From Desulfosudaceae bacterium (GTDB lineage Bacteria; Desulfobacterota; Desulfobacteria; Desulfobacterales; Desulfosudaceae), in assembly GCA_963674745.2 (NCBI GenBank), contig CAXXDV010000003.1, forward strand, positions 160,001 through 224,000: DNA of 64,000 bases. Direction: 5' to 3'. The notes under the pieces were generated by a model that was not told the DNA's origin, made no database searches, and worked only from the letters and a program-made list of their open reading frames with translations. Below, in pieces: positions 1 through 64,000 of this stretch; position 1 is the first letter of the stretch, and every line of letters starts with the position of its first letter. The position numbers were made by a program, and so were the translations under genes.

Positions 1-91
1 AGATCCCTCCGGTAATTATTTTAAGTTAAAAAATACACTTGATATCGACTTTCTCAAGTGCGTCCAATGGTTTCATGGTGTCTTCCTTTTG

Positions 92-700
92 TCAGGCATT
101 CGTGCCCAGGGCGTTCCATGCGGTCTGGGCCAGTGCTTCCGCAGCGTCATTTAAATCTGTCACGGTGTTTCCGGAAATAAACATCCTGGAAAACTCCTGG
201 CAGGGGCCCAGCAGAAGCGCGATAATGACGTCCCGGGGAAGGGGCCGGATGCTTCCGGATTGAATATGCCCCTTGAACCAGGCGGACATATTTGCCGCAA
301 AGGCCGCGTTCAACCGCTTCATCTCGTTCTCGGAGTCATCCATGTATTCGGCATGGCGTTTCTGGAACAGAAACCGGGCCCAATCCGGGTTTGCTTTCAC
401 CCAGGACAGGTGAAAACGGATGATGGCGTAAATCCCGTTCCGGGCGTCCTTTTGTTTTGACAGTGATGCAATCATTCCGGTTTGATAATCGCGGATGCCC
501 TCCAGGTAAATCGCGGCGGCCAGCCGGCCTTTGCTTTTATAATGGTGATATACGCTGCCGGTGCTGGCTCCGGCCTTTTGACAGATATCCGCGATACTGG
601 TTTCGGTAAACCCTTTTTCCGTAAAACAGGCCAGGGCCGAGGTGATTATCTGTCGTTTACGGATGGTTGAGTGGGCATGGGTGGCGTTTAATGTTTTCAT
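92..700 (-). CDS. TetR/AcrR family transcriptional regulator
   Basis: N-terminal HTH signature 'IITSALACFTEKGFTETSIADICQKAGASTGSVYHHYKSK'. Start moved to ATG 700 because of the promoter geometry. Confidence 0.93.
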   Translation of the reverse strand: MKTLNATHAHSTIRKRQIITSALACFTEKGFTETSIADICQKAGASTGSVYHHYKSKGRLAAAIYLEGIRDYQTGMIASLSKQKDARNGIYAIIRFHLSWVKANPDWARFLFQKRHAEYMDDSENEMKRLNAAFAANMSAWFKGHIQSGSIRPLPRDVIIALLLGPCQEFSRMFISGNTVTDLNDAAEALAQTAWNALGTNA

Positions 701-703
701 GAT

Positions 704-736
704 TAGAATCATATTTTAGAATTTTATTCTAGTCAA
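704..736 (-). promoter_or_regulatory. Sigma70 promoter of the tetR gene overlapped by tandem palindromic operators
   Basis: Minus strand reads TTGACT-17 nt-TATGAT-7 nt-ATG. Palindromes TAGAAT-TTT-ATTCTA (717-731) and TAGAAT-CAT-ATTTTA (704-718) overlap it. Confidence 0.75.
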
Positions 737-985
737 GTATTTTTTTGTTCAAAATTCGCTAAAATCCAGAACAAAACGCCGGCCCGGATCTTTCATGGAA
801 CTTGCCTAAATCACCCCTAATCCTTTTCGCGCCTTATCCATTATGTTATAATTATTTTTAATTTTAACCAGCACCCTTAGCCCGATGTTTTATGAAATAT
901 TCGGGCCAGCGTTTACCGCGCATAACACGCGGATTTCACCAAAAACGCTGAATCATTTTTCACCTCATTGTTAAAGGGGAATAAT

Positions 986-2503
986 ATGCCGTCAGGGGGT
1001 ATTTTCGGAAAATTGCGAATTATCAATATGTTCAGGCGCGGCGTGTTAAGAATAATTTTGATGCTGATACTACTTATGGTACCGGCCGCTCAACTTCAGG
1101 CCTATGATTTTGCGGATGCGGTTCGCGACCTGGAGCCCGAAAATAAGGGATCAAAAATCGCCATATCGTTCATGGATTTTCTTCAACGGTTTGTCACGCT
1201 GGTCGATAAAGAAGAGAACGCGCGGCCTCTGTTTTATCTGGTCCGCGAGGCAATTATGGACTTTGACCTGGCCCAGCTTTATCAGAGCGACTATTTTTTA
1301 CCATGGGGCAACGGGTATTACGGGATTTCGTTTGAAGGGGATCTTGTATCGGACAGTGTTGACCTTCGCCTGATCACCCATGAAGTGTATGAAGAAACCT
1401 GCACCGACGGTACAGATTTCGGCCGTTTCAGCGGCGAGTTCGCTATTCGTAAAAATCTCAAACCCCCGGTCGGCCGCTTGTCGGATACCATTATCGCACA
1501 TGGGAACTGGTTGTCCGGTGATATCAGCTGGGTTCATGCGACCCGGTTTCTGGATAACCTGATGCGTGTGCTTGATCCGGACAACCTGGATACATTGCGT
1601 TGCCAAAGCCGCGACGGGAATGAAACATCGTTTGATGTAATGGATGTGTTTTGTGAAAACTTTCCCCGGTTTGCTGTCCAAAGCAATATCCTCGAACTGT
1701 CCAGCGCCGCTGAAATTAAAACCGTAGACGGCTGTCGCTATACGGATTTTACCTTAAACGTCAGTTCGGATGCCGAGAGCATCGACAGGCAATATCCGCT
1801 GGTGGCCAAATATATGAAGAAGATGAACAAACACGGGCACCTGGATATCATTTTAAAAGATATGCAGGGGCGTACGCTGTTGAAACTTTACCTGGGCGCG
1901 CAAAATGAATTTTTTCGGCTCAGGGTCTGCACAAAAGACGGTAAAGTCCTTCCGGTGGATACCGTGTCCGGTAAGCCTGTGTCGGCTGATGCCTTTGCCA
2001 TAGAGGCACTTGAAAATTATGTGTGGGAGCCCCATGTGGCCATGAAAGGAAAGGCCTGGGGGTTGAAAATCAGTATCGACAACCAGGTCGTCAGCGGCGA
2101 ATATGAAGCAGGCGGTAAATGCATGCGCCTGAAACATAAAATGAGCAACAAGCCCGATGTCGACATATCCGGGGGCGTGCTGGGGATAATCCCGGTTGCC
2201 ATGATTGATATGGTGATCCCGGGGTCGGTCAATGGCCTGGCGGATGAATTTTCCACGGTCATGATGCAGGCCAATCACGGGGAGGGGACGTTGTTTCAGG
2301 CGGAATGGAAAGTCCGGGAACCTTCGGCCAACCGCCTTCGCTGGCGGGCCCAGACGGAACTGCCGGACAATGACTTTATTCGCATCGGCATGAAGCTGTT
2401 CGCACGCATGTTTCTGATGGACGAGGAAACATACGACCAGTTTCGCAGGTTGATATCCTCGGGCATGGTCTCTCTTTTGCAGGACCTCGAAGAGATGCGC
2501 TGA
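986..2503 (+). CDS. Hypothetical exported protein (~500 aa)
   Basis: Long ORF with SD-like AAGGGGA before ATG 986 (alternative start 1028). Signal-peptide-like 'RRGVLRIILMLILLMVPAAQLQA'. No family recognised. Confidence 0.75.
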   Translation: MPSGGIFGKLRIINMFRRGVLRIILMLILLMVPAAQLQAYDFADAVRDLEPENKGSKIAISFMDFLQRFVTLVDKEENARPLFYLVREAIMDFDLAQLYQSDYFLPWGNGYYGISFEGDLVSDSVDLRLITHEVYEETCTDGTDFGRFSGEFAIRKNLKPPVGRLSDTIIAHGNWLSGDISWVHATRFLDNLMRVLDPDNLDTLRCQSRDGNETSFDVMDVFCENFPRFAVQSNILELSSAAEIKTVDGCRYTDFTLNVSSDAESIDRQYPLVAKYMKKMNKHGHLDIILKDMQGRTLLKLYLGAQNEFFRLRVCTKDGKVLPVDTVSGKPVSADAFAIEALENYVWEPHVAMKGKAWGLKISIDNQVVSGEYEAGGKCMRLKHKMSNKPDVDISGGVLGIIPVAMIDMVIPGSVNGLADEFSTVMMQANHGEGTLFQAEWKVREPSANRLRWRAQTELPDNDFIRIGMKLFARMFLMDEETYDQFRRLISSGMVSLLQDLEEMR

Positions 2504-2584
2504 TATCGGTCCGGTTCCGGTTAGAAATGCTCAAACTCCCGATCGATATTGTCGTCCACCCGCTCTTCTATTTCTGTTTTTTCT

Positions 2585-4621
2585 TTATTCTTCCGTTTTT
2601 TCCGGCGATGAATGTTCCGGAAAAACAGAGGAGTATAAAATTGCCTGCCCCTGGCGGGGTAAAACCTTAAACCGGCAGACGTGGCCGGCGGGTATGGCCG
2701 GATCAAACCAGACGGCCTCATAGAGGCCCATGTGGCGTTTTTTCAGGTTTTTGCAAAACCGGACGGCCAGGTCATAACCGCTGTCATCAACCGCGCGTCC
2801 TTCGTTTTCCAGGGGCTGCCAGTCAATACCATCGGCACTGGTTTCTATCTGTACCAGGGGCCGGTGAAAGTCAATCCGGGCCGGGGCCACGTCCTGCCAT
2901 TTAAACCGCCAGCCCGCTTCTTCGTCCGGGTCGGCTTTCAAAGGCATGGGTTCGGATACCTGGCAGCGCTTGTCCTCGGGGGCGCAATCGGCCGGAAAAT
3001 ACTCTCTGGCCTTAAGGGAGAATTCCCATTGGTCCGGCAGGTTGTCCCCCGGTTCAGCGGTCAAGTCGGTTGCCAGCAAAGCCGCGTGCTTGGCAAGGAA
3101 CAGGGCCGTGTTCGGGCCGTACAAGGTATGCCCGCCTTCATAATGCTGTCGGGAATATTCTTCCGGCGTGGTGGCGTAGCCGAAATACCCGTTGGCGCAA
3201 CTGATGACCAGCGGTGTTTTAATGCTGTCATCGGTTTCCTGAATCATATCCCCTATTCGTTGGCCGGTCTGACATGTGATCTCAAACGGAAGCGGGCACA
3301 ACATCGTGTCGTTGATCCGGATGGCCTGAAAGAACAAGTGGTGGGGAAAATTCTGTTTGTGCAGTACGATGGGCTGGAAAAATCCCCCGATATGACGTTT
3401 GTGCCCCTGGCAGGAACCGGTAAAGATCCACCGGGATGTCAGGCATCCTTCTTTAAAAAATGGCATCCAGTTCAATATCGGCGTCTTGCCGTCTTCGGCG
3501 CCGGCGGTAAGGGCGTTGCCCACTACCGGTCGACTGCAAAGGGAGGTGTCGTCTATGGTCGGCTGCTGGTAAAGGTCCACTTCCCGGCAGGCGGCCATGA
3601 TGGATACATCATCGGTCAGGTCGTCCGCCAGGGCGTCGAAAAGACCGATGGCCTTTAGACCGATGGCCTGCCCCAGCCTGCGGGCCTCGGGGTAGCCCTG
3701 GCATCCGGGTTCGTAAGCCGGGGAATTGTCGCCGTGGGTGCCATTGACTGCGGCATGTACAAAAGGCCAGGGGGTGTTGTTTTTGCCCTGAACAAATTCC
3801 AGCTCCCTGGCGATATGGCCGAACACGTCTGCCGTATACAGCTCATTGGCATAGGGCACAACCGTGGGGTGGATGGAAAAACTGGTAAAAGCGCCGGCCG
3901 GCTTGAACCCGCCGTCGTCATCCAGAAGGTCGATCCGCATCATGAACATTTTCGGATTGACCGCTTCCCGCGGTGTCGCGTCGGCGTTCACGTCCGTATT
4001 GGCCGCAAAGGCCTCCATGCTCCGGTTGCGTGTCATGTCGTAAAGGATTGTCGAGCCCGTGGCCAACCGGGCCGGGCGCCGGGCGGCAAACGCTTGTTCG
4101 ACAGCGCCGGCGATGCGTGTGGCCAGAAACGTGTACAGATCCGGATCAAAACCTTTCTTTGAAGAAGCAAAGGTGTTGTAGAAATTGCTGCCGAAAAAAT
4201 TTCCCGGCGCTGAATGGGTGTGCGTCCCGGCCAGCATGAGCCCCCGGGCCGGTATATCGGTCTTGTCCGCGATCAGTTCGGCCACCCGGTGATGCAGCAG
4301 CCGGGAGCCGGACAACAGGTCGGTCTGCACCAGGGCGATGCTTTGTCCGTCCGGTGAGGAAAGATAAATCACCCGGGCATGAAGTCTGCCCCTGAATCCA
4401 CTGGCCCTGCTGGCCATGGCGGAATATCCGGCCATGGCGACACCCGGCGGCGGCGTGATATCGGTGTCGGCCACGCCGGCCATGAAAAGACCGGTTGAAA
4501 CCGGCGGCAGGGGTTGTCTGTTGTCGATCCGGAGCGTAAGCGTCTTCATGGAGCTGCAGCCGATTAAAAAGAAAGACAGTATGATACCGCACACACAGGC
4601 CGCGTTTTTTATTTTCGTCAT
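2585..4621 (-). CDS. Neutral/alkaline (non-lysosomal) ceramidase family lipoprotein
   Basis: Motifs 'GVADTDITPP', 'GTHTHSAPG', 'NRS', 'IHPT', 'PFEIT', 'ANGYFGYATTPEEYSRQHYEGGHTLYGP'. Lipobox-like 'FLIGC'. Confidence 0.85.
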   Translation of the reverse strand: MTKIKNAACVCGIILSFFLIGCSSMKTLTLRIDNRQPLPPVSTGLFMAGVADTDITPPPGVAMAGYSAMASRASGFRGRLHARVIYLSSPDGQSIALVQTDLLSGSRLLHHRVAELIADKTDIPARGLMLAGTHTHSAPGNFFGSNFYNTFASSKKGFDPDLYTFLATRIAGAVEQAFAARRPARLATGSTILYDMTRNRSMEAFAANTDVNADATPREAVNPKMFMMRIDLLDDDGGFKPAGAFTSFSIHPTVVPYANELYTADVFGHIARELEFVQGKNNTPWPFVHAAVNGTHGDNSPAYEPGCQGYPEARRLGQAIGLKAIGLFDALADDLTDDVSIMAACREVDLYQQPTIDDTSLCSRPVVGNALTAGAEDGKTPILNWMPFFKEGCLTSRWIFTGSCQGHKRHIGGFFQPIVLHKQNFPHHLFFQAIRINDTMLCPLPFEITCQTGQRIGDMIQETDDSIKTPLVISCANGYFGYATTPEEYSRQHYEGGHTLYGPNTALFLAKHAALLATDLTAEPGDNLPDQWEFSLKAREYFPADCAPEDKRCQVSEPMPLKADPDEEAGWRFKWQDVAPARIDFHRPLVQIETSADGIDWQPLENEGRAVDDSGYDLAVRFCKNLKKRHMGLYEAVWFDPAIPAGHVCRFKVLPRQGQAILYSSVFPEHSSPEKTEE

Positions 4622-4681
4622 TATATCTCCTTATCCGTTTTCTATAACAGGCCGTTAGGCCTTTGTTGCGCTTTTTTCTCC

Positions 4682-4729
4682 TTGACTTGAGCAACCGGGC
4701 CGAATAAAATATAGTTCGGTCGATTGACC
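4682..4729 (+). promoter_or_regulatory. Sigma70 promoter plus palindromic operator candidate for the dehydratase pair
   Basis: TTGACT(4682)-17 nt-TAAAAT(4705). Near-palindrome GGTCGATTGACC at 4718-4729 at the expected transcription start. Confidence 0.6.
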
Positions 4730-4766
4730 AATTTATGGTAGATGGTGTATCCCAGTCAAGAAAAAA

Positions 4767-5819
4767 ATGAAGAAAATGATGAAAACTATTGCCTATTTTG
4801 AAGCATCTCACGACATGCCCGAAGAAATTATTTCGGCGGCAGGGTTTGTCCCCTATAAGATTTTCGGGAATGTCCATGTGTCCAATGATCCGGCAGACCA
4901 GTACCTTCAGCCCTTTTTCTGCCCGGCGGCAAGAAGCGCAATGACGGAAGCCCTGGATTTATCCGGTCAATGGGAGGGAATTGTTATCGCCCAGGGCTGC
5001 AATGCCACCAACCGGCATCATGACGTGTGGAAGCGTCATGTAAAGACGCCTTTTCTGCACTGGTTCAATACGCCCCTAAAAGATGATGACCCGGCTGTCC
5101 GGTTCATGAAAATCGAATTGTGGCGTTTGATTGATGCCATTAACCGCCATTTCGGCGTCGTCGTTACCGATGAAATGGTGGCCCGGGCCAACCGCGAATC
5201 CAATGCCATCAAGAGGCAGCTCCAGGTCCTTTCCGGATTAAGGGCGGAAAAAGACATCACCAACCGGGAGTACCTGGAGATCCTGATCAAAAGCATGACA
5301 CTACCCAGGCCGGAGGCTCTGGCGGAAATCGAAACCGCTGTCGATGTCATGAAAAATCGGGGGCCGTTTCCAAAAGACAAAAAAAAGATATTGTTGACCG
5401 GTTCTGACGTGACTTATCCCGAGTTGATGGATCAGATTGACGAGGCGGGATTAAGGGTGGTTCGGGACGACTTGTCCGTTGGCGAGCGGTATTTTGCAAC
5501 CCTGATACCTGAAACGGGCGATCCCATTGAAGCCCTGGCCCGTTATTATCTTTTCATACCCCGACCGGCCACCAAACTGGGGCTGCGCGGCCGCATCAAC
5601 TACCTGGAAACAGCGATTGAATCATCCGGAGTCAAGGCCGTTATTTCCCAGAACCTCAAGTTTTGCGAGCCCTTTGCCTATGATGCCATCCTGGTCAATG
5701 AGGCGCTCAAGGCCAGGGGGTGCAGCGTCCTGCAGGTGGAACGGGAATACTCACCCCTTCCGGACACCCAGTTGATCAACCGGTTGTCCGCATTTGCTGA
5801 AATGGTGGAATCCTCATGA
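4767..5819 (+). CDS. 2-hydroxyacyl-CoA dehydratase D-component subunit (HgdB/BcrC-like)
   Basis: 'PEEIISAAG', 'FFCPAARS', 'QGCNA', 'LKFCEPFAYD', 'QLINRLSAFAEM', typical of the HGD-D family with three FeS-ligand Cys. Confidence 0.85.
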   Translation: MKKMMKTIAYFEASHDMPEEIISAAGFVPYKIFGNVHVSNDPADQYLQPFFCPAARSAMTEALDLSGQWEGIVIAQGCNATNRHHDVWKRHVKTPFLHWFNTPLKDDDPAVRFMKIELWRLIDAINRHFGVVVTDEMVARANRESNAIKRQLQVLSGLRAEKDITNREYLEILIKSMTLPRPEALAEIETAVDVMKNRGPFPKDKKKILLTGSDVTYPELMDQIDEAGLRVVRDDLSVGERYFATLIPETGDPIEALARYYLFIPRPATKLGLRGRINYLETAIESSGVKAVISQNLKFCEPFAYDAILVNEALKARGCSVLQVEREYSPLPDTQLINRLSAFAEMVESS

Positions 5820-7099
5820 ACAAATACAACACGCCGTCTGCTACCGAACAAACCGATACTGCCCGGGTGGATGTTCTGCCCCATGCCAAAGACCTCCGGT
5901 GGCCCATGACCTGGTATTTTTTAACGGGCAAGCTTTATTCGCTGCTGCCCTGGAAAAAAACCGCCTGGACCTGCGCCGGGTTTCCGGTGGAGTTGCTGCT
6001 GGGACTTGACATATTCCCGCTGCATCCGGAAAACATGGCCACCGTGGCCGCGGCCCAGAAACAGTCCCAGCGGTTGATCGAACACGCCGAAGGTATGGGG
6101 TATTCCCGGGATCTTTGCTCTTATTGCAAGACGAATATCGGGGCGGTGGATTTGGGGGTCGGGCTGAAAGAAGGGGGGATCGCCCGGCCGGATATCATCA
6201 CCTGTACCAACACCATTTGTGATACCCATTGGAAGTGGTTCCAGATTCAGGCCGAAAAACTGGATGTGCCCATATTTGCCTTTGACTGTCCCAAGATTGT
6301 CAGCGGCACGGACGAGCGAACCATCGATGGGTATGTGAATTACATGGTGGATCAGTTTTATGCCTTTTTCGAATTTGCTAAAAAACATACCGGAAAGGAA
6401 CCAAACATCGGTAAAATGGTTAAGGCCGCTGAACAATCAGAACAGATGAGCGCCCTGTGGCGTGAGATTTTTGAATACCGAAAGTGTGTACCCGCGCCAT
6501 ACAGTATGGCCGAGACTTCGGCCTCTTTTTTCCCGCTGGTGGTCATGCCCGGCGCTAAATCCGGTATAAAATTTTTCAAGAAAATCCTGGCGGATATCAA
6601 AACAAGAACCGAGCGGGGGCAGGGTACCCTGACCGGTGGCGAAGAGCGGTACCGATTGATGTTTGAAGGCATCCCGTTCTGGTACCGGATGCGGTTCATG
6701 TATGACCTGGCCCGGTACGGCGCGGTGGTCGCCTATGAACCATACACATTTGCGTTTGCCCCGAAAAAACCCGTCGACCTGAGTTATGCCGAGACGCTGC
6801 GGCATGTGGCCCGGATGATGATGGATACGCCCTATTCATACAACCTGGAAAAGCGGATCGAATATTTCAAGCAGGTCATTGAAGAATACCGCATTGACGG
6901 CGTCATCCTGCATGAAAATCTGTCGTGCCGTCCGTCGAGTACCGGCATGATCGACCTGAAAAACGCGCTTCAACAGCAATGCGGGATACCGGTTTTGATT
7001 ATTAACTGCGATATGAACGATCCCCGGGCGTTTTCCGAAGCCCAGATGAAAACCAGGGTTGAAAGTTTTCTGGAACTGATGGAGAACCGCAAGAATTAA
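5816..7099 (+). CDS. 2-hydroxyacyl-CoA dehydratase D-component subunit (HgdA/BcrB-like)
   Basis: 'FPVELL', 'HPEN', 'AEGMGYSRDLCSY', 'TNTICD', 'SCRP', 'DMNDPRAFSEAQMKTRVESFLE'. ATGA overlap with the upstream subunit. Confidence 0.87.
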   Translation: MNKYNTPSATEQTDTARVDVLPHAKDLRWPMTWYFLTGKLYSLLPWKKTAWTCAGFPVELLLGLDIFPLHPENMATVAAAQKQSQRLIEHAEGMGYSRDLCSYCKTNIGAVDLGVGLKEGGIARPDIITCTNTICDTHWKWFQIQAEKLDVPIFAFDCPKIVSGTDERTIDGYVNYMVDQFYAFFEFAKKHTGKEPNIGKMVKAAEQSEQMSALWREIFEYRKCVPAPYSMAETSASFFPLVVMPGAKSGIKFFKKILADIKTRTERGQGTLTGGEERYRLMFEGIPFWYRMRFMYDLARYGAVVAYEPYTFAFAPKKPVDLSYAETLRHVARMMMDTPYSYNLEKRIEYFKQVIEEYRIDGVILHENLSCRPSSTGMIDLKNALQQQCGIPVLIINCDMNDPRAFSEAQMKTRVESFLELMENRKN

Positions 7100-8310
7100 C
7101 GTGGATCCAGCAGCTGAACGTCAATCATTTCGTCTGTTTTCAGCGCTTCAATCCCTTCCGGGATGACAATCAGGGCATTTTTCCTGGCCATGGACTGCAG
7201 ACGACTTTTCTGTCGTAAAGGGCTTACCAGCAGATTCCGGTCATCGGTTTCCACCCGGGCGTGTATAAACTGGGTCCATTTGCGGTCGCCTGTGACGGTT
7301 TCGGTCAGTACGGCCTTTGCTGTGGGGAACCGCACGGCGGTTTCACCCTTCATTTTGAGAAGGCCGGGCAAGGCAATCTGCAGAAAGGCCATTTCATTGG
7401 ATGGCGGACCGCCGGGCAGGCAGAAGAATGGTTTTTTATCGAGCAGTCCGAAGGCGATTGCCTTACCCGGTCCGATTCGCACCCGGTGGTAGATTCCCTG
7501 CCAGTTTAATTCGCTCAGCACCTGGATCATCATATCGCGTTCGCTTCCCCAGATACCGCCGCTGGTGATAAAGGCGTCGACATGAGGCCGGGCTTCTCGT
7601 ATGGCCCGCAGGATGTCTTCTGTTTTATCTTTGGCCATGTCAACCCGGTAATCGATCTGGTAGTGCCGGAGCCAGGAACAGATTTCCACCAGGTTACTGG
7701 CGTAAAGTTTTCCTTCAGGCAGGGGCTGGCCGGGAGCCACCACTTCATCGCCGGTGGCAATGACGGCCACCCAGGGCAGCCTGAACACCTCTGCTTTTTC
7801 AAGGCCGGCGGTGGCCATCAAACCGGTCAGGGCGGGCGTAATTCTTTCAAATTTTTCAGCCACGGTTTCTCCCTGACGGATATCGCTTCCTCTGGGCAGG
7901 ATATTCCTTCCAGGTTCCGCCGTGTTCATGCAGATAATTTTGTCTTTTCCGGGCGCGACGAATTCTTCCGATAAAACCGCATCAGCGCCCTCGGGGACGG
8001 CACCGCCGGTGGTGATTCTGACGGCTCTACCGGGGATAACGGCCTGTTCGCTCAAGTTGCCGGCGGTAATGTGACCGTCTAATGTTAGTGTAACCGGATT
8101 CGCATCAGAGGCCCCGGCCACGTCCTGAGAACACACGGCATAACCGTCTTTAAGGGAGGCATGGATTGAAGGGCTGTCTACTTTTGCGACCAGGTCGGCA
8201 GCCAGCACCCGGTCGGTCAGACAGGGCAATTCAATGCTTTCCGATCCTATTGTTTGTATATGTTCCAGCGTCAGGGAAATCGCCTCATCATACCCGATAA
8301 ATTTTTTCAT
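7096..8310 (-). CDS. moeA: Molybdopterin molybdotransferase MoeA
   Basis: 'SLKDGYAV', 'RITTGGAVPEGADAV', 'ATGDEV', 'ITSGG', 'PGK', 'LPGGP'. Confidence 0.92.
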   Translation of the reverse strand: MKKFIGYDEAISLTLEHIQTIGSESIELPCLTDRVLAADLVAKVDSPSIHASLKDGYAVCSQDVAGASDANPVTLTLDGHITAGNLSEQAVIPGRAVRITTGGAVPEGADAVLSEEFVAPGKDKIICMNTAEPGRNILPRGSDIRQGETVAEKFERITPALTGLMATAGLEKAEVFRLPWVAVIATGDEVVAPGQPLPEGKLYASNLVEICSWLRHYQIDYRVDMAKDKTEDILRAIREARPHVDAFITSGGIWGSERDMMIQVLSELNWQGIYHRVRIGPGKAIAFGLLDKKPFFCLPGGPPSNEMAFLQIALPGLLKMKGETAVRFPTAKAVLTETVTGDRKWTQFIHARVETDDRNLLVSPLRQKSRLQSMARKNALIVIPEGIEALKTDEMIDVQLLDPR

Positions 8311-8346
8311 AGCCCGGATGCTAGCATGTTATCAACATCTTATCAA
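8311..8346 (-). promoter_or_regulatory. Sigma70 promoter of moeA (leaderless geometry)
   Basis: Minus strand reads TTGATA-17 nt-(TGC)TAGCAT-7 nt-ATG, with no SD. Confidence 0.55.
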
Positions 8347-8649
8347 TAACTTGTCGACAGGTTATGAACATATGCAAACATTTGATATGAAGAGGATAAT
8401 TGAAAATAACGGCCGGTCCGGGAAAAGTTATGAACATTTTCCGGATGTTCACTGTTAAAAGCCTTATTTTAAAAATGGACAAGACCAATTTTGGGGTTAT
8501 GAACACCTTATTAACATTATTAACCCCTTTTATTTCCATGTATAATGTGTTACATAAGCCATCCGGTGAGAAATTATGAACAGTTTTGTCAATATTCAGA
8601 AATTCACACTATTACTGAGGATTATGGCTTTTTGAACAAATTACGAACA
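8329..8649 (+). repeat. Cluster of co-oriented DnaA-box-like nonamers (consensus TTATNAACA)
   Basis: TTATCAACA 8329, TTATCAATA 8340, TTGTCGACA 8351, TTATGAACA 8362/8428/8497/8574, TTATTAACA 8508, TTATTAACC 8517, TTTTGAACA 8630, TTACGAACA 8641. Confidence 0.75.
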
Positions 8650-8847
8650 TCCCTTTGTTCATTTTTTTATTCCCTTGGTGCCTGGAATCCCGGACCCCCT
8701 TTCATCAAATGTAAAACATTTGTAAATGCCGAAAATCAGGGGTGCTTAAAATTCCAATCTAAATTATAAGGGATAAAATTTGCTACCACTGTGATAATCA
8801 GGCGATGGGTCGCCTGTGATGATCTTTTTTGGAGAGAGAGGATCAAG

Positions 8848-9762
8848 ATGTTTTCATTTTTGCCGCAAGTCGTGCGAGGTGTGCTGTCGATTTTACTTTA
8901 TGCGGTCAATACCATTTTTTGGTGTATACCGCTGTTTACCGTAGCGATTTTAAAGCTCTGCCTTCCTGTTGCCGCATTCCGAAGGCTTTGCAACCGTATA
9001 CTGGTCCATATCTCCTTTGCCTGGATTCGGTGTAATAACTTAAATCAGGATCTTTTTCACAAACTGGATATCGTTGTTGAAGGCGCCGATAATTTAAAGC
9101 CCGATGACTGGTACCTGGTCGTCAGCAACCATCAGACCTGGGTGGATATCCTTGTTCTGCAACGGGTTTTTTACCGTAAAATTCCGTTTCTCAAATTTTT
9201 TTTAAAAAAAGAACTGATCTGGGTGCCGGTTATGGGACTGGCCTGGTGGGCCCTTGATTTTCCGTTCATGAAGCGCTATTCCGGTGAGTTCCTCAAGAAG
9301 AATCCCCACCTTAAGGGTAAAGACATAGAGATCACCAAAAAGGCCTGTGAAAAATTTTCCGAAATGCCGGTATCGGTCATGAACTTCCTGGAAGGTACCC
9401 GTTTTACCGCGCACAAACACCAGTCCCAGCAATCGCCTTACGATCATCTGTTAAAACCCAAGGCCGGCGGAATCGCCTTTGTTCTGGCAGCCATGGGGCA
9501 GCATCTGAGCAGTATCGTTAATGTGAGCATTGTCTATCCTTCCGGGCCGAAAAGTTACTGGGATTTTATGTGCGGACGGGTCACCCATATACGGGTTCAT
9601 GTTGAGGTGCTTCCCATTACCGACCAGTTGATCGGTGATTATTTTGAAGACGAAGGATTCAGGGACGGGTTTCAGGAGTGGGTCAACCAGCTGTGGACGG
9701 CCAAAGACCAACGGTTGGCGGAAATGATTCGCGAACTGCCGGAGAATCTGCCCCCCAATTGA
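8848..9762 (+). CDS. PlsC-family acyltransferase (YihG-like)
   Basis: 'SNHQTWVDI' (HX4D), 'KFFLKKELIWVP', 'FPFMKR', 'FLEGTRFT', 'LLKPKAGG'. Confidence 0.9.
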   Translation: MFSFLPQVVRGVLSILLYAVNTIFWCIPLFTVAILKLCLPVAAFRRLCNRILVHISFAWIRCNNLNQDLFHKLDIVVEGADNLKPDDWYLVVSNHQTWVDILVLQRVFYRKIPFLKFFLKKELIWVPVMGLAWWALDFPFMKRYSGEFLKKNPHLKGKDIEITKKACEKFSEMPVSVMNFLEGTRFTAHKHQSQQSPYDHLLKPKAGGIAFVLAAMGQHLSSIVNVSIVYPSGPKSYWDFMCGRVTHIRVHVEVLPITDQLIGDYFEDEGFRDGFQEWVNQLWTAKDQRLAEMIRELPENLPPN

Positions 9763-9869
9763 TTCTGTGATGGCCGGCGATAACACCTGATTTCAATTTT
9801 CTGCCGCATTTTTTGAAGTTTGCGGGCTTTTTGCTGGAAGGATACACCGCCCGAATTGTTTCGGGGTGA

Positions 9870-10862
9870 TCATTTCACCCGGTAATACAGGCCTTTTGAG
9901 AGGCCCGGGGGACCTTCTGTGATTTCTCCCTTTTTCTCCAGATGTTCAAGCGTTAATCGGACCCACCCTTCGGCAAACAACCTTTTTTTAGCTTCAGCGC
10001 CGGTATACATGGCTTTTAAGAGCTGCTTGATAGAAATGCCCTTTTGGCCGGCTTTCCGGACTAAGGTTGAAATTTCCCGGGTGCGCTCCAGCCGGTGTTC
10101 GATCAGTTCCTTGACGCGGGGGCGGGGATCCGTAATGGGGCTTCCGTGGGCGCTTAAGATCAGGTCCAGTCTGGGCAGGGCCAGAACCTTTTCCATGGTC
10201 TGTATATAAGCCTCCAGATCAGAACGGGGAGGGCCGAGCCAGGTGGTTACCGAACGCATGATATTATCTCCGGAAAAGAGAATCCCTTTTTCCTGATGAT
10301 AGAGAAAGATGTGGTCGTCACAATGGCCGGGGGCGGGAAAAATCTGCCAGGTTTCGTTGTTTATCGATAATGTGTCTTTTTCATGAACAATTTCGTCGGG
10401 ATCAGTGGTGAAACGTGTCCCCAGCAGGGCGGGTTGTAAATATCTGAGCACAAAGGTGGTGGCCAGTCGCCCGATGACGCCGGCACCATCATTATTGTCG
10501 GCTGTTTTTTTATAGTAATATTTGCGGGAAGTCATGCTGGTGGCCATTTTTTCAGTCAGAAGCGTTTTGACACCGAACTTTTTTTTAAGATAGGGCAGTC
10601 CGGAAATATGATCGGGATGTGTGTGGCTTGGCAGCGCGCGGGTGATGTTGAACTTGCCGCCACGGGATGTTACCAGTGTTTTAATGCGGTCCATCTCTTT
10701 ACCGAGATGCGCCAGGATTTTTTTACGACCATACCCGGCGTCAAAGATCAGGCCGTCATCACCCGTAAGGACATAGAGGTTGACCGGCGGCATTAATGCC
10801 CCCATGGTGCCGGTTTCGGTGATCATGAAAATATCGGGGTAAATTTCTTCCATATGGACCAT
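9870..10862 (-). CDS. MBL-fold metallo-hydrolase with C-terminal winged-helix (LACTB2-like)
   Basis: 'SHTHPDHISG', 'APGHCDDH', 'LFSGD', 'SAHG'. Confidence 0.87.
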   Translation of the reverse strand: MVHMEEIYPDIFMITETGTMGALMPPVNLYVLTGDDGLIFDAGYGRKKILAHLGKEMDRIKTLVTSRGGKFNITRALPSHTHPDHISGLPYLKKKFGVKTLLTEKMATSMTSRKYYYKKTADNNDGAGVIGRLATTFVLRYLQPALLGTRFTTDPDEIVHEKDTLSINNETWQIFPAPGHCDDHIFLYHQEKGILFSGDNIMRSVTTWLGPPRSDLEAYIQTMEKVLALPRLDLILSAHGSPITDPRPRVKELIEHRLERTREISTLVRKAGQKGISIKQLLKAMYTGAEAKKRLFAEGWVRLTLEHLEKKGEITEGPPGLSKGLYYRVK

Positions 10863-11003
10863 TTATGTACCGGTGATTTTCTTTTTTGTAAATAGTCTTG
10901 CTATTGTGAACTTTTTTAGTTTAAAGTTGAACTTTGTATTGTGCACTTTATGGCGACCATATTTAAACAGAAATGTAATTAATTGTAAGTAAAGGAGTCT
11001 GAT

Positions 11004-12269
11004 ATGCGTGATGTCTATGTGATCGGTGTGGGGATGACCAAATTCGGGAAACATATGGACAGAAACATGAAATCCCTGGCTGCTGAAGCGACCCACCTGG
11101 CACTTGAACATGCCGGAATCACAAAAGAAAAAGTTCAGGCGGCGGTGGTCGGCAATGCCTATCAGGGACTGGCTACCGGTCAGGAATCCATTCGGGGTCA
11201 GGTGGTGCTGAGGGCCATGGGCATCGGTAATATCCCGGTGACCAACGTGGAAAACGCCTGCTGCTCTTCAGCTACGGCCCTGCAGGTGGCCTGGATGGAT
11301 GTCGCCCTGGGGCTGCATGACGTGGCCCTGGTGCTGGGTATGGAAAAGATGTTCCTGGAAGACCGGGCGGCACGGCTCAAACTTTATTCCTCCTCTGCCG
11401 ATGTGGAGGTCGTGGAGCAGATCGTGGCGGCCATGAAAGCCGATGCCGAAAGAAAGCGGAAAGAGGCCGAAGAAAAAGGCGAGGCCAAGGACGATAAAAA
11501 AGACGAAAAAAAGTCCAAGGGCGGCAGTGCCTTCATGGAAATATACGCCATGGGAACGCGGCTGCACATGGATAAATACGGCCTGACCCAGCGGCAGTTG
11601 GCCTGTGTCAGTTCGAAAAACCACAACCACAGCGTTCACAATCCGTTTGCCCAGTATCAGAAGCCGTTTACCGTGGAAGAGGTCCTGGCGGCGCCGCTGA
11701 TCGCTTATCCCCTGACCCTGCCCATGTGTTCACCGGTTGGTGACGGCGCGGCCGCCCTGATCATCTGTTCCAAAGATTACGTCAAAAAACTGGGCGTTTC
11801 AAAGCCGGTCAAGATTCTGGCCACGGTACTCGGCGGCGGCATGGACCGGGGCTTTGATGATCCGGACATCGGGGAACGGCTGGCCAAAGTCGCCTATGAA
11901 ACAGCCGGGGTCGGGCCTGAAGATATCGACGTGGCCGAATTCCATGACGCCACCGCTTTTGGGGAAGTGTTGCAGACCGAAGCGTTGGGCTTCTGCCCAC
12001 GGGGTGAGGGCGGTATTTTTGCCGAACAGGGGCATTCCACCATTGGCGGTAAACTGCCCATTAATCCTTCCGGCGGCCTGGAATCAAAGGGCCATCCCGT
12101 GGGCGCCACCGGTGCCGGTCAGATTGCGGAACTGGTCTGGCAGCTTCGGGGAGAGGCCGGTAAAAGACAGGTGGAAAATGCCCGCATCGCGCTGGCCGAA
12201 AACGGCGGCGGCAATATCGGCATCGAAGAAGCGGCCATGATGCTGACCATACTGCAAGCGGACTTTTAA
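11004..12269 (+). CDS. Thiolase family protein (SCP2/SCP-x type)
   Basis: 'VIGVGMTKFGK', 'NVENACCS', 'CSPVGDGAAA', 'EFHDA', 'INPSGGLESKGHPVGATG'. SD AAGGAG. Confidence 0.92.
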   Translation: MRDVYVIGVGMTKFGKHMDRNMKSLAAEATHLALEHAGITKEKVQAAVVGNAYQGLATGQESIRGQVVLRAMGIGNIPVTNVENACCSSATALQVAWMDVALGLHDVALVLGMEKMFLEDRAARLKLYSSSADVEVVEQIVAAMKADAERKRKEAEEKGEAKDDKKDEKKSKGGSAFMEIYAMGTRLHMDKYGLTQRQLACVSSKNHNHSVHNPFAQYQKPFTVEEVLAAPLIAYPLTLPMCSPVGDGAAALIICSKDYVKKLGVSKPVKILATVLGGGMDRGFDDPDIGERLAKVAYETAGVGPEDIDVAEFHDATAFGEVLQTEALGFCPRGEGGIFAEQGHSTIGGKLPINPSGGLESKGHPVGATGAGQIAELVWQLRGEAGKRQVENARIALAENGGGNIGIEEAAMMLTILQADF

Positions 12270-12275
12270 TAACTT

Positions 12276-12315
12276 GTGGTTATGTGGTTAAGTGTTTAGG
12301 TGGTTAAGGTGTTTC
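12276..12315 (+). repeat. Tandem octamer array, family 1 (GTGDTTAN)
   Basis: GTGGTTAT GTGGTTAA GTGTTTAG GTGGTTAA immediately after the thiolase stop. Confidence 0.8.
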
Positions 12316-12362
12316 GTTCCAGGTGTTAAGCGTCCTAACTGACGGTTATGGTGAGGTTTAAA

Positions 12363-12399
12363 CCCCTTGACCCTGGACCCCTTGAATCCTTGAACCCTT
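12363..12399 (+). repeat. Tandem octamer array, family 2 (TYGAMYCC)
   Basis: ccccttga-ccctgga-ccccttga-atccttga-accctt. Confidence 0.75.
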
Positions 12400-12445
12400 C
12401 ATCTATCCTTTGACGGGAGAAAGCTAAAAAAAGGATGTATTTCAT

Positions 12446-13963
12446 ATGGCAGACAACATTACGCCCGTCATCATCGGTGTCGGACAGATTACGGAAAAGG
12501 ATGTGCCGCCCGGGGCGGCGCGATCGCCTCTGCAGTTGATGTCGGATGCGGTGCGACTGGCGGCCGAAAATGCCGGTATTTCAGAAGGAAACCTGGCGGC
12601 CGCGGATCATGTCATGGTGACGACCCTGTTCACCGATGACGGCATGAGCAATCCGGCCGGCTGTCTGGCCGATGCGATCGGCGCGGGTCCGGCCGTTTGT
12701 ATCATGTCCGGTTTCGGCGGCACCTCGCCACAGGCCATGCTGGCCCATGCCGCCGGGTTGATCAACGACGGCAAGGCCGGGCTGGTGGTGCTGGCCGGAG
12801 CCGAAGCCCAGCGGACCAAGCTGGATGCCGGACGTCAGGGCGTGAAGCTGAACTGGGGCGCATCAACGGACCGGGACGACCCGGCACTGTTCTCATCGAT
12901 TGGTGCGGCCGACGGGGCCACTAACAGCGAGCACACTCACAGCTTGTCTGTTCCGGCTTACGTTTATCCGATGTTTGAAAACGCGCTGCGCCGTCATTAT
13001 AAACGTTCGCTTGATGACCATCGGCTCCAAGTGGGCCGGATGATGAGCCGGCTGTCCGCGGTTGCCGCGAAAAACCCAGATGCCTGGTTTCAGCAGGAAC
13101 GCACCGCTGAAGAAATCATCAGCGTTTCGGCGACCAATCGCAACACGGCTTTGCCCTATACCAAGCTGATGAATGCCATGCTCATGGTCAACCAGGCGGC
13201 CGCCGTGATTGTCACTTCTTCAGATAAAGCAAAGAAGATGGGCGTCTCGCCGGAAAAACCGGTATATATCCATGGCTACGGTGAGGCGACCGATCACTGG
13301 CATGTGCTGACCCGGGAGAATTATTGCAGTTCCCCGGCCATCCGGACGATAGCGGATAAAATATTCATTGACGCGGACTGCACGCTGGAGGATATCTCTT
13401 TTTTTGATCTATACAGTTGCTTCCCCTCCTCGGTTCAGATCACCCGGGACATGATCGGCCTGTCGGTCGATGACAAACGTGACCTGACAATAACCGGCGG
13501 GCTGCCGTATTTCGGCGGGCCGGGCAACAATTACGTCATGCACGCCATTGCCCGTATGGTTGAAAAACTGCGGGAGAATTCCGGCAGTAAAGGGCTGGTG
13601 ACCGGAAATTCTTTCTATATGTCAAAACATTGCGCCTGTATTTACAGCAGCATTCCCCTTGTCGGTGCGCCCTGGCGGGCAGATCTTGCCGGCTGTCAGC
13701 AGACGGTTGACAGCCGCCCACGGCCGGCGGTCGCGGATGATCCGACCGGTACCGGGCGGATCGAGACGTATACGGTGACATTCGGGCAGGACAATGAACC
13801 GGACACCGGCATCATTATCGGCCGTACCGACGACGGCCGGCGGTTCGCGGCCTATACGCCCAAGGACACGGAGCTGCTAAAATCCATGACAGTCGAGGAT
13901 TTTTTTGATATCAAAGGAACTGTCAGCCAGGAAGGTATGGTCAACACCTTTAAACCGGTTTAA
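12446..13963 (+). CDS. Acetyl-CoA acetyltransferase-like thiolase with C-terminal extra domain
   Basis: 'TPVIIGVGQ', 'GGTSPQ', 'YPMFENALR', 'VNQAAA', 'DLYSCFPSSVQ', 'TITGGLPYFGGPGNNY', 'IETYTV'. Confidence 0.88.
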   Translation: MADNITPVIIGVGQITEKDVPPGAARSPLQLMSDAVRLAAENAGISEGNLAAADHVMVTTLFTDDGMSNPAGCLADAIGAGPAVCIMSGFGGTSPQAMLAHAAGLINDGKAGLVVLAGAEAQRTKLDAGRQGVKLNWGASTDRDDPALFSSIGAADGATNSEHTHSLSVPAYVYPMFENALRRHYKRSLDDHRLQVGRMMSRLSAVAAKNPDAWFQQERTAEEIISVSATNRNTALPYTKLMNAMLMVNQAAAVIVTSSDKAKKMGVSPEKPVYIHGYGEATDHWHVLTRENYCSSPAIRTIADKIFIDADCTLEDISFFDLYSCFPSSVQITRDMIGLSVDDKRDLTITGGLPYFGGPGNNYVMHAIARMVEKLRENSGSKGLVTGNSFYMSKHCACIYSSIPLVGAPWRADLAGCQQTVDSRPRPAVADDPTGTGRIETYTVTFGQDNEPDTGIIIGRTDDGRRFAAYTPKDTELLKSMTVEDFFDIKGTVSQEGMVNTFKPV

Positions 13964-13973
13964 GCCGGTTTTT

Positions 13974-14013
13974 GATCACTTGACCCCTTGAACCCTCGAC
14001 CCCTTGAATCCTT
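13974..14013 (+). repeat. Tandem octamer array, family 2
   Basis: GATCAC TTGACCCC TTGAACCC TCGACCCC TTGAATCC TT. Confidence 0.8.
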
Positions 14014-14070
14014 TTGTCTTTGGTCTCCGGCTGGACGGTTGGAATCATCATTAGTTCAAAGGAGAAAGAT

Positions 14071-14895
14071 ATGCTTCGAGTGGGAATGTCCGGCATAGCC
14101 GTAATGCTGCTGCCCATGAGAGAGGCGATTTCCACCGCCGTTGATCTGGGGTACGACGCCTTTGAATTGTCCGGCGAATTCCCCCAGTGTTTGTGCGATG
14201 AGGTCAGCGAAGAAGAACGGCGCCTGACCAGGGAACTGGTAGAAACCTCCGGACTGTTTGTTTCCGTGCACGCCCCTTTTACCAGCCTGAATATCGCTGC
14301 CCTCAACCCGGGGGTGCGGGCAGAATCCATCCGTCAGGTCAAAGCGGCCATCGATCTTTGCGCGGATATCGGCGGCAGGCATGTGACTGTTCACAACGGT
14401 GAGTACATCCTCTCCAAGAATTTCAGAAAAAAGGTTCCCGAGATCGCTCAGATTCAGTGGGATTATAATATTGAATCCTTGAAATCAGTCGCGGATCACG
14501 GACAGAAACGGGGCGTCATTCTGTGCCTTGAAAATATCGGGTTTGAATCCAACTCCATTGACCGAACGGCAGATGACATGCTGACCATACGGGAAGTGGT
14601 GGACTCGCCGGCACTTTATTTCTGTATCGATATCGGGCACGCCCGGCTGAACAACGAACTGGAAGCCGTGATTGAAAAAATGGGGCCCCTGACCCGGCAC
14701 GTTCATTTTACCGATAACCTGGGCCAGGTGGACGACCACCTGATTATCGGCACCGGTAATTTTGACTATTCACCCTGTCTTGAATTTATCAACCAGTTTG
14801 ACGGTCCCGTCATTCTCGAAGTGGTCAAGGTCGGCACCGATCCGGAACCGGCCAGGAAAAGCCTGGCCTATTTTAAGTCTTTGATGGGGATGTAA
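14071..14895 (+). CDS. Sugar phosphate isomerase/epimerase (xylose-isomerase-like TIM barrel, AP_endonuc_2)
   Basis: 'SVHAPF', 'LCLEN', 'IDIGHA', 'HVHFTDN', 'DDHL', 'LE'. SD AAGGAG before ATG 14071. Confidence 0.85.
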   Translation: MLRVGMSGIAVMLLPMREAISTAVDLGYDAFELSGEFPQCLCDEVSEEERRLTRELVETSGLFVSVHAPFTSLNIAALNPGVRAESIRQVKAAIDLCADIGGRHVTVHNGEYILSKNFRKKVPEIAQIQWDYNIESLKSVADHGQKRGVILCLENIGFESNSIDRTADDMLTIREVVDSPALYFCIDIGHARLNNELEAVIEKMGPLTRHVHFTDNLGQVDDHLIIGTGNFDYSPCLEFINQFDGPVILEVVKVGTDPEPARKSLAYFKSLMGM

Positions 14896-16038
14896 ATGAC
14901 ACCTAATCGTTCAGACGACAGACAACGGGTAATGATTTTTGACGCGGACTATGAGGACGGTTCCGTGGTTGAGGCCGTTGAAGCCGCTTTTGACGCTTTT
15001 CCGCTGGATCTGGCCGGAAAAAAGGTGCTGGTCAAGCCCAATATTCTCGGCGGGCACACGCCGGAAAAGGCCGTGACCACTCATCCCGCCCTGGTTGGCG
15101 CCGTTGTCGCCCATCTGAAAAAAAACGGCGCGACGGTAATGGTGGGAGACAATTCCGGTGTGCACGGGTATGGCCGCTCCGACCAGGCCGCCCGGGTTTC
15201 GAAGATCCTGGAGGCCGCCGGGGACTGTTTTATCTCGCTGGGCAGAAAACCCGTCCGCCATGAGCTGGCGTCCCGGGACATCAGTCATGTCATGATTGCC
15301 GAAGATGTGCTGACGGCCGATATCGTTATTAATCTTCCCAAGTTGAAGACCCACGGCCTGACGTTTTATACCGGGGCCGTCAAAAATACGTTCGGTTACG
15401 TGGTCGGCGGCGATAAGATGCGGGTTCATGCCCGGGCCGTGACGCCGCGGCGATTTGCCGAAGCGCTGGTGGCTATTTACGCCATCCGCCCACCGGAACT
15501 GACCATCATGGACGCGGTCGAGGCCATGGAAGGGAACGGCCCGAGTAACGGAAAAGTGCGTCGGGTGGGCAAGGTACTGGCCGCGGACAATGCCGTCTGC
15601 CTTGACGCCACGGCGCTTCGTCTGGTCGGGAAAAAACCGGATATTGTTCCGCATCTTAAAATCGCCGCCGCCAGAGGGCTGGGAGCTATTGCCGCTTCGG
15701 AAATCCATGTTAATACGGATATTGTTCCGGTCAAAAATTTTGCCATGCCGGCCACATTCGTACCCGGCATAATGGGCATCGTGTTGAACCGTTTTCTGTC
15801 ACGCTGGATAAATTGTATTCCCGAGGTTGATGTCGCTGTCTGCAAACAGTGCGGCATCTGTGTGGCGCATTGTCCGGTGGGCGCCATGACCATGCCGCCG
15901 GAAGGATATCCGCGGGCGGATAAAGATATCTGCATCAGCTGTTATTGCTGCCAGGAAATGTGCCCCGAGGACGCGATTGTTTTACGGGGCCGTGTGATAC
16001 AGCGGCTGCGGCGTTCCATGTTTCATGAAGAAACATAA
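14896..16038 (+). CDS. DUF362 domain protein with C-terminal 2x[4Fe-4S] ferredoxin
   Basis: 'VLVKPNIL', 'TTHP', 'INLPKLKTH', 'TGAVKN', 'MEGNGP'. Two CxxCxxCxxxCP motifs. Confidence 0.9.
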   Translation: MTPNRSDDRQRVMIFDADYEDGSVVEAVEAAFDAFPLDLAGKKVLVKPNILGGHTPEKAVTTHPALVGAVVAHLKKNGATVMVGDNSGVHGYGRSDQAARVSKILEAAGDCFISLGRKPVRHELASRDISHVMIAEDVLTADIVINLPKLKTHGLTFYTGAVKNTFGYVVGGDKMRVHARAVTPRRFAEALVAIYAIRPPELTIMDAVEAMEGNGPSNGKVRRVGKVLAADNAVCLDATALRLVGKKPDIVPHLKIAAARGLGAIAASEIHVNTDIVPVKNFAMPATFVPGIMGIVLNRFLSRWINCIPEVDVAVCKQCGICVAHCPVGAMTMPPEGYPRADKDICISCYCCQEMCPEDAIVLRGRVIQRLRRSMFHEET

Positions 16039-16065
16039 CCGGGCGTTTAAAATCGGGTTGGATCT

Positions 16066-16608
16066 TTACCAGTTGAGCTTGAAAACCGTAGCCGGCGCGC
16101 CGGCCCATGAACGCTCCATGATTTCAGACCGTACCGGCTTTTGTATGACCAGTTGGATAACGCGTTCAATCCATCCCTGGGCCACGTAATACCAGGGTTC
16201 GAAATCTTTATCGAAATCCTTGACCGCCACCGTCATTTCGTTGTCCGAAATTATTGTCGCCTCCATGCGTCCGAAGTCAAACTGGTTTTTAAATATACGC
16301 TGGTATTCTTCTATAGCCGACTTGGCGTCTTTTTTCAGAAGGATACTTTTATAGATGGTTTTCACGGTTTCTTCTCCGTAAACCCTGCCCCAGTCCCTGA
16401 GCATATTGGGGTTGTTGTTGGCGGTCACGGTTGAGAGCGCCAGAAAGCAGTTTTTATACGTCTCAAAGGGGTACCAGCCGGAGGACAGGATCAGTTTGGA
16501 AATGACTTCCCGGTCTTTATCCGTGAGAAATTTGTCAAAAGAGCCTTTTTTATCCGACTTTATGGCTTTTACGAACATGATGAACATGGAACCTTTGACC
16601 TGACGCAT
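16066..16608 (-). CDS. Hypothetical protein, probably DUF2378/TIGR02265-like (HNOB/V4R-related fold)
   Basis: 'VKGSMF', 'ILSSGWYP', 'FDFG', 'GWIE', C-terminal W. Strong SD AAGGAGG. Family is recalled by pattern only. Confidence 0.6.
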   Translation of the reverse strand: MRQVKGSMFIMFVKAIKSDKKGSFDKFLTDKDREVISKLILSSGWYPFETYKNCFLALSTVTANNNPNMLRDWGRVYGEETVKTIYKSILLKKDAKSAIEEYQRIFKNQFDFGRMEATIISDNEMTVAVKDFDKDFEPWYYVAQGWIERVIQLVIQKPVRSEIMERSWAGAPATVFKLNW

Positions 16609-16713
16609 GATATCCCCTCCTTATCAATGAGTTTCATACTAAACTATAACAAAAAGAATCAGATACTCAATGTATAATTTTTTGGGAGAAAATGGCATTA
16701 CGCTTTTGCCCGG

Positions 16714-18948
16714 CTAAACGCTGTCGATCGCCAGGAAGGTATTTATTTCCCGCCAGAGACGGGTCGGATTTCCCGCCTGCTGACCGTCGATGCCCAGAAC
16801 AGGTACTGCTCCCATCAGCGAATTGGTCAGAATGATTTGCTCTGCTGCCAGGCACATTCCCATGGTGACAGGTGCCTGTATTGTGGTGTACCCCTGTCCG
16901 GCAAGAAAAGTGAGGGCCGCCTGCTGGGTAACGCCGGGCAAAACAGTCGGTGATTGGGGTACGGTAACCGTCCTGTCGCTTATCAGCAGAATGTTGGCGG
17001 TATTGGTTTCCGAGACGGTGTTGTCGGGATTCATGATGAGGGCCTCGTCAGCGCTGTTGGCGGCGGCCCATTGCCCCGCCAGATAATAATACAGGTAGTT
17101 CATGGTCTTGTGGCCGGCCGTGTCGATTTGGCGGGAATAAGGATAGACGGCCAGGTCCAGCCCCGGTTTTTTCAGCGCTGCCAGTCGATGGGTATAGGGC
17201 CGGGCCGTGACCACCAGGGTATGATCATAGGGCGGTTTTTGCCGGCTGCCATGGGCGGCCATGACTTTTACGGCCGCGGTTTGGTCAGTCAAACGGTTTT
17301 CTTTGAGCACCTGATCGATAACGGTCTTCCAGGTGATGTCCGGTGCAGGGGTGTTGAAAAGCGTCTGCCAGGAGGACGTAAACCGCTCCAGGTGCTCGGC
17401 CAGAAATTTCGGGTGGCCGTCATCGGCGCGGATCGTCTCAAACAGGCCGGCGCCGTACTGAAATCCCGGTGAGCCAAGGGGCAGGTCGATGTTTTTTTGA
17501 TTTGTCAATCGACCGTTGATCCAGAAACAGGTTTCGTCCTGATGCGTTGCGGCGCTGTTTCCCATTATGTCCAGCACGGTGGCGGCCTTGGCCAGGGTCT
17601 CCCGGTATTCATCGGCCGGATCGGAATCAAATACGATACCGCCGCCCGCTGAATAATAAATCCGGTTGTCACGTATAATGGCGGTTCTGATGGCGATGGA
17701 CAGGTCCATGGTGTCATGAAAGCTGATATACCCGATGGACCCGGTATAGATGTGACGCCGGCAGGGCTCCAGTTCGTCGATGATTTCCATGGATCGAATT
17801 TTGGGGCAACCGGTGATGGAGCCGCCGGGGAAAACCGCCTCGATAATATCCGCACCGTCCTTTTCCCTGGCCAGTTCGCCTTCGACGATGGACACCAGGT
17901 GAAAGACGTTATCATATGCTTCCAGGCGTTTATGGTCGGTCACACAGACACTGCCGCCCCGGCAGACCTTGCCCAGATCGTTGCGCAGCAGGTCGACGAT
18001 CATGGATAGTTCCGCCGTGTCTTTGTTGCTGGCCAGCAATTCGTCTTTGTTTTTTTTGTCCTGGTCGGGGGTGTCGCCCCTCGGCCGGGTGCCTTTGATG
18101 GGCCGGGTTTCAATCCGCTGGCCGGTCTGTTTGATAAACCGTTCCGGCGAGGTGGATACGATATGATGATTACCGGCATTAATGTAAGCAAAAAATGGGG
18201 CCGGGTTTTTCCGGAAAAGGTCAACAAACAATGAAAAAGCGTCGCCTGAAAAGTCCGCCTCGAAGCGCTGTGAAAGGTTGACCTGATAAACATCACCGGC
18301 GGTAATGTAGTCGATGATTTTCGCCACCGATGATTTGTATAAGGTTTCAGTAAAATTGGACGTTGGCCGGCCGACAGCATAAGTGCTTTTCGGAGACAGC
18401 TCTGAACGGGTGTTTTCCAGAAGGTCGTCGATTATCTTGTTTGCGTCACGGTCTGTATAGGCCGTTGCACAGGCCGTTGTTTTGTCTGCCTGGTTGTCAT
18501 GGACCAGGATCGATCGGGGGGCGACCAGGTACATGTCCGGCAATCCCAGGTCGTCGATTGATGTCCGGGGGAGAACTTCCAGGCTGTCCTTCAAATCGTA
18601 ACCCAGGTAACCGAACAGCCCGGCCGCTACCGGCAAAGGCAGGTTCGGATCATCTATATGAAAGCGGGACAGGATTTTTTTTACAGCCGTAAGGGGCGGA
18701 ATAGCGAAGGCCTCAGCCTGCTTATCTGTTTGAAGTGTCACCAGACCGTTTTTGGCGGTCACGGTCAGCATTGGAAAAAGCGCCAGCAGATGATAGCCGG
18801 CGCTGTCGGTTGATCCGCCGCCGGCCAGGAGCACGGTGCCCGGCTGGTGGGCGAAACGGGCGGCAAAATCAAGGAACGGTTCGTCCAGGTGAACAGACCG
18901 TGAAACGATTTTTTCCGGTACGGGCAGGCTTTTTAGAAATTGTTCCAT
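16714..18948 (-). CDS. pabB: Fused aminodeoxychorismate synthase component I / ADC lyase (PabB-PabC)
   Basis: Chorismate-binding motifs 'GDVYQVNLSQR', 'SPERF', 'TRPIKGTRPR', 'IVDLLRNDLG', 'FPGGSITGCPK', followed by class IV aminotransferase motifs 'YGAGLFETI', 'HKTMNY', 'SETNTAN', 'LPGVT', 'TNSLMG'. Confidence 0.9.
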   Translation of the reverse strand: MEQFLKSLPVPEKIVSRSVHLDEPFLDFAARFAHQPGTVLLAGGGSTDSAGYHLLALFPMLTVTAKNGLVTLQTDKQAEAFAIPPLTAVKKILSRFHIDDPNLPLPVAAGLFGYLGYDLKDSLEVLPRTSIDDLGLPDMYLVAPRSILVHDNQADKTTACATAYTDRDANKIIDDLLENTRSELSPKSTYAVGRPTSNFTETLYKSSVAKIIDYITAGDVYQVNLSQRFEADFSGDAFSLFVDLFRKNPAPFFAYINAGNHHIVSTSPERFIKQTGQRIETRPIKGTRPRGDTPDQDKKNKDELLASNKDTAELSMIVDLLRNDLGKVCRGGSVCVTDHKRLEAYDNVFHLVSIVEGELAREKDGADIIEAVFPGGSITGCPKIRSMEIIDELEPCRRHIYTGSIGYISFHDTMDLSIAIRTAIIRDNRIYYSAGGGIVFDSDPADEYRETLAKAATVLDIMGNSAATHQDETCFWINGRLTNQKNIDLPLGSPGFQYGAGLFETIRADDGHPKFLAEHLERFTSSWQTLFNTPAPDITWKTVIDQVLKENRLTDQTAAVKVMAAHGSRQKPPYDHTLVVTARPYTHRLAALKKPGLDLAVYPYSRQIDTAGHKTMNYLYYYLAGQWAAANSADEALIMNPDNTVSETNTANILLISDRTVTVPQSPTVLPGVTQQAALTFLAGQGYTTIQAPVTMGMCLAAEQIILTNSLMGAVPVLGIDGQQAGNPTRLWREINTFLAIDSV

Positions 18949-18952
18949 GGCC

Positions 18953-19519
18953 CTATCCTGCGGCGAGAAAGTTTTCCGCCATCTTTGAACCATGCTCGGT
19001 CAGAAAACTTTCCGGATGAAATTGGACTCCGAACAGGGGGTGTTCCGTATGATATAGGCCCATGATGATGTTGTCTTCGGTCCTGGCGGAGACGGTCAGA
19101 GTACCGTTGTTTTGGTGAACGGCCAGGGAATGATAACGGGCCGCCGTAAACGGCGAAGGAATACCGGCGAAAATATTGCCGCCCTCATGATACACATCGG
19201 TGGTCTTGCCGTGGACCGGCAGGGGTGCCCGGACGGTTTGTCCGCCGAAAACCTCGTTGATGCATTGCATGCCCAGGCAGACCCCCAGGATGGGTATTCG
19301 CCCGGCAAACCTGCGGATGATCTCGTTGGACAGGCCGGCCTGCTGCGGCGCTTTTGGCCCCGGGCTGATGACCAGGTAGTCGGGGTGCATGTGTTCGATC
19401 TCTTCGATCGAGACCTGGTCGTTTCGGCGCACCGTAATATCCAGGTCAAACAGCAGAAACAGCTGGACCAGGTTGTAGGTAAATGAATCGTAATTATCGA
19501 TCATGAGCAGTTTTTTCAT
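18953..19519 (-). CDS. pabA: Glutamine amidotransferase component II (PabA/TrpG)
   Basis: 'IDNYDSFTYNL', 'SPGP', 'GVCLGMQ', 'RYHSL', 'QFHPES'. Confidence 0.92.
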   Translation of the reverse strand: MKKLLMIDNYDSFTYNLVQLFLLFDLDITVRRNDQVSIEEIEHMHPDYLVISPGPKAPQQAGLSNEIIRRFAGRIPILGVCLGMQCINEVFGGQTVRAPLPVHGKTTDVYHEGGNIFAGIPSPFTAARYHSLAVHQNNGTLTVSARTEDNIIMGLYHTEHPLFGVQFHPESFLTEHGSKMAENFLAAG

Positions 19520-19530
19520 GACGCTCCCCA

Positions 19531-19568
19531 AATAAAAAAGCCACCTCAGACATGCGAGTCTGGGTGGC
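19531..19568 (-). terminator. Intrinsic-terminator-like hairpin in the pabA leader
   Basis: Minus strand GCCACCCAGAC-TCGCAT-GTCTGAGGTGGC followed by TTTTTTATTT, just upstream of the pabA SD. Confidence 0.7.
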
Positions 19569-19750
19569 CGTAACCTGTTTCATAACTCTATAAAGTATTA
19601 AATTCTTGTAGGCTTAAATAGCATTAAAAAAAGGGTATTGCAATAAAATTGTTCATCAGGTGGCGGGTATTACGGTTTGATTTGTCCGGGTTGGATAAGA
19701 CCGGGACATAGCAGTTGACACCGGTAACGCCCGTAATATATTTCTAATGA

Positions 19751-20530
19751 ATGATGATTTGCCCCAAATGTAATTTCGAGCAGAATGATACCAATCATGA
19801 ATGCGTGAAGTGCGGTATTGTTTTTGAAAAATACCAGGCTTCACAGCAGGCCAGAAACACCGCTGCACCTCAGCCCCGGATTGCGTCAGAACAAACTGCG
19901 GTTGAAGAGGAGGCGGGCGTTTTATCCATTGCCAACCAGCTGCTGTTTCATGTGCCGGAAGAAGTGAGTGCTGTCTCGTTCTGGTCAAGAGTGATTCTGC
20001 TGGCGGCGTTGTTTGCCTGGAGCTGGACGTTTATCCTGCCTTCCATTGAAAGCAACGCGGCCGGCCATTCCTTCATGCACCTGGTGAATCTGCCTTTTCA
20101 CGAAGCCGGACATCTGATTTTCAAACCCTTTGGCAGGATCATCCATTCACTGGGCGGCACCCTGGGGCAGATTCTGATGCCCCTGATCTGCATGGGCGTG
20201 CTGGTGGTTAAAACCCGGGATACGTTCGGCGGAGCGGTGGTGTTGTGGTGGGTCGGGCAGAATTTTATCGATATCGCGCCGTACATCAACGACGCCAGAT
20301 CGCTGACCCTGCCGTTGCTGGGCGGCAATACCGGCCGGACTTCGCCCTACGGTTTTCATGATTGGGAGTTTATTCTAAAGGAGTTGCATCTGGCCCAATA
20401 CGATCATTTGTTCGCGGGCCTGTCACATAAACTGGGCACCGGCATCATGTTTCTGGCCTTTGCCTGGGGCGTTTTTGTTCTCGTTAAGCAACACAAAGCA
20501 AGGGGTGTCATGCTTCATCCTGAAACATGA
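19751..20530 (+). CDS. Zinc-ribbon membrane protein with M50-like metallopeptidase motif
   Basis: N-terminal CPKC...CVKC. 'NLPFHEAGH' within a hydrophobic region. 'YINDA', 'HDW'. Confidence 0.75.
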   Translation: MMICPKCNFEQNDTNHECVKCGIVFEKYQASQQARNTAAPQPRIASEQTAVEEEAGVLSIANQLLFHVPEEVSAVSFWSRVILLAALFAWSWTFILPSIESNAAGHSFMHLVNLPFHEAGHLIFKPFGRIIHSLGGTLGQILMPLICMGVLVVKTRDTFGGAVVLWWVGQNFIDIAPYINDARSLTLPLLGGNTGRTSPYGFHDWEFILKELHLAQYDHLFAGLSHKLGTGIMFLAFAWGVFVLVKQHKARGVMLHPET

Positions 20531-20555
20531 AGTATGGCTCCTATGGAGAGAAAAT

Positions 20556-22016
20556 ATGATTATTATTCCACTTTCAGGAAGAATAAGCTGGAAAAATCCA
20601 CCGTTTTTGACGATTGCCCTGGTTCTGGTCAACTGCCTGGTCTTTTCTCTTTTTCAACTCAATGACGACCGTCATTATTATGAGGCGACCGTTTTTTATT
20701 TTGAATCCGGCCTTGCTCAAATCGAAATGCCGGCCTATCTCGACTATTTGAACACTTTGCAGTCGAATCCCGGTGAAAAAAATAATTTTGATGATATGGA
20801 TGATGAAACGCTCATATCCTATTTCAGGAAGATGATGGCAGATGCCGTTTTTCTTAAAATGCTTCGGGGCGGAGATATTATTACGGATGATATGCCCCAT
20901 TATGAAAAATGGGAAACGCTTCGAACCGAATATGAAGAAAAAAAGTTGGAAAGCGTTTCATATCGGTTTGGGTTCAAACCGGGCTTTCCCACCACAACCA
21001 CCCTGTTTACCCATATGTTTCTTCATGGCGGGTGGGCGCATCTTCTGGGAAACATGGTTTTTTTATGGTTGGCCGGTTGTCTGGTGGAAACCGCCATGAA
21101 ACGCCCTTATTTTTTACCCGCATATATATTTACGGGACTTACTTCGGTGGGCCTGTTCTGGGTGTTTAATCAGAGCAGTGCCGTTCAGCTGGTCGGGGCG
21201 TCAGGCGCGATTTCCGGGCTGATGGGGATGCTGACCACCCTTTATGGATTTAACAGGATTCGGGTCTTTTATTCACTGGGTTTTTATTTCAATTATTTAA
21301 GAGCACCGGCCATTTTACTGCTGCCTATATGGGTGGGGGCTGAACTGGTTCAGGTCTTCTGGGGAGGCCCGAGCAATGTGGCCTATCTGGCCCATGTGGG
21401 CGGATTTATCGGCGGCGGTGCGGCCGGCCTGCTGATCACCCGGGTGCTTCACGTCGATATACCGGAGGTGATCAAGGAAGCACCCAAAGACCGGGCACCG
21501 GAGTATATTGAACAGGCCTTAAAAGAGGCCGGGGAGCTGAATATCCAGGAGGCCATTACCATTCTGGACCAGGCCCTGGGGGAATATCCCGGTCATTTGG
21601 AAATCATGAAGCAGCAATACAAAATCGCGCGATTGGATCCGGATAATGCAGTGATTCATACTGTGGCCGGCCGGTTGCTGAACGCCTTTTGCACTTCAGA
21701 AGGAAATGGCGATAAGGCCCGTGACCTGTATGACGACTATATCAAGACCGTTAAAAAGCCCAAACTGTCTTTGCAGGCTTATGCCCGGCTTACAGCGGCT
21801 TACATATCAATCGGGGACACGGCCAGGGCGGAAAAATTCGTGGCCATGTTTTTAAAACGCAAAGCCGATATGCCGGAACTGCCGGTGATCCTGATGAAAC
21901 TAGCCCAAGCGTTCAAAAAAAGAGGAGACGACGGAAAACATGAGAAGTGCCGCCGAATCCTTTTAAGCAGATTCCCTGAATCCAGGGAGGCTGCCTTAAT
22001 GACGCAAACCAGATAA
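20556..22016 (+). CDS. Rhomboid intramembrane serine protease with C-terminal TPR-like region
   Basis: 'THMFLHGGWAHLLGNM', 'VGASGAISG', 'VAYLAHVGG'. Helical C-terminus. Confidence 0.9.
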   Translation: MIIIPLSGRISWKNPPFLTIALVLVNCLVFSLFQLNDDRHYYEATVFYFESGLAQIEMPAYLDYLNTLQSNPGEKNNFDDMDDETLISYFRKMMADAVFLKMLRGGDIITDDMPHYEKWETLRTEYEEKKLESVSYRFGFKPGFPTTTTLFTHMFLHGGWAHLLGNMVFLWLAGCLVETAMKRPYFLPAYIFTGLTSVGLFWVFNQSSAVQLVGASGAISGLMGMLTTLYGFNRIRVFYSLGFYFNYLRAPAILLLPIWVGAELVQVFWGGPSNVAYLAHVGGFIGGGAAGLLITRVLHVDIPEVIKEAPKDRAPEYIEQALKEAGELNIQEAITILDQALGEYPGHLEIMKQQYKIARLDPDNAVIHTVAGRLLNAFCTSEGNGDKARDLYDDYIKTVKKPKLSLQAYARLTAAYISIGDTARAEKFVAMFLKRKADMPELPVILMKLAQAFKKRGDDGKHEKCRRILLSRFPESREAALMTQTR

Positions 22017-22024
22017 AACTCGAA

Positions 22025-23458
22025 TCAGGTCTTAATTCCTTCCAGGTATCTCCTGGCAAAGGGCGTAATATCATGGTCCGGGAATTTTTTGATCAGGGCG
22101 GCGATAATCTTTTTTGATTTTAAAGCGTCGTTAAGTTTTTCGTTATAGATCTGAGCTAGCTGAAAGTATGCCTTGGGCACCAGCACGTCGTCCGGGTAAA
22201 ATTTAAGGATTTTGTTCAACGCATTTACGGCGCCTTTGATTTTTTCGCCTTCATGAAGCCAGTTGGCCAGTTTAAGCAGGTTTCGTGGCTTTACACGAAA
22301 ACTTTTTTCAACCGAAGCGCATTCAATATAGACGGCGCATGCTTTTTCCTTTTCATCGGCATTGATCAGCCGGTGAACGAGTTCTCTGCCTTGTTCCACC
22401 ATATCAGGGTACTCTTTTTTTAAACGCAGAAGCCTGTAAAAGCGCTCCAATAAGACCAGGCTGGTGATTCCGGCAACGCCGACCGCCTCTTTAATATAAT
22501 CAATGGCTTCATCCGTCCTGCCTTCTTTAACCAGAATTTCAACCTGATCGATAACCCCCTGTTGCGGGTCCTTGCTTTCGGCTGTTTTTTCCGTTGCTGT
22601 CGAAGGGTCATGAAATTCGTCAAAGTCAATGTCGTAATTGAGCTGTTCATGATATTGCAGGATAACGTAACCCATCAGGTAATAAGAGACAAAAGTATAG
22701 TAATTCTGGGCAAAATGGATGAGGAATGCCAGCAGGTAGGGCGGTATGAATTTCGCGGCCAGGTAGATCAGGGAAGAAGGCGCAAAGAATAGCAACACCA
22801 GCAGAAACCACATCAAAAGGTATCCCCATCCGATGCGAACGACCATACCGATGAACATGACCGGGTTTAAGGCATGCCCGAGTCGCTCGGAAGTGGCCAG
22901 GAGAATAATCATGGCGGGCAAGAGAAATATCCCGGCAATGGCATAAAAAATCATTCCGATAAGGCCCGTGCTGGTCGCTATGGATATGCCCAGAAACCAC
23001 AGGATGCCAAAAAGAATCCACTGCTGGATTACAGGCCAGATGTCCTCTGAATCAACCAGGGTGTCATAGGAAGGCGGACGCATATCACCATAAAGGGTGT
23101 TGAGCAGGATTTTATAGGCGTATTTAATCAGGGCGGCGCCTATGAAAAGATTAAAAAACGGCACCCAGCCGAGAAAAACAGCGGCGAGGGTCAGGATAAG
23201 GTTGAATAACAGCGGCTGGGGCTTTAACGGGTAGGCAAAGAAAGCGGGCATTCGATTCCAGAAAGGCTCTATCAGGTTGGACGCGCCGACCCATTCGGCC
23301 TCGATGAAGCATTTGGGGCAAAGGTGAATCTTGTCTTTCTTCAGTCCATAGCTGCCTTTTTCTCGTTCCACAACACAGGATGGACAAAGCCGGGCCTGGC
23401 ATTTCGGGCAGATCCAGTGCGCCGGTTTGGTCGGATGATAGCTGCAAAAAGACCCCAT
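22025..23458 (-). CDS. B-box-like Zn finger / multi-TM (DUF4013-like) / TPR protein
   Basis: 'CSYHP...WICPKC...LCPSC...CPKC', 'FFAYPL', several TM segments, 'GYVILQYH', TPR-like C-terminus. Confidence 0.75.
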   Translation of the reverse strand: MGSFCSYHPTKPAHWICPKCQARLCPSCVVEREKGSYGLKKDKIHLCPKCFIEAEWVGASNLIEPFWNRMPAFFAYPLKPQPLLFNLILTLAAVFLGWVPFFNLFIGAALIKYAYKILLNTLYGDMRPPSYDTLVDSEDIWPVIQQWILFGILWFLGISIATSTGLIGMIFYAIAGIFLLPAMIILLATSERLGHALNPVMFIGMVVRIGWGYLLMWFLLVLLFFAPSSLIYLAAKFIPPYLLAFLIHFAQNYYTFVSYYLMGYVILQYHEQLNYDIDFDEFHDPSTATEKTAESKDPQQGVIDQVEILVKEGRTDEAIDYIKEAVGVAGITSLVLLERFYRLLRLKKEYPDMVEQGRELVHRLINADEKEKACAVYIECASVEKSFRVKPRNLLKLANWLHEGEKIKGAVNALNKILKFYPDDVLVPKAYFQLAQIYNEKLNDALKSKKIIAALIKKFPDHDITPFARRYLEGIKT

Positions 23459-23567
23459 ACGCTTACCCCCCCCCGTTTTATGCGTTAAGATCGCCATTTA
23501 CCCACATCCGGCTGCCATGTCCGATTCCGGATGATAATGGACGTTGCCGTCAGGCCCTAATATTTGG

Positions 23568-25931
23568 TCATTTTTTCTTTTTTGGAAATGCCAGCGTCAG
23601 CACATCATCCATGGTGGCGGCGTAATGAAAGGTCAGGTCTTTTTTGACCTTGTCCGGGATTTCATCCGTGTCTTTTTCATTGGGGACCGGGAGCACCAAT
23701 TCTTTTATCCCGGCGCGATGGGCCGCAATGACTTTTTCCTTGATGCCGCCGACAGGCATGACTTTCCCTCTCAGCGTGATCTCACCGGTCATGGCCAGCT
23801 TGTTTTTGACGCGTTTGCCGGTCATCAGGGAAACCAGGGCGGTCAGGATGGTGACCCCGGCGGAAGGCCCGTCTTTTGGGATGGCGCCTGAGGGGACATG
23901 GATATGGAAATCTGTTTTTTCGTAAAAGTCTTCGTCAATATCATATCTTTTCGCATTGGAACGGATAAAGCTCAAGGCGGCCATGGCGGATTCCTTCATG
24001 ACATCGCCCAACTGCCCGGTCAGGGTCAGTCCCCTCTTGCCTTTCATTGAGGTGGCTTCGATAAAGAGCAGCTCCCCGCCCACCGGTGTCCAGGCCAGGC
24101 CCATGACAACACCCGGGGATAATGATCGTTCTCCCACTTCCGAGGTAAATCGGACGGGCCCGAGATATTCTTTTAAGTGTTCGGTTTTGATGGTCGGGGA
24201 AACCGGAATCCCTTCCGCGATCTTGGCGGCGACACCCCGGCAGACCGAAGCAATTTCCCGTTCGGCGTTGCGAAGGCCGGCCTCTCTGGTGTAATCAGAG
24301 ATAATGCGCCGTATGACGGTTTTTGAAAAGGTTATCTGTCTGGCGTTCAACCCGTTTTCTTTTCGCTGACGGGGAATAAGATAATGGGTGGCGATTTTGA
24401 TTTTTTCTTCCTGGGTATATCCCCGCAGATGGATGATTTCCATCCTGTCGCGCAATGCCGGCGGAATGGTATCGATGATGTTGGCGGTACCGATGAACAT
24501 GACCTTTGACAGGTCATAAGAAACATCCAGGTAATGGTCGGCAAAGGAGAAGTTCTGTTCCGGGTCAAGCACTTCCAGCAGGGCGGAAGAAGGATCTCCC
24601 TTAAAGTCCGCGCCGACCTTGTCAATTTCATCCATCATGAAAACAGGATTGTTCTTCCCGGCTTTCCGCAGTTCCTGGATGATCCGGCCCGGCAGTGCGC
24701 CCACATAAGTGCGGCGGTGCCCCCGGATTTCCGCTTCATCCCGGACGCCGCCAAGGGAAATGCGGACAAATTCCCTGCCCAGGGCGCGGGCAATAGAGCG
24801 GCCCAGGGATGTCTTGCCGGTGCCGGGGGGGCCGGCAAAACAGAGGATCGGTCCCTTGGAGCTTGGGTTTAATTTTCTGACGGCCAGGTATTCGAGGATC
24901 CTTTTTTTGGGCTTTTCCAAACCGAAGTGGTCTTTGTCCAGAATGGCCCGGGCCGCCGTGATGTCCAGTTTGTCTTCCGAACTGATGGCCCAGGGCAGTT
25001 CGGTCAGCCAGTCAAGATAGGTTGAGGAGACCGTGTATTCGGAAGATGAAGAGTGCATTCTGCCGAACCGTTCCAGTTCCCGTGTGGCTGCTTTGTATGC
25101 TTCTTCCGGCATGTTGGCGGCTTCTATTTTGGCCCGATATTCTTCAACCTCGACGCTGGTGTCGTCTTTTTCACCTAACTCTTCCTTGATGGCCTTCAAC
25201 TGCTTGCGCAGATAAAATTCTTTCTGCTGCTGGTTCATGTCCTCTTTTACCTGGGATTGGATTTTATCTCCCAGCTTCAGAACTTCCACCTGATGATTGG
25301 CCAGTTTGGTCGTTTTTTTCAGTCTTTCCTTGACATCCATTGTGGCCAGAACACTCTGCTTTTCTTGCAGAGAACAGTTAATGGTGGACGTGATCATGTC
25401 GGCCAGGGTGCCCGGTTCTTCAATGGTGGTGGACATGGCGCCCAGTTCATTGGGGATTACCGGGGAAATTCTGACAATGTCCTGAAATATTTTGGTCAGA
25501 TTCGACATCAACCCTTCGGTTTCTTTGTCTTTTGTCGCCGGGTCGGTGAGCGTTTCGACCTCGGCTTCCATAAACGGGGTCCGTTTGGTGATCTGCTTTA
25601 TACTGACCCGGGTCAATCCCTGGACCATGAGATGGATTTTTTCGTTTTCATCCTTGGCCATTTTAAGGATCAGAGACATGGTGCCGATATTATGAAGATC
25701 TTCCGGTTCAAACCGGTCTTTTTTCTCTTCACTCTTAACCGCTATCAGGCCGATCATTCTGTTGCCGGCCATCACGGTGTCTACCATTTTGACGTATTCA
25801 TGCTGCGTAATAACAATCGGGATAACCATTCTCGGGAACAATATGCCATCGGCAAGAGGTACCAAAGGAAGTTTATCCGGAAGTTGTTCCGTGCTATTTT
25901 CGTTGATATCCTTGGAATTCGGGGTGTTCAT
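23568..25931 (-). CDS. lon: ATP-dependent protease La (Lon)
   Basis: Walker A GPPGTGKT, 'RGHRRTYVGALPG', 'DEIDK', 'PKDGPSAG', 'GGIKEK'. SD GGAGG before ATG 25931. Confidence 0.97.
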   Translation of the reverse strand: MNTPNSKDINENSTEQLPDKLPLVPLADGILFPRMVIPIVITQHEYVKMVDTVMAGNRMIGLIAVKSEEKKDRFEPEDLHNIGTMSLILKMAKDENEKIHLMVQGLTRVSIKQITKRTPFMEAEVETLTDPATKDKETEGLMSNLTKIFQDIVRISPVIPNELGAMSTTIEEPGTLADMITSTINCSLQEKQSVLATMDVKERLKKTTKLANHQVEVLKLGDKIQSQVKEDMNQQQKEFYLRKQLKAIKEELGEKDDTSVEVEEYRAKIEAANMPEEAYKAATRELERFGRMHSSSSEYTVSSTYLDWLTELPWAISSEDKLDITAARAILDKDHFGLEKPKKRILEYLAVRKLNPSSKGPILCFAGPPGTGKTSLGRSIARALGREFVRISLGGVRDEAEIRGHRRTYVGALPGRIIQELRKAGKNNPVFMMDEIDKVGADFKGDPSSALLEVLDPEQNFSFADHYLDVSYDLSKVMFIGTANIIDTIPPALRDRMEIIHLRGYTQEEKIKIATHYLIPRQRKENGLNARQITFSKTVIRRIISDYTREAGLRNAEREIASVCRGVAAKIAEGIPVSPTIKTEHLKEYLGPVRFTSEVGERSLSPGVVMGLAWTPVGGELLFIEATSMKGKRGLTLTGQLGDVMKESAMAALSFIRSNAKRYDIDEDFYEKTDFHIHVPSGAIPKDGPSAGVTILTALVSLMTGKRVKNKLAMTGEITLRGKVMPVGGIKEKVIAAHRAGIKELVLPVPNEKDTDEIPDKVKKDLTFHYAATMDDVLTLAFPKKKK

Positions 25932-26000
25932 CTTTTCCTCCAAAGTCGGCTTATTCATAATCCGGTGATACGAATGATGATCGTCACCGGGATATCGGCA

Positions 26001-26453
26001 TTATACGTCATCGTCTCGAATGGGGACCTTCATCGACTTGCGGAGGCGCTGCTTGGCCATGGTGATTTGAAGTATCCCGGCCGAAAGCGATGCGGAAACC
26101 CTGTCCGTATCGATCGGTTTGGGTAAAAACAGGATACGTTCAAATTTTCCGTATTGAATTTCGGCCAGACAAAAGGTCGCCTCCGTCACGGGAGACGGCG
26201 GGCGGCGGGAGCCTGAAATCCTTACCGCTCGTTCGTTGATCTCAATTTCCATGGACTCTTTGTCCACTCCGGCGATGGTGGCGACAATTTTGATCTCATC
26301 GGCGGTTTCAAACAAGTCCATCTGCGGTTTCCAGGTGCGATCCAACTGGGAAAAAATGGGGTTGGCGGTTCCGAATATGTCGTCTATGGTTCGTCGCAGG
26401 CCCTTGCTGACCTGGTCAAGGTTGGAACTCAACCGAATTTTGATGTAATCCAT
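26001..26453 (-). CDS. Hsp20/alpha-crystallin small heat shock protein
   Basis: 'PQMDLFET', 'IAGV', 'EIQYGKFER', 'AGILQITMAK'. Confidence 0.9.
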   Translation of the reverse strand: MDYIKIRLSSNLDQVSKGLRRTIDDIFGTANPIFSQLDRTWKPQMDLFETADEIKIVATIAGVDKESMEIEINERAVRISGSRRPPSPVTEATFCLAEIQYGKFERILFLPKPIDTDRVSASLSAGILQITMAKQRLRKSMKVPIRDDDV

Positions 26454-26581
26454 TTTTCCTCCTGAGTGGCGTGGTTGTGACGGCCTGTGGCAGCGGTCAA
26501 AATTTCCTTTATTAATATACTACAATTCAAATTTATTGCAAATCCTTTCCCATGCTGATTGTATCGATGTCTATAAAATTC

Positions 26582-26611
26582 TTGACAGAAAATATTACCG
26601 GCGGTTAAGAT
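26582..26611 (+). promoter_or_regulatory. Sigma70 promoter candidate for the PPi-PFK gene
   Basis: TTGACA-18 nt-TAAGAT. Confidence 0.5.
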
Positions 26612-26700
26612 TCGACCTGTTATGGACGCAAGTTTCAAGCGGCTTTTCCAGTCTTTTGGTTAACATTTTCATGCCCGTCGAGGTAACAGCGGAGGCTCTG

Positions 26701-28803
26701 ATGACTTCTGAAGATCCAGGTGTTCGTGAATTTTTGTCACAGCAATCAGTCCGGCAGGTAATCAGCGACGTCAGTTCGGAAATGGCGGCCCGTCGCAAGT
26801 TCATTCCGCCATTGTGCGACGCCTTCACCGGGACATGTACAGCCGTTCACAATGTTCCGGGTTTTAAGTTCACGATAGACAAGGAGGCGGAACGGCAGTT
26901 GCCGGACATTATTAATAATATGGTGCAGCAGATTTACCTTGAAGATTCGCTGACCGATGATTTTAAGGAAAAGTATTGCGCCCGGCGCAATATTGGTATT
27001 GTTTTTTCCGGCGGTCCTGCGCCGGGAGGCCATAATGTTATTGCCGGGCTATTTGACGCGGCCAAAAAGGCCAATCCGGACACAAAAATATACGGTTTCA
27101 TTCTCGGCCCGGACGGTGTGATTGAGGGAGAGTACGTGGAAATAACGCAAGAGATGGTTGACGCCTATCGCAACCTGGGCGGTTTTTCCATGATTAAAAC
27201 CGGCCGCACTAAAATTGATACCAGGGAAAAAAAGGCCCGGGCACGGGAAACCTGCCGTAAAATGGCACTGGACGCCCTGGTGATTGTGGGCGGTGACGAC
27301 TCCAATACCAATGCCGCTTTTCTGGCCCAGGAACTGTACGAGGACGGTGTCCAGGTGATCGGTGTGCCCAAGACCATTGACGGTGATATCCAGGTCAGGG
27401 ACGACGAAGGCCGCGTGTTGTGCGCCATGTCGTTCGGTTTTCATTCCGCCGCCCGTTCCTTTGCCGGGCAGATCAGCAACCTCTGCACGGACGCCAGTTC
27501 AGACGTCAAGTACTGGCATGTTTGCAAGGTCATGGGCCGGGTGGCCAGTCACCTGGCTCTGGAGGTGGCCTTGCAGGCGCACCCCAATCTGACGTTTATC
27601 GGAGAAGACCTGGCGGATTACGTGGATACCAATCGGTTGAAAAACTCAGAAGGGGAAGGCGCTGTGGACTACAGTGCCTACGGCATGACCCTGCGTCATC
27701 TTTCCCGGGTCATCTGTGACGCCATTGTCAGAAGGGCGGCGGTGGGTAAAAACTACGGGGTGATGGTCATCCCCGAAGGGCTGCTGGAATTCATCAATGA
27801 GATCCAGGTGTTTATTATTAAATTAAACGCCATTATCGCGGAATACAATGCCACCCACGATACCCACTTCCATGATGATTTCCCGCTTCTGGAGGACAAG
27901 CTGGACTATCTGCGCCGTCAGGAAAGGCGTTCGCGCGAGGAAGACGGCTTTACCCTGTGGAATACACGGGACGACGATCTGTTTAATGATATTCCGCCTT
28001 TTTTTCAGGAAGGTTTGCTGCTGGAACGGGACAGTCACGGCAATTTTCCGTTTTCCCAGGTGGTCACGGAAAAAGTGATCATGGGATTGGTGGAGGATTA
28101 TCTTAATACGCTCAAGGAAAAAGGGGAATACCGCATCGGCATTAGAAAAGAGTTCTATGAGGAGACCATGACCAAGGCGGGGCTGGATTCGGCATACTAC
28201 GGGCCGCTGCTGTTTAAAAACTGGACGTCCGATTACCTGCTTTTTAAGAACAGCATCATGTCCCTTAAGACCCTGACCGCGGAATTGATCAAAGGCGGTG
28301 CGATACTGGAAAATGAAGCCGTGCCGCCGGCAGTGGAACTGATTTACAAACATTCCGTCCCCAAATTCAAAACACAGGTTCATTTTTACGGTTATGACGG
28401 ACGGGGAAACGATCCCACCCGCTTTGACTGTACCTATACTTACAATTTGGGTATGACCGTATTCGCGCTGGTGGCCAACGGCGCTACCGGTCAGATGGCC
28501 GCCATCAAGAACCTGGAAAAGGGGTTTGAAAAGTGGGTACCGCTGGGCATTCCCATTGCGCCCATGATGCACTTAGAAGAACGAATGGGAAAACTGTCAC
28601 TGGTTCTGGAAAAGAGCCTGGTCGATATCAACTGCCCGGCATTTCAGGCGGTCAGGGGACTCAGGGAAGAATGGCTGGCCGCTGCACCCGGGGAAGACAG
28701 CTTCAGAACACCTTCACCCATTTCGCTGGATTCGGACAATGAAGAGGACAGACCCCTGACCCTTCTGTTGAATGCCTTGGGGGAATCTCTCGGCAAAAAA
28801 TAA
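26701..28803 (+). CDS. pfp: Pyrophosphate-dependent 6-phosphofructokinase (long form)
   Basis: 'FSGGPAPGGHN', 'GGDDSNTNA', 'PKTIDGD', 'MGR.ASH'. GGDD plus PKTIDGD indicates PPi use. SD GGAGG. Confidence 0.9.
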   Translation: MTSEDPGVREFLSQQSVRQVISDVSSEMAARRKFIPPLCDAFTGTCTAVHNVPGFKFTIDKEAERQLPDIINNMVQQIYLEDSLTDDFKEKYCARRNIGIVFSGGPAPGGHNVIAGLFDAAKKANPDTKIYGFILGPDGVIEGEYVEITQEMVDAYRNLGGFSMIKTGRTKIDTREKKARARETCRKMALDALVIVGGDDSNTNAAFLAQELYEDGVQVIGVPKTIDGDIQVRDDEGRVLCAMSFGFHSAARSFAGQISNLCTDASSDVKYWHVCKVMGRVASHLALEVALQAHPNLTFIGEDLADYVDTNRLKNSEGEGAVDYSAYGMTLRHLSRVICDAIVRRAAVGKNYGVMVIPEGLLEFINEIQVFIIKLNAIIAEYNATHDTHFHDDFPLLEDKLDYLRRQERRSREEDGFTLWNTRDDDLFNDIPPFFQEGLLLERDSHGNFPFSQVVTEKVIMGLVEDYLNTLKEKGEYRIGIRKEFYEETMTKAGLDSAYYGPLLFKNWTSDYLLFKNSIMSLKTLTAELIKGGAILENEAVPPAVELIYKHSVPKFKTQVHFYGYDGRGNDPTRFDCTYTYNLGMTVFALVANGATGQMAAIKNLEKGFEKWVPLGIPIAPMMHLEERMGKLSLVLEKSLVDINCPAFQAVRGLREEWLAAAPGEDSFRTPSPISLDSDNEEDRPLTLLLNALGESLGKK

Positions 28804-28829
28804 AATCGCTTGGATAGGAAGGGGGGGGG

Positions 28830-30683
28830 ATGAATTCGGATAAATCGTTAACGTCATTGGCCCGGGCACTGACCGGTGTGGTCGGAATGGAGGCCTTCCG
28901 GGGATTTAACAAAACGTTTTTCAAGCAGATCGGGTTTGTTAATTTACTTAGAATTCTGGGCAGAACAACGGGCAGGGTGGGGATTCGAAAAACCGTTTCG
29001 GATCTGGCCGGATTTCACATGAGCGATGTGGCCGCCAATTTTTTTCTGTCCATGTGGGAGACCCTCGGCGATCGGGAGGCGGTTGTAGACGGCGACCGGC
29101 GGCTTACTTTTATGGATCTTCGTGACCGTGTCCTGAGGCTGGCCAATGCTTTTCAGGCCTTTGGCGTCAAGCCGGGCGATCGGGTCGGTTGCATGCTGTA
29201 TAACGGTGCTGAATTTTTTGAATGCTTTTACGCTGCCTGCCTGATCGGCACACCTTTTCCGCCGGTCAACTGGCATCTGGATGGTGAGGAGTTAAGGGGA
29301 ACCATCAATCTGCGCGCCCCCCGGGTGTTTATATTCGACAGCGCCTTTACCGACCGGGTCATGGCTTTAAAAGATGATCTCGGCTGTGTTGAGCGGTTTA
29401 TCATGGTCGGCGAAGGCACCCTTCCGCCCGGCGTGGAAAGTTATGAAGACATTATCCGGAGCAGTATGGCCAAAATGCCGGCCCAAACCAGTTTTATCGT
29501 TTCCATCAATCCTTATACAGGCGGCACAACCGGTACGCCCAAAAGCTCCAACCTTTATGACAGTCTCAGCTATCTGTTGAGTGATAAAGTAGAGGCACCA
29601 AGGGCTTCCTTCGCCGACTACCTGAAATATATGATCATGCAGTACAGTTATTTTTATTATTACGGCTGTGACACCATCCGGGATCCCGAATATGGTAATA
29701 TCCGGTCATTGGTCGTTACGCCGTTGTATCATGCCGGTACCGCCGCCGGATATGCGCCCTGTCTGCTGCTGGGCGCGACCGCCGTCATCATGAGAAAATT
29801 CGATCCCGAGGATTATCTGCGGATAATCGAAAAAGAGCGTATTTCCTATGCATTTGCGGTGCCCACGATTCTTCAGCGGATTCTGGCCCTGCCCGAAGAG
29901 GTGAAATCCAGATATAACCTGAGCACCATGCGCACGCTGATCAGTGCTGCGGCTCCCTGCCCGCCGGAGGTGAAGAATGCGATTAATGCGCTGTTCATGA
30001 AACAGGGCGCTGTGCAACCGGTTTTTCATGAATATTACGGCAGTTCCGAAAGCGCCGTGATTACCCTGTTGATACCGGCGGATTACCTGGAAAAGCCTTA
30101 CCGTGTCAACAGCGTCGGCAAAGCCCGTTGCGGGGATATCCTCATCTATGACGATATTAATGAAAAAGTCTGCGCGACGGGGGAAGAAGGGCTGGTCCTG
30201 GGAAGAACCGTCAGCACCATGTCCCTGAGATATCCCGGAACCGAGGAGAAACTGAAAGATAATCGTAAGATGGTCAACGGCCTGGAATGGTATGACGATA
30301 AGCTGATCGGTTATCTCGACAGCGACGGCTTTCTGTTTTTGACCGGCCGGGTCAAGGAAATGATCATTTCCGGCGGTGTCAATATCTTTCCCCTGGAGAT
30401 TGAAAATGTGCTCGTGAATTGTCCTGGGGTTGCCGATGTGGCCGTTATCCGGGGGCCTGACGCGGACCTTGGAGAGGTCCCCCTGGCCTGTGTCCAGTTG
30501 CAGGAGGGCGAATCAAAGACGGCTGATGAAATCCTCGATTTCTGCCGGGAACAGGGATTAAAGGGATTTAAAATTCCCCGGGAGGTTGTGTTTTATGACG
30601 AACTGCCGCGGCATATCGACGGTAAACTCATCAAGCGCAAGCTGGAAGAACCCTTCTGGAAGGATGTTCAACGGCGGGGTTGA
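28830..30683 (+). CDS. Acyl-CoA synthetase (AMP-forming, class I adenylate-forming enzyme)
   Basis: 'YTGGTTGTPKS', 'PLYH', 'YYGSSE', 'GRVKEMIISGGVNIFPLEIE', 'LPRHIDGK'. Confidence 0.9.
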   Translation: MNSDKSLTSLARALTGVVGMEAFRGFNKTFFKQIGFVNLLRILGRTTGRVGIRKTVSDLAGFHMSDVAANFFLSMWETLGDREAVVDGDRRLTFMDLRDRVLRLANAFQAFGVKPGDRVGCMLYNGAEFFECFYAACLIGTPFPPVNWHLDGEELRGTINLRAPRVFIFDSAFTDRVMALKDDLGCVERFIMVGEGTLPPGVESYEDIIRSSMAKMPAQTSFIVSINPYTGGTTGTPKSSNLYDSLSYLLSDKVEAPRASFADYLKYMIMQYSYFYYYGCDTIRDPEYGNIRSLVVTPLYHAGTAAGYAPCLLLGATAVIMRKFDPEDYLRIIEKERISYAFAVPTILQRILALPEEVKSRYNLSTMRTLISAAAPCPPEVKNAINALFMKQGAVQPVFHEYYGSSESAVITLLIPADYLEKPYRVNSVGKARCGDILIYDDINEKVCATGEEGLVLGRTVSTMSLRYPGTEEKLKDNRKMVNGLEWYDDKLIGYLDSDGFLFLTGRVKEMIISGGVNIFPLEIENVLVNCPGVADVAVIRGPDADLGEVPLACVQLQEGESKTADEILDFCREQGLKGFKIPREVVFYDELPRHIDGKLIKRKLEEPFWKDVQRRG

Positions 30684-30690
30684 CCCCGCC

Positions 30691-30903
30691 TTATCTGGCA
30701 TCTTCCAGGCCCTGGGTGGCCTTTTTGAGCCGGTCCTGAAGGTCTTTGGTCTGTTTATCGACTTCCCGAACAGTATCTTTGGCTTTGTGTACGGTATCCA
30801 TCCGCTGCACCCCTTCATCCACTTCGGTGGTCATGTTTTTTACCACCAGCAGGCCGACAATCAGCAAAGCAATCAGGGTAACGATTAAAAAAGCGCCGCG
30901 CAT
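30691..30903 (-). CDS. Small single-TM hypothetical protein with coiled-coil tail (70 aa)
   Basis: SD GGAG before ATG 30903. 'MRGAFLIVTLIALLIVGLLVVKNM'. Confidence 0.7.
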   Translation of the reverse strand: MRGAFLIVTLIALLIVGLLVVKNMTTEVDEGVQRMDTVHKAKDTVREVDKQTKDLQDRLKKATQGLEDAR

Positions 30904-30940
30904 TCTAGTCTCCTTTTTTTTCAGTAGGGTTTGATTCGCG

Positions 30941-33589
30941 TCATGACATGTCCGCGTCAATATGTCTGGTAATAATCGTATATAACTGCTCCATCCGGAA
31001 CGGTTTGGCAATGTAATCGTTCATTCCGGCTGCCAGAAATCTCTCCTTGTCGCCTTTCATGGCGTGGGCGGTCACAGCAATTATCGGAATCCGGTGGTTG
31101 ATAACGTTTGACTCCGGGCTGCGGATAACGTTGGTCGCTTCGATGCCGTCCATTTTGGGCATCTGGGCATCCATTAGTACGATGTCATAAATCGTCGTTT
31201 CAAGGGCATGGATTGCTTCTTTGCCATTGTTGACAATATCCACCTGAAAACCAAGCTTTTCAAGAATTCGGCTGGCCAACAACTGGTTGACGGGATTGTC
31301 TTCAACAATCAGGACGCGGTGGGTGGAATGCTTCTCTCTACGGCTATCGAGGATGGCCTTTTTTCCGGATTGTAAATCGGGATCATATGTTTCGTTCTCA
31401 TTGTAAAGAAGGGATATCAGGCAATTGAATAACTGGGAGCGCTTCAGTGGCTTGGTCAGCGTGGTGGTAAAGTTGTTTTTCTCTGAACCGGCCGGGTTTT
31501 GACGGCCGTAACCGGTTAAATGAACCAGTATGGTTTTGTCGATGAGCGGATCAGATTTGATTTTCTGGGCAACCGGGGTTACGCCCTCTTTGCTTATCCC
31601 GGCATCAATGATGGCCAGGTCAAAGGGCGCTGTCTCTTCGGCGGAACGCCTCAATAAGGATAAAGCCTGCTCCGCTTCGGTCGCGAGCCGGTGCCGACAA
31701 CCCCAGGATGACAGATAGCCTGAAAGGATGGCGCGCTCTTTTTCGTTTTCTGATATAATAAGAATTTTCTTGTCGCGGATATCAGCCGGTAGTGTTAACA
31801 GCCGTTTATCCGGCCCCGGCTGTTTTTCAAAAACGGCCGTAAACCAGAAGGCCGCACCTTTACCTTCCTGGCTTTGAACACCGATCTCACCGCCCATCAT
31901 GCTGACAATCTGTTTGGAAATAACCAGGCCCAGACCGGTCCCCCCGTATTCTCTGGTGGTGGAAGAATCGACCTGGGAAAAAGGTTTGAAAAGACGGTCC
32001 ATCCGGTTTTCGGGAATACCAATCCCTGTATCTGATATTGTAAATTTCAGTGTGGCCTGGGTGTCGGTCTCATGTCCCAATTCCACATGGATCGTAATGT
32101 CTCCCTTTTGCGTAAACTTGATGGCATTTCCGGTCAGGTTGATCAGGACCTGCTTGAGTCGGTGAGGGTCACCTATCAGAAAGGTCGGTGTGTTCGGATC
32201 AATGATATTATACATATCCAGGTGTTTCTGGTAAGCTTTTATGGCCAGTACGTCTCCGGCGGTTTCTATGGTTTTGATCAGGTCAAATTCAATTTTTTCA
32301 ATGGCCAGTTTGCCGGCCTCTATTTTTGAGAAATCAAGAATATCTTCTATGATTAACAGCAGAGAATCAGCGCTTTGTCTTATAATCTCAGCAAACTCCC
32401 GCTGCTCATCATCCATTTTCGAGTTCAGCAGCAGTTTGGCCATGCCGATGATCCCGTTCATGGGTGTTCGTATCTCATGGCTCATGTTGGCCAGAAAATT
32501 GCTTTTTGCCCTGGCTGCAAGTTCGGCTTCTTCTTTTGCTTTTCTTAATTCTTCCTCATAATGCTTCTGCTCGGAAATATCTCTGGAAAAATAGACCAGG
32601 CGTAACGGTTTATCCGTTTTCTCCCTGATGATATTGCCCGTCATCATGGCCGGAAATGTCGAGCCGTCCTTTCGTTTATGCCCGACTTCTCCGGAATACC
32701 CACCCCTTGATACGGCTCTATCATTAAACGGAATGAACTCATCGTTAAATTGTCTGTCCGTGTGGAAAAGTGAAATGTGACAGTCTTCGAGTTCGCTGGG
32801 CTTATAACCGTGCATGGCTGCCCAGGCATTGTTGGCAAATTTGATGGCGCCATAGGCGTTGGCCACGACAATACCGTCCATTGACTGTTCCATTGCTTTT
32901 TCCAGCATAAACGTCTGATCCAGCGGTCGGATGATAGAACGATTGATGATCAGGGAAGTGAAAAAAACCGAAACGGTTAAAACAATGATGAAAACGATTA
33001 GATTGCTGTATCGATGACGGATGCTGACGCCCCTGATGGATGCCAGTTCAGCATTGAGTTCATTAGAGAAAGAGTCGGCGAATATAACCAGTTCTTTCCG
33101 CAATTCACTATTCTGTCGGGAGAGTTGATGCGCTTTTTGATTGAATTGATCCGGCCGTATCACGTTGCCGGTATTGTCAAACATATGTGTCATTAACTGG
33201 GGGTAAAACTTCTGGGCGGATTCCGTGTAAGCCTTCCAGTGATTGAGAATAGCGACGGCTTCTTCGAGTTTCCGGGGCTCGATGTCCTGCAGGCCGGCTA
33301 CCCTTCTGATGGCCAGGGCCACCTTTTCGGCCATATCACTGGCGGATTCAAAGTAGGATTTTTCACCGATCAGCACGGCTTCTTTGTATTGTTTAACCTG
33401 TTCTTCAAAAGCCGAAAGCGCGGCCTGACTGTATTTGGCTGCGGGATAAATATATCCGGAAACCCTGTCCAGGCGTTGCTCTGTCTGCCGGCCGAGATAG
33501 AACCCGATGGAGATGGAAATGGAATAACCGATTACCAGTATGCTCAGGCTGAGCCAAATTTTTGTAGAAACACTTAACGGCTGGCGCAT
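30941..33589 (-). CDS. Hybrid sensor histidine kinase (periplasmic sensor, PAS, HisKA, HATPase, two REC domains)
   Basis: 'FLANMSHEIRTPMNG', 'NLTGNAIKFT', 'DTGIG', 'YGGTGLGL', 'VEDNPVN', 'LMDAQMPKMDG'. Confidence 0.95.
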   Translation of the reverse strand: MRQPLSVSTKIWLSLSILVIGYSISISIGFYLGRQTEQRLDRVSGYIYPAAKYSQAALSAFEEQVKQYKEAVLIGEKSYFESASDMAEKVALAIRRVAGLQDIEPRKLEEAVAILNHWKAYTESAQKFYPQLMTHMFDNTGNVIRPDQFNQKAHQLSRQNSELRKELVIFADSFSNELNAELASIRGVSIRHRYSNLIVFIIVLTVSVFFTSLIINRSIIRPLDQTFMLEKAMEQSMDGIVVANAYGAIKFANNAWAAMHGYKPSELEDCHISLFHTDRQFNDEFIPFNDRAVSRGGYSGEVGHKRKDGSTFPAMMTGNIIREKTDKPLRLVYFSRDISEQKHYEEELRKAKEEAELAARAKSNFLANMSHEIRTPMNGIIGMAKLLLNSKMDDEQREFAEIIRQSADSLLLIIEDILDFSKIEAGKLAIEKIEFDLIKTIETAGDVLAIKAYQKHLDMYNIIDPNTPTFLIGDPHRLKQVLINLTGNAIKFTQKGDITIHVELGHETDTQATLKFTISDTGIGIPENRMDRLFKPFSQVDSSTTREYGGTGLGLVISKQIVSMMGGEIGVQSQEGKGAAFWFTAVFEKQPGPDKRLLTLPADIRDKKILIISENEKERAILSGYLSSWGCRHRLATEAEQALSLLRRSAEETAPFDLAIIDAGISKEGVTPVAQKIKSDPLIDKTILVHLTGYGRQNPAGSEKNNFTTTLTKPLKRSQLFNCLISLLYNENETYDPDLQSGKKAILDSRREKHSTHRVLIVEDNPVNQLLASRILEKLGFQVDIVNNGKEAIHALETTIYDIVLMDAQMPKMDGIEATNVIRSPESNVINHRIPIIAVTAHAMKGDKERFLAAGMNDYIAKPFRMEQLYTIITRHIDADMS

Positions 33590-33957
33590 ATCTGTGTCTC
33601 GAGAACTTTTTTATAAATCATTTAACCGGCCCCAAAAGGGTTAAGGCGTGAAAAGAACGGTTTTGTGAAGTCCTAATAGTTTAATTCCGGGCTGTCGCAA
33701 TAAGCACGAATTGTTTAGTTTTTATAAAGAAAATAATAGCATGAATAATGACAATTATTCAAATATTTTATGCGGCAAGGCAGGCCCCGGAATGATTCGG
33801 GGTATAATTTTTAAATATATTTCAATCAGGACCGCTTAATTGGAAAAGCGGACATATCCCAAAAACAGTAAATAACACTTGACTTTTCCTCTTTGCTCAT
33901 GTACCAAACCATAAAATACGATCAAGGGTATATATTTTATATTAAATTGAAAGTGTC

Positions 33958-34044
33958 ATGAGCGTGCGTAACCGTATAGACAGATTCTATTTTTTTTATT
34001 TTTGGTATTATTATTTTAATACCGGTCTGTCTGTGGTGCGTTGA
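33958..34044 (+). CDS. Aromatic amino acid operon leader peptide (28 aa, MSVRNRIDRFYFFYFWYYYFNTGLSVVR)
   Basis: Translated by hand: ATG 33958 to TGA 34042-34044, with 11 consecutive F/Y/W codons at 33985-34017. Confidence 0.9.
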   Translation: MSVRNRIDRFYFFYFWYYYFNTGLSVVR

Positions 34045-34070
34045 ACTGAATTAAATAAAGAAAACAAAAA

Positions 34071-34110
34071 AAGCCGCGGGCGGATCGAACAAGCCCGCGG
34101 CTTTTTTTTT
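34071..34110 (+). terminator. Attenuator terminator (3:4)
   Basis: AAGCCGCGGGC-11 nt loop-GCCCGCGGCTT followed by a T9 run, about 45 nt before the first operon gene. Confidence 0.92.
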
Positions 34111-34156
34111 CGCGGGCGCCGGTCTTTTTGTCAGCGCGTGAACAGGAGGAAGGACC

Positions 34157-34960
34157 ATGACGATTTTGGGGAAAAAAATCAGGCTGGAGCGGTTGGTTAA
34201 CAGAAACACAGGCAGAACGGTGATCGTCCCTATGGATCACGGTGTATCGGTGGGCCCGATTGACGGGGTGACCGACATCCGGACCGCGGTGGGACTCGTG
34301 GCCGAGGGCGGTGCCAATGCCGTGGTGGAGCACAAGGGCCTGGTGCCCAAAGGACATCGCGGCGGCGGACGGGATATCGGTTTGATCATTCATCTGTCGG
34401 CTTCAACCAGCCTGTCTCCGACGCCGAACGCCAAGACCCTGGTCTGCACGGTTGAAGAGGCCGTCAAGCTGGGAGCGGATGGCGTGTCTATCCATGTCAA
34501 TATCGGCGATCGGGATGAAAAACAGATGCTGAAAGACTTCGGGAAAATCAGCGCTGATGCCCGGGAATGGGGAATGCCGCTGCTGGCCATGATTTATCCC
34601 CGGGGAGAGAAAATCAAAGACGAATATGATGTCCAGGTGATCAAACATGCCGCTCGCGTTGGAGATGAACTCGGGGCGGATATCGTCAAAGTCTCTTATA
34701 CCGGCGATGTGGATACCTTCCGACAGGTCGTGGCCGGATGTGCCATACCGGTGGTGATCGCAGGCGGACCGAAGATGGATTCGGACAAGGCCATTCTTGA
34801 AATGGTCAAAGGGGCCATTGACGCCGGTGGTGCGGGTGTGTCCATCGGCAGAAATGTTTTTCAACACGCCAATCCGTCCCGAATGGTGGCGGCTATCGCC
34901 GCAGTGGTGAATGAGGAGGCTGATGTCGATCAGGCGCTGAAAATGCTGAATCAATCTTAA
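34157..34960 (+). CDS. 2-amino-3,7-dideoxy-D-threo-hept-6-ulosonate synthase (AroA', DhnA-type class I aldolase)
   Basis: 'GKKIRLERL', 'VPMDHG', 'HLSAST', 'MIYPRG', 'ELGADIVK', 'GRNVFQ'. Adjacent to DHQ synthase II. Confidence 0.9.
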
Positions 34961-34981
34961 TTTTCGGAAAGGTGGAGGACC

Positions 34982-35974
34982 ATGCGAAAAATATGGGTCA
35001 AGGTTGATCCCTGGGATAAAAAGATGGTGACAACCGCGCTGGAAGGGGGTGCCGACGGGATACTGGTACCACCGGGGTGTTCAGAAAAGGTCAAGGAACT
35101 GGGAAGGGTTGAAACCATTGCCGAGGACGGAGACCTTAAACTTGGTGAAGAGGTGGTTTTTTTTGAGATCACATCGAGCGACGATGAAGAAGAAATTATC
35201 CGTCTCTGCCGGGATAAAAAAGTGATTCTGCAATGTCCGGACTGGACCATTATTCCCCTTGAGAACCTGATCGCCAGGCAGGTGGATGTCATTACACAGG
35301 TGACCAGTGCTGATGAAGCGCGGACCGCGGCCGGTATTCTGGAAAAAGGCGTTCGGCACCTGCTGGTGGACGCGCCTGATCCGGTGGAATTAAAGAACGC
35401 CATTTCGGCCATCAGGGAAAAAGGGGATCAGACCCCGCTGCAGGTGGCCGAGATAACCGAAATCAGGGCGGTCGGCATGGGTGACCGGGTATGCGTTGAT
35501 ACCTGTACCGCTATGACGGAAGGGCAGGGAATGCTGGTGGGTAACAGCAGCGGGGCGCTTTTTCTGGTTCATTCGGAAAGTATCACCAATCCTTACGTTT
35601 CACCCCGTCCGTTTCGGGTCAATGCCGGGCCGGTCCACGCTTATACCCGGGTGCCCGGCGGGAAAACCCGGTATCTGTCGGAACTGTCCGCCGGGGACCG
35701 GATTCTGATCACAGATTACCAGGGCAAGACGACCGAGGGAGTGGTCGGCCGTTTGAAAATCGAGAAACGCCCGTTGATGCTGGTCAAAGCCGTTGTGGAG
35801 GGCAAGCCGGTTTCCACCATTGTTCAGAACGCGGAAACGATCCGCCTGACAGCCCCGGACGGCAAACCGGTTTCGGTTGTAGCACTCAAACCCGGAGATA
35901 GCGTGCTGGTGTCCATTGAGGCGGGAGGACGGCATTTCGGTTATAAAATCGAAGAGACGATTACGGAAAAGTAG
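34982..35974 (+). CDS. 3-dehydroquinate synthase II (AroB', archaeal type)
   Basis: 'GDRVCVDTC', 'GMLVG', 'RPFRVNAGPVHAY', 'YLSEL', 'KIEKRP', 'QNAETI', 'GRHFG'. Confidence 0.93.
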   Translation: MRKIWVKVDPWDKKMVTTALEGGADGILVPPGCSEKVKELGRVETIAEDGDLKLGEEVVFFEITSSDDEEEIIRLCRDKKVILQCPDWTIIPLENLIARQVDVITQVTSADEARTAAGILEKGVRHLLVDAPDPVELKNAISAIREKGDQTPLQVAEITEIRAVGMGDRVCVDTCTAMTEGQGMLVGNSSGALFLVHSESITNPYVSPRPFRVNAGPVHAYTRVPGGKTRYLSELSAGDRILITDYQGKTTEGVVGRLKIEKRPLMLVKAVVEGKPVSTIVQNAETIRLTAPDGKPVSVVALKPGDSVLVSIEAGGRHFGYKIEETITEK

Positions 35975-36016
35975 GCCCGGTAACGATGCCATGTCAATGC
36001 AGGATGGAAAATACTC

Positions 36017-37120
36017 ATGAACCGGAACAACACGGAAAAAACAGAAAAACGGATCGAAGATCTTCGCCGTGATATTGATGCTATTGATGTCAGAATCCTG
36101 GACCTTTTGAATGAAAGGATGGCACTTGCCCGGCAGATCGGTGAATGTAAGGCCGGAGCCGGACACGCCATTGTGGATAAAGCGCGCGAAGACAATCTGC
36201 TTAAAGCGTTATTGTCGCAGAATCCCGGCCCGCTGGATAATGAAAAACTGAAAAAAGTATTCAGTGAGATTATTGCTGCCGCCAGACAGGTCCAGGAGCC
36301 CCGTATCATATCTTACCTGGGCCCGGAGGCAACCTTTACCCATGTGGCCGCTCTGTCCTATTTCGGGAGATCCGACACATTGATCCCGCAACCCAGCATC
36401 AAGGACGTGTTTGACGAGGTGGAAAAAGGGGCCAGTCGTTACGGCGTGGTGCCGGTTGAGAATTCCATAGAGGGGGCCGTCAATCATACCCTGGACCTGT
36501 TCCAGGAGTCGGATCTGCAGATCTGTGCCGAAGCGTATCTGGTTATTTCCCATGACCTGCTGTCACTTTCGGGGGAGCTGGATAAAATCAGGACGGTTTA
36601 TTCCCACCCGCAGACGTTCGCGCAATGCCGGCGCTGGCTGAATAAACATCTGCCGGAGGTGAGCCTGGTGGAATGCAGCAGTAACGCTCAGGCCGCGAAG
36701 ATGGCCATGGCATCGGATGAAACAGGCGCCATTGCCGGCCGGGAAGCGGGCAGGATTTACGGGTTGCAGGTCGTCGCCTCCCGGATTCAGGATGTCGTCC
36801 GCAACACCACTCGTTTTCTGGTTATCGGAAACGACCGGGTGCCCCGGACCGGTAACGACAAGACATCGATTATGCTGGTCACGGCCCATGTCCCCGGCGC
36901 CCTGTTCCAGGCCCTGGGTCCGATTTCCGAGGGCGGCATCAACATGCTGAAGCTGGAATCACGGCCGGCCAAGTATGAAAACTGGAGTTATGTGTTTTTC
37001 GTGGATCTTCTCGGCCATGCCAAAGACGAACCGGTCACGCAGACATTGGCCCTGATGAAGGACAGGTGCCAGTTCCTTAAAGTGCTCGGATCTTATCCCG
37101 TTGCGACGATAAAGGGTTGA
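36017..37120 (+). CDS. pheA: Chorismate mutase/prephenate dehydratase
   Basis: N-terminal CM domain 'LRRDIDAID', 'YLGPEATF', 'VPVENSIEG', 'SHPQ', 'NTTRF', ACT domain 'LESRP'. Confidence 0.95.
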   Translation: MNRNNTEKTEKRIEDLRRDIDAIDVRILDLLNERMALARQIGECKAGAGHAIVDKAREDNLLKALLSQNPGPLDNEKLKKVFSEIIAAARQVQEPRIISYLGPEATFTHVAALSYFGRSDTLIPQPSIKDVFDEVEKGASRYGVVPVENSIEGAVNHTLDLFQESDLQICAEAYLVISHDLLSLSGELDKIRTVYSHPQTFAQCRRWLNKHLPEVSLVECSSNAQAAKMAMASDETGAIAGREAGRIYGLQVVASRIQDVVRNTTRFLVIGNDRVPRTGNDKTSIMLVTAHVPGALFQALGPISEGGINMLKLESRPAKYENWSYVFFVDLLGHAKDEPVTQTLALMKDRCQFLKVLGSYPVATIKG

Positions 37121-37126
37121 CAGAGT

Positions 37127-37960
37127 ATGGATATTGATGCGGAAACAAGGGTTTATTGTGTCCTGGGGAATCCGGTGGCGCACAGCAAGGGACCGGTCAT
37201 GCATAATGCCGCTTTTGCCGCTACCGGTGTCAACGGTGTCTATGTCGCCTTTGCGGTGACGGATATTGCCGGCGCGGTTAAAGGGCTGCGCGCGCTGGAT
37301 GTGGGCGGCGCCAGTGTGACCATCCCCCACAAGGTCGATATCATGCCGCATCTTGACCTGGTGGATGAAGACGCCCTTCGTATCGGCGCTGTCAATACTG
37401 TTGTCAACCGGGACGGCCGGTTAATCGGGTATAATTCAGACTGGCGCGGCGCTGTCCGGGCGTTACAGGAGAAAACCCCGATCAGCGGGAAAAAGGTCAT
37501 GGTGGTCGGGGCCGGTGGCGCGGCCCGGGCGGTTGCCTACGGCATCATGAAGGAGAACGGCCGGCTGATCGTCGTCAACCGCACGGCAGAAAAAGCGAAA
37601 TCCCTGGCCAACGATTTCGAAGGGGAAGCGATGTCCCTGGTGGAAGCCGAATCATGCGACTGGGATATCCTGATCAATACAACGCCGATGGGGATGACGC
37701 CGGTAGATGATCTGTCTCCGGTGCCGGTCCACTGGCTTATACCGGGTCGGGTGGTCATGGATATCGTTTATAATCCTTTGATGACCCGGATGTTGAAAGA
37801 GGCCGCGGAACAGGGATGTGAAATCATCGACGGGGTTGCCATGTTTGTCTATCAGGGGGCTTATCAGTTCGAAGCCTGGACCGGTCGCCGGGCGCCGGTC
37901 GATAAGATGAGGCAGGCGGTACTGGCCGCTTTAAAAGAAAACAGGGAAGGTGAAATCTGA
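37127..37960 (+). CDS. aroE: Shikimate dehydrogenase
   Basis: 'GNPVAHS', 'VTIPHK', 'IGAVNT', 'GAGGAARA', 'NRT', 'DIVYNP'. Confidence 0.95.
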   Translation: MDIDAETRVYCVLGNPVAHSKGPVMHNAAFAATGVNGVYVAFAVTDIAGAVKGLRALDVGGASVTIPHKVDIMPHLDLVDEDALRIGAVNTVVNRDGRLIGYNSDWRGAVRALQEKTPISGKKVMVVGAGGAARAVAYGIMKENGRLIVVNRTAEKAKSLANDFEGEAMSLVEAESCDWDILINTTPMGMTPVDDLSPVPVHWLIPGRVVMDIVYNPLMTRMLKEAAEQGCEIIDGVAMFVYQGAYQFEAWTGRRAPVDKMRQAVLAALKENREGEI

Positions 37961-39222
37961 TGAAAGAAATCAAAACAGGAAAAATCAGAAGTTGTGCGGT
38001 GACCGTTCCGGGATCAAAAAGCTATACGCATCGATGCCTGATCGCCGCGGCGCTTTCCAACGGAATCTGCGAACTGGAGAATTGTCTGGACAGTGAAGAT
38101 ACCCGTTTGACCCGGGTATCGCTGGAAAAGATGGGGGTTGTCATTGAGGACCACAACGGGGCAACAGTCGTGCACGGTACCGGCGGCCGGTTGTCGCCTT
38201 GTGATGATCCGATATACCTGGGCAACTCCGGAACTTCCATGCGTCTTCTGACCGCAGTGGCGGCACTGGGGCAGGGCCCCTATGTGCTGACCGGTTCTGA
38301 AAGGATGACACAGCGGCCGATCGGTGACCTGCTTGACGGACTGAATCGTATCGGCGTTGATGCCCGCAGCCTGGAACACAACGGCTGTCCCCCGTTGTCT
38401 GTAGACGGGAAGAACATGGCCGGCGGGCACATTGATTTAAAATGCGGGCTCAGCAGTCAGTTTTTGTCCGCCTTGCTTCTTGTTGCGCCTTATATAAATG
38501 AAGGGCTGGATATCGCGGTTGTGGAAGGACCGGTTTCCAAGCCTTATATCGATTTAACGGTTACCATAATGGAAAAATACGGTGTGCGTCTGGAACGGGA
38601 CCGTTACGCCCGGTTCCGTGTTCCCGGTGGGCAATGCTATCAGAAAGGCCGATATGTCGTTGAGGCGGATGCCTCACAGGCCGGTTATTTCTGGGCCGCC
38701 GCCGCTGTAACCGGGGCAACCGTCAAGGTCCTGGGGATGTCTTCGGATTCACAACAGGGCGATATCCGCTTTCTTGAGGTGTTGGAGGCTATGGGCTGCC
38801 GGGTCGCGCATGAAGCCGACGGTATTTCCGTAACCGGCGGTAAACTGGTCTCGGTGGAGGTGGATATGTCGGACATGCCGGATATGGTCCCCACCCTGGC
38901 GGTTGTGGCGGCTTTTGCCAGAGGTTCCACGGTCATCAGGAACGTGGCACATTTAAAAGCCAAGGAAAGCGATCGTCTGGCCGTTGTGGCCAACGGGTTG
39001 AGCAAAATGGGTATTATCGCCATGAACGATAATGTCGGTTTGACGATTATCGGTGGCCGTCCATCCGGTGCCCGTATTGATCCTCACGATGATCACCGGA
39101 TCGCCATGAGCTTTGCCGTGGTCGGCCTGGTTACGCCGGGCGTCATTATTCTGGATGAAAATTGTGTGGAAAAATCGTTTCCCACATTCTGGCAGGTATT
39201 TGAAACCTTGTATGAATCCTGA
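37960..39222 (+). CDS. aroA: 3-phosphoshikimate 1-carboxyvinyltransferase (EPSP synthase)
   Basis: 'PGSKSYTHR', 'GNSGTSMR', 'SSQFLS', 'KESDR', 'DHRIAM', 'KSFP'. Confidence 0.96.
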   Translation: MKEIKTGKIRSCAVTVPGSKSYTHRCLIAAALSNGICELENCLDSEDTRLTRVSLEKMGVVIEDHNGATVVHGTGGRLSPCDDPIYLGNSGTSMRLLTAVAALGQGPYVLTGSERMTQRPIGDLLDGLNRIGVDARSLEHNGCPPLSVDGKNMAGGHIDLKCGLSSQFLSALLLVAPYINEGLDIAVVEGPVSKPYIDLTVTIMEKYGVRLERDRYARFRVPGGQCYQKGRYVVEADASQAGYFWAAAAVTGATVKVLGMSSDSQQGDIRFLEVLEAMGCRVAHEADGISVTGGKLVSVEVDMSDMPDMVPTLAVVAAFARGSTVIRNVAHLKAKESDRLAVVANGLSKMGIIAMNDNVGLTIIGGRPSGARIDPHDDHRIAMSFAVVGLVTPGVIILDENCVEKSFPTFWQVFETLYES

Positions 39223-39751
39223 AAAAACAATGAACATATTTCTTATCGGCTACCGCTGTACCGGAAAAACAACCGTGGGCAGGCGCCTGGCGGTTTTGAC
39301 CGGAAGGCGTTTTGTGGACACGGATGATTGCTTTACCGACCGGCATGGCGTTACCATTACCGAATTTGTGGCCGATTACGGCTGGGAAGCGTTTCGTAAA
39401 CAGGAATCAGTTGTTTTAGACACGGTCTCCCGGGAGGACGGGAATGTCGTATCAACCGGCGGGGGGATTGTCCTGAAACCGGAAAACGTGTCGCTGATGA
39501 AAGATCGTGGCCTGGTGGTCTGGCTGATGGCGTCGAAGGAAACGATACTGGATCGGATGTCAGCCGATCCCGCTTCGGCGGATTTCCGTCCGGGGTTGAC
39601 CGACTATCCGTTGCAAGAGGAGATTGCCAGAACACTGGCTGAAAGAACGCCGCTTTATGAGAATGCCATGGACCTTTCGGTTGATACCGAAGGTATGGCG
39701 GTCGAAGATATCTGCCGCCGCGTCATTGGCGCGGCGGGCGGGAAAGGATGA
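39212..39751 (+). CDS. aroK: Shikimate kinase
   Basis: 'IFLIGYRCTGKTTVG', 'DTD', 'GWEAFR', 'STGGG', 'RP', 'RTPLY'. Alternative start 39230. Confidence 0.92.
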   Translation: MNPEKTMNIFLIGYRCTGKTTVGRRLAVLTGRRFVDTDDCFTDRHGVTITEFVADYGWEAFRKQESVVLDTVSREDGNVVSTGGGIVLKPENVSLMKDRGLVVWLMASKETILDRMSADPASADFRPGLTDYPLQEEIARTLAERTPLYENAMDLSVDTEGMAVEDICRRVIGAAGGKG

Positions 39752-39754
39752 ATC

Positions 39755-40807
39755 ATGTCCGGAAACACATGGGGAAGGTTGTTTCGCGTAACGACCTGGG
39801 GCGAATCACACGGCCGGGGAACCGGCGTGGTCATTGATGGCTGCCCGCCGGGAATATCCCTGGATGAGGGCGTGGTCCAGGCGATGCTGGACCGCCGTAA
39901 ACCGGGACAATCCAGTGCCAGCACCAAACGCCGAGAGAAGGACCGGGCCGTTATTATGTCCGGGGTATTTGAAGGCGTGACGACCGGGACCCCGATCATG
40001 ATCATGGCCGAGAACAAGGACGCCGACTCATCGGCATACACTCCGTATGCCGGTCTGTTCCGCCCCGGACATGGTGATTATACTTATGCCGGCAAGTACG
40101 GGGTCCGGGACTGGCGTGGCGGCGGCCGGGCCTCGGCCAGGGAGACACTGGCCAGGGTGGCCGCCGGTGCCGTGGCCGGAGCACTTCTGGAAAAGGCGGG
40201 GATTCGGGTATATTCTTATACAGAAGAACTCGGTGGTATTGCAGCAAAAACAATCGATCTTGAAGAGACCGGTCGGAACATGTTCTGTTGTCCGGATGCT
40301 GAAGCCGCTCTTAAGATCGCCGTCCGCGTGGATGAGGTCAGGAAAAACGGTGATTCGCTGGGAGGCATCGTGGCGGTCCGGGCTACCGGTGTACCGGTTG
40401 GCCTGGGGGCGCCCGTGTTTGACAAGCTGGACGCCGACATCGCCAAGGCCCTGATGAGTATCGGTGCCGTCAAGGGAGTTGAGATCGGTGCGGGCTTCGC
40501 GGTAGCGGCAAGAACGGGTTCGGAAAATAATGATGAGATGACACCGGAAGGTTTTACGTCGAATAATGCCGGCGGTATCCTGGCCGGTATTTCCAACGGG
40601 GATGATATTGTCGTCAGGGCAGCGGTTAAGCCCATTCCCTCAATCGCCAGCGAGCAGAAGACCATTGACACGGATGGTAACCCCACTACCGTTTCCGTCA
40701 AGGGACGGCATGATATCTCGGCCATCCCGCGGATCAATGTCGTCTGTGAAGCCATGCTTTGCCTTGTTCTGGCAGATCATTTTTTAAGACAGAAAGCGAT
40801 TAAATGA
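39755..40807 (+). CDS. aroC: Chorismate synthase
   Basis: 'GESHG', 'RPGH', '[10 protein letters not shown]', '[11 protein letters not shown]', 'GRHD'. Confidence 0.97.
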
Positions 40808-41655
40808 ACGGTATCAAAATAGGCATCATCGGTGGTACCGGCGGGATGGGCCGCTGGTTTGAAAAATATTTTAGGGACAACGGTCATCAGGTGCTGGTCG
40901 CCGGCCGAAAGACGGATTTGACTTACCACGACCTGGTCGATAAGTGCCGGGTATTGGCTATCAGCACCCCTCTGGAGCCGGCTCTGGAAATTATCGGCAA
41001 AATAGGTCCGACCCTGCGTGAGGATCAGCTGCTGATTGATTTTTGCTCCCAGAAGGAACGCATTGTCGAGCGGATGGCGGATGCCACCCCGGCCGATGTT
41101 ATCGGTACACATCCCATGTTCGCACCCAACACCCCGTCTATCAGTGGGCTGAACGTCATTGTCTGCCCGGCACGGGACAGGAACGGCTGGCTACCCTGGC
41201 TGGAGTCCCTGTTTTCGGAAAAAGGCGCTGTTGTTACCCGCATGGATCCGGCTGAGCATGACCGGAAGATGGCCATGGCTCAGAGCCTGATGCATTTTCT
41301 GACCCTTTCCCTGGGGCGTATGCTTCAATGTTTCGATTTAAGTGCGGCAGAAGCGTTCCGCTTTGCCACCCCCATTTTCCGCATTAATATTGATCTCATC
41401 GGCCGTCTCCTGTCCCAGGATATCAATCTGTATGCCGAGCTGGTCAGTGACAATAAATATGCACCGGAAATTTTGCAATCATTGTCCCTTGCCATGGATG
41501 ATTGCCGAAAAGCGTTTTTTTCCGGGGAAAGACAGTCGGCGCTGGCGTTTATGGGATCAATCAGGGATTTTCTGGGGGATGATTTTTGTCAGCAGGCACT
41601 GGACGAGACCACCCGGTCGTTGAGTATCATGTATGAGCCGGTAGAAAAAGCGTAA
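40804..41655 (+). CDS. tyrA: Prephenate/arogenate dehydrogenase
   Basis: 'IIGGTGGMG', 'DFCSQK', 'THPMFAP', '[10 protein letters not shown]'. Confidence 0.88.
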
Positions 41656-41671
41656 TGTCTATCAAAACTGC

Positions 41672-41700
41672 TGCCGGGTTGGCCTCCGGGCTACCCGGCA
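41672..41700. terminator. Hairpin between convergent tyrA and the response regulator
   Basis: TGCCGGGT...ACCCGGCA inverted repeat, without a clear U tract. Confidence 0.45.
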
Positions 41701-41723
41701 TCCTGGAAAGCTGAAACCTTCCC

Positions 41724-42473
41724 TTATTTCAATTGCCGTCTGTCGCGGCGGGAGGAAAAATCGGTCAGCGGCCGAAGCGGTGCTTTTTGATTTTTCTGTT
41801 TTTCTTCTTTTTCATCTTTCATTTGCATGGCGGACATGAGGACATTCATAAGCGGCTGCTTGATGACATTTTCCCGCTTACGGCAGATGCCCTCAACCTC
41901 AATGATGATCTTGTCCCAGGTCAGCAGTTCCTGGGCGGCTTTCATGCCGGTCAATCTTTCGGAGGCAGCGTTGATCAGTGCGCCTTCCCGAAAATACATG
42001 TTGCCGGTTTTTTCGCCGGATCTAACCTTGATGGTGGCGGTTTTTTTTTCCATTTCCATCAACTGCAGAAAGGAGGAAAGACTGATCCCCGAGATTTGTC
42101 CTTCGGCGCCCGCGTTTAACTGTTCGAAAACAGCATCGGTCAGAATGTCCATGTTAAGAGGCTTTTCAAAATATTTGAAGGCGCCCATTTCCATCACCTT
42201 GTCCTCGATTTCCTTGGTGCCGAAAGCGGTCATGATGAACACCGGTGTGCCGGGGTAATTTTTATTGATGTATTCCAGAAGCTGGATGCCGTCCATAATC
42301 GGCATTTCCAGGTCACTGATGATAAGGTCGATGGTGTTATCCGTCATCAGGTAGGCGGCTTCTTCGCCGTTTTGAGCGGTCAGAATTTCAAAGTCCTTGG
42401 CGTAAGGTTTCATTACCCTTGATAACAATCCGCGGGAAACCGCGTCGTCATCAACGATGAGAACTTTTTTCAC
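41724..42473 (-). CDS. Response regulator (REC + DUF4388-like domain)
   Basis: 'VLIVDDD', 'ISDLEMP', 'MTAFG', 'EKP', followed by 'GISLSSFLQLMEMEKKT...GNMYFREG'. GTG start. Confidence 0.88.
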   Translation of the reverse strand: MKKVLIVDDDAVSRGLLSRVMKPYAKDFEILTAQNGEEAAYLMTDNTIDLIISDLEMPIMDGIQLLEYINKNYPGTPVFIMTAFGTKEIEDKVMEMGAFKYFEKPLNMDILTDAVFEQLNAGAEGQISGISLSSFLQLMEMEKKTATIKVRSGEKTGNMYFREGALINAASERLTGMKAAQELLTWDKIIIEVEGICRKRENVIKQPLMNVLMSAMQMKDEKEEKQKNQKAPLRPLTDFSSRRDRRQLK

Positions 42474-42686
42474 CTGTTGAAATACCTTATTTTATGGGCG
42501 TGAACAGTTAATTCGGGTACGTTTTTCTATATATAATGAATATCGGCGAAAGTGTCAAGAGACAATCGTTAAGAATATAAGGAGTTATGTTGAATTTATG
42601 CGTCTGTATTGGAAAAAAAACTGTACAATGATTTATCAGGTATGATAGTTTTCTAAATATCCTAAATATAATATGAACAGGTAATT

Positions 42687-43442
42687 ATGAAACAAATCGT
42701 CAGTGTCGTGACACCATGGCTGGGTGCCGGTAAAACCGGGTTGGCGGTAAATATCGCCGCCTGTCTGGCGCTTTTTGAAAAAAAGACGCTTCTGGTGGAT
42801 GGTGACCCGTGCGGAGATGGCACCGCCTGTCTTCTGCCGGGGGATGATGGCCGTCCCGGACTTTACACTTTTCTGAAGGACGGTGATGCCGGTGCGGGTG
42901 TGGTGACCGATACGGCGCTTGATTTTTTGAAAGTTGTTCCCGCCGGTCCCAATCTGTTCCGGGCAGAACAGGAACTGTTCGCGTTTCCGGACAAGGAGGA
43001 GCTGGTAAAGCAGAGGATAAAAGCTTTGGCCGGAGAGTTTGATTATATTCTTATTGATTCCCCCTCTTCGCTCGGGCCATTGACGGTATGTCTGATGGCT
43101 GCTTCAGAAGCGGTGCTCATTCCGCTGCCCTGCAGGGCGGATGCGCCGGCCACGCTGGAAACCCTGTTGCCGGTCGTCGCCGGTGTCAAACGTCAACGGC
43201 GCCCGGATTTAACCATTGCGGGAATTGTCCTTACCCATTGTGATGGCTGGGAAGAGGCACGGACGATTTTTCCGGAAGACCTTTTGGCCGGCATTGAAAC
43301 GGTTGCATTGAAAAACGTTGTTCCAAAGACCGGGTCTTCTGCCGACGGCTTGCCCCATCAGCGGCCGGCAGTTCTGAAAGATGTCATGTCGGCCGCATCG
43401 GAAAGCTACCTGAGTCTGGCTGCAGAGCTTTTGGGGCACTGA
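42687..43442 (+). CDS. ParA/Soj family ATPase-like protein (deviant Walker A)
   Basis: 'GAGKTGLAVNIAACLA', 'LLVDGDP', 'FDYILIDSPSSLG', 'SESYLSLAAEL'. Confidence 0.85.
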   Translation: MKQIVSVVTPWLGAGKTGLAVNIAACLALFEKKTLLVDGDPCGDGTACLLPGDDGRPGLYTFLKDGDAGAGVVTDTALDFLKVVPAGPNLFRAEQELFAFPDKEELVKQRIKALAGEFDYILIDSPSSLGPLTVCLMAASEAVLIPLPCRADAPATLETLLPVVAGVKRQRRPDLTIAGIVLTHCDGWEEARTIFPEDLLAGIETVALKNVVPKTGSSADGLPHQRPAVLKDVMSAASESYLSLAAELLGH

Positions 43443-43531
43443 AGCCGGTACGACACAGGGACCCACCCGGACAATTCAGCCGGTCGGTCCGGGATGTTCG
43501 TTGTGATCAAAAGAAAAGGGAGGAATAGCCG

Positions 43532-44134
43532 GTGAAGTTAACCAACGCTGATTTGATCAGGAATCGGGAAAAAGAGTTGCTGGTGACCATTTCCGGCGAT
43601 CTGGACCGGAAGGGTATTAAGCAACTGCTTGAAGCCAAGTACCAGCTTGAACTGGACGCTGAAAGCCTGGAATGCCGGGACGGGGATCTGGTCGTACACG
43701 ATAATCAGGTGGCTTACAAAGTTAAATTTCAGGCGATGGTCAGCCTGGCATTGTTGTTTGACCGTGAGGGTGAATGCCTTGAAACCGACCTTTTTACAGC
43801 GGTGACGGAATCGGCCGGGCAGAGGACTTCTGTATCCACCGGGAGAGAAACAGATAAAGCGGGTTCGGATAGTGGCTCATACAGCTATACCTCATCGGGG
43901 CAGGCCTCCGATGAAGATCTTTTTGCCGGTGATGATGTTTCACCGGGGCTGGATATGAACGCGGATGCCCCTGACAGCGGCGCTTATGCCGCGGTGACTG
44001 CTGAACCAGCGGGTGATGAGGCCGCTGCCAAAGAGACGGCGGAAGAAAAGTCCGTAGCAGGGGATGATGCCCCGCCGACGGCACGCATGGCCTCGTCGAT
44101 TGCAGAGATGATTTCTGAAATTAACAAAACATGA
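43532..44134 (+). CDS. Hypothetical protein with acidic low-complexity C-terminal half
   Basis: SD GGGAGG before GTG 43532. Folded-looking N-terminus, D/E/S/A-rich linker, amphipathic C-terminal helix. Confidence 0.75.
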   Translation: MKLTNADLIRNREKELLVTISGDLDRKGIKQLLEAKYQLELDAESLECRDGDLVVHDNQVAYKVKFQAMVSLALLFDREGECLETDLFTAVTESAGQRTSVSTGRETDKAGSDSGSYSYTSSGQASDEDLFAGDDVSPGLDMNADAPDSGAYAAVTAEPAGDEAAAKETAEEKSVAGDDAPPTARMASSIAEMISEINKT

Positions 44135-44211
44135 CGGTTTGGTAAAAAGTCCAATTTGATTCTGAACTTTTTACAGGGCCGTTCAAAAATTTGTTTTTTT
44201 ACGGGGCATCA
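44132..44211. repeat. REP/MITE-like palindromic element
   Basis: TGACGGTTTG-GTAAAAAGT (44142-50)...ACTTTTTAC (44166-74)-AGGGCCGTTCA, plus a second right-arm-like copy TTTTTACGGGGCATCA. Confidence 0.55.
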
Positions 44212-44247
44212 GAATCTGGTGCCCGTATAATTTAGGAGAAGCGCTTA

Positions 44248-45630
44248 ATGAGCCGTGAATTTGAGAAGTGTATTCTCTGTATCGGCGCCGGTTATGTCGG
44301 AGGCCCCACCATGGCGGTGATCGCCTCCAAGTGTCCGCACTATAAGATCATTGTGGTCGATATTGATGATGAGAAGATCGCTGCCTGGAATTCCGATCGT
44401 TTGCCGGTTTATGAACCGGGCCTGTTTGAAATTGTTTCCGCCACCCGGGACCGGAATCTTTTTTTTTCAACGGATGTGAGATCGGCTGTGGCCGAAGCGG
44501 AGATTATTTTTGTCAGTGTCAATACGCCAACCAAGGTCTCCGGCGTCGGTGCGGGCATGGCCGCTGATCTGCGGTTCTGGGAAAATATCGCCCGCGAGTT
44601 GCGACAATGGTCGGAAACACCCAAGATTGTAGTGGAAAAAAGCACGGTCCCGGTCAGAACCGCCGAAGCCATGGAACGGATTCTATCCGTCAACGACGGG
44701 CGGCAGCGGTTTGAGGTATTGTCCAACCCCGAATTCCTGGCCGAAGGAACGGCCATCAGAGACCTGGAAAATCCGGATCGGGTCCTGATCGGTTCCCGCG
44801 AGACCGAAAGCGGACGACGGGCCAGGGATGTGCTGGTCGAGGTTTATGCCAACTGGGTAAGCCGGGAACGTATCCTGACGTCCAATATCTGGAGCAGTGA
44901 ACTGGCCAAGCTGGCCTCAAACGCCTTTCTGGCCCAGCGGGTCTCCTCCATCAACACCATTGCCAATATCTGCGAAAACACCGGTGCCGACGTAACCGAA
45001 GTGTCCCGGGCGGTGGGAATGGATGAGCGCATTGGCAGTCGTTTTCTGAAGGCCGGGCTGGGGTTCGGCGGGTCATGCTTCAAAAAAGACATTCTGAGCC
45101 TGGTATATCTGTGCCGGGAATTCGGCGCCGACAGTGAGGCCGACTACTGGGAAAGCGTGGTCTGTATCAACGAACGCCAGAAAGAGCGGTTTGTGCAGCG
45201 GATGGTCAGGGCCATGTTCGGCACCCTGGCGGAAAAAAAGATCGGGATTTTCGGGTTTGCCTTTAAACCGGACACGGGTGATATCCGGGAGGCGCCGGCC
45301 ATAGACGTGGTCAGGCGTCTGCTGGACGAAGGCGCCCGCCCGGTCATTACCGATCCACGGGCCCTGGATAATGCCAGAAAGACATTCGGTGAGTACCTTG
45401 ACCGGATATCCTATGATGAAGACCCTTACCGGGCCGCCGAAGGCTGTCACGCCATTGCCGTGATGACCGAGTGGGATATATATAAAAACCTGGATTATGA
45501 GAAGATCTACAGCGTAATGGAGAAGCCCGCCTTCTTTTTTGACGGTCGAAATGTGATTGACTATCGCAAGTTGTATGAAATCGGGTTTAACGTTTATACC
45601 GCCGGCAGACCGCCGCTGGTTCATTTTTGA
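44248..45630 (+). CDS. ugd: UDP-glucose 6-dehydrogenase
   Basis: '[11 protein letters not shown]', 'EKSTVP', 'SNPEFLAEG', '[10 protein letters not shown]', 'GFAFK'. Confidence 0.95.
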
Positions 45631-46592
45631 TGGATATATTGATGAGCATGTACGATAAAAAAAGGGTGTTGGTAACCGGCGGTGCCGGCTTTATCGGATC
45701 CCATCTGTGTGAGTGCCTGTTGGCGGATGGTAAAGAGGTTATCTGCCTGGATAATTTTTTTACCGGCAGGAGGCGGAATATCGCTCACCTGCTGGACAAC
45801 CCGGATTTTGAATTGATCCGCCATGATCTGGTGAACCCGCTGCTGGTTGAAGTTGATCGAATCTACAACCTGGCCTGTCCGGCCTCGCCCGTGCACTACC
45901 AGTACAATCCGGTTAAAACCATCAAAACGAGTGTTATGGGCGCCATTCACATGCTGGGCCTGGCCAAACGGGTGCGGGCCCGGATACTGCAGGCCTCCAC
46001 CAGTGAAGTCTACGGTGACCCGGAAATTCATCCCCAAACTGAAGACTACCGGGGTTGTGTTAACCCCATTGGGTCGAGGGCCTGTTATGACGAGGGGAAG
46101 CGGTGCGCGGAAGCGCTTTTTTTTGATTATCATCGTCAGAACGGTGTTGATATCCGGGTTGTTCGCATTTTTAACACCTATGGACCGCGGATGCATCCGG
46201 ATGACGGCCGGGTGGTCAGTAACTTTATCATGGCCGCTTTAACCGGCCGGGACATCACTGTTTACGGGGATGGCTCTCAAACCCGGTCTTTCTGTTTTGT
46301 GGATGACCTGGTCGAGGGAATGATGCGTATGATGGCCCTTGATGACTTCACCGGCCCGGTCAACCTGGGGAATCCCTTGGAAATGACGGTCGCCTCCCTG
46401 GCTGAAACCATTATCGACATCACCGGATCTTCTTCATCGATTGTCCATAAACCCCTGCCCGCGGATGATCCGCAAAGACGGCGGCCGGACATCAGTCTGG
46501 CCCGGCAGAAACTGGACTGGCAGCCTAAGGTGGCGTTGCGGGAAGGGCTGGGAAAGACCATTGCTTACTTTGAAACCGTCTTGTCGTCATAA
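45630..46592 (+). CDS. uxs: UDP-glucuronate decarboxylase (UDP-xylose synthase)
   Basis: '[11 protein letters not shown]', '[12 protein letters not shown]', '[10 protein letters not shown]', 'CYDEGKR', '[10 protein letters not shown]', '[10 protein letters not shown]'. Confidence 0.93.
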
Positions 46593-46650
46593 TATTTATT
46601 AGGCCTTTATAAAATAAGGCTTTTCTCCAATTTAGCGGGCAGGACACACA

Positions 46651-46680
46651 GGGGTCAAGGGGTCGAGGGGTCAAGTGATC
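46651..46680 (-). repeat. Tandem octamer array, family 2 (inverted copy upstream of gmd)
   Basis: GGGGTCAA GGGGTCGA GGGGTCAA GTGATC is the reverse-complement orientation of the 13974 array. Confidence 0.8.
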
Positions 46681-46714
46681 GGGGATGAACTGAAAATAAT
46701 TTAAAGGGATTTTC

Positions 46715-47878
46715 ATGAGTCGAAGAAAAGCGCTGATAACGGGTATTACAGGCCAGGACGGTGCCTATCTGGCCGAGTTCCTTCTGGATAAAGGCTACGA
46801 AGTGCACGGTATCAAACGCCGGGCCTCTCTGCTGAATACCACCCGGGTCGATCACCTTTATCACGATCCGCATGAGAAAGATGTCTATTTTTTCATGCAC
46901 TATGGAGATCTGACCGATGCCACCAACCTGATCCGGATCATCCAGGATGTGCAACCGGACGAGATATACAATCTTGCCGCCCAAAGTCATGTCAAGGTGT
47001 CGTTCGAATCCCCCGAATATACGGCCGACGTTGATGCCCTGGGCACATTGCGGCTGTTGGAAGCGGCCCGGATCCTTGGTGTCGAAAAAGAGATCCGTTT
47101 TTACCAGGCCTCGACTTCGGAGCTTTATGGAAAAGTGCAGCAGACCCCTCAGAATGAGCAGACACCTTTTTATCCGCGCTCACCGTACGGCTGTGCCAAG
47201 CTATACGCTTACTGGTGTACGGTGAATTACCGGGAGGCCTACGGCATGTTCGCCTGCAACGGGATCCTGTTCAATCATGAATCTCCTATCCGGGGCGAAA
47301 CGTTTGTTACCCGGAAGATCACCCGGGCCGCCGCGCGCATCTCCGCCGGCATTCAGGACCGCCTTTATCTCGGCAATATGGACTCGCTTCGGGACTGGGG
47401 ACATGCCAGAGACTACGTTCGGGCGCAATGGCTGATGCTTCAGCAGGATAAGCCGGATGATTTCGTTGTCGCCACCGGTGAGCAGCGTTCGGTGAGGGAG
47501 TTTTGTGAAATCGCCTTTGCCCGTGCCGGGATCCGGCTGGCCTGGCGGGGGAGCGGTATTGATGAGCAGGGCGTTGTCGACGGCCTTCTGCCGGACGCGG
47601 CGCTGGTTGAAAAATATGATATCGCCGGTGCACTGAAACGGTTCTCTCCGGGAGACGTGGTCGTTTTAGTCGATCCGTCTTATTTCCGGCCGGCTGACGT
47701 GGTTTCACTTGTCGGGGATGCTTCAAAAGCCCGGCGGGAACTGGATTGGATACCCGAGATATCCTTTGAGGCCATGGTTAACGAAATGGTGGAATGGGAT
47801 TTCAGAGATACCTGCCGGGACGCGGTATGCCGGGATAACGGTTATCCCCTGACGGGCAGTTTTGAACAACATATGTGA
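46715..47878 (+). CDS. gmd: GDP-mannose 4,6-dehydratase
   Basis: '[12 protein letters not shown]', 'AAQSHV', '[10 protein letters not shown]', 'PFYPRSPY', 'LFNHESP', 'RDWGHA'. Confidence 0.97.
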
Positions 47879-47890
47879 TGTAATTCCAGC

Positions 47891-47922
47891 CACCCCTTGA
47901 CCCCTCGAATCCTTGGCCCCTT
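47891..47922 (+). repeat. Tandem octamer array, family 2 (downstream of gmd)
   Basis: CACCCC TTGACCCC TCGAATCC TTGGCCCC TT. Confidence 0.8.
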
Positions 47923-48003
47923 CCAAGGCCTTTGATTGAACTGAATAAGGATACAATCCGTTTACTACAACTAATCGGGAGATGAACCATCACTACTAGG
48001 CGT

Positions 48004-48966
48004 ATGGATAAGAATGCGGTTATATACATTGCCGGACATCGCGGACTGGCCGGTTCGGCGATAACCAGAAAATTTCAGTCCCGGGGGTTCCGGAATCTGA
48101 TTACCCGGAGTCATAAGGAACTGGATCTCACCCGGCAGCCGGATACCGAGGCCTTTTTCAAAGACGTCCGTCCTGAATACGTTGTCATGGCCGCGGCCAG
48201 GGTGGGTGGTATCATGGCCAACCATACCTTTCCGGCGGAATTCATTTATGCCAATCTGGCCATCCAGACCAATATGATTCATGCGGCTTACAAGAGTGGT
48301 GTCAAACGGCTCATCTTTCTTGGCTCCTCGTGCATTTATCCGCGGGACTGCCCCCAGCCTATGAAAGAAGAACATTTGCTGACAGGCCCCCTTGAGGCGA
48401 CCAACGAACCGTATGCCGTGGCCAAAATTGCCGGCATTAAAATGTGTCAGGCCTATAACCGCCAGTATGGAACGCAATATATAGCGGTCATGCCGACCAA
48501 TCTCTACGGACCGAATGACAATTTCGATCTTGAGACCAGTCACGCCTTGCCTGCCCTGATCCGTAAATTTCATGAGGCCGTGGTATCCGGCAACCGTGAG
48601 GTCAAGGTGTGGGGGACCGGGAAACCCCGGCGTGAATTTCTGCACGCCGACGACCTGGCGGATGCCTGTTTTTTCCTGTTGAATTTGCCGGATCAACAAT
48701 ACGCGCCTCTGGTAGCCGCCGAAAGAACGCCCTTGATCAATATCGGCGCCGGCAAGGATATCACCATTCATGAGCTGGCGCTGCTGATCAAGCAGATTAC
48801 CGGGTTTGAAGGAGAAGTCGTCTTTGATCCGTCTAAACCCGATGGTACTTTTCAGAAACTCCTCGATCCTTCGAAGATGACGTCTCTGGGTTGGCAGGCT
48901 TCCATTTCTTTAAGAGACGGCATCACCGGTACTTATCAATGGTGTCTGGATAAAGCGGCCTTCTGA
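48004..48966 (+). CDS. fcl: GDP-L-fucose synthase
   Basis: 'AGHRGLAGSA', 'AAARVGGI', 'LGSSCIYP', 'YAVAK', 'PTNLYGP', 'WGTGKPRREF'. Confidence 0.96.
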   Translation: MDKNAVIYIAGHRGLAGSAITRKFQSRGFRNLITRSHKELDLTRQPDTEAFFKDVRPEYVVMAAARVGGIMANHTFPAEFIYANLAIQTNMIHAAYKSGVKRLIFLGSSCIYPRDCPQPMKEEHLLTGPLEATNEPYAVAKIAGIKMCQAYNRQYGTQYIAVMPTNLYGPNDNFDLETSHALPALIRKFHEAVVSGNREVKVWGTGKPRREFLHADDLADACFFLLNLPDQQYAPLVAAERTPLINIGAGKDITIHELALLIKQITGFEGEVVFDPSKPDGTFQKLLDPSKMTSLGWQASISLRDGITGTYQWCLDKAAF

Positions 48967-49014
48967 CACCGGATTTTCGTATTTATTCCATAAATAGGTT
49001 GTTTTTTCTGTTTT

Positions 49015-49077
49015 CTGGCATATCTTATGCATTGATTTTATCCATTAAATGGGTTGTCATCTTATTTTTTATGACAA
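49015..49077 (+). promoter_or_regulatory. Sigma54-type promoter candidate and palindromic site upstream of the T2SS
   Basis: CTGGCATATCTTATGCA (GG-N10-GC, 49015-49031). TTGTCAT-N10-ATGACAA (49054-49077). Confidence 0.5.
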
Positions 49078-49216
49078 AAAAACGATAAATGTTATAACGA
49101 TGAGAAGTATCCGGCAGGTTTGATTTCCCGGGGGTGGTAAATCGGCCGATGATGCCTTCCGGATAGTGATGCCAGGCCAATGATCAAGATGTTGAATTAT
49201 GTTTCAAGAAGGTGAA

Positions 49217-50734
49217 ATGACTACTCTATCTTATAAGGATTATCCGGAGAAACCGGTCGTTATCGACAGCCTTTCGGTTGTGTTCATGAAGCAGTCAAGA
49301 TTCGTTCCATTGAACCTGGATGGTGACTTAATGAAAATCGCCATGGCCGATCCCGAAGACTTTTACACCATAGACACCCTTAAGCTGGCCTGTAACCTGG
49401 CCGTCGAGGTATACCGGGGCAACGAGGAAGATATCCTGGCGGCCATCGAGCGGTTATATGGTTCCGGAAGTCAGTCCATGGAGACGATTATTGAAGAAGC
49501 GGATAAAGATACCGACGATGTTTCGTCCGAGGGCGTCATTGATGCCGATCATCTTAGGGATATCGCTTCAGAAGCGCCGATCATCAGGCTGGTGAACCGG
49601 CTTATTTTAAATGCCGTGGAAGAAGGCGCCAGTGATATCCATTTCGAGCCCTTTGAAAACGAGTTCAAGGTCAGATACCGTATTGACGGTGTCCTGCACA
49701 ACGCCGAATCGCCGCCCAATCGATTGAAGGATGCCATTATTTCCAGGGTCAAAATCATGGCCAAAATGGATATTGCTGAAAGACGCCTTCCCCGGGACGG
49801 CAGGATCAAGCTCAAAGTGCTTGACAGGGAGATTGATTTTCGTGTTTCCACATTGCCGACCGTGTTCGGCGAAAGCCTGGTCATGCGGGTACTGGATCGG
49901 GAGGCACTGATTCTTGATCTTGAAAAACTGGGCCTGCCCGACGCGCTTCTCCCGGATTATATTGATTTAATCAAAAAACCTTACGGCATGATCCTGGTCA
50001 CCGGTCCCACCGGAAGCGGTAAAACCACCACCCTGTACACCACCCTGGCCAAGATCAATGCCCCGGAAAACAAGATTATTACCCTAGAAGAGCCCGTGGA
50101 ATATCAGCTGCGGGGCATTAACCAGATCCAGGTCAACACGAAAATCGGCATGACCTTTGCCAGTGGTCTGCGTTCCATCGTTCGACAGGACCCGGATATC
50201 ATTCTGGTCGGTGAAATAAGGGACAGGGAAACCGCGGAAACCGCTATCCAATCCGCCCTTACGGGCCACCTGCTGTTCAGCACCCTGCATACGAATGACG
50301 CGGCCGGCGCCATTTCCCGGCTGCTGGATATCGGTGTGGAAAATTTTCTGCTGAGCTCGACGCTGCTGGGTATTCTGGCCCAGCGGCTGGTCCGGGTAAT
50401 CTGCCCCAATTGCAGGCAGCAGGTAGTGCCGGAAGAAAAGTTGGTAAAAGCCATGAACCTGAGTCCGCGAGAGGTCCGGGAGGTGGAATTTTTTGCCGGG
50501 CGGGGATGTGATGCCTGCAACCATACCGGATTTAAAGGGCGGATCGGCATTTTTGAATATATCCCGGTTGATGAAGATATCAGAAGAGAAATTACGGCCA
50601 AGTCCGGCACCGAGCGGGTGAAGGCGGTGGCCAAAGAAAAAGGGCTGCTGACATTGCGGCAGGACGGCTGGAACAAGGTCAAACAGGGCATCACCACCAT
50701 TTCCGAAGTGTTGCGGGTAACGCTGGAGCAATAA
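49217..50734 (+). CDS. gspE: Type II secretion ATPase GspE
   Basis: 'ASDIHFEP', 'GPTGSGKTT', 'RQDPD', 'TGHL', tetracysteine motif. Confidence 0.95.
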   Translation: MTTLSYKDYPEKPVVIDSLSVVFMKQSRFVPLNLDGDLMKIAMADPEDFYTIDTLKLACNLAVEVYRGNEEDILAAIERLYGSGSQSMETIIEEADKDTDDVSSEGVIDADHLRDIASEAPIIRLVNRLILNAVEEGASDIHFEPFENEFKVRYRIDGVLHNAESPPNRLKDAIISRVKIMAKMDIAERRLPRDGRIKLKVLDREIDFRVSTLPTVFGESLVMRVLDREALILDLEKLGLPDALLPDYIDLIKKPYGMILVTGPTGSGKTTTLYTTLAKINAPENKIITLEEPVEYQLRGINQIQVNTKIGMTFASGLRSIVRQDPDIILVGEIRDRETAETAIQSALTGHLLFSTLHTNDAAGAISRLLDIGVENFLLSSTLLGILAQRLVRVICPNCRQQVVPEEKLVKAMNLSPREVREVEFFAGRGCDACNHTGFKGRIGIFEYIPVDEDIRREITAKSGTERVKAVAKEKGLLTLRQDGWNKVKQGITTISEVLRVTLEQ

Positions 50735-51964
50735 ATGTCCATTTATTCATATAAAGCAACGGATTCTGACGGCAGACTGGTTACCGGGACCCTGGAAGCG
50801 GCTGAAGAAAAGGATGCCGTAGCCGTGCTCAGGGATATGCGGTATATCCCCATCAGGATCACTCCTGTCAAAAGGAGTCCCCTGGGTCTGGATGCCGGCC
50901 TGTCAACGGGTATGAAAGCGGTTTTCAACCGGGTTTCTTCCAGGGATGTAGTGGCTTTCACCCAGGACCTGTCCACGCTGCTTGAAGCCGGCGTGCCCCT
51001 TGACCGGTCACTGTCTATTCTGATCGATGTGGCGGGCCGGGAAAAGTTTAAAAACATTCTCAGGGATGTGTTGAAAAGTATTCAGGGCGGAAGTTATCTG
51101 TCCAACGCGCTGGAAAAATACCCGCGGGTGTTTTCTTCTTTTTATGTCAGCATGGTCAAGGCCGGAGAAGCCGGCGGCGTTCTGGATGAGGTGCTCAAGC
51201 GACTCGGCAGTTTCCTCGAGAGCTCCCAGGAGTTTAAGGATTATATCAAGTCGGCCATGATTTACCCGGTATTTCTGGTGCTGGTCGGCGGTTTATCCAT
51301 TATTATCCTGCTGACTTTCGTGATGCCCAGGTTTTCCGTCATTTTTGCCGATATGGGGCAAACCATACCGCTGTCCACCCGAATGCTGCTGGTGCTGGGA
51401 ACGGTATTGAAGTCATATTGGCCGTTCATCCTGGGCGGTCTGGTGGCCGTATGTTTTTTGATCACGCGTTATCTGAAAACACCGGCCGGCAGTTTATGGC
51501 TGGACCGTTTCAAACTCAAATCGGCGCTCGTCGGTGAACTGGTCGGGAAAATCGAGGTGGCCCGGTTCGCCAGGACGCTGGGAACGCTGGAGCAAAGCGG
51601 GGTGCCTATTCTTCAGGCCCTGAACCTGGTGACGGGTATTGTCGGTAACCAGTTGATTTCCAGGCGCCTGGAAAGTGTTTACAACCAGGTCAAGAAAGGT
51701 GAAAAGCTGTCCCGCTCGTTGAGCGAAATCGATGTATTCCCGCCGCTGGCCATCCAGATGATCATTGTCGGCGAGGAAACCGGCCGGATGGGTGAAATGC
51801 TTCTCCGCCTGGCGGAAAATTACGAAAAATCATCACGGAACGCCATCAGTCGGATGATCAGTTTTCTGGAACCGGCCATGATTCTGGGGATGGGGATAAT
51901 CGTAGGGTTTGTCGTTATTTCGATGATGACAGCCATGTTCAGTGTTTATGAAATGCCTTTTTAA
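50735..51964 (+). CDS. gspF: Type II secretion inner-membrane platform GspF
   Basis: 'LSTLLEAGVPL', 'AGEAGG', 'AMIYP', 'VGEETG', 'LEP'. Confidence 0.95.
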   Translation: MSIYSYKATDSDGRLVTGTLEAAEEKDAVAVLRDMRYIPIRITPVKRSPLGLDAGLSTGMKAVFNRVSSRDVVAFTQDLSTLLEAGVPLDRSLSILIDVAGREKFKNILRDVLKSIQGGSYLSNALEKYPRVFSSFYVSMVKAGEAGGVLDEVLKRLGSFLESSQEFKDYIKSAMIYPVFLVLVGGLSIIILLTFVMPRFSVIFADMGQTIPLSTRMLLVLGTVLKSYWPFILGGLVAVCFLITRYLKTPAGSLWLDRFKLKSALVGELVGKIEVARFARTLGTLEQSGVPILQALNLVTGIVGNQLISRRLESVYNQVKKGEKLSRSLSEIDVFPPLAIQMIIVGEETGRMGEMLLRLAENYEKSSRNAISRMISFLEPAMILGMGIIVGFVVISMMTAMFSVYEMPF

Positions 51965-51977
51965 GAGGATGTGCTGT

Positions 51978-52400
51978 ATGAAAAGTTTTAAAAACAGTCA
52001 GGGGTTTTCCCTTATGGAGCTTTTGATTGCCATGGTTATTCTGGCCCTGTTGGCCAGCCTGGTCGGTCCCAAGTTGTTTAAGAACATCGGCAAGTCTGAA
52101 CGTAAAACAGCCAAGGCCCAGATATCGCTTTTTGAAACCGGGATCGGCCTCTACCGGCTGGATGTGGGAAAATTCCCGACCATGGAACAGGGGCTTCAGG
52201 CACTCAGGGAAAAGCCCAACGGGGTGGAAAACTGGGACGGCCCTTATCTTGAGAAAGAGTTGCCGCTGGACCCCTGGGGACACCCTTATGTCTATCAATA
52301 TCCCGGGCAACATGGTGATTATGATATTGTTTCGCTGGGCGCGGACGGCAGTCCCGGCGGAGAAGATGAGAATAAAGACATTGCCAGCTGGACGAACTAA
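51978..52400 (+). CDS. gspG: Major pseudopilin GspG
   Basis: G|FSLMELL prepilin site, 'YRLDVGKFPT', 'WDGPYL', 'DPWG', 'SLGADG'. Confidence 0.95.
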   Translation: MKSFKNSQGFSLMELLIAMVILALLASLVGPKLFKNIGKSERKTAKAQISLFETGIGLYRLDVGKFPTMEQGLQALREKPNGVENWDGPYLEKELPLDPWGHPYVYQYPGQHGDYDIVSLGADGSPGGEDENKDIASWTN

Positions 52401-52971
52401 TACCACCGGGGCCCGGTTTCCGGCGTTCCGGCGCAATTATGGCGGCTTTACGCTGCTGGAGCTGATCGTCGTTCTGGTGATCGTCAGCCTCATGTCGGCC
52501 CTGATTGCGCCCAGGCTGACCGGGCCGATGCGCAACCTGGATTTGAAAACGGCGGCCAAAAGAATTTCAGCTTCCCTCCGATACGCTCGCAGCCGGGCCG
52601 CCACGGAAAAGGCCATTTATGTGGCACTGTTTGACTTTGACAACAACCGGCTGATCGTCGGGGACACCCCCCTGGCCATGCGGGATTTTCTTATTAATGA
52701 TCAGGCGGCGATTAAACGGGTATTGACGACGCAACTGGACAGGCATCCGGAGCGGCTGAAACTTTACCAGCCACCCGAAGGTATTAAGCTGGAAAAGGGC
52801 ATTTCGCGGGAAAATACGGTGGGTTCCGGTTTTTTTCCGGTTTTTTTCTTTCCCACCGGTGCCAGCAGCGGTGGTGAAATAATGGTGGCCAATCAACGGG
52901 GACGGCAGTACAGCGTCACCATTGATTTTATCACCGGCATGGTCCGATTATCAGAGGTGATGACGTCATGA
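52366..52971 (+). CDS. gspH: Minor pseudopilin GspH
   Basis: G|FTLLE, 'FFPTGASSGG'. ATG 52366 with SD GGAG overlaps the 3' end of gspG. Confidence 0.88.
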   Translation: MRIKTLPAGRTNTTGARFPAFRRNYGGFTLLELIVVLVIVSLMSALIAPRLTGPMRNLDLKTAAKRISASLRYARSRAATEKAIYVALFDFDNNRLIVGDTPLAMRDFLINDQAAIKRVLTTQLDRHPERLKLYQPPEGIKLEKGISRENTVGSGFFPVFFFPTGASSGGEIMVANQRGRQYSVTIDFITGMVRLSEVMTS

Positions 52972-53360
52972 ACAAAGGGTTTACCCTGATAGAGGTCCTG
53001 GTGGCCATGTCCATCCTGGCTATCTCACTGGTGGTGGTCTTGCAGGTTTTTTCCGGCGGTTTGAAAGCGGCCCGCCTGTCGGATGCGTATACACAGGGTG
53101 TTTTTTATGCCAGAGAGAAAATGGACGAAATTCTTCTGGCCGAAGACCTGACCGCCGGGGTTATCCGTGGCGAGTTTGAGGACGGTTTCAGATGGCGGGC
53201 GGAGGCGCTGGGGATGGATCTCCCGGATGCAGAGGGGGTGAGGTTACCCTTTCGCGCTTTTAATATAAAGGTGGATGTCAGCTGGACGGAAGGATCAAAG
53301 GAAAAACATTTCGCGGTCAGCACCATCAAGCTGGTGGGACCGGCTGAGGATACCATCTGA
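52968..53360 (+). CDS. gspI: Minor pseudopilin GspI
   Basis: G|FTLIEVLVA and position in the cluster. Confidence 0.88.
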   Translation: MNKGFTLIEVLVAMSILAISLVVVLQVFSGGLKAARLSDAYTQGVFYAREKMDEILLAEDLTAGVIRGEFEDGFRWRAEALGMDLPDAEGVRLPFRAFNIKVDVSWTEGSKEKHFAVSTIKLVGPAEDTI

Positions 53361-54004
53361 TGAGGTACCGCAACAGAAAATGGTTTCCTGACGGGTTATC
53401 CAAAGACGGCTTTACGTTGCTGGAATTGCTGATATCGATGACCATTATGGCCATGATCGTGGTGATCATATTCGGCGGCTTCAGGGTCGGTGTCCGGGCC
53501 TGGGAAAAAGGTGAAAGTTCGGTTGCCGGTCGTCAGCGACAACGCATTGTGCTTGATTTGATCAGGCATCAGCTGGCGTCAATCTGCGCTGCGGAAGTCC
53601 GGGATCCGGAGGGTGAGCCGGTCCGTTTTAAGGGTAACAGAACATCCATGGCCTTTGTGTCCCACCTGGCGCTTGTCCCCGGGCCCCAGGCAGGGCCGGC
53701 TTATGTTCAATATGCCGTTCAAAAGAACGCCGGGGACGAGACGGTGCGCCTGGCCTTTTACGAAAGGGCGGCGACGTCGCCGGAAATGGAGACGGATCCG
53801 GAAGGCGGGTTTTACGAACTGCTTTCCGGTGTCAAAAGTATTGCCTTTGAATACTTAAAAATACGGACGGATGAAACGGAATCACCATGGCAGGAGAGCT
53901 GGGATGCCGCTTTTGACAGGGGGCTTCCCCAGGCCATCCGGATAACGCTTCTGGAAAACGAGGATAAATCGCCGGTCTATGTGATCGCGGCGGCAGGTAT
54001 GTGA
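53360..54004 (+). CDS. gspJ: Minor pseudopilin GspJ
   Basis: G|FTLLE, C-terminal 'WQESWD...LPQAIRI'. Confidence 0.88.
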   Translation: MRYRNRKWFPDGLSKDGFTLLELLISMTIMAMIVVIIFGGFRVGVRAWEKGESSVAGRQRQRIVLDLIRHQLASICAAEVRDPEGEPVRFKGNRTSMAFVSHLALVPGPQAGPAYVQYAVQKNAGDETVRLAFYERAATSPEMETDPEGGFYELLSGVKSIAFEYLKIRTDETESPWQESWDAAFDRGLPQAIRITLLENEDKSPVYVIAAAGM

Positions 54005-54017
54005 AGGACGGTGTTGC

Positions 54018-55028
54018 TTGAAGGGGTTTTTGAAAGACGAGCGCGGTATTGCGCTTATTCTGGTACTCTGGGTAATGGTGCTTCTGACGGTCATTGCGGG
54101 TGAGTTCTCTCATACCATCGGCACGGAAGTCGAAATAACCCGTAATTTCAAGGAAGAAACCCAGGCCTATTATATTGCCAAAGCCGGGATGTTCTGGATG
54201 ATCGGGGAACTGGTCGCCAATACCTACCTGCCGCATCCCGGATTTTTCAAGGGTAATGAAGATACGGCAGATGATTTACGCTGGCGACTGACCTATGATA
54301 TGCCCGCGATCCCGTTCGGAGAAGGGCAGTTTCAAGTTAGAAAGGAAAACGAAAGCGGGAAGGTCAATTTGAATCTGGCCGGTCGAGGACTGCTGCGGAT
54401 GATGCTCAATGATTTTGAAATTGAAGACGCCGAAAAAGAAATTATCGTGGACTCCATAATGGACTGGCGTGATCAAAACGGCCTGACCCATACCAACGGT
54501 GCCGAGAATGAGTATTATCAGTCACTTCCGGAGCCCTATAGGTGTAAGAACGGTGATTTTACAACCATAGAAGAACTGCTTCTTGTCAGAGGGGTGACAC
54601 CCGGGATATTCTATGGTGGATTACGGGAAATGGTGTCTGTCTGTCAGGATGCGGACGATTCGATTAAGGCCGGCAGCAAGCGAAAGGCAATGGTCGATTT
54701 CAACCGGATAAACATCAATGCCGCTTCGGCACGAATGTTGCGTTCCCTTCCCGGTATGACCGAGGACAGCGTTGAAGCGGTCCTGGCGTTTCGTGACAAA
54801 CGGAATTTCCGGTCACGGTCCGAGCTGTATACGGCTGTCGGGCCGGAAACGTACAGGGCCATTTCGACATATATGACAATGAAGCCATCGCCTTATTATA
54901 CACTTCAATCAACAGGGCTGGCCAGGGAGAATCAGGCGCAGAAGGGTGTCCGTGCGGTGGTTAAGATTGATCGCAAACTTGAAAAAGGTTATGAGATTAT
55001 CCAGTGGGTCGATGGTCTTGAATACTGA
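54018..55028 (+). CDS. gspK: Minor pseudopilin GspK
   Basis: G|IALILVLW (no E5), 'ESGKVNLN', 'DWRD', 'GAE', 'EELLLVRG', 'ININAA'. Confidence 0.92.
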   Translation: MKGFLKDERGIALILVLWVMVLLTVIAGEFSHTIGTEVEITRNFKEETQAYYIAKAGMFWMIGELVANTYLPHPGFFKGNEDTADDLRWRLTYDMPAIPFGEGQFQVRKENESGKVNLNLAGRGLLRMMLNDFEIEDAEKEIIVDSIMDWRDQNGLTHTNGAENEYYQSLPEPYRCKNGDFTTIEELLLVRGVTPGIFYGGLREMVSVCQDADDSIKAGSKRKAMVDFNRININAASARMLRSLPGMTEDSVEAVLAFRDKRNFRSRSELYTAVGPETYRAISTYMTMKPSPYYTLQSTGLARENQAQKGVRAVVKIDRKLEKGYEIIQWVDGLEY

Positions 55029-55115
55029 TTCTGACAATGATATCAGTATATTTAAAAATCGCTTTTACAGCCAAAAGGGCTTTTATGCGGGTGGACGTCG
55101 CAGGGAGGGCGGGCT

Positions 55116-56486
55116 TTGAATTTTCAGGCTAGTGTCGGCATTAATATTGAAAAGCACCGGGTTTCGCTGGTTTACCTGAAAAGATCGCTTAAGGGGGTCT
55201 CTCTGGCGGGACAGGCCATCCATGGCCTTGAAAAGCCGGAAGGTGAAAGCCGGGCAGCTGAAGTCGCCGAGCGCGTTAACGAATTTTTAAACAACCACCA
55301 GATTCCCTCGGCGGATATCTTTATCGGCATTCCCCGGGGCCTGGCCATCCTTCGCTATCTTGAACTGCCGCTGGCCGTCAAAGAAAACCTCAAAGGAACA
55401 TTGACTTATGAGATGGAGAAATATGTTCCATTGGCCGTGAGTGATATCTATTTTGACTTTCAGATACTTGAAGAGGACAAGGCAGCGGGAAACATGACGG
55501 TCCTGCTGATCGCTGTCCGCAAAGCGGTGATTGACCCCTATCTTCAAACCGGCAACCGGCCGGGTACAGGCATATCGGGGATAGAGATCAGTTCAACCGC
55601 TCTGGTGAACGCCTTTTCGCGCAAACCAGGGGCTCCGGAATCAGACGTCTATGCCTTTGTGTTGAACCGGGATGATCACTATGAGCTGGGTGTTGTCGAA
55701 AAGAACCGGTTGAGCTACTCCAGGCACGTCCCCAAAAGTCAAAAAGGCGATGACCCGCGGTTTCTTGTGAGTGAAGAACTGGACCTGCTCAGAAAAAAGG
55801 TCGGGTCTGAACCGGACAAGCTTGAAATTGTCATTTCCAGCACCGACGACAGTGTAATGGAACCGGTCAGCCAACGGGAAGACCTCGATGCCGGCGCCGT
55901 GGACCTTTCCGGAACGGGACTTTCGTCGGACCTTCTGGCGTCCGCCTACGGTCTGGCTTTAAAAGGTCTTCACGGCATGCCGATGGATATCAATCTGCTT
56001 CCCGTTGATTTGAGAAAAAAGGTCAGCCAGGCGCCTTATTATACTTTGTTTGCCCTGGTCGGCCTGCTTATCATTGCCATCCTGGCCTGGGGCGCCAGCA
56101 ACGTCATTCAACAGCAACGCACCGTCGCCGGACTCGAAAGGGAATTAAAACAGCTCAGGACTGAAGCGGCGGCCGTGAACCGCATCAGGGACCGCATGAA
56201 TGAAGTGGAGCGCCGGATAGAAGAGGTGAATGTGTTTCGAAAGCAGCATGTTCCGGCCCTGAATCTGCTGCGGGAATTGAGCGGTGAGATTCCTGATACT
56301 GCCTGGTTCAACCGTTTTTATATGACGGAGGATAAAGGGGATATTGAAGGTTATACCGATTCCGCTTCGGCATTGATCCCCCTGCTGGCATCTTCGCCCT
56401 TGCTCAAAGATGTGGCCTTTCTGTCGCCCATCACCAAGGATGGCGATGGTAAGGAGAAATTCCGGATCGGTTTTAATTTAAGATGA
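55116..56486 (+). CDS. gspL: GspL (PilM/PilN-like) T2SS assembly protein
   Basis: Actin-like N-terminal domain, 'INLLP', single TM, coiled coil, PilN-like C-terminus. Confidence 0.82.
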   Translation: MNFQASVGINIEKHRVSLVYLKRSLKGVSLAGQAIHGLEKPEGESRAAEVAERVNEFLNNHQIPSADIFIGIPRGLAILRYLELPLAVKENLKGTLTYEMEKYVPLAVSDIYFDFQILEEDKAAGNMTVLLIAVRKAVIDPYLQTGNRPGTGISGIEISSTALVNAFSRKPGAPESDVYAFVLNRDDHYELGVVEKNRLSYSRHVPKSQKGDDPRFLVSEELDLLRKKVGSEPDKLEIVISSTDDSVMEPVSQREDLDAGAVDLSGTGLSSDLLASAYGLALKGLHGMPMDINLLPVDLRKKVSQAPYYTLFALVGLLIIAILAWGASNVIQQQRTVAGLERELKQLRTEAAAVNRIRDRMNEVERRIEEVNVFRKQHVPALNLLRELSGEIPDTAWFNRFYMTEDKGDIEGYTDSASALIPLLASSPLLKDVAFLSPITKDGDGKEKFRIGFNLR

Positions 56487-56511
56487 TATACTGGATGAAC
56501 GGTTTGTTGAT

Positions 56512-57123
56512 ATGAAAAAACCTGTCATGGAAACATTAAAACGTCAGTGGCTGGAACTGGCCGCCAACCGGAGAACAAGAGCCATGTTAATCGGGTGCGC
56601 GATATTGTTTTTGTTCGTAATCGTTTTCCGGGTTTACCCTGTTTACGAGGGGATGGCGGGTGGTGAAACGGGCCGGACCGTGCTTGAAAAAAGTCTTGTC
56701 AAGTACCGGCAGGTGGTTGCTGGAAAAGCCGCGCTGGAAGCCGGGCTGACCATGCTTGAAAAATCCCTTCAACAGGCTGAAACAGGCCTGTTAGGCGGCG
56801 AAACCGCCGCGCTGGCGGCCGTTGACGTACAGAACACCCTTAACGAGATCGCCTATGCCAGCGGTGTGGAAATACAGCGCATGCAGGTGCTCAAACCGGA
56901 CACAAACAAGCAGGCATCGCCGCTTTATATCAACGTGCCGGTTCAATTCAGTGTCGTCGTCACCATCCGGCAACTGAAAGATATATTGTATAAAATCGAG
57001 ACCCATCCTCAGTTCTTTTTAACGTTGCAATGGATCAGGATCAACACCGCCGGGACCAGAGAGCCCAAACAGATCCGGTGCGATATGGCCGTTGCGGGTA
57101 TTATGAAAAATGTTAGCGAGTAA
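56512..57123 (+). CDS. gspM: GspM (PilO-like) T2SS assembly protein
   Basis: N-terminal TM, coiled coil and ferredoxin-like periplasmic domain; position in the cluster. Confidence 0.75.
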   Translation: MKKPVMETLKRQWLELAANRRTRAMLIGCAILFLFVIVFRVYPVYEGMAGGETGRTVLEKSLVKYRQVVAGKAALEAGLTMLEKSLQQAETGLLGGETAALAAVDVQNTLNEIAYASGVEIQRMQVLKPDTNKQASPLYINVPVQFSVVVTIRQLKDILYKIETHPQFFLTLQWIRINTAGTREPKQIRCDMAVAGIMKNVSE

Positions 57124-57128
57124 TCTAT

Positions 57129-57884
57129 ATGCTATTTGTTCCTTCCAGAATCTGGCTGATTAATATTGTCCTGACGGCATTGGTTGTGTTTTTCGGCATC
57201 CTGAGCGTTGACGTCTGGACCGGTAAACCCCCCGCGGTCCATGACCGTTCGGACGTTACGGATGCAAAAGCGCACCCGCCGGTCAAAAAAGTGACCAGCC
57301 GGATAACACCGCCGCCGGCAAATTATGACATCGTGGCGGAAAAAAATCTTTTTTCTCCGGACCGGATGGCTTCGACAACCGGGGCGTCGGATCAACCTCA
57401 GCCTCAGATTTCAGGGCATAAGATTTTTCTTTACGGCGTGGTTGAGATGGCCGGTCAAAAGCAGGCGCTGGTCAATCATCCCCTGACCGGGGAGGTGCCG
57501 GGCACGCGCGGGCAGACAGAAGATCAGTGGGTGAAAGAAGGCGATCTCATCGGTAACCTGAAGGTCGCTCAAATCGGCCAAGAAAAGATCGTTCTGGTCG
57601 AAGACGGGCAACGGTATGAAATCTTTCTCCATGATGAGAACAAGCCGGCACGCCGTCAGAACCCCGGCGCCCGGCCGCCGGCCGCCCCCACCGTCGTAGT
57701 GACCGGGGCGGAACCCAAAGCCCCGGCCCCTGCTGCTGTCAGCAGTGCGGCGCAGCCCCCGTCCCGACCGGCGCCGGCGCCTGAACCCGATGCGGCTAAA
57801 GAGGAGAAAAAGAAGCAGGTGACAGAGGATGGATATGAAATCGTGGAAACACCTTTTGGACCATTTAAAAGAAGGATAAAATAA
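57129..57884 (+). CDS. GspC-like protein (TM, HR-like domain, Pro/Ala-rich linker, no PDZ)
   Basis: 'IVAEKNLFSPDR', 'LYGVV', 'WVKEGDLIG', 'KIVL'. Directly before the secretin. Confidence 0.7.
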   Translation: MLFVPSRIWLINIVLTALVVFFGILSVDVWTGKPPAVHDRSDVTDAKAHPPVKKVTSRITPPPANYDIVAEKNLFSPDRMASTTGASDQPQPQISGHKIFLYGVVEMAGQKQALVNHPLTGEVPGTRGQTEDQWVKEGDLIGNLKVAQIGQEKIVLVEDGQRYEIFLHDENKPARRQNPGARPPAAPTVVVTGAEPKAPAPAAVSSAAQPPSRPAPAPEPDAAKEEKKKQVTEDGYEIVETPFGPFKRRIK

Positions 57885-57889
57885 AGTTT

Positions 57890-60193
57890 ATGAAACCCAT
57901 CACAGCTATTTTGTTCAGCATGTTTCTGTTTGCTTTTTTGTTTGCGGGTTGCGCGGGATCGCAGGTCCGCAATAAAGAGACGCCTGTTGCCGATGACCAG
58001 GTCAGGTATGAGGTCGTCACAACGCCCTTTGGTGACATTAAAAGAGAGGTCCGGCAGACCGATGCAGACACGGCTGAAGCCGTAGCGGAAAGATCCGGAC
58101 TTGAACCGGAAGAAGGCTTCGAGATCATATCCACGCCCTTTGGCTATATCAAACGAAAGAAGCTGCCGGACTCGCCCGACGCCTCGGCTGTCGCTGAAGC
58201 GGCATTGCCTCAAGAAGCCCTTTCGCAACCCGGAATTGAGTCCAAATCCGTCTTGGCCGCCGAACCGGTCAAAATACCGGAACCGGTAAAAACACCGCCG
58301 GCAGCAGAGGAAATATCCGCCTCTGAACCCGTCAAAAAAGAGGCTCCTGCCAAAACCGGTGACATCAGTTTTGATTTTGACGAGGCCGAGCTTGCTTCGG
58401 TCATCCGGGTCATGGCTGATTTTTTGGAAATAAACTACATTATTGACCCTGGCGTGGGCGGCAAGGTGACGATTCATACGGCCGGTCAACTGAACGCGGC
58501 CGACGTTTTCCCTGTTTTTTATCAGACCCTTGAGGTGAACGGGCTGACGGCCATCAAGGAGGGAAATGTTTACCGGATCACAACCCTCAAAGATGCATCC
58601 CGTCAACCACTTACCACCCGCCTTGCCGGGGACAGAAAAAAGATCCCGCCCGAAGAACGCATCGTTCTTCAGATCATACCCCTTAAATATATTTCTGCCG
58701 AAGAGGTGACCAAAGTCATCACGCCTTTTATTTCAGCCGACGGAACGATTATTTCAGAGGGAAATTCAAATGCGCTCCTGGTGGTTGATAAAGGTATCAA
58801 TATTCTCAAAATTCTCAAGCTGGTAGCGGCCTTTGACGTCAGTGTGTTTGAAAGGACAAACTACCGGTTTTACACGCTGGAAAATGCCAATGCCGAAGAT
58901 GTCTCAAAGACGCTGGGCGAAATATTACCGCAGTCCTCGGGTGGAAACGGCCAGGTGCGGTTTATCCCCATTAAATGGTTGAACGCGGTGCTGATCGTCA
59001 GTTCAAGTGATGATGTGTTTGACCGGGCCGACAGCCTGATCGACCAACTGGATGTTCCCGGCGAAGGTTCCCAGCCCCAGATTTACGTATATTCGGTCAA
59101 AAACGGGATGGCGTCCGATCTCGGTGATACATTGCGCGCTATTTTCGGCGCGACCGGGCAAAATATTCAAGCCGATCAACGGGAAAACGTAGCGACCAAC
59201 CCGTTTGCCAGAGATGTCGCGAACAGCAAAAAAGAAACCGGTGAAGCGGAACCAAATACCGCGACGGTTTCGACCGCCAGGCCGGCCGCGACGCCCTCAG
59301 ACCCTTCGGCCACCTTGCGGGGAGACATCCGGATCACCGACGATCAGATTCGAAACGCCCTGATTATTGAAGCGCTTCCCGGCGATTACAAGGTCGTTGA
59401 GCGGCTTCTTGAACGCCTGGATATTCTGCCCCGGCAGGTGCTGATCGATGTGACCATCGCCGAGGTCTCCCTTGGCGAGGGAACGGAACTGGGTATCGAG
59501 TGGACATTCAAGAAAGATGATTGGAGCGAGGAGGGCTCTTTGTCGGCCTTGATCGGTGGTACCGGGCTTCAATACGTCCTGGGGCTGTCGGAAAAATGGC
59601 AGGCTGCGCTGCATGCCCTGGCCGATGACAGCAAGCTGAATATCATTTCTACACCCAGTGTGCTGGCATCGGACAATAAACAGGCGAAGATCGATGTGAC
59701 CACGGAAGTGCCCATTCCCAGCACCAGCTACACTTATGTGAACGAGGGTGACAACCTGCTCGAGACCAGTGTCGAGTACAGGGATACCGGGGTGATCCTG
59801 GAAGTGACGCCGCATATCAACGAGTACGGACTGGTCACCATGGATATCAGCCAGGAGGTGAGCAACGTCGGGGCTCTGGTAAAAGTGGCCGGAGAGGACT
59901 ATTACTCTTTTGACCGGAAAAAGATTTTGACTTCGCTGACGGTTAAGCACAACCAGTCGATTGTCATCGGCGGGCTGATCAGCAATGAACGGAAAAACGC
60001 TTCCTCCGGCGTGCCCTGGCTGACCAAGGTCCCGCTTATCCGCTGGTTTACGGGAACGGAGAAAAACGAGGCGTCCAGATCGGAACTGATTGTCATGATT
60101 ACCCCCCACGTTATTACCAGCCTTGAGGATGTGGATACCATCAGCCGGGAGTTTGCGAACAAAATTTCGGATTTTCAAAGGGCGTTTGAATAA
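57890..60193 (+). CDS. gspD: Secretin GspD (lipoprotein)
   Basis: N0 'FDFDEAEL', 'LDILPRQVLIDVTIAEV', 'DTGVILEVTPHIN', 'IGGLI', 'GVPWLTKVP', 'ELIVMITP'. Lipobox 'LFAGC'. Confidence 0.95.
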   Translation: MKPITAILFSMFLFAFLFAGCAGSQVRNKETPVADDQVRYEVVTTPFGDIKREVRQTDADTAEAVAERSGLEPEEGFEIISTPFGYIKRKKLPDSPDASAVAEAALPQEALSQPGIESKSVLAAEPVKIPEPVKTPPAAEEISASEPVKKEAPAKTGDISFDFDEAELASVIRVMADFLEINYIIDPGVGGKVTIHTAGQLNAADVFPVFYQTLEVNGLTAIKEGNVYRITTLKDASRQPLTTRLAGDRKKIPPEERIVLQIIPLKYISAEEVTKVITPFISADGTIISEGNSNALLVVDKGINILKILKLVAAFDVSVFERTNYRFYTLENANAEDVSKTLGEILPQSSGGNGQVRFIPIKWLNAVLIVSSSDDVFDRADSLIDQLDVPGEGSQPQIYVYSVKNGMASDLGDTLRAIFGATGQNIQADQRENVATNPFARDVANSKKETGEAEPNTATVSTARPAATPSDPSATLRGDIRITDDQIRNALIIEALPGDYKVVERLLERLDILPRQVLIDVTIAEVSLGEGTELGIEWTFKKDDWSEEGSLSALIGGTGLQYVLGLSEKWQAALHALADDSKLNIISTPSVLASDNKQAKIDVTTEVPIPSTSYTYVNEGDNLLETSVEYRDTGVILEVTPHINEYGLVTMDISQEVSNVGALVKVAGEDYYSFDRKKILTSLTVKHNQSIVIGGLISNERKNASSGVPWLTKVPLIRWFTGTEKNEASRSELIVMITPHVITSLEDVDTISREFANKISDFQRAFE

Positions 60194-60253
60194 CGGTAAA
60201 ATGGGTTTGTTCACAGGTGAGAAAAACCCCGGCCTGGAGAGAGGCACGTGTTA

Positions 60254-60657
60254 ATGTTTGAGTGTTTAAGTGGTTAGGTGATTAAGTGGTTATGGGGTTG
60301 TGGGGTTAGATTCGGAGGGCTGAGAATTAGAGGCTTTAACGGTTTTGTGATTATGTGGTTATGTGATTAAGTGTTTAAGTGATTATGACCCGGGGGATTG
60401 AGAGACAGAATCTTTGAAGTATAAAGGTTGAAATATAAATGCTAAAGACGTTAGATGTTAAATGTTTAAGTGAATATAGGCTTGTGCGTTTAAATGGTGG
60501 TGTGAAGAAAGGCTGAAGCTTTACTGAAACCTCGAGCACTTAACCACCTAAACACTTAAACACATAAACTTTTAAGTGACACTGTTACTTATCGGTTTGA
60601 TACCGGGTTTTGCCCGGTTTGGACGCTAATCATTTAACCACATAACCACTTAATCAC
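60254..60657. repeat. Nested inverted arrays of family 1 octamers (GTGDTTAN / NTAAHCAC)
   Basis: Forward arrays at 60254-60309, 60347-60386 and ~60455-60477. Reverse arrays at 60540-60568 and 60626-60657. Confidence 0.88.
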
Positions 60658-60697
60658 GTTTTATGCGAGGTTAACGACTATTTTTCGTACATCCTTT

Positions 60698-61639
60698 ATG
60701 CCACGACTGCTCTGGGGGCGGCTGCTTCTGGTTGCCCTCTGCCTTTCTTCGGCTTGGGTTACCGGCGTACCCGGCGCGGATGCCCGCAAGCCCGGGGTAG
60801 CCGTGTTTGTCTCCCGGGATATCATGCCGTATATCGCTGCCGCGGAGGGCATGAGCACGGTTCTTGCGGAAAATGCCGTTGCGTCAGTCGAAGTCTTTTC
60901 TCTTGAAAAAATTAAAGGCAAAAGCCGGGACCGGCTCATGGAAAGGATCGAGGAAGATGAATTCGCCCTTTTTATCGCCATTGGCCCTGAAGCAGTAGAA
61001 CTGATTTCGGAAAAAGCCGCGCCGGAAAATAGGAACTGGTTGTATTCCATGATTTTAAACCCGCCGGAGGTGTCTGAGGCGGCGGCAACCGCCTGCGGGG
61101 TGTCTCTGAATATTCCGGCCTGGAAACAGCTGGAGATGGTTTCCCTCGGCCTTCCCACCGCCAAACGGCTGGGGCTTCTTTATGATCCCCGCTACAACGC
61201 GTCGTTTTTCGCCGATGCTACGGCCCAGGCCGGTTTATGCAAACTGGACATCGTTCCCTTGCCCATATCGTCCAAAAAAGACATTCCGGCGGTTTTAAAA
61301 CAGAACTGGGACAATATCGACGCTTTATGGCTGATTCCCGATCAGACGGTCATCTCGGAAAGTATCGTGCAGTATATCATCAAAGAATCGCTTTTCCGGG
61401 ATACACCCGTCATCGGTTATAACCGTTTTTTTTATGAAAGTGGCGCGGCACTGGCGTTTGTGTTTGATTATACGGACATCGGCCGGCAGACCGGGCGGAT
61501 GGCGGCCGACGTGCTCAAGGGGAAACCATGCGAGAAGGCCATGCCTGTTTTCCGGGTCTGGCAGAACCGGCGGGTGATCAATAAACTGGGGTTGAGTATT
61601 AGTGAAAACCAAACATCACCCATAGAGGCCGGGCCATGA
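60698..61639 (+). CDS. ABC-type substrate-binding protein (ABC_sub_bind/DUF534-like), no permease nearby
   Basis: Signal peptide, 'IAIG', 'GVSLNIP', 'LGLLYDP', 'DALWLIPD', 'IGRQTG'. Confidence 0.8.
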   Translation: MPRLLWGRLLLVALCLSSAWVTGVPGADARKPGVAVFVSRDIMPYIAAAEGMSTVLAENAVASVEVFSLEKIKGKSRDRLMERIEEDEFALFIAIGPEAVELISEKAAPENRNWLYSMILNPPEVSEAAATACGVSLNIPAWKQLEMVSLGLPTAKRLGLLYDPRYNASFFADATAQAGLCKLDIVPLPISSKKDIPAVLKQNWDNIDALWLIPDQTVISESIVQYIIKESLFRDTPVIGYNRFFYESGAALAFVFDYTDIGRQTGRMAADVLKGKPCEKAMPVFRVWQNRRVINKLGLSISENQTSPIEAGP

Positions 61640-63024
61640 AAAATCCGGGCATACATGTCAGGGTTCTGCTGGCCACGATGGTAATGATCAGTGTGTCGGT
61701 TTTTACGCTGAGCTATATAGGGGTCAGCCTGACCCATCAGTTCGCCCAGAGACGATTTGTCGAGCATATATCGTTTCTGGCAAAGTATGTTGCGCTGAAT
61801 GCCGAACTGGGCATATTATTGGACGATAAAGGTATGCTTCAGCGGCTGGCCGTTAACCTTCTATCTGAAAGGGACGTGGTTGGCGTGGTGATATTGGACA
61901 GTTATAACCGGGAACTCATCCGTGCGCCGGAAGGTTTTCCCCATGACTACCCCCTGATGGAAACGCCGGTTTACCTGACGGAAACACGTGAAGAGAGCAA
62001 AGCCTTCGGTTATGATGGCAGCGCGGCGGATCGCCTGATCGGAAAGGTCCAGATACGATACAGCACCAAAGGAATAAACCAGCTCTGGGAAACGATGATG
62101 GTTTATTTTATCAGTATCGCGGTCGGGCTGACCCTGATTTCAGCCCTGGTTTTCTACTTTATTTCCCGTTCCCTGGTGGCGCCGGTTAAAGCCCTGGCGC
62201 GTGCGGCCGGCCGGGTGGCCAGCGGCAATTTCAATTCCCGGGCCGAGCCGGGAAACCTGCCGGAGACAAGGGAGCTGGCGGTGGCTTTTAATGTCATGCT
62301 GGATTCACTGGAAAGACACCGGCGGTCTCTTGAAAAAGCCAAAGAGCAGTCGCGACGGCATAAGACGCTGGCCGAGATGGGTGAATTTTCATTGATGATC
62401 GCCCACGAGTTTAAAAACCCGCTGGGCATTATCAAAAGCTCTGTTGACGTGTTGAAAAAGGATTTTGCCATTCCCTCGGGCAACACCCTGGTGTTCTATA
62501 TCGAGGATGAGGTGATGCGGTTAAACCGCCTGATCGGTGAGTTCCTGATGTTTGCCCGTCCGGTGGCGCCGTCTTTTCAACAAACGGATTTAAATGCCCT
62601 GTTAACCGAAATCGTGACCCGGTTTGATCTGCAGAAAACAGGCACACCGCCTCAAATCAAAGCGCGGATACCGTCTGATGCCTGTCCGGCGCAGGCGGAC
62701 CCCGACCTGTTGATCCGGGCCATCAGTAATATCATCAAGAACGCCTTTGATATCAACGGGGATGATTGTGTGGTGTGGGTTACGGCCAGTCGGCAGGCCG
62801 ATACCTGGGTGGCGGAAATCGCTGATAACGGGGAAGGCATTGCCATAGAACATATGGCCAAAGTGTTCAATCCTTTTTTTACCACCCGCAGCAAGGGGGC
62901 CGGCCTGGGGCTTGCATATACCTCCCGGGCGGTCGAGGCTCATGGCGGTGTGATCAAGGCCGGCAACCGGCCTGAAGGCGGCGCCCTGTTCCGGGTGAAG
63001 ATACCATTGTCGAAGCAACAGTGA
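61636..63024 (+). CDS. HAMP-domain sensor histidine kinase
   Basis: Two TMs, HAMP, 'IAHEFKNPLG', 'NIIKNA', 'DNGEG', 'FFTTRSKGAGLGL'. Confidence 0.93.
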   Translation: MKNPGIHVRVLLATMVMISVSVFTLSYIGVSLTHQFAQRRFVEHISFLAKYVALNAELGILLDDKGMLQRLAVNLLSERDVVGVVILDSYNRELIRAPEGFPHDYPLMETPVYLTETREESKAFGYDGSAADRLIGKVQIRYSTKGINQLWETMMVYFISIAVGLTLISALVFYFISRSLVAPVKALARAAGRVASGNFNSRAEPGNLPETRELAVAFNVMLDSLERHRRSLEKAKEQSRRHKTLAEMGEFSLMIAHEFKNPLGIIKSSVDVLKKDFAIPSGNTLVFYIEDEVMRLNRLIGEFLMFARPVAPSFQQTDLNALLTEIVTRFDLQKTGTPPQIKARIPSDACPAQADPDLLIRAISNIIKNAFDINGDDCVVWVTASRQADTWVAEIADNGEGIAIEHMAKVFNPFFTTRSKGAGLGLAYTSRAVEAHGGVIKAGNRPEGGALFRVKIPLSKQQ

Positions 63025-63035
63025 GGTAAATATAT

Positions 63036-64000
63036 ATGGCCCGTATACTGGTGGTAGATGATGAAGAAAAAATGCGCCACCTGCTGTCTATCATGCTTGG
63101 TCGGCAGGGGTATCATGTCGAGGAGGCGGGAGACGGCCAACAGGCGCTGGAGATGATCAAGGCCACGCCGTTTGATATGGTTATAACCGACATCAAGATG
63201 CCGCGCATGGACGGGGTAACGCTTTTGAAGAAGATTATGACGATGGATATTCCGCCGCCGGTGGTGTTTATAACGGCTTATGCCACGGTGGATTCGGCTG
63301 TCGACGCCATGCGCCAGGGCGCGGTTGACTATATCAACAAGCCCTTTGAAGAGGAACGGATACTGCTGACGGTGGAAAAAACCCTCGGCCTGTCCCGAAT
63401 TATGGCTGAAAACAGAAGCCTCAAAAAGGAAATCCTGCAGGCGGGCAGTGACGAAATCGTCTATGCTTCCAAGGAAATGGCCAGGGTTATGGATAATGCC
63501 ACCATGGTCGCCGAAGCAGATGCCGCCGTAATGATCGGCGGTGAATCCGGAACGGGAAAAGAGTTGCTGGCCCGTTATATCCATAATACCAGCCCGCGAT
63601 GCAAGGAACGGTTCGTACTGTTGAACTGCGCGGCCATTAACCCCAACCTGGTGGAGTCGGAACTGTTCGGTCATGAAAAAGGCTCATTTACCGGGGCGGT
63701 ACAGAAAAATCTGGGAAAATTTGAGTATGCCCATAAAGGGACCCTGTTTCTGGACGAGATCGGTGAACTGTCCCTTGAGGCCCAGGCCAGGCTTTTACGC
63801 GCCCTGCAGGAAAAAAAGATCCAGCGGGTGGGCGGCAACGAAGAGATCGCCGTTGATATCCGTTTTGTCTGCGCGACCAATCAAAGCCTGGAGGAAAAAG
63901 TGAAAAAGGGGACATTCCGCGAGGACCTGTTTTTCCGTATCAACGTTTTTCCCCTGGTGCTTCCCCCGCTTCGTGAGCGCAAGGACGACGCTATTCTTCT
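63036..64000 (+). CDS. Sigma54-dependent response regulator (NtrC family), truncated by the window end
   Basis: Read from DNA: MARILVVDDEEK..., 'TDIKMP', 'GESGTGKE', 'ESELFGHEKGSFTGA', 'LFLDEIG', 'FREDLFFRINV'. Confidence 0.93.
   Translation, partial: MARILVVDDEEKMRHLLSIMLGRQGYHVEEAGDGQQALEMIKATPFDMVITDIKMPRMDGVTLLKKIMTMDIPPPVVFITAYATVDSAVDAMRQGAVDYINKPFEEERILLTVEKTLGLSRIMAENRSLKKEILQAGSDEIVYASKEMARVMDNATMVAEADAAVMIGGESGTGKELLARYIHNTSPRCKERFVLLNCAAINPNLVESELFGHEKGSFTGAVQKNLGKFEYAHKGTLFLDEIGELSLEAQARLLRALQEKKIQRVGGNEEIAVDIRFVCATNQSLEEKVKKGTFREDLFFRINVFPLVLPPLRERKDDAIL

Follow-up and report, generated by a model that had tools for sequence, protein, structure and literature searches.

The window, i.e., the entire 64,000-nt stretch of Desulfosudaceae bacterium DNA that was analyzed, harbors an operon of eight codirectional genes, aroA'-aroB'-pheA-aroE-aroA-aroK-aroC-tyrA, with short or overlapping junctions (Table 1). 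The operon joins genes of the common aromatic pathway with pheA and tyrA. A leader ORF rich in aromatic codons and an intrinsic terminator precede aroA'. As the upstream kinase gene is divergent, the terminator at 34071-34110 ends no gene. Profile searches of the genome, which is 99.96% complete, identified no aroFGH-type DAHP synthase, and the DAHP synthase I-beta family yielded only a sub-cutoff match (121 versus 267.75 bits). Judged against the aroFGH-type and I-beta DAHP synthase families, the operon appears to hold the sole entry to the pathway.

Table 1. Features of the aromatic operon, its leader region, and a paralogous element in the same genome.
Feature	Positions	Strand	Basis
Hybrid histidine kinase, divergent upstream gene	30941-33589	-	
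Leader ORF, 28 codons plus TGA; peptide MSVRNRIDRFYFFYFWYYYFNTGLSVVR, then stop	33958-34044	+	Translation; in-frame homologous sORFs in 71 aligned relatives
Segment 1, anti-antiterminator 5' strand; core TAGACAGA, counterpart of consensus CAGGCAGA	33963-33985	+	MFE fold
Regulatory run of 11 aromatic codons, TTC TAT TTT TTT TAT TTT TGG TAT TAT TAT TTT	33985-34017	+	Codons 10-20
Inner hairpin UGGUAUUA / UAAUACCG within the 1:2 loop	34003-34024	+	Window fold; moderate alignment support
Segment 2, GGTCTGTCTGTGGTGCGT..., alternative partner of segment 1 or 3; encodes the tail GL(P/S)(G/V)VR	34024-34044	+	Folds, alignment
Intrinsic terminator, hairpin 34071-34103 (GCCGCGGGC ... GCCCGCGGC) plus T9 tail 34102-34110	34071-34110	+	Fold, alignment
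Segment 3, terminator 5' arm and segment 2 partner in the antiterminator	34073-34086	+	Folds of cut transcript, alignment
CGCGGGCGC, complementary to terminator arm 4 (34093-34101)	34111-34119	+	Sequence and comparison with relatives
aroA', annotated 2-amino-3,7-dideoxy-D-threo-hept-6-ulosonate synthase family, first operon gene; SD AGGAGG 34144-34149, ATG 34157	34144-34960	+	NF005556, 406.5 bits
Rest of operon, aroB' to tyrA	34982-41655	+	Gene calls, family matches
aroB' (3-dehydroquinate synthase II, DHQ synthase II)	34982-35974	+	507 bits
pheA (chorismate mutase/prephenate dehydratase)	36017-37120	+	
aroE	37127-37960	+	
aroA (EPSP synthase)	37960-39222	+	
aroK	about 39236-39751	+	
aroC	39755-40807	+	
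tyrA	40804-41655	+	
Convergent ORF closing the operon	41724-42473	-	
Paralogous Trp-rich attenuator before trpE, same genome	G000:C1:1320445-1320594		R1 46.3 bits, E 5e-8, full model

The leader ORF encodes the uninterrupted run FYFFYFWYYYF (5 Phe, 5 Tyr, and 1 Trp) and terminates at a TGA codon at 34042-34044. Our translation is identical to that in the earlier note on this DNA, which had reported a 28-aa ORF with 11 consecutive aromatic codons. Such runs are rare: across all six frames of the whole 5.55-Mb genome, at least 9 aromatic codons per 11 stop-free codons occur at four places only. One of these places is a YYSYYSYYFFY frame on contig C1, which was rejected as a leader; it is a DNA tandem repeat (three copies of ATAGTTATT) located before a DNA-binding/response-regulator gene.

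Signals for expression of the window's own copy are less evident. A Shine-Dalgarno (SD)-like 4-mer is absent 5' of the leader ATG in the window and in its two closest relatives (L040 and L001). This gap is what most weakens the argument for the window's own element. A simple scan of 33590-33958, between the divergent kinase gene and the leader, returned no sigma-70-like promoter; by eye, the TTGACT at 33879-33884 lacks a good -10 element at proper spacing. In a sediment metatranscriptome (0.06 share of words), the RNA contigs over the window span just 33994-34027 and parts of aroA'. The contig over the leader is only 34 nt long, has 4 differences, and is unlike the window sequence beyond, which identifies it as a fragment of a relative's leader. 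No transcript start, end, or level is visible in the contigs over the leader and aroA'.

Folding of the leader RNA recovered each of the 1:2, 2:3, and 3:4 pairings and the T9 terminator that the earlier note had read from the sequence. It had also suggested folding 33950-34115, and this region proved strongly structured: its fold has a free energy of -54.4 kcal/mol, compared with -36.8 ± 3.5 kcal/mol for shuffled sequences (n = 200; z = -5.05; no shuffle as good). AGACAGA (33978-33984) pairs with TCTGTCT (34026-34032) within an MFE helix that joins 33963-33985 to 34025-34044. Positions 34024-34037 pair with 34073-34086 in a helix of 14 to 15 bp whenever the transcript ends before segment 4. 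The terminator hairpin is G+C-rich, with an 11-nt loop and AA/TT flanks; it lies 28 nt past the leader stop codon, and the end of its T9 tail (34110) is 46 nt from the aroA' ATG. Predicted energies are -20.1 kcal/mol for the 1:2 duplex, -25.8 kcal/mol for the 2:3 duplex, and -23.1 kcal/mol for the 3:4 hairpin. Within the loop of the 1:2 helix, the inner hairpin pairs 34003-34010 with 34017-34024, so that the GG of the Trp codon faces the CC of an ACC codon that is part of a conserved ACCGG.

Translation was simulated by masking everything up to 14 nt past the ribosomal A site. When the transcript was cut before segment 4, an A site at any of codons 10-18 gave the 2:3 helix as the MFE structure, and a ribosome at the stop codon (mask to 34056) prevented this helix from forming. 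At codons 19-20, the footprint of a stalled ribosome starts covering segment 2. The full-length RNA at equilibrium favors 1:2 plus 3:4 even with the stalled-ribosome mask, i.e., it keeps the terminator, and the readthrough decision must therefore be kinetic. The decision is likewise kinetic in the classical trp and phe attenuators. That the predicted antiterminator is seen only in folds cut before segment 4 fits kinetic control without amounting to proof of it.

A comparative analysis extended these observations beyond the window. We collected 80 loci encoding aroA' relatives (66-83% identity), mainly from Desulfobacterales, together with MAGs labelled Syntrophobacterales, Desulfobaccales, and Desulfatibacillaceae. 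An sORF was counted if it contained at least 7 aromatic codons in 10 and lay no more than 400 nt before aroA', and only loci with 300 nt or more of upstream DNA, 76 in all, entered the count. Such an sORF precedes aroA' at 66 of these 76 loci, versus 1 of 76 on the reverse complement. The aromatic run is thus kept upstream of aroA' orthologs, where the earlier note had suggested looking for it. The MAFFT alignment A1 comprises 71 leaders, the window's included. It leaves out two loci with doubtful ORFs (L013 and L054), four with less than 300 nt of upstream DNA (L022, L007, L012, and L051), one degenerate leader with 5 aromatic codons (L003), and three loci at which the leader was not found (L018, L038, and L076). 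The aligned leaders encode peptides with a median length of 26 residues and runs of 6 to 13 aromatic codons (median, 9). The start codon is ATG in 59/71 leaders, and 50/71 carry an SD-like 4-mer at -17 to -4. Cultured carriers of the element are represented by loci of Desulfosudis oleivorans (L064 and L071), Desulfocicer vacuolatum (L074), and Desulfatirhabdium butyrativorans (L043), as named in the record titles.

Four blocks stand out as conserved in A1: segment 1 CAGGCAGA just 5' of the run, segment 2 GGUCUGCCUGGGGUGCG just 3' of it, segment 3 GCCGUGGGCAGAC, and segment 4 CCCACGGC followed by U-runs. The segment 2 consensus has two complements, namely segment 1 and the GGCAGAC part of segment 3. 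RNAalifold returned no consensus structure on the gappy 71-sequence MAFFT alignment; the helices were therefore defined by hand from the consensus, and pairs were then counted per alignment cell. In the terminated state (1:2 plus 3:4; 17 pairs), 88.9% of 1,087 cells are paired, versus 33-43% in slid controls. In this state, 11/17 pairs have changed on both sides, and none of 500 shuffles reaches the covariation score. The 1:2 helix contributes 86.1% paired cells and 5/8 pairs changed on both sides, and the 3:4 terminator helix contributes 91.1% paired cells across the 71 sequences and 6/9 such pairs. The alternative antiterminator (2:3; 12 pairs) is paired in 82.6% of 786 cells, versus 30-47% in slid controls, and 6/12 of its pairs have changed on both sides. 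Covarying stems, which the earlier note had named as something to look for, are thus found in both folds. The window itself carries one double change, at alignment pair 61/131, where it has the rarer A-U for G-C (2 of 55 lettered cells). The alignment lends the inner hairpin moderate support (73.5% of cells paired versus 27-47% in slid controls).

The window thus contains an ORF with a codon run ahead of the operon, an intrinsic terminator before the first gene, an antiterminator that shares a strand with this terminator, and a competing upstream helix, which together characterize the attenuator class. The trpL/pheL-type attenuation geometry proposed in the earlier note is strongly supported by the preservation of the reading frame and of both folds in 71 relatives. 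We propose, with a probability of about 85%, that the element is a ribosome-mediated leader-peptide transcription attenuator through which the charging of tRNA-Tyr and tRNA-Phe, possibly with a minor input from tRNA-Trp, sets expression of the eight-gene aromatic operon.

From the ORF, the helices, their energies, and their conservation we infer the following course of events, from translation of the sORF and stalling to termination and the physiological response. Transcription would start upstream of 33958, and a ribosome would translate the 28-codon leader. With Tyr and Phe plentiful, the ribosome would reach the TGA at 34042-34044 and cover segment 2 (34024-34044), leaving segment 3 to pair with segment 4; the terminator (34071-34110) would then form, and polymerase would stop before aroA'. 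A shortage of a charged aromatic tRNA would instead stall the ribosome inside 33985-34017. Segment 1 would then be held and segment 2 would be available to segment 3 from the moment the latter is made, so that no terminator would form and the operon would be read through. If the leader is not translated at all, 1:2 pairing would be expected, and with it formation of the terminator.

Other readings of the same features deserve consideration. The absence of an SD motif in the window and the constraint on the conserved stretches as RNA would both suit a terminator under nonribosomal control, i.e., by a riboswitch ligand, a T-box-like contact with tRNA, or an RNA-binding protein, with the aromatic ORF being incidental. 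We nevertheless regard this reading as very improbable. Gaps of 3, 6, and 9 columns occur in the codon-run region of A1, consistent with a kept frame, and the SD-like motif is present in 50 of the 71 leaders. The U/A-rich run has no conserved partner beyond the short inner hairpin, and, as detailed below, the codon run tracks the pathway (aromatic, Trp, or Ile/Val) on a constant scaffold. Furthermore, no riboswitch or T-box family is found among the 23 Rfam 15 matches at E ≤ 10 in 33000-35000 of the window. The best Rfam match over the full model is Phe_leader (RF01859), with 34.6 bits and E 0.0018, below the gathering threshold of 55. Thr_leader (RF00506; 30.2 bits) also falls below its gathering threshold (55), as does Leu_leader (RF00512; 26.7 bits, threshold 50), which matches on the wrong strand; these two matches mostly reflect the terminator.

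A further alternative places the activity in the nascent peptide. The tail (T)GLPGVR is strikingly conserved as a peptide in Desulfobacterales-type leaders, and it could arrest the ribosome on a free amino acid in the manner of TnaC, or the hydrophobic peptide could act itself, as has been reported for the leader peptide peTrpL of Sinorhizobium. However, the third codon positions of segment 2 are as invariant as the first and second ones, and its most variable column (135) is an unpaired second codon position that makes the residue Gly, Val, or Glu. This pattern indicates a constraint on the RNA rather than on the peptide, and the conserved tail is accordingly best read as a by-product of the RNA. 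Moreover, the Syntrophobacterales-like and PWP-ending subgroups have very different tails on the same architecture. We therefore give peptide-borne regulation only a slim chance. As for a nonregulatory chance ORF beside an ordinary terminator, TTT and TAT codons do arise easily in AT-rich intergenic DNA. This explanation is nonetheless close to untenable, given the four places with at least 9 aromatic codons in 11 in the 5.55 Mb read in six frames, a divergent upstream gene that leaves the terminator no gene to end, and conservation across the order.

With ribosome-mediated attenuation as the preferred reading, it can be asked which amino acids the leader senses. The 71 runs contain 343 Tyr, 218 Phe, and 51 Trp codons, and Trp is present in 47/71 cores and absent from 24/71. 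The codons that interrupt the F/Y runs are nonrandom (TGG, 51; AGC, 22; CGG, 11; GGG, 8), and in some relatives CGG, GGG, or another G-rich codon stands in the run in place of TGG. Given that ACCGG offers its CC as a pairing partner to the GG of TGG, this codon may be partly structural; it may have been kept in part as the only aromatic codon that supplies GG. The separate Trp-rich attenuator before trpE (see below) provides the Trp supply with a dedicated sensor of its own. The leader would thus be primarily a Tyr/Phe sensor for the common pathway and the Phe and Tyr branches, and a measurable contribution of its single Trp codon seems less likely than not.

The earlier note had envisaged one leader integrating all three aromatic aminoacyl-tRNAs. 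In such a three-way sensor, the Trp codon at 34003-34005 would be functional, and a shortage of Tyr, Phe, or Trp would open the common pathway. The operon makes chorismate, which is needed for Trp synthesis as well, TGG is the commonest non-F/Y codon in the runs, and an A site at codon 16 still yields the 2:3 helix. These points keep the idea a serious one, yet on balance we find it doubtful. A third of the cores (24/71) dispense with Trp, CGG and GGG break the runs as well, and the GG-CC pairing in the moderately supported inner hairpin suggests that TGG may serve the RNA. A single codon is a weak stall signal. In addition to the trpE attenuator of this genome, one other genome has a Trp-rich leader (L119) that serves a separate DAHP synthase alongside a second DAHP synthase with a Tyr-rich leader (L089). 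The three-amino-acid proposal is consequently supported only in part, with Tyr and Phe dominant, in view of the mere 51 Trp codons, the replacement of TGG by CGG or GGG, and the separate attenuator at trpE.

The distribution of the element was charted with a covariance model, R1, built from A1 with the terminated-state structure. R1 matches 50/61 genomes of the window's order at E ≤ 1e-6, including 40/48 high-quality ones, and 63/151 sampled genomes of the phylum at E ≤ 1e-3, the weak matches having been checked in part. The best 29 loci of the phylum all carry an aromatic-rich sORF with 5 to 10 aromatic codons in 10, except L104, with its WGWWW run (5/10). Their 28 downstream ORFs encode aroA' (14), DAHP synthase I-beta (7), DAHP synthase I-alpha (2), aroK (1), LivJ-like ABC binding proteins behind Phe-rich leaders (2), and, behind the WGWWW leader, indolepyruvate:ferredoxin oxidoreductase alpha; one has no assignment. 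Another 19 lower-scoring matches precede aroA' (4), DAHP synthase I-beta (7, of which two have Trp-rich leaders), trpE (WWWW leader), ilvD and ilvB (Ile/Val-rich leaders), phenylacetate-CoA ligase (FFFFFYF leader), and one aminotransferase; one is doubtful, 514 nt away from its gene, and two have no assignment. Over these 47 downstream ORFs, aromatic runs precede aroA' (18), DAHP synthase I-beta (12 Tyr/Phe-rich and 2 Trp-rich), and I-alpha (2). The link to archaeal-type aroA'/aroB' drawn in the earlier note is therefore nonspecific, since the same scaffold also lies before DAHP synthases I-alpha and I-beta, aroK, an aminotransferase, and transporters elsewhere in the phylum. The scaffold remains recognizable across these loci, and the codon run varies with the pathway downstream.

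The genome of the window itself provides an example. The leader of the trpE-linked paralogue ends in ...NGNWWWQSWRLGSADGV before its stop codon, with WWW and one further W, no Tyr or Phe inside the run, and one Phe codon three codons upstream. The gene downstream is trpE (TIGR00564, 494.6 bits on a truncated ORF). The scaffold is the same as in the window element, as are the segment 2 core UCUGCC and the terminator pattern CCGUGGGCA...CCGCGG with its T-run. The paralogue differs in controlling the Trp branch and in carrying a second hairpin, also with a T-run, ahead of trpE.

Second terminators of this kind are common in the family. In 44/71 aro leaders, the first terminator is followed by another hairpin with a T-run, whose 5' arm is the complement of the first one's arm 4 (duplexes mostly at -11 to -18 kcal/mol). 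This 4:5 pairing suggests a relay, whereby arm 4, once freed by antitermination at the first hairpin, would block the second. The window belongs to the 23/71 leaders with the single-terminator form. Its 34111-34119, the complement of arm 4, sits where the 44 relatives have the 5' arm of the second terminator and is possibly a remnant of that arm.

These observations can be combined into a broader reading, for which we see roughly even odds. The window element would be one copy of a single reprogrammable scaffold that has spread through Desulfobacterota by duplication and rewriting of its codon run (Tyr/Phe, with or without Trp; Trp; Phe; or Ile/Val). The copies would have been set before nonhomologous genes for aroA' and the I-alpha and I-beta DAHP synthases, trpE, ilv genes, and reductive-carboxylation genes, often with a second terminator relayed via 4:5 pairing. 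Such a scaffold comprises segment 1, a codon run in the loop, segment 2 with UCUGCC at its core, and a GCCGYGGG...CCCRCGGC terminator. Its targets in the reductive-carboxylation route are indolepyruvate:ferredoxin oxidoreductase and phenylacetate-CoA ligase.

The element follows the plan of the Escherichia coli pheL-pheA and trpL attenuators: a short leader ORF with codons for the pathway product, four segments that pair as 1:2, 2:3, and 3:4, with 3:4 as the intrinsic terminator, and a stop codon at which a ribosome completing the leader masks segment 2. It departs from pheL and trpL in its regulatory run, which combines codons for Tyr, Phe, and Trp, extends much further (11 codons; family median, 9), and occupies the loop that separates segments 1 and 2. 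The genes under control of the element cover the entire common pathway together with pheA and tyrA rather than one terminal branch, and many of its relatives add a second terminator wired to the first.

The literature offers one further parallel. The aroR-aroF attenuator of Corynebacterium glutamicum is reportedly due to Neshat and colleagues (2014). aroR is described as a mixed Phe-Tyr-Phe leader located before a DAHP synthase gene (PMC11802643, PMC4046766), and a review reports that it responds to Phe, whereas Tyr availability is without effect on it (PMC11802643). The likeness to the window element is functional, i.e., mixed aromatic codons before the first enzyme of the shikimate pathway. 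In contrast to the window family, aroR is actinobacterial, has three regulatory codons versus 6 to 13, lacks Trp, and targets a canonical DAHP synthase. It is the nearest analogue found, and the only published mixed-aromatic leader of the common pathway that our literature search turned up. aroR carries a Tyr codon and is nevertheless described as unresponsive to Tyr, so that codon content alone does not establish a response to the amino acid.

Work on the comparative genomics of attenuators is said to include studies by Vitreschak et al. (2004) and Lopatovskaya et al. (2010). Our search of full-text literature, including PMC545781, PMC2965389, and PMC4833913, did not find this leader of Desulfobacterota described; subscription papers on comparative attenuator analysis fell outside its scope and may mention deltaproteobacterial leaders. 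This outcome and that of the Rfam 15 search agree with the statement in the earlier note that the leader is uncharacterized. The element therefore represents a conserved, order-wide family of classical leader-peptide attenuators that is apparently undescribed.

To our knowledge, the regulation of aromatic amino acid synthesis in Desulfobacterota has been little studied. The attenuator provides a concrete, testable regulatory model for this synthesis in the sulfate-reducing members of the phylum, where the pathway under the element starts with the unusual aroA'/aroB' enzymes. Because the mechanism itself is textbook, the specialist will find the result useful rather than surprising. The element is missing from Rfam 15 and has been overlooked by ORF callers; its presence in 50/61 sampled genomes of the order indicates that a covariance model would improve the annotation of hundreds of genomes. 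The codon content of the leader also reports the amino acid that the downstream gene serves. By this criterion, indolepyruvate oxidoreductase and phenylacetate-CoA ligase would act in biosynthesis, and DAHP synthase isozymes would divide into Trp- and Tyr-specific ones. If the reading of one reprogrammable scaffold is true, these leaders would constitute a phylum-wide, sequence-readable annotation of the amino acid to which each downstream gene is devoted.

The scaffold of the Tyr/Phe-rich leader-peptide attenuator upstream of the aroA' operon recurs elsewhere in the same genome. A paralogous attenuator, matched by the covariance model R1, lies outside the window and immediately 5' of trpE, and its leader peptide ends with NGNWWWQSWRLGSADGV directly before the stop codon. 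It carries two tandem hairpin-plus-T-run elements and shares its RNA scaffold with the window's element (R1, 46.3 bits). A tandem Tyr/Ser-coding repeat on the same contig was rejected as a leader; it adjoins a TTGACA motif, an excisionase-type HTH/response-regulator gene lies downstream, and its more probable role is as a promoter or operator element.

Paralogous attenuator and rejected repeat in the genome of the window (G000, contig C1)
Feature	Location	Strand	R1 score	Remark
Paralogous attenuator	G000:C1:1320445-1320594 (fetched locus L082:1501-1650)	+	46.3 bits	Trp-rich leader; outside window
Repeat (ATAGTTATT)x3	G000:C1 ~2472700	-		One frame reads YYSYYSYY

Among the 71 aligned leaders from which R1 was built, 44 are followed by a second terminator about 20 nt 5' of aroA' (e.g., L002, L055, and L023). 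Its 5' arm, GGCCGTGG, shows complementarity to arm 4, the 3' strand of the first terminator. The second terminator and this complementarity may thus constitute a six-segment relay. In the window, the feature is represented only by a 9-nt complement of arm 4 at 34111-34119, possibly a remnant. Many aligned loci also form a small additional hairpin, GUGCGCUGA...AAGCGC, over the leader stop codon (alignment columns 140-190; e.g., L002 and L062), which is not in the window.

Two sampled genomes, G114 (L089 and L119) and G080 (L090 and L123), each encode two DAHP synthase I-beta genes, one behind a Tyr-rich and the other behind a Trp-rich leader, so that predicted attenuators assign one isozyme to each amino acid. 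Elsewhere, indolepyruvate:ferredoxin oxidoreductase alpha follows a WGWWW leader (L104, G075:C2) and phenylacetate-CoA ligase (PaaK) an FFFFFYF leader (L115, G040:C40). The leader sequences suggest a role for these enzymes in the synthesis of Trp and Phe, respectively, in their organisms via aryl acetate reductive carboxylation. LivJ-like ABC substrate-binding proteins behind Phe-rich leaders (L100 and L102) hint at an aromatic amino-acid uptake system under attenuator control. R1 also matched Ile/Val-rich leaders at ilvD (L114) and ilvB (L122), with E values of ~1e-4 to 1e-5; these matches suggest that the aromatic and branched-chain attenuators of the phylum share a common scaffold.
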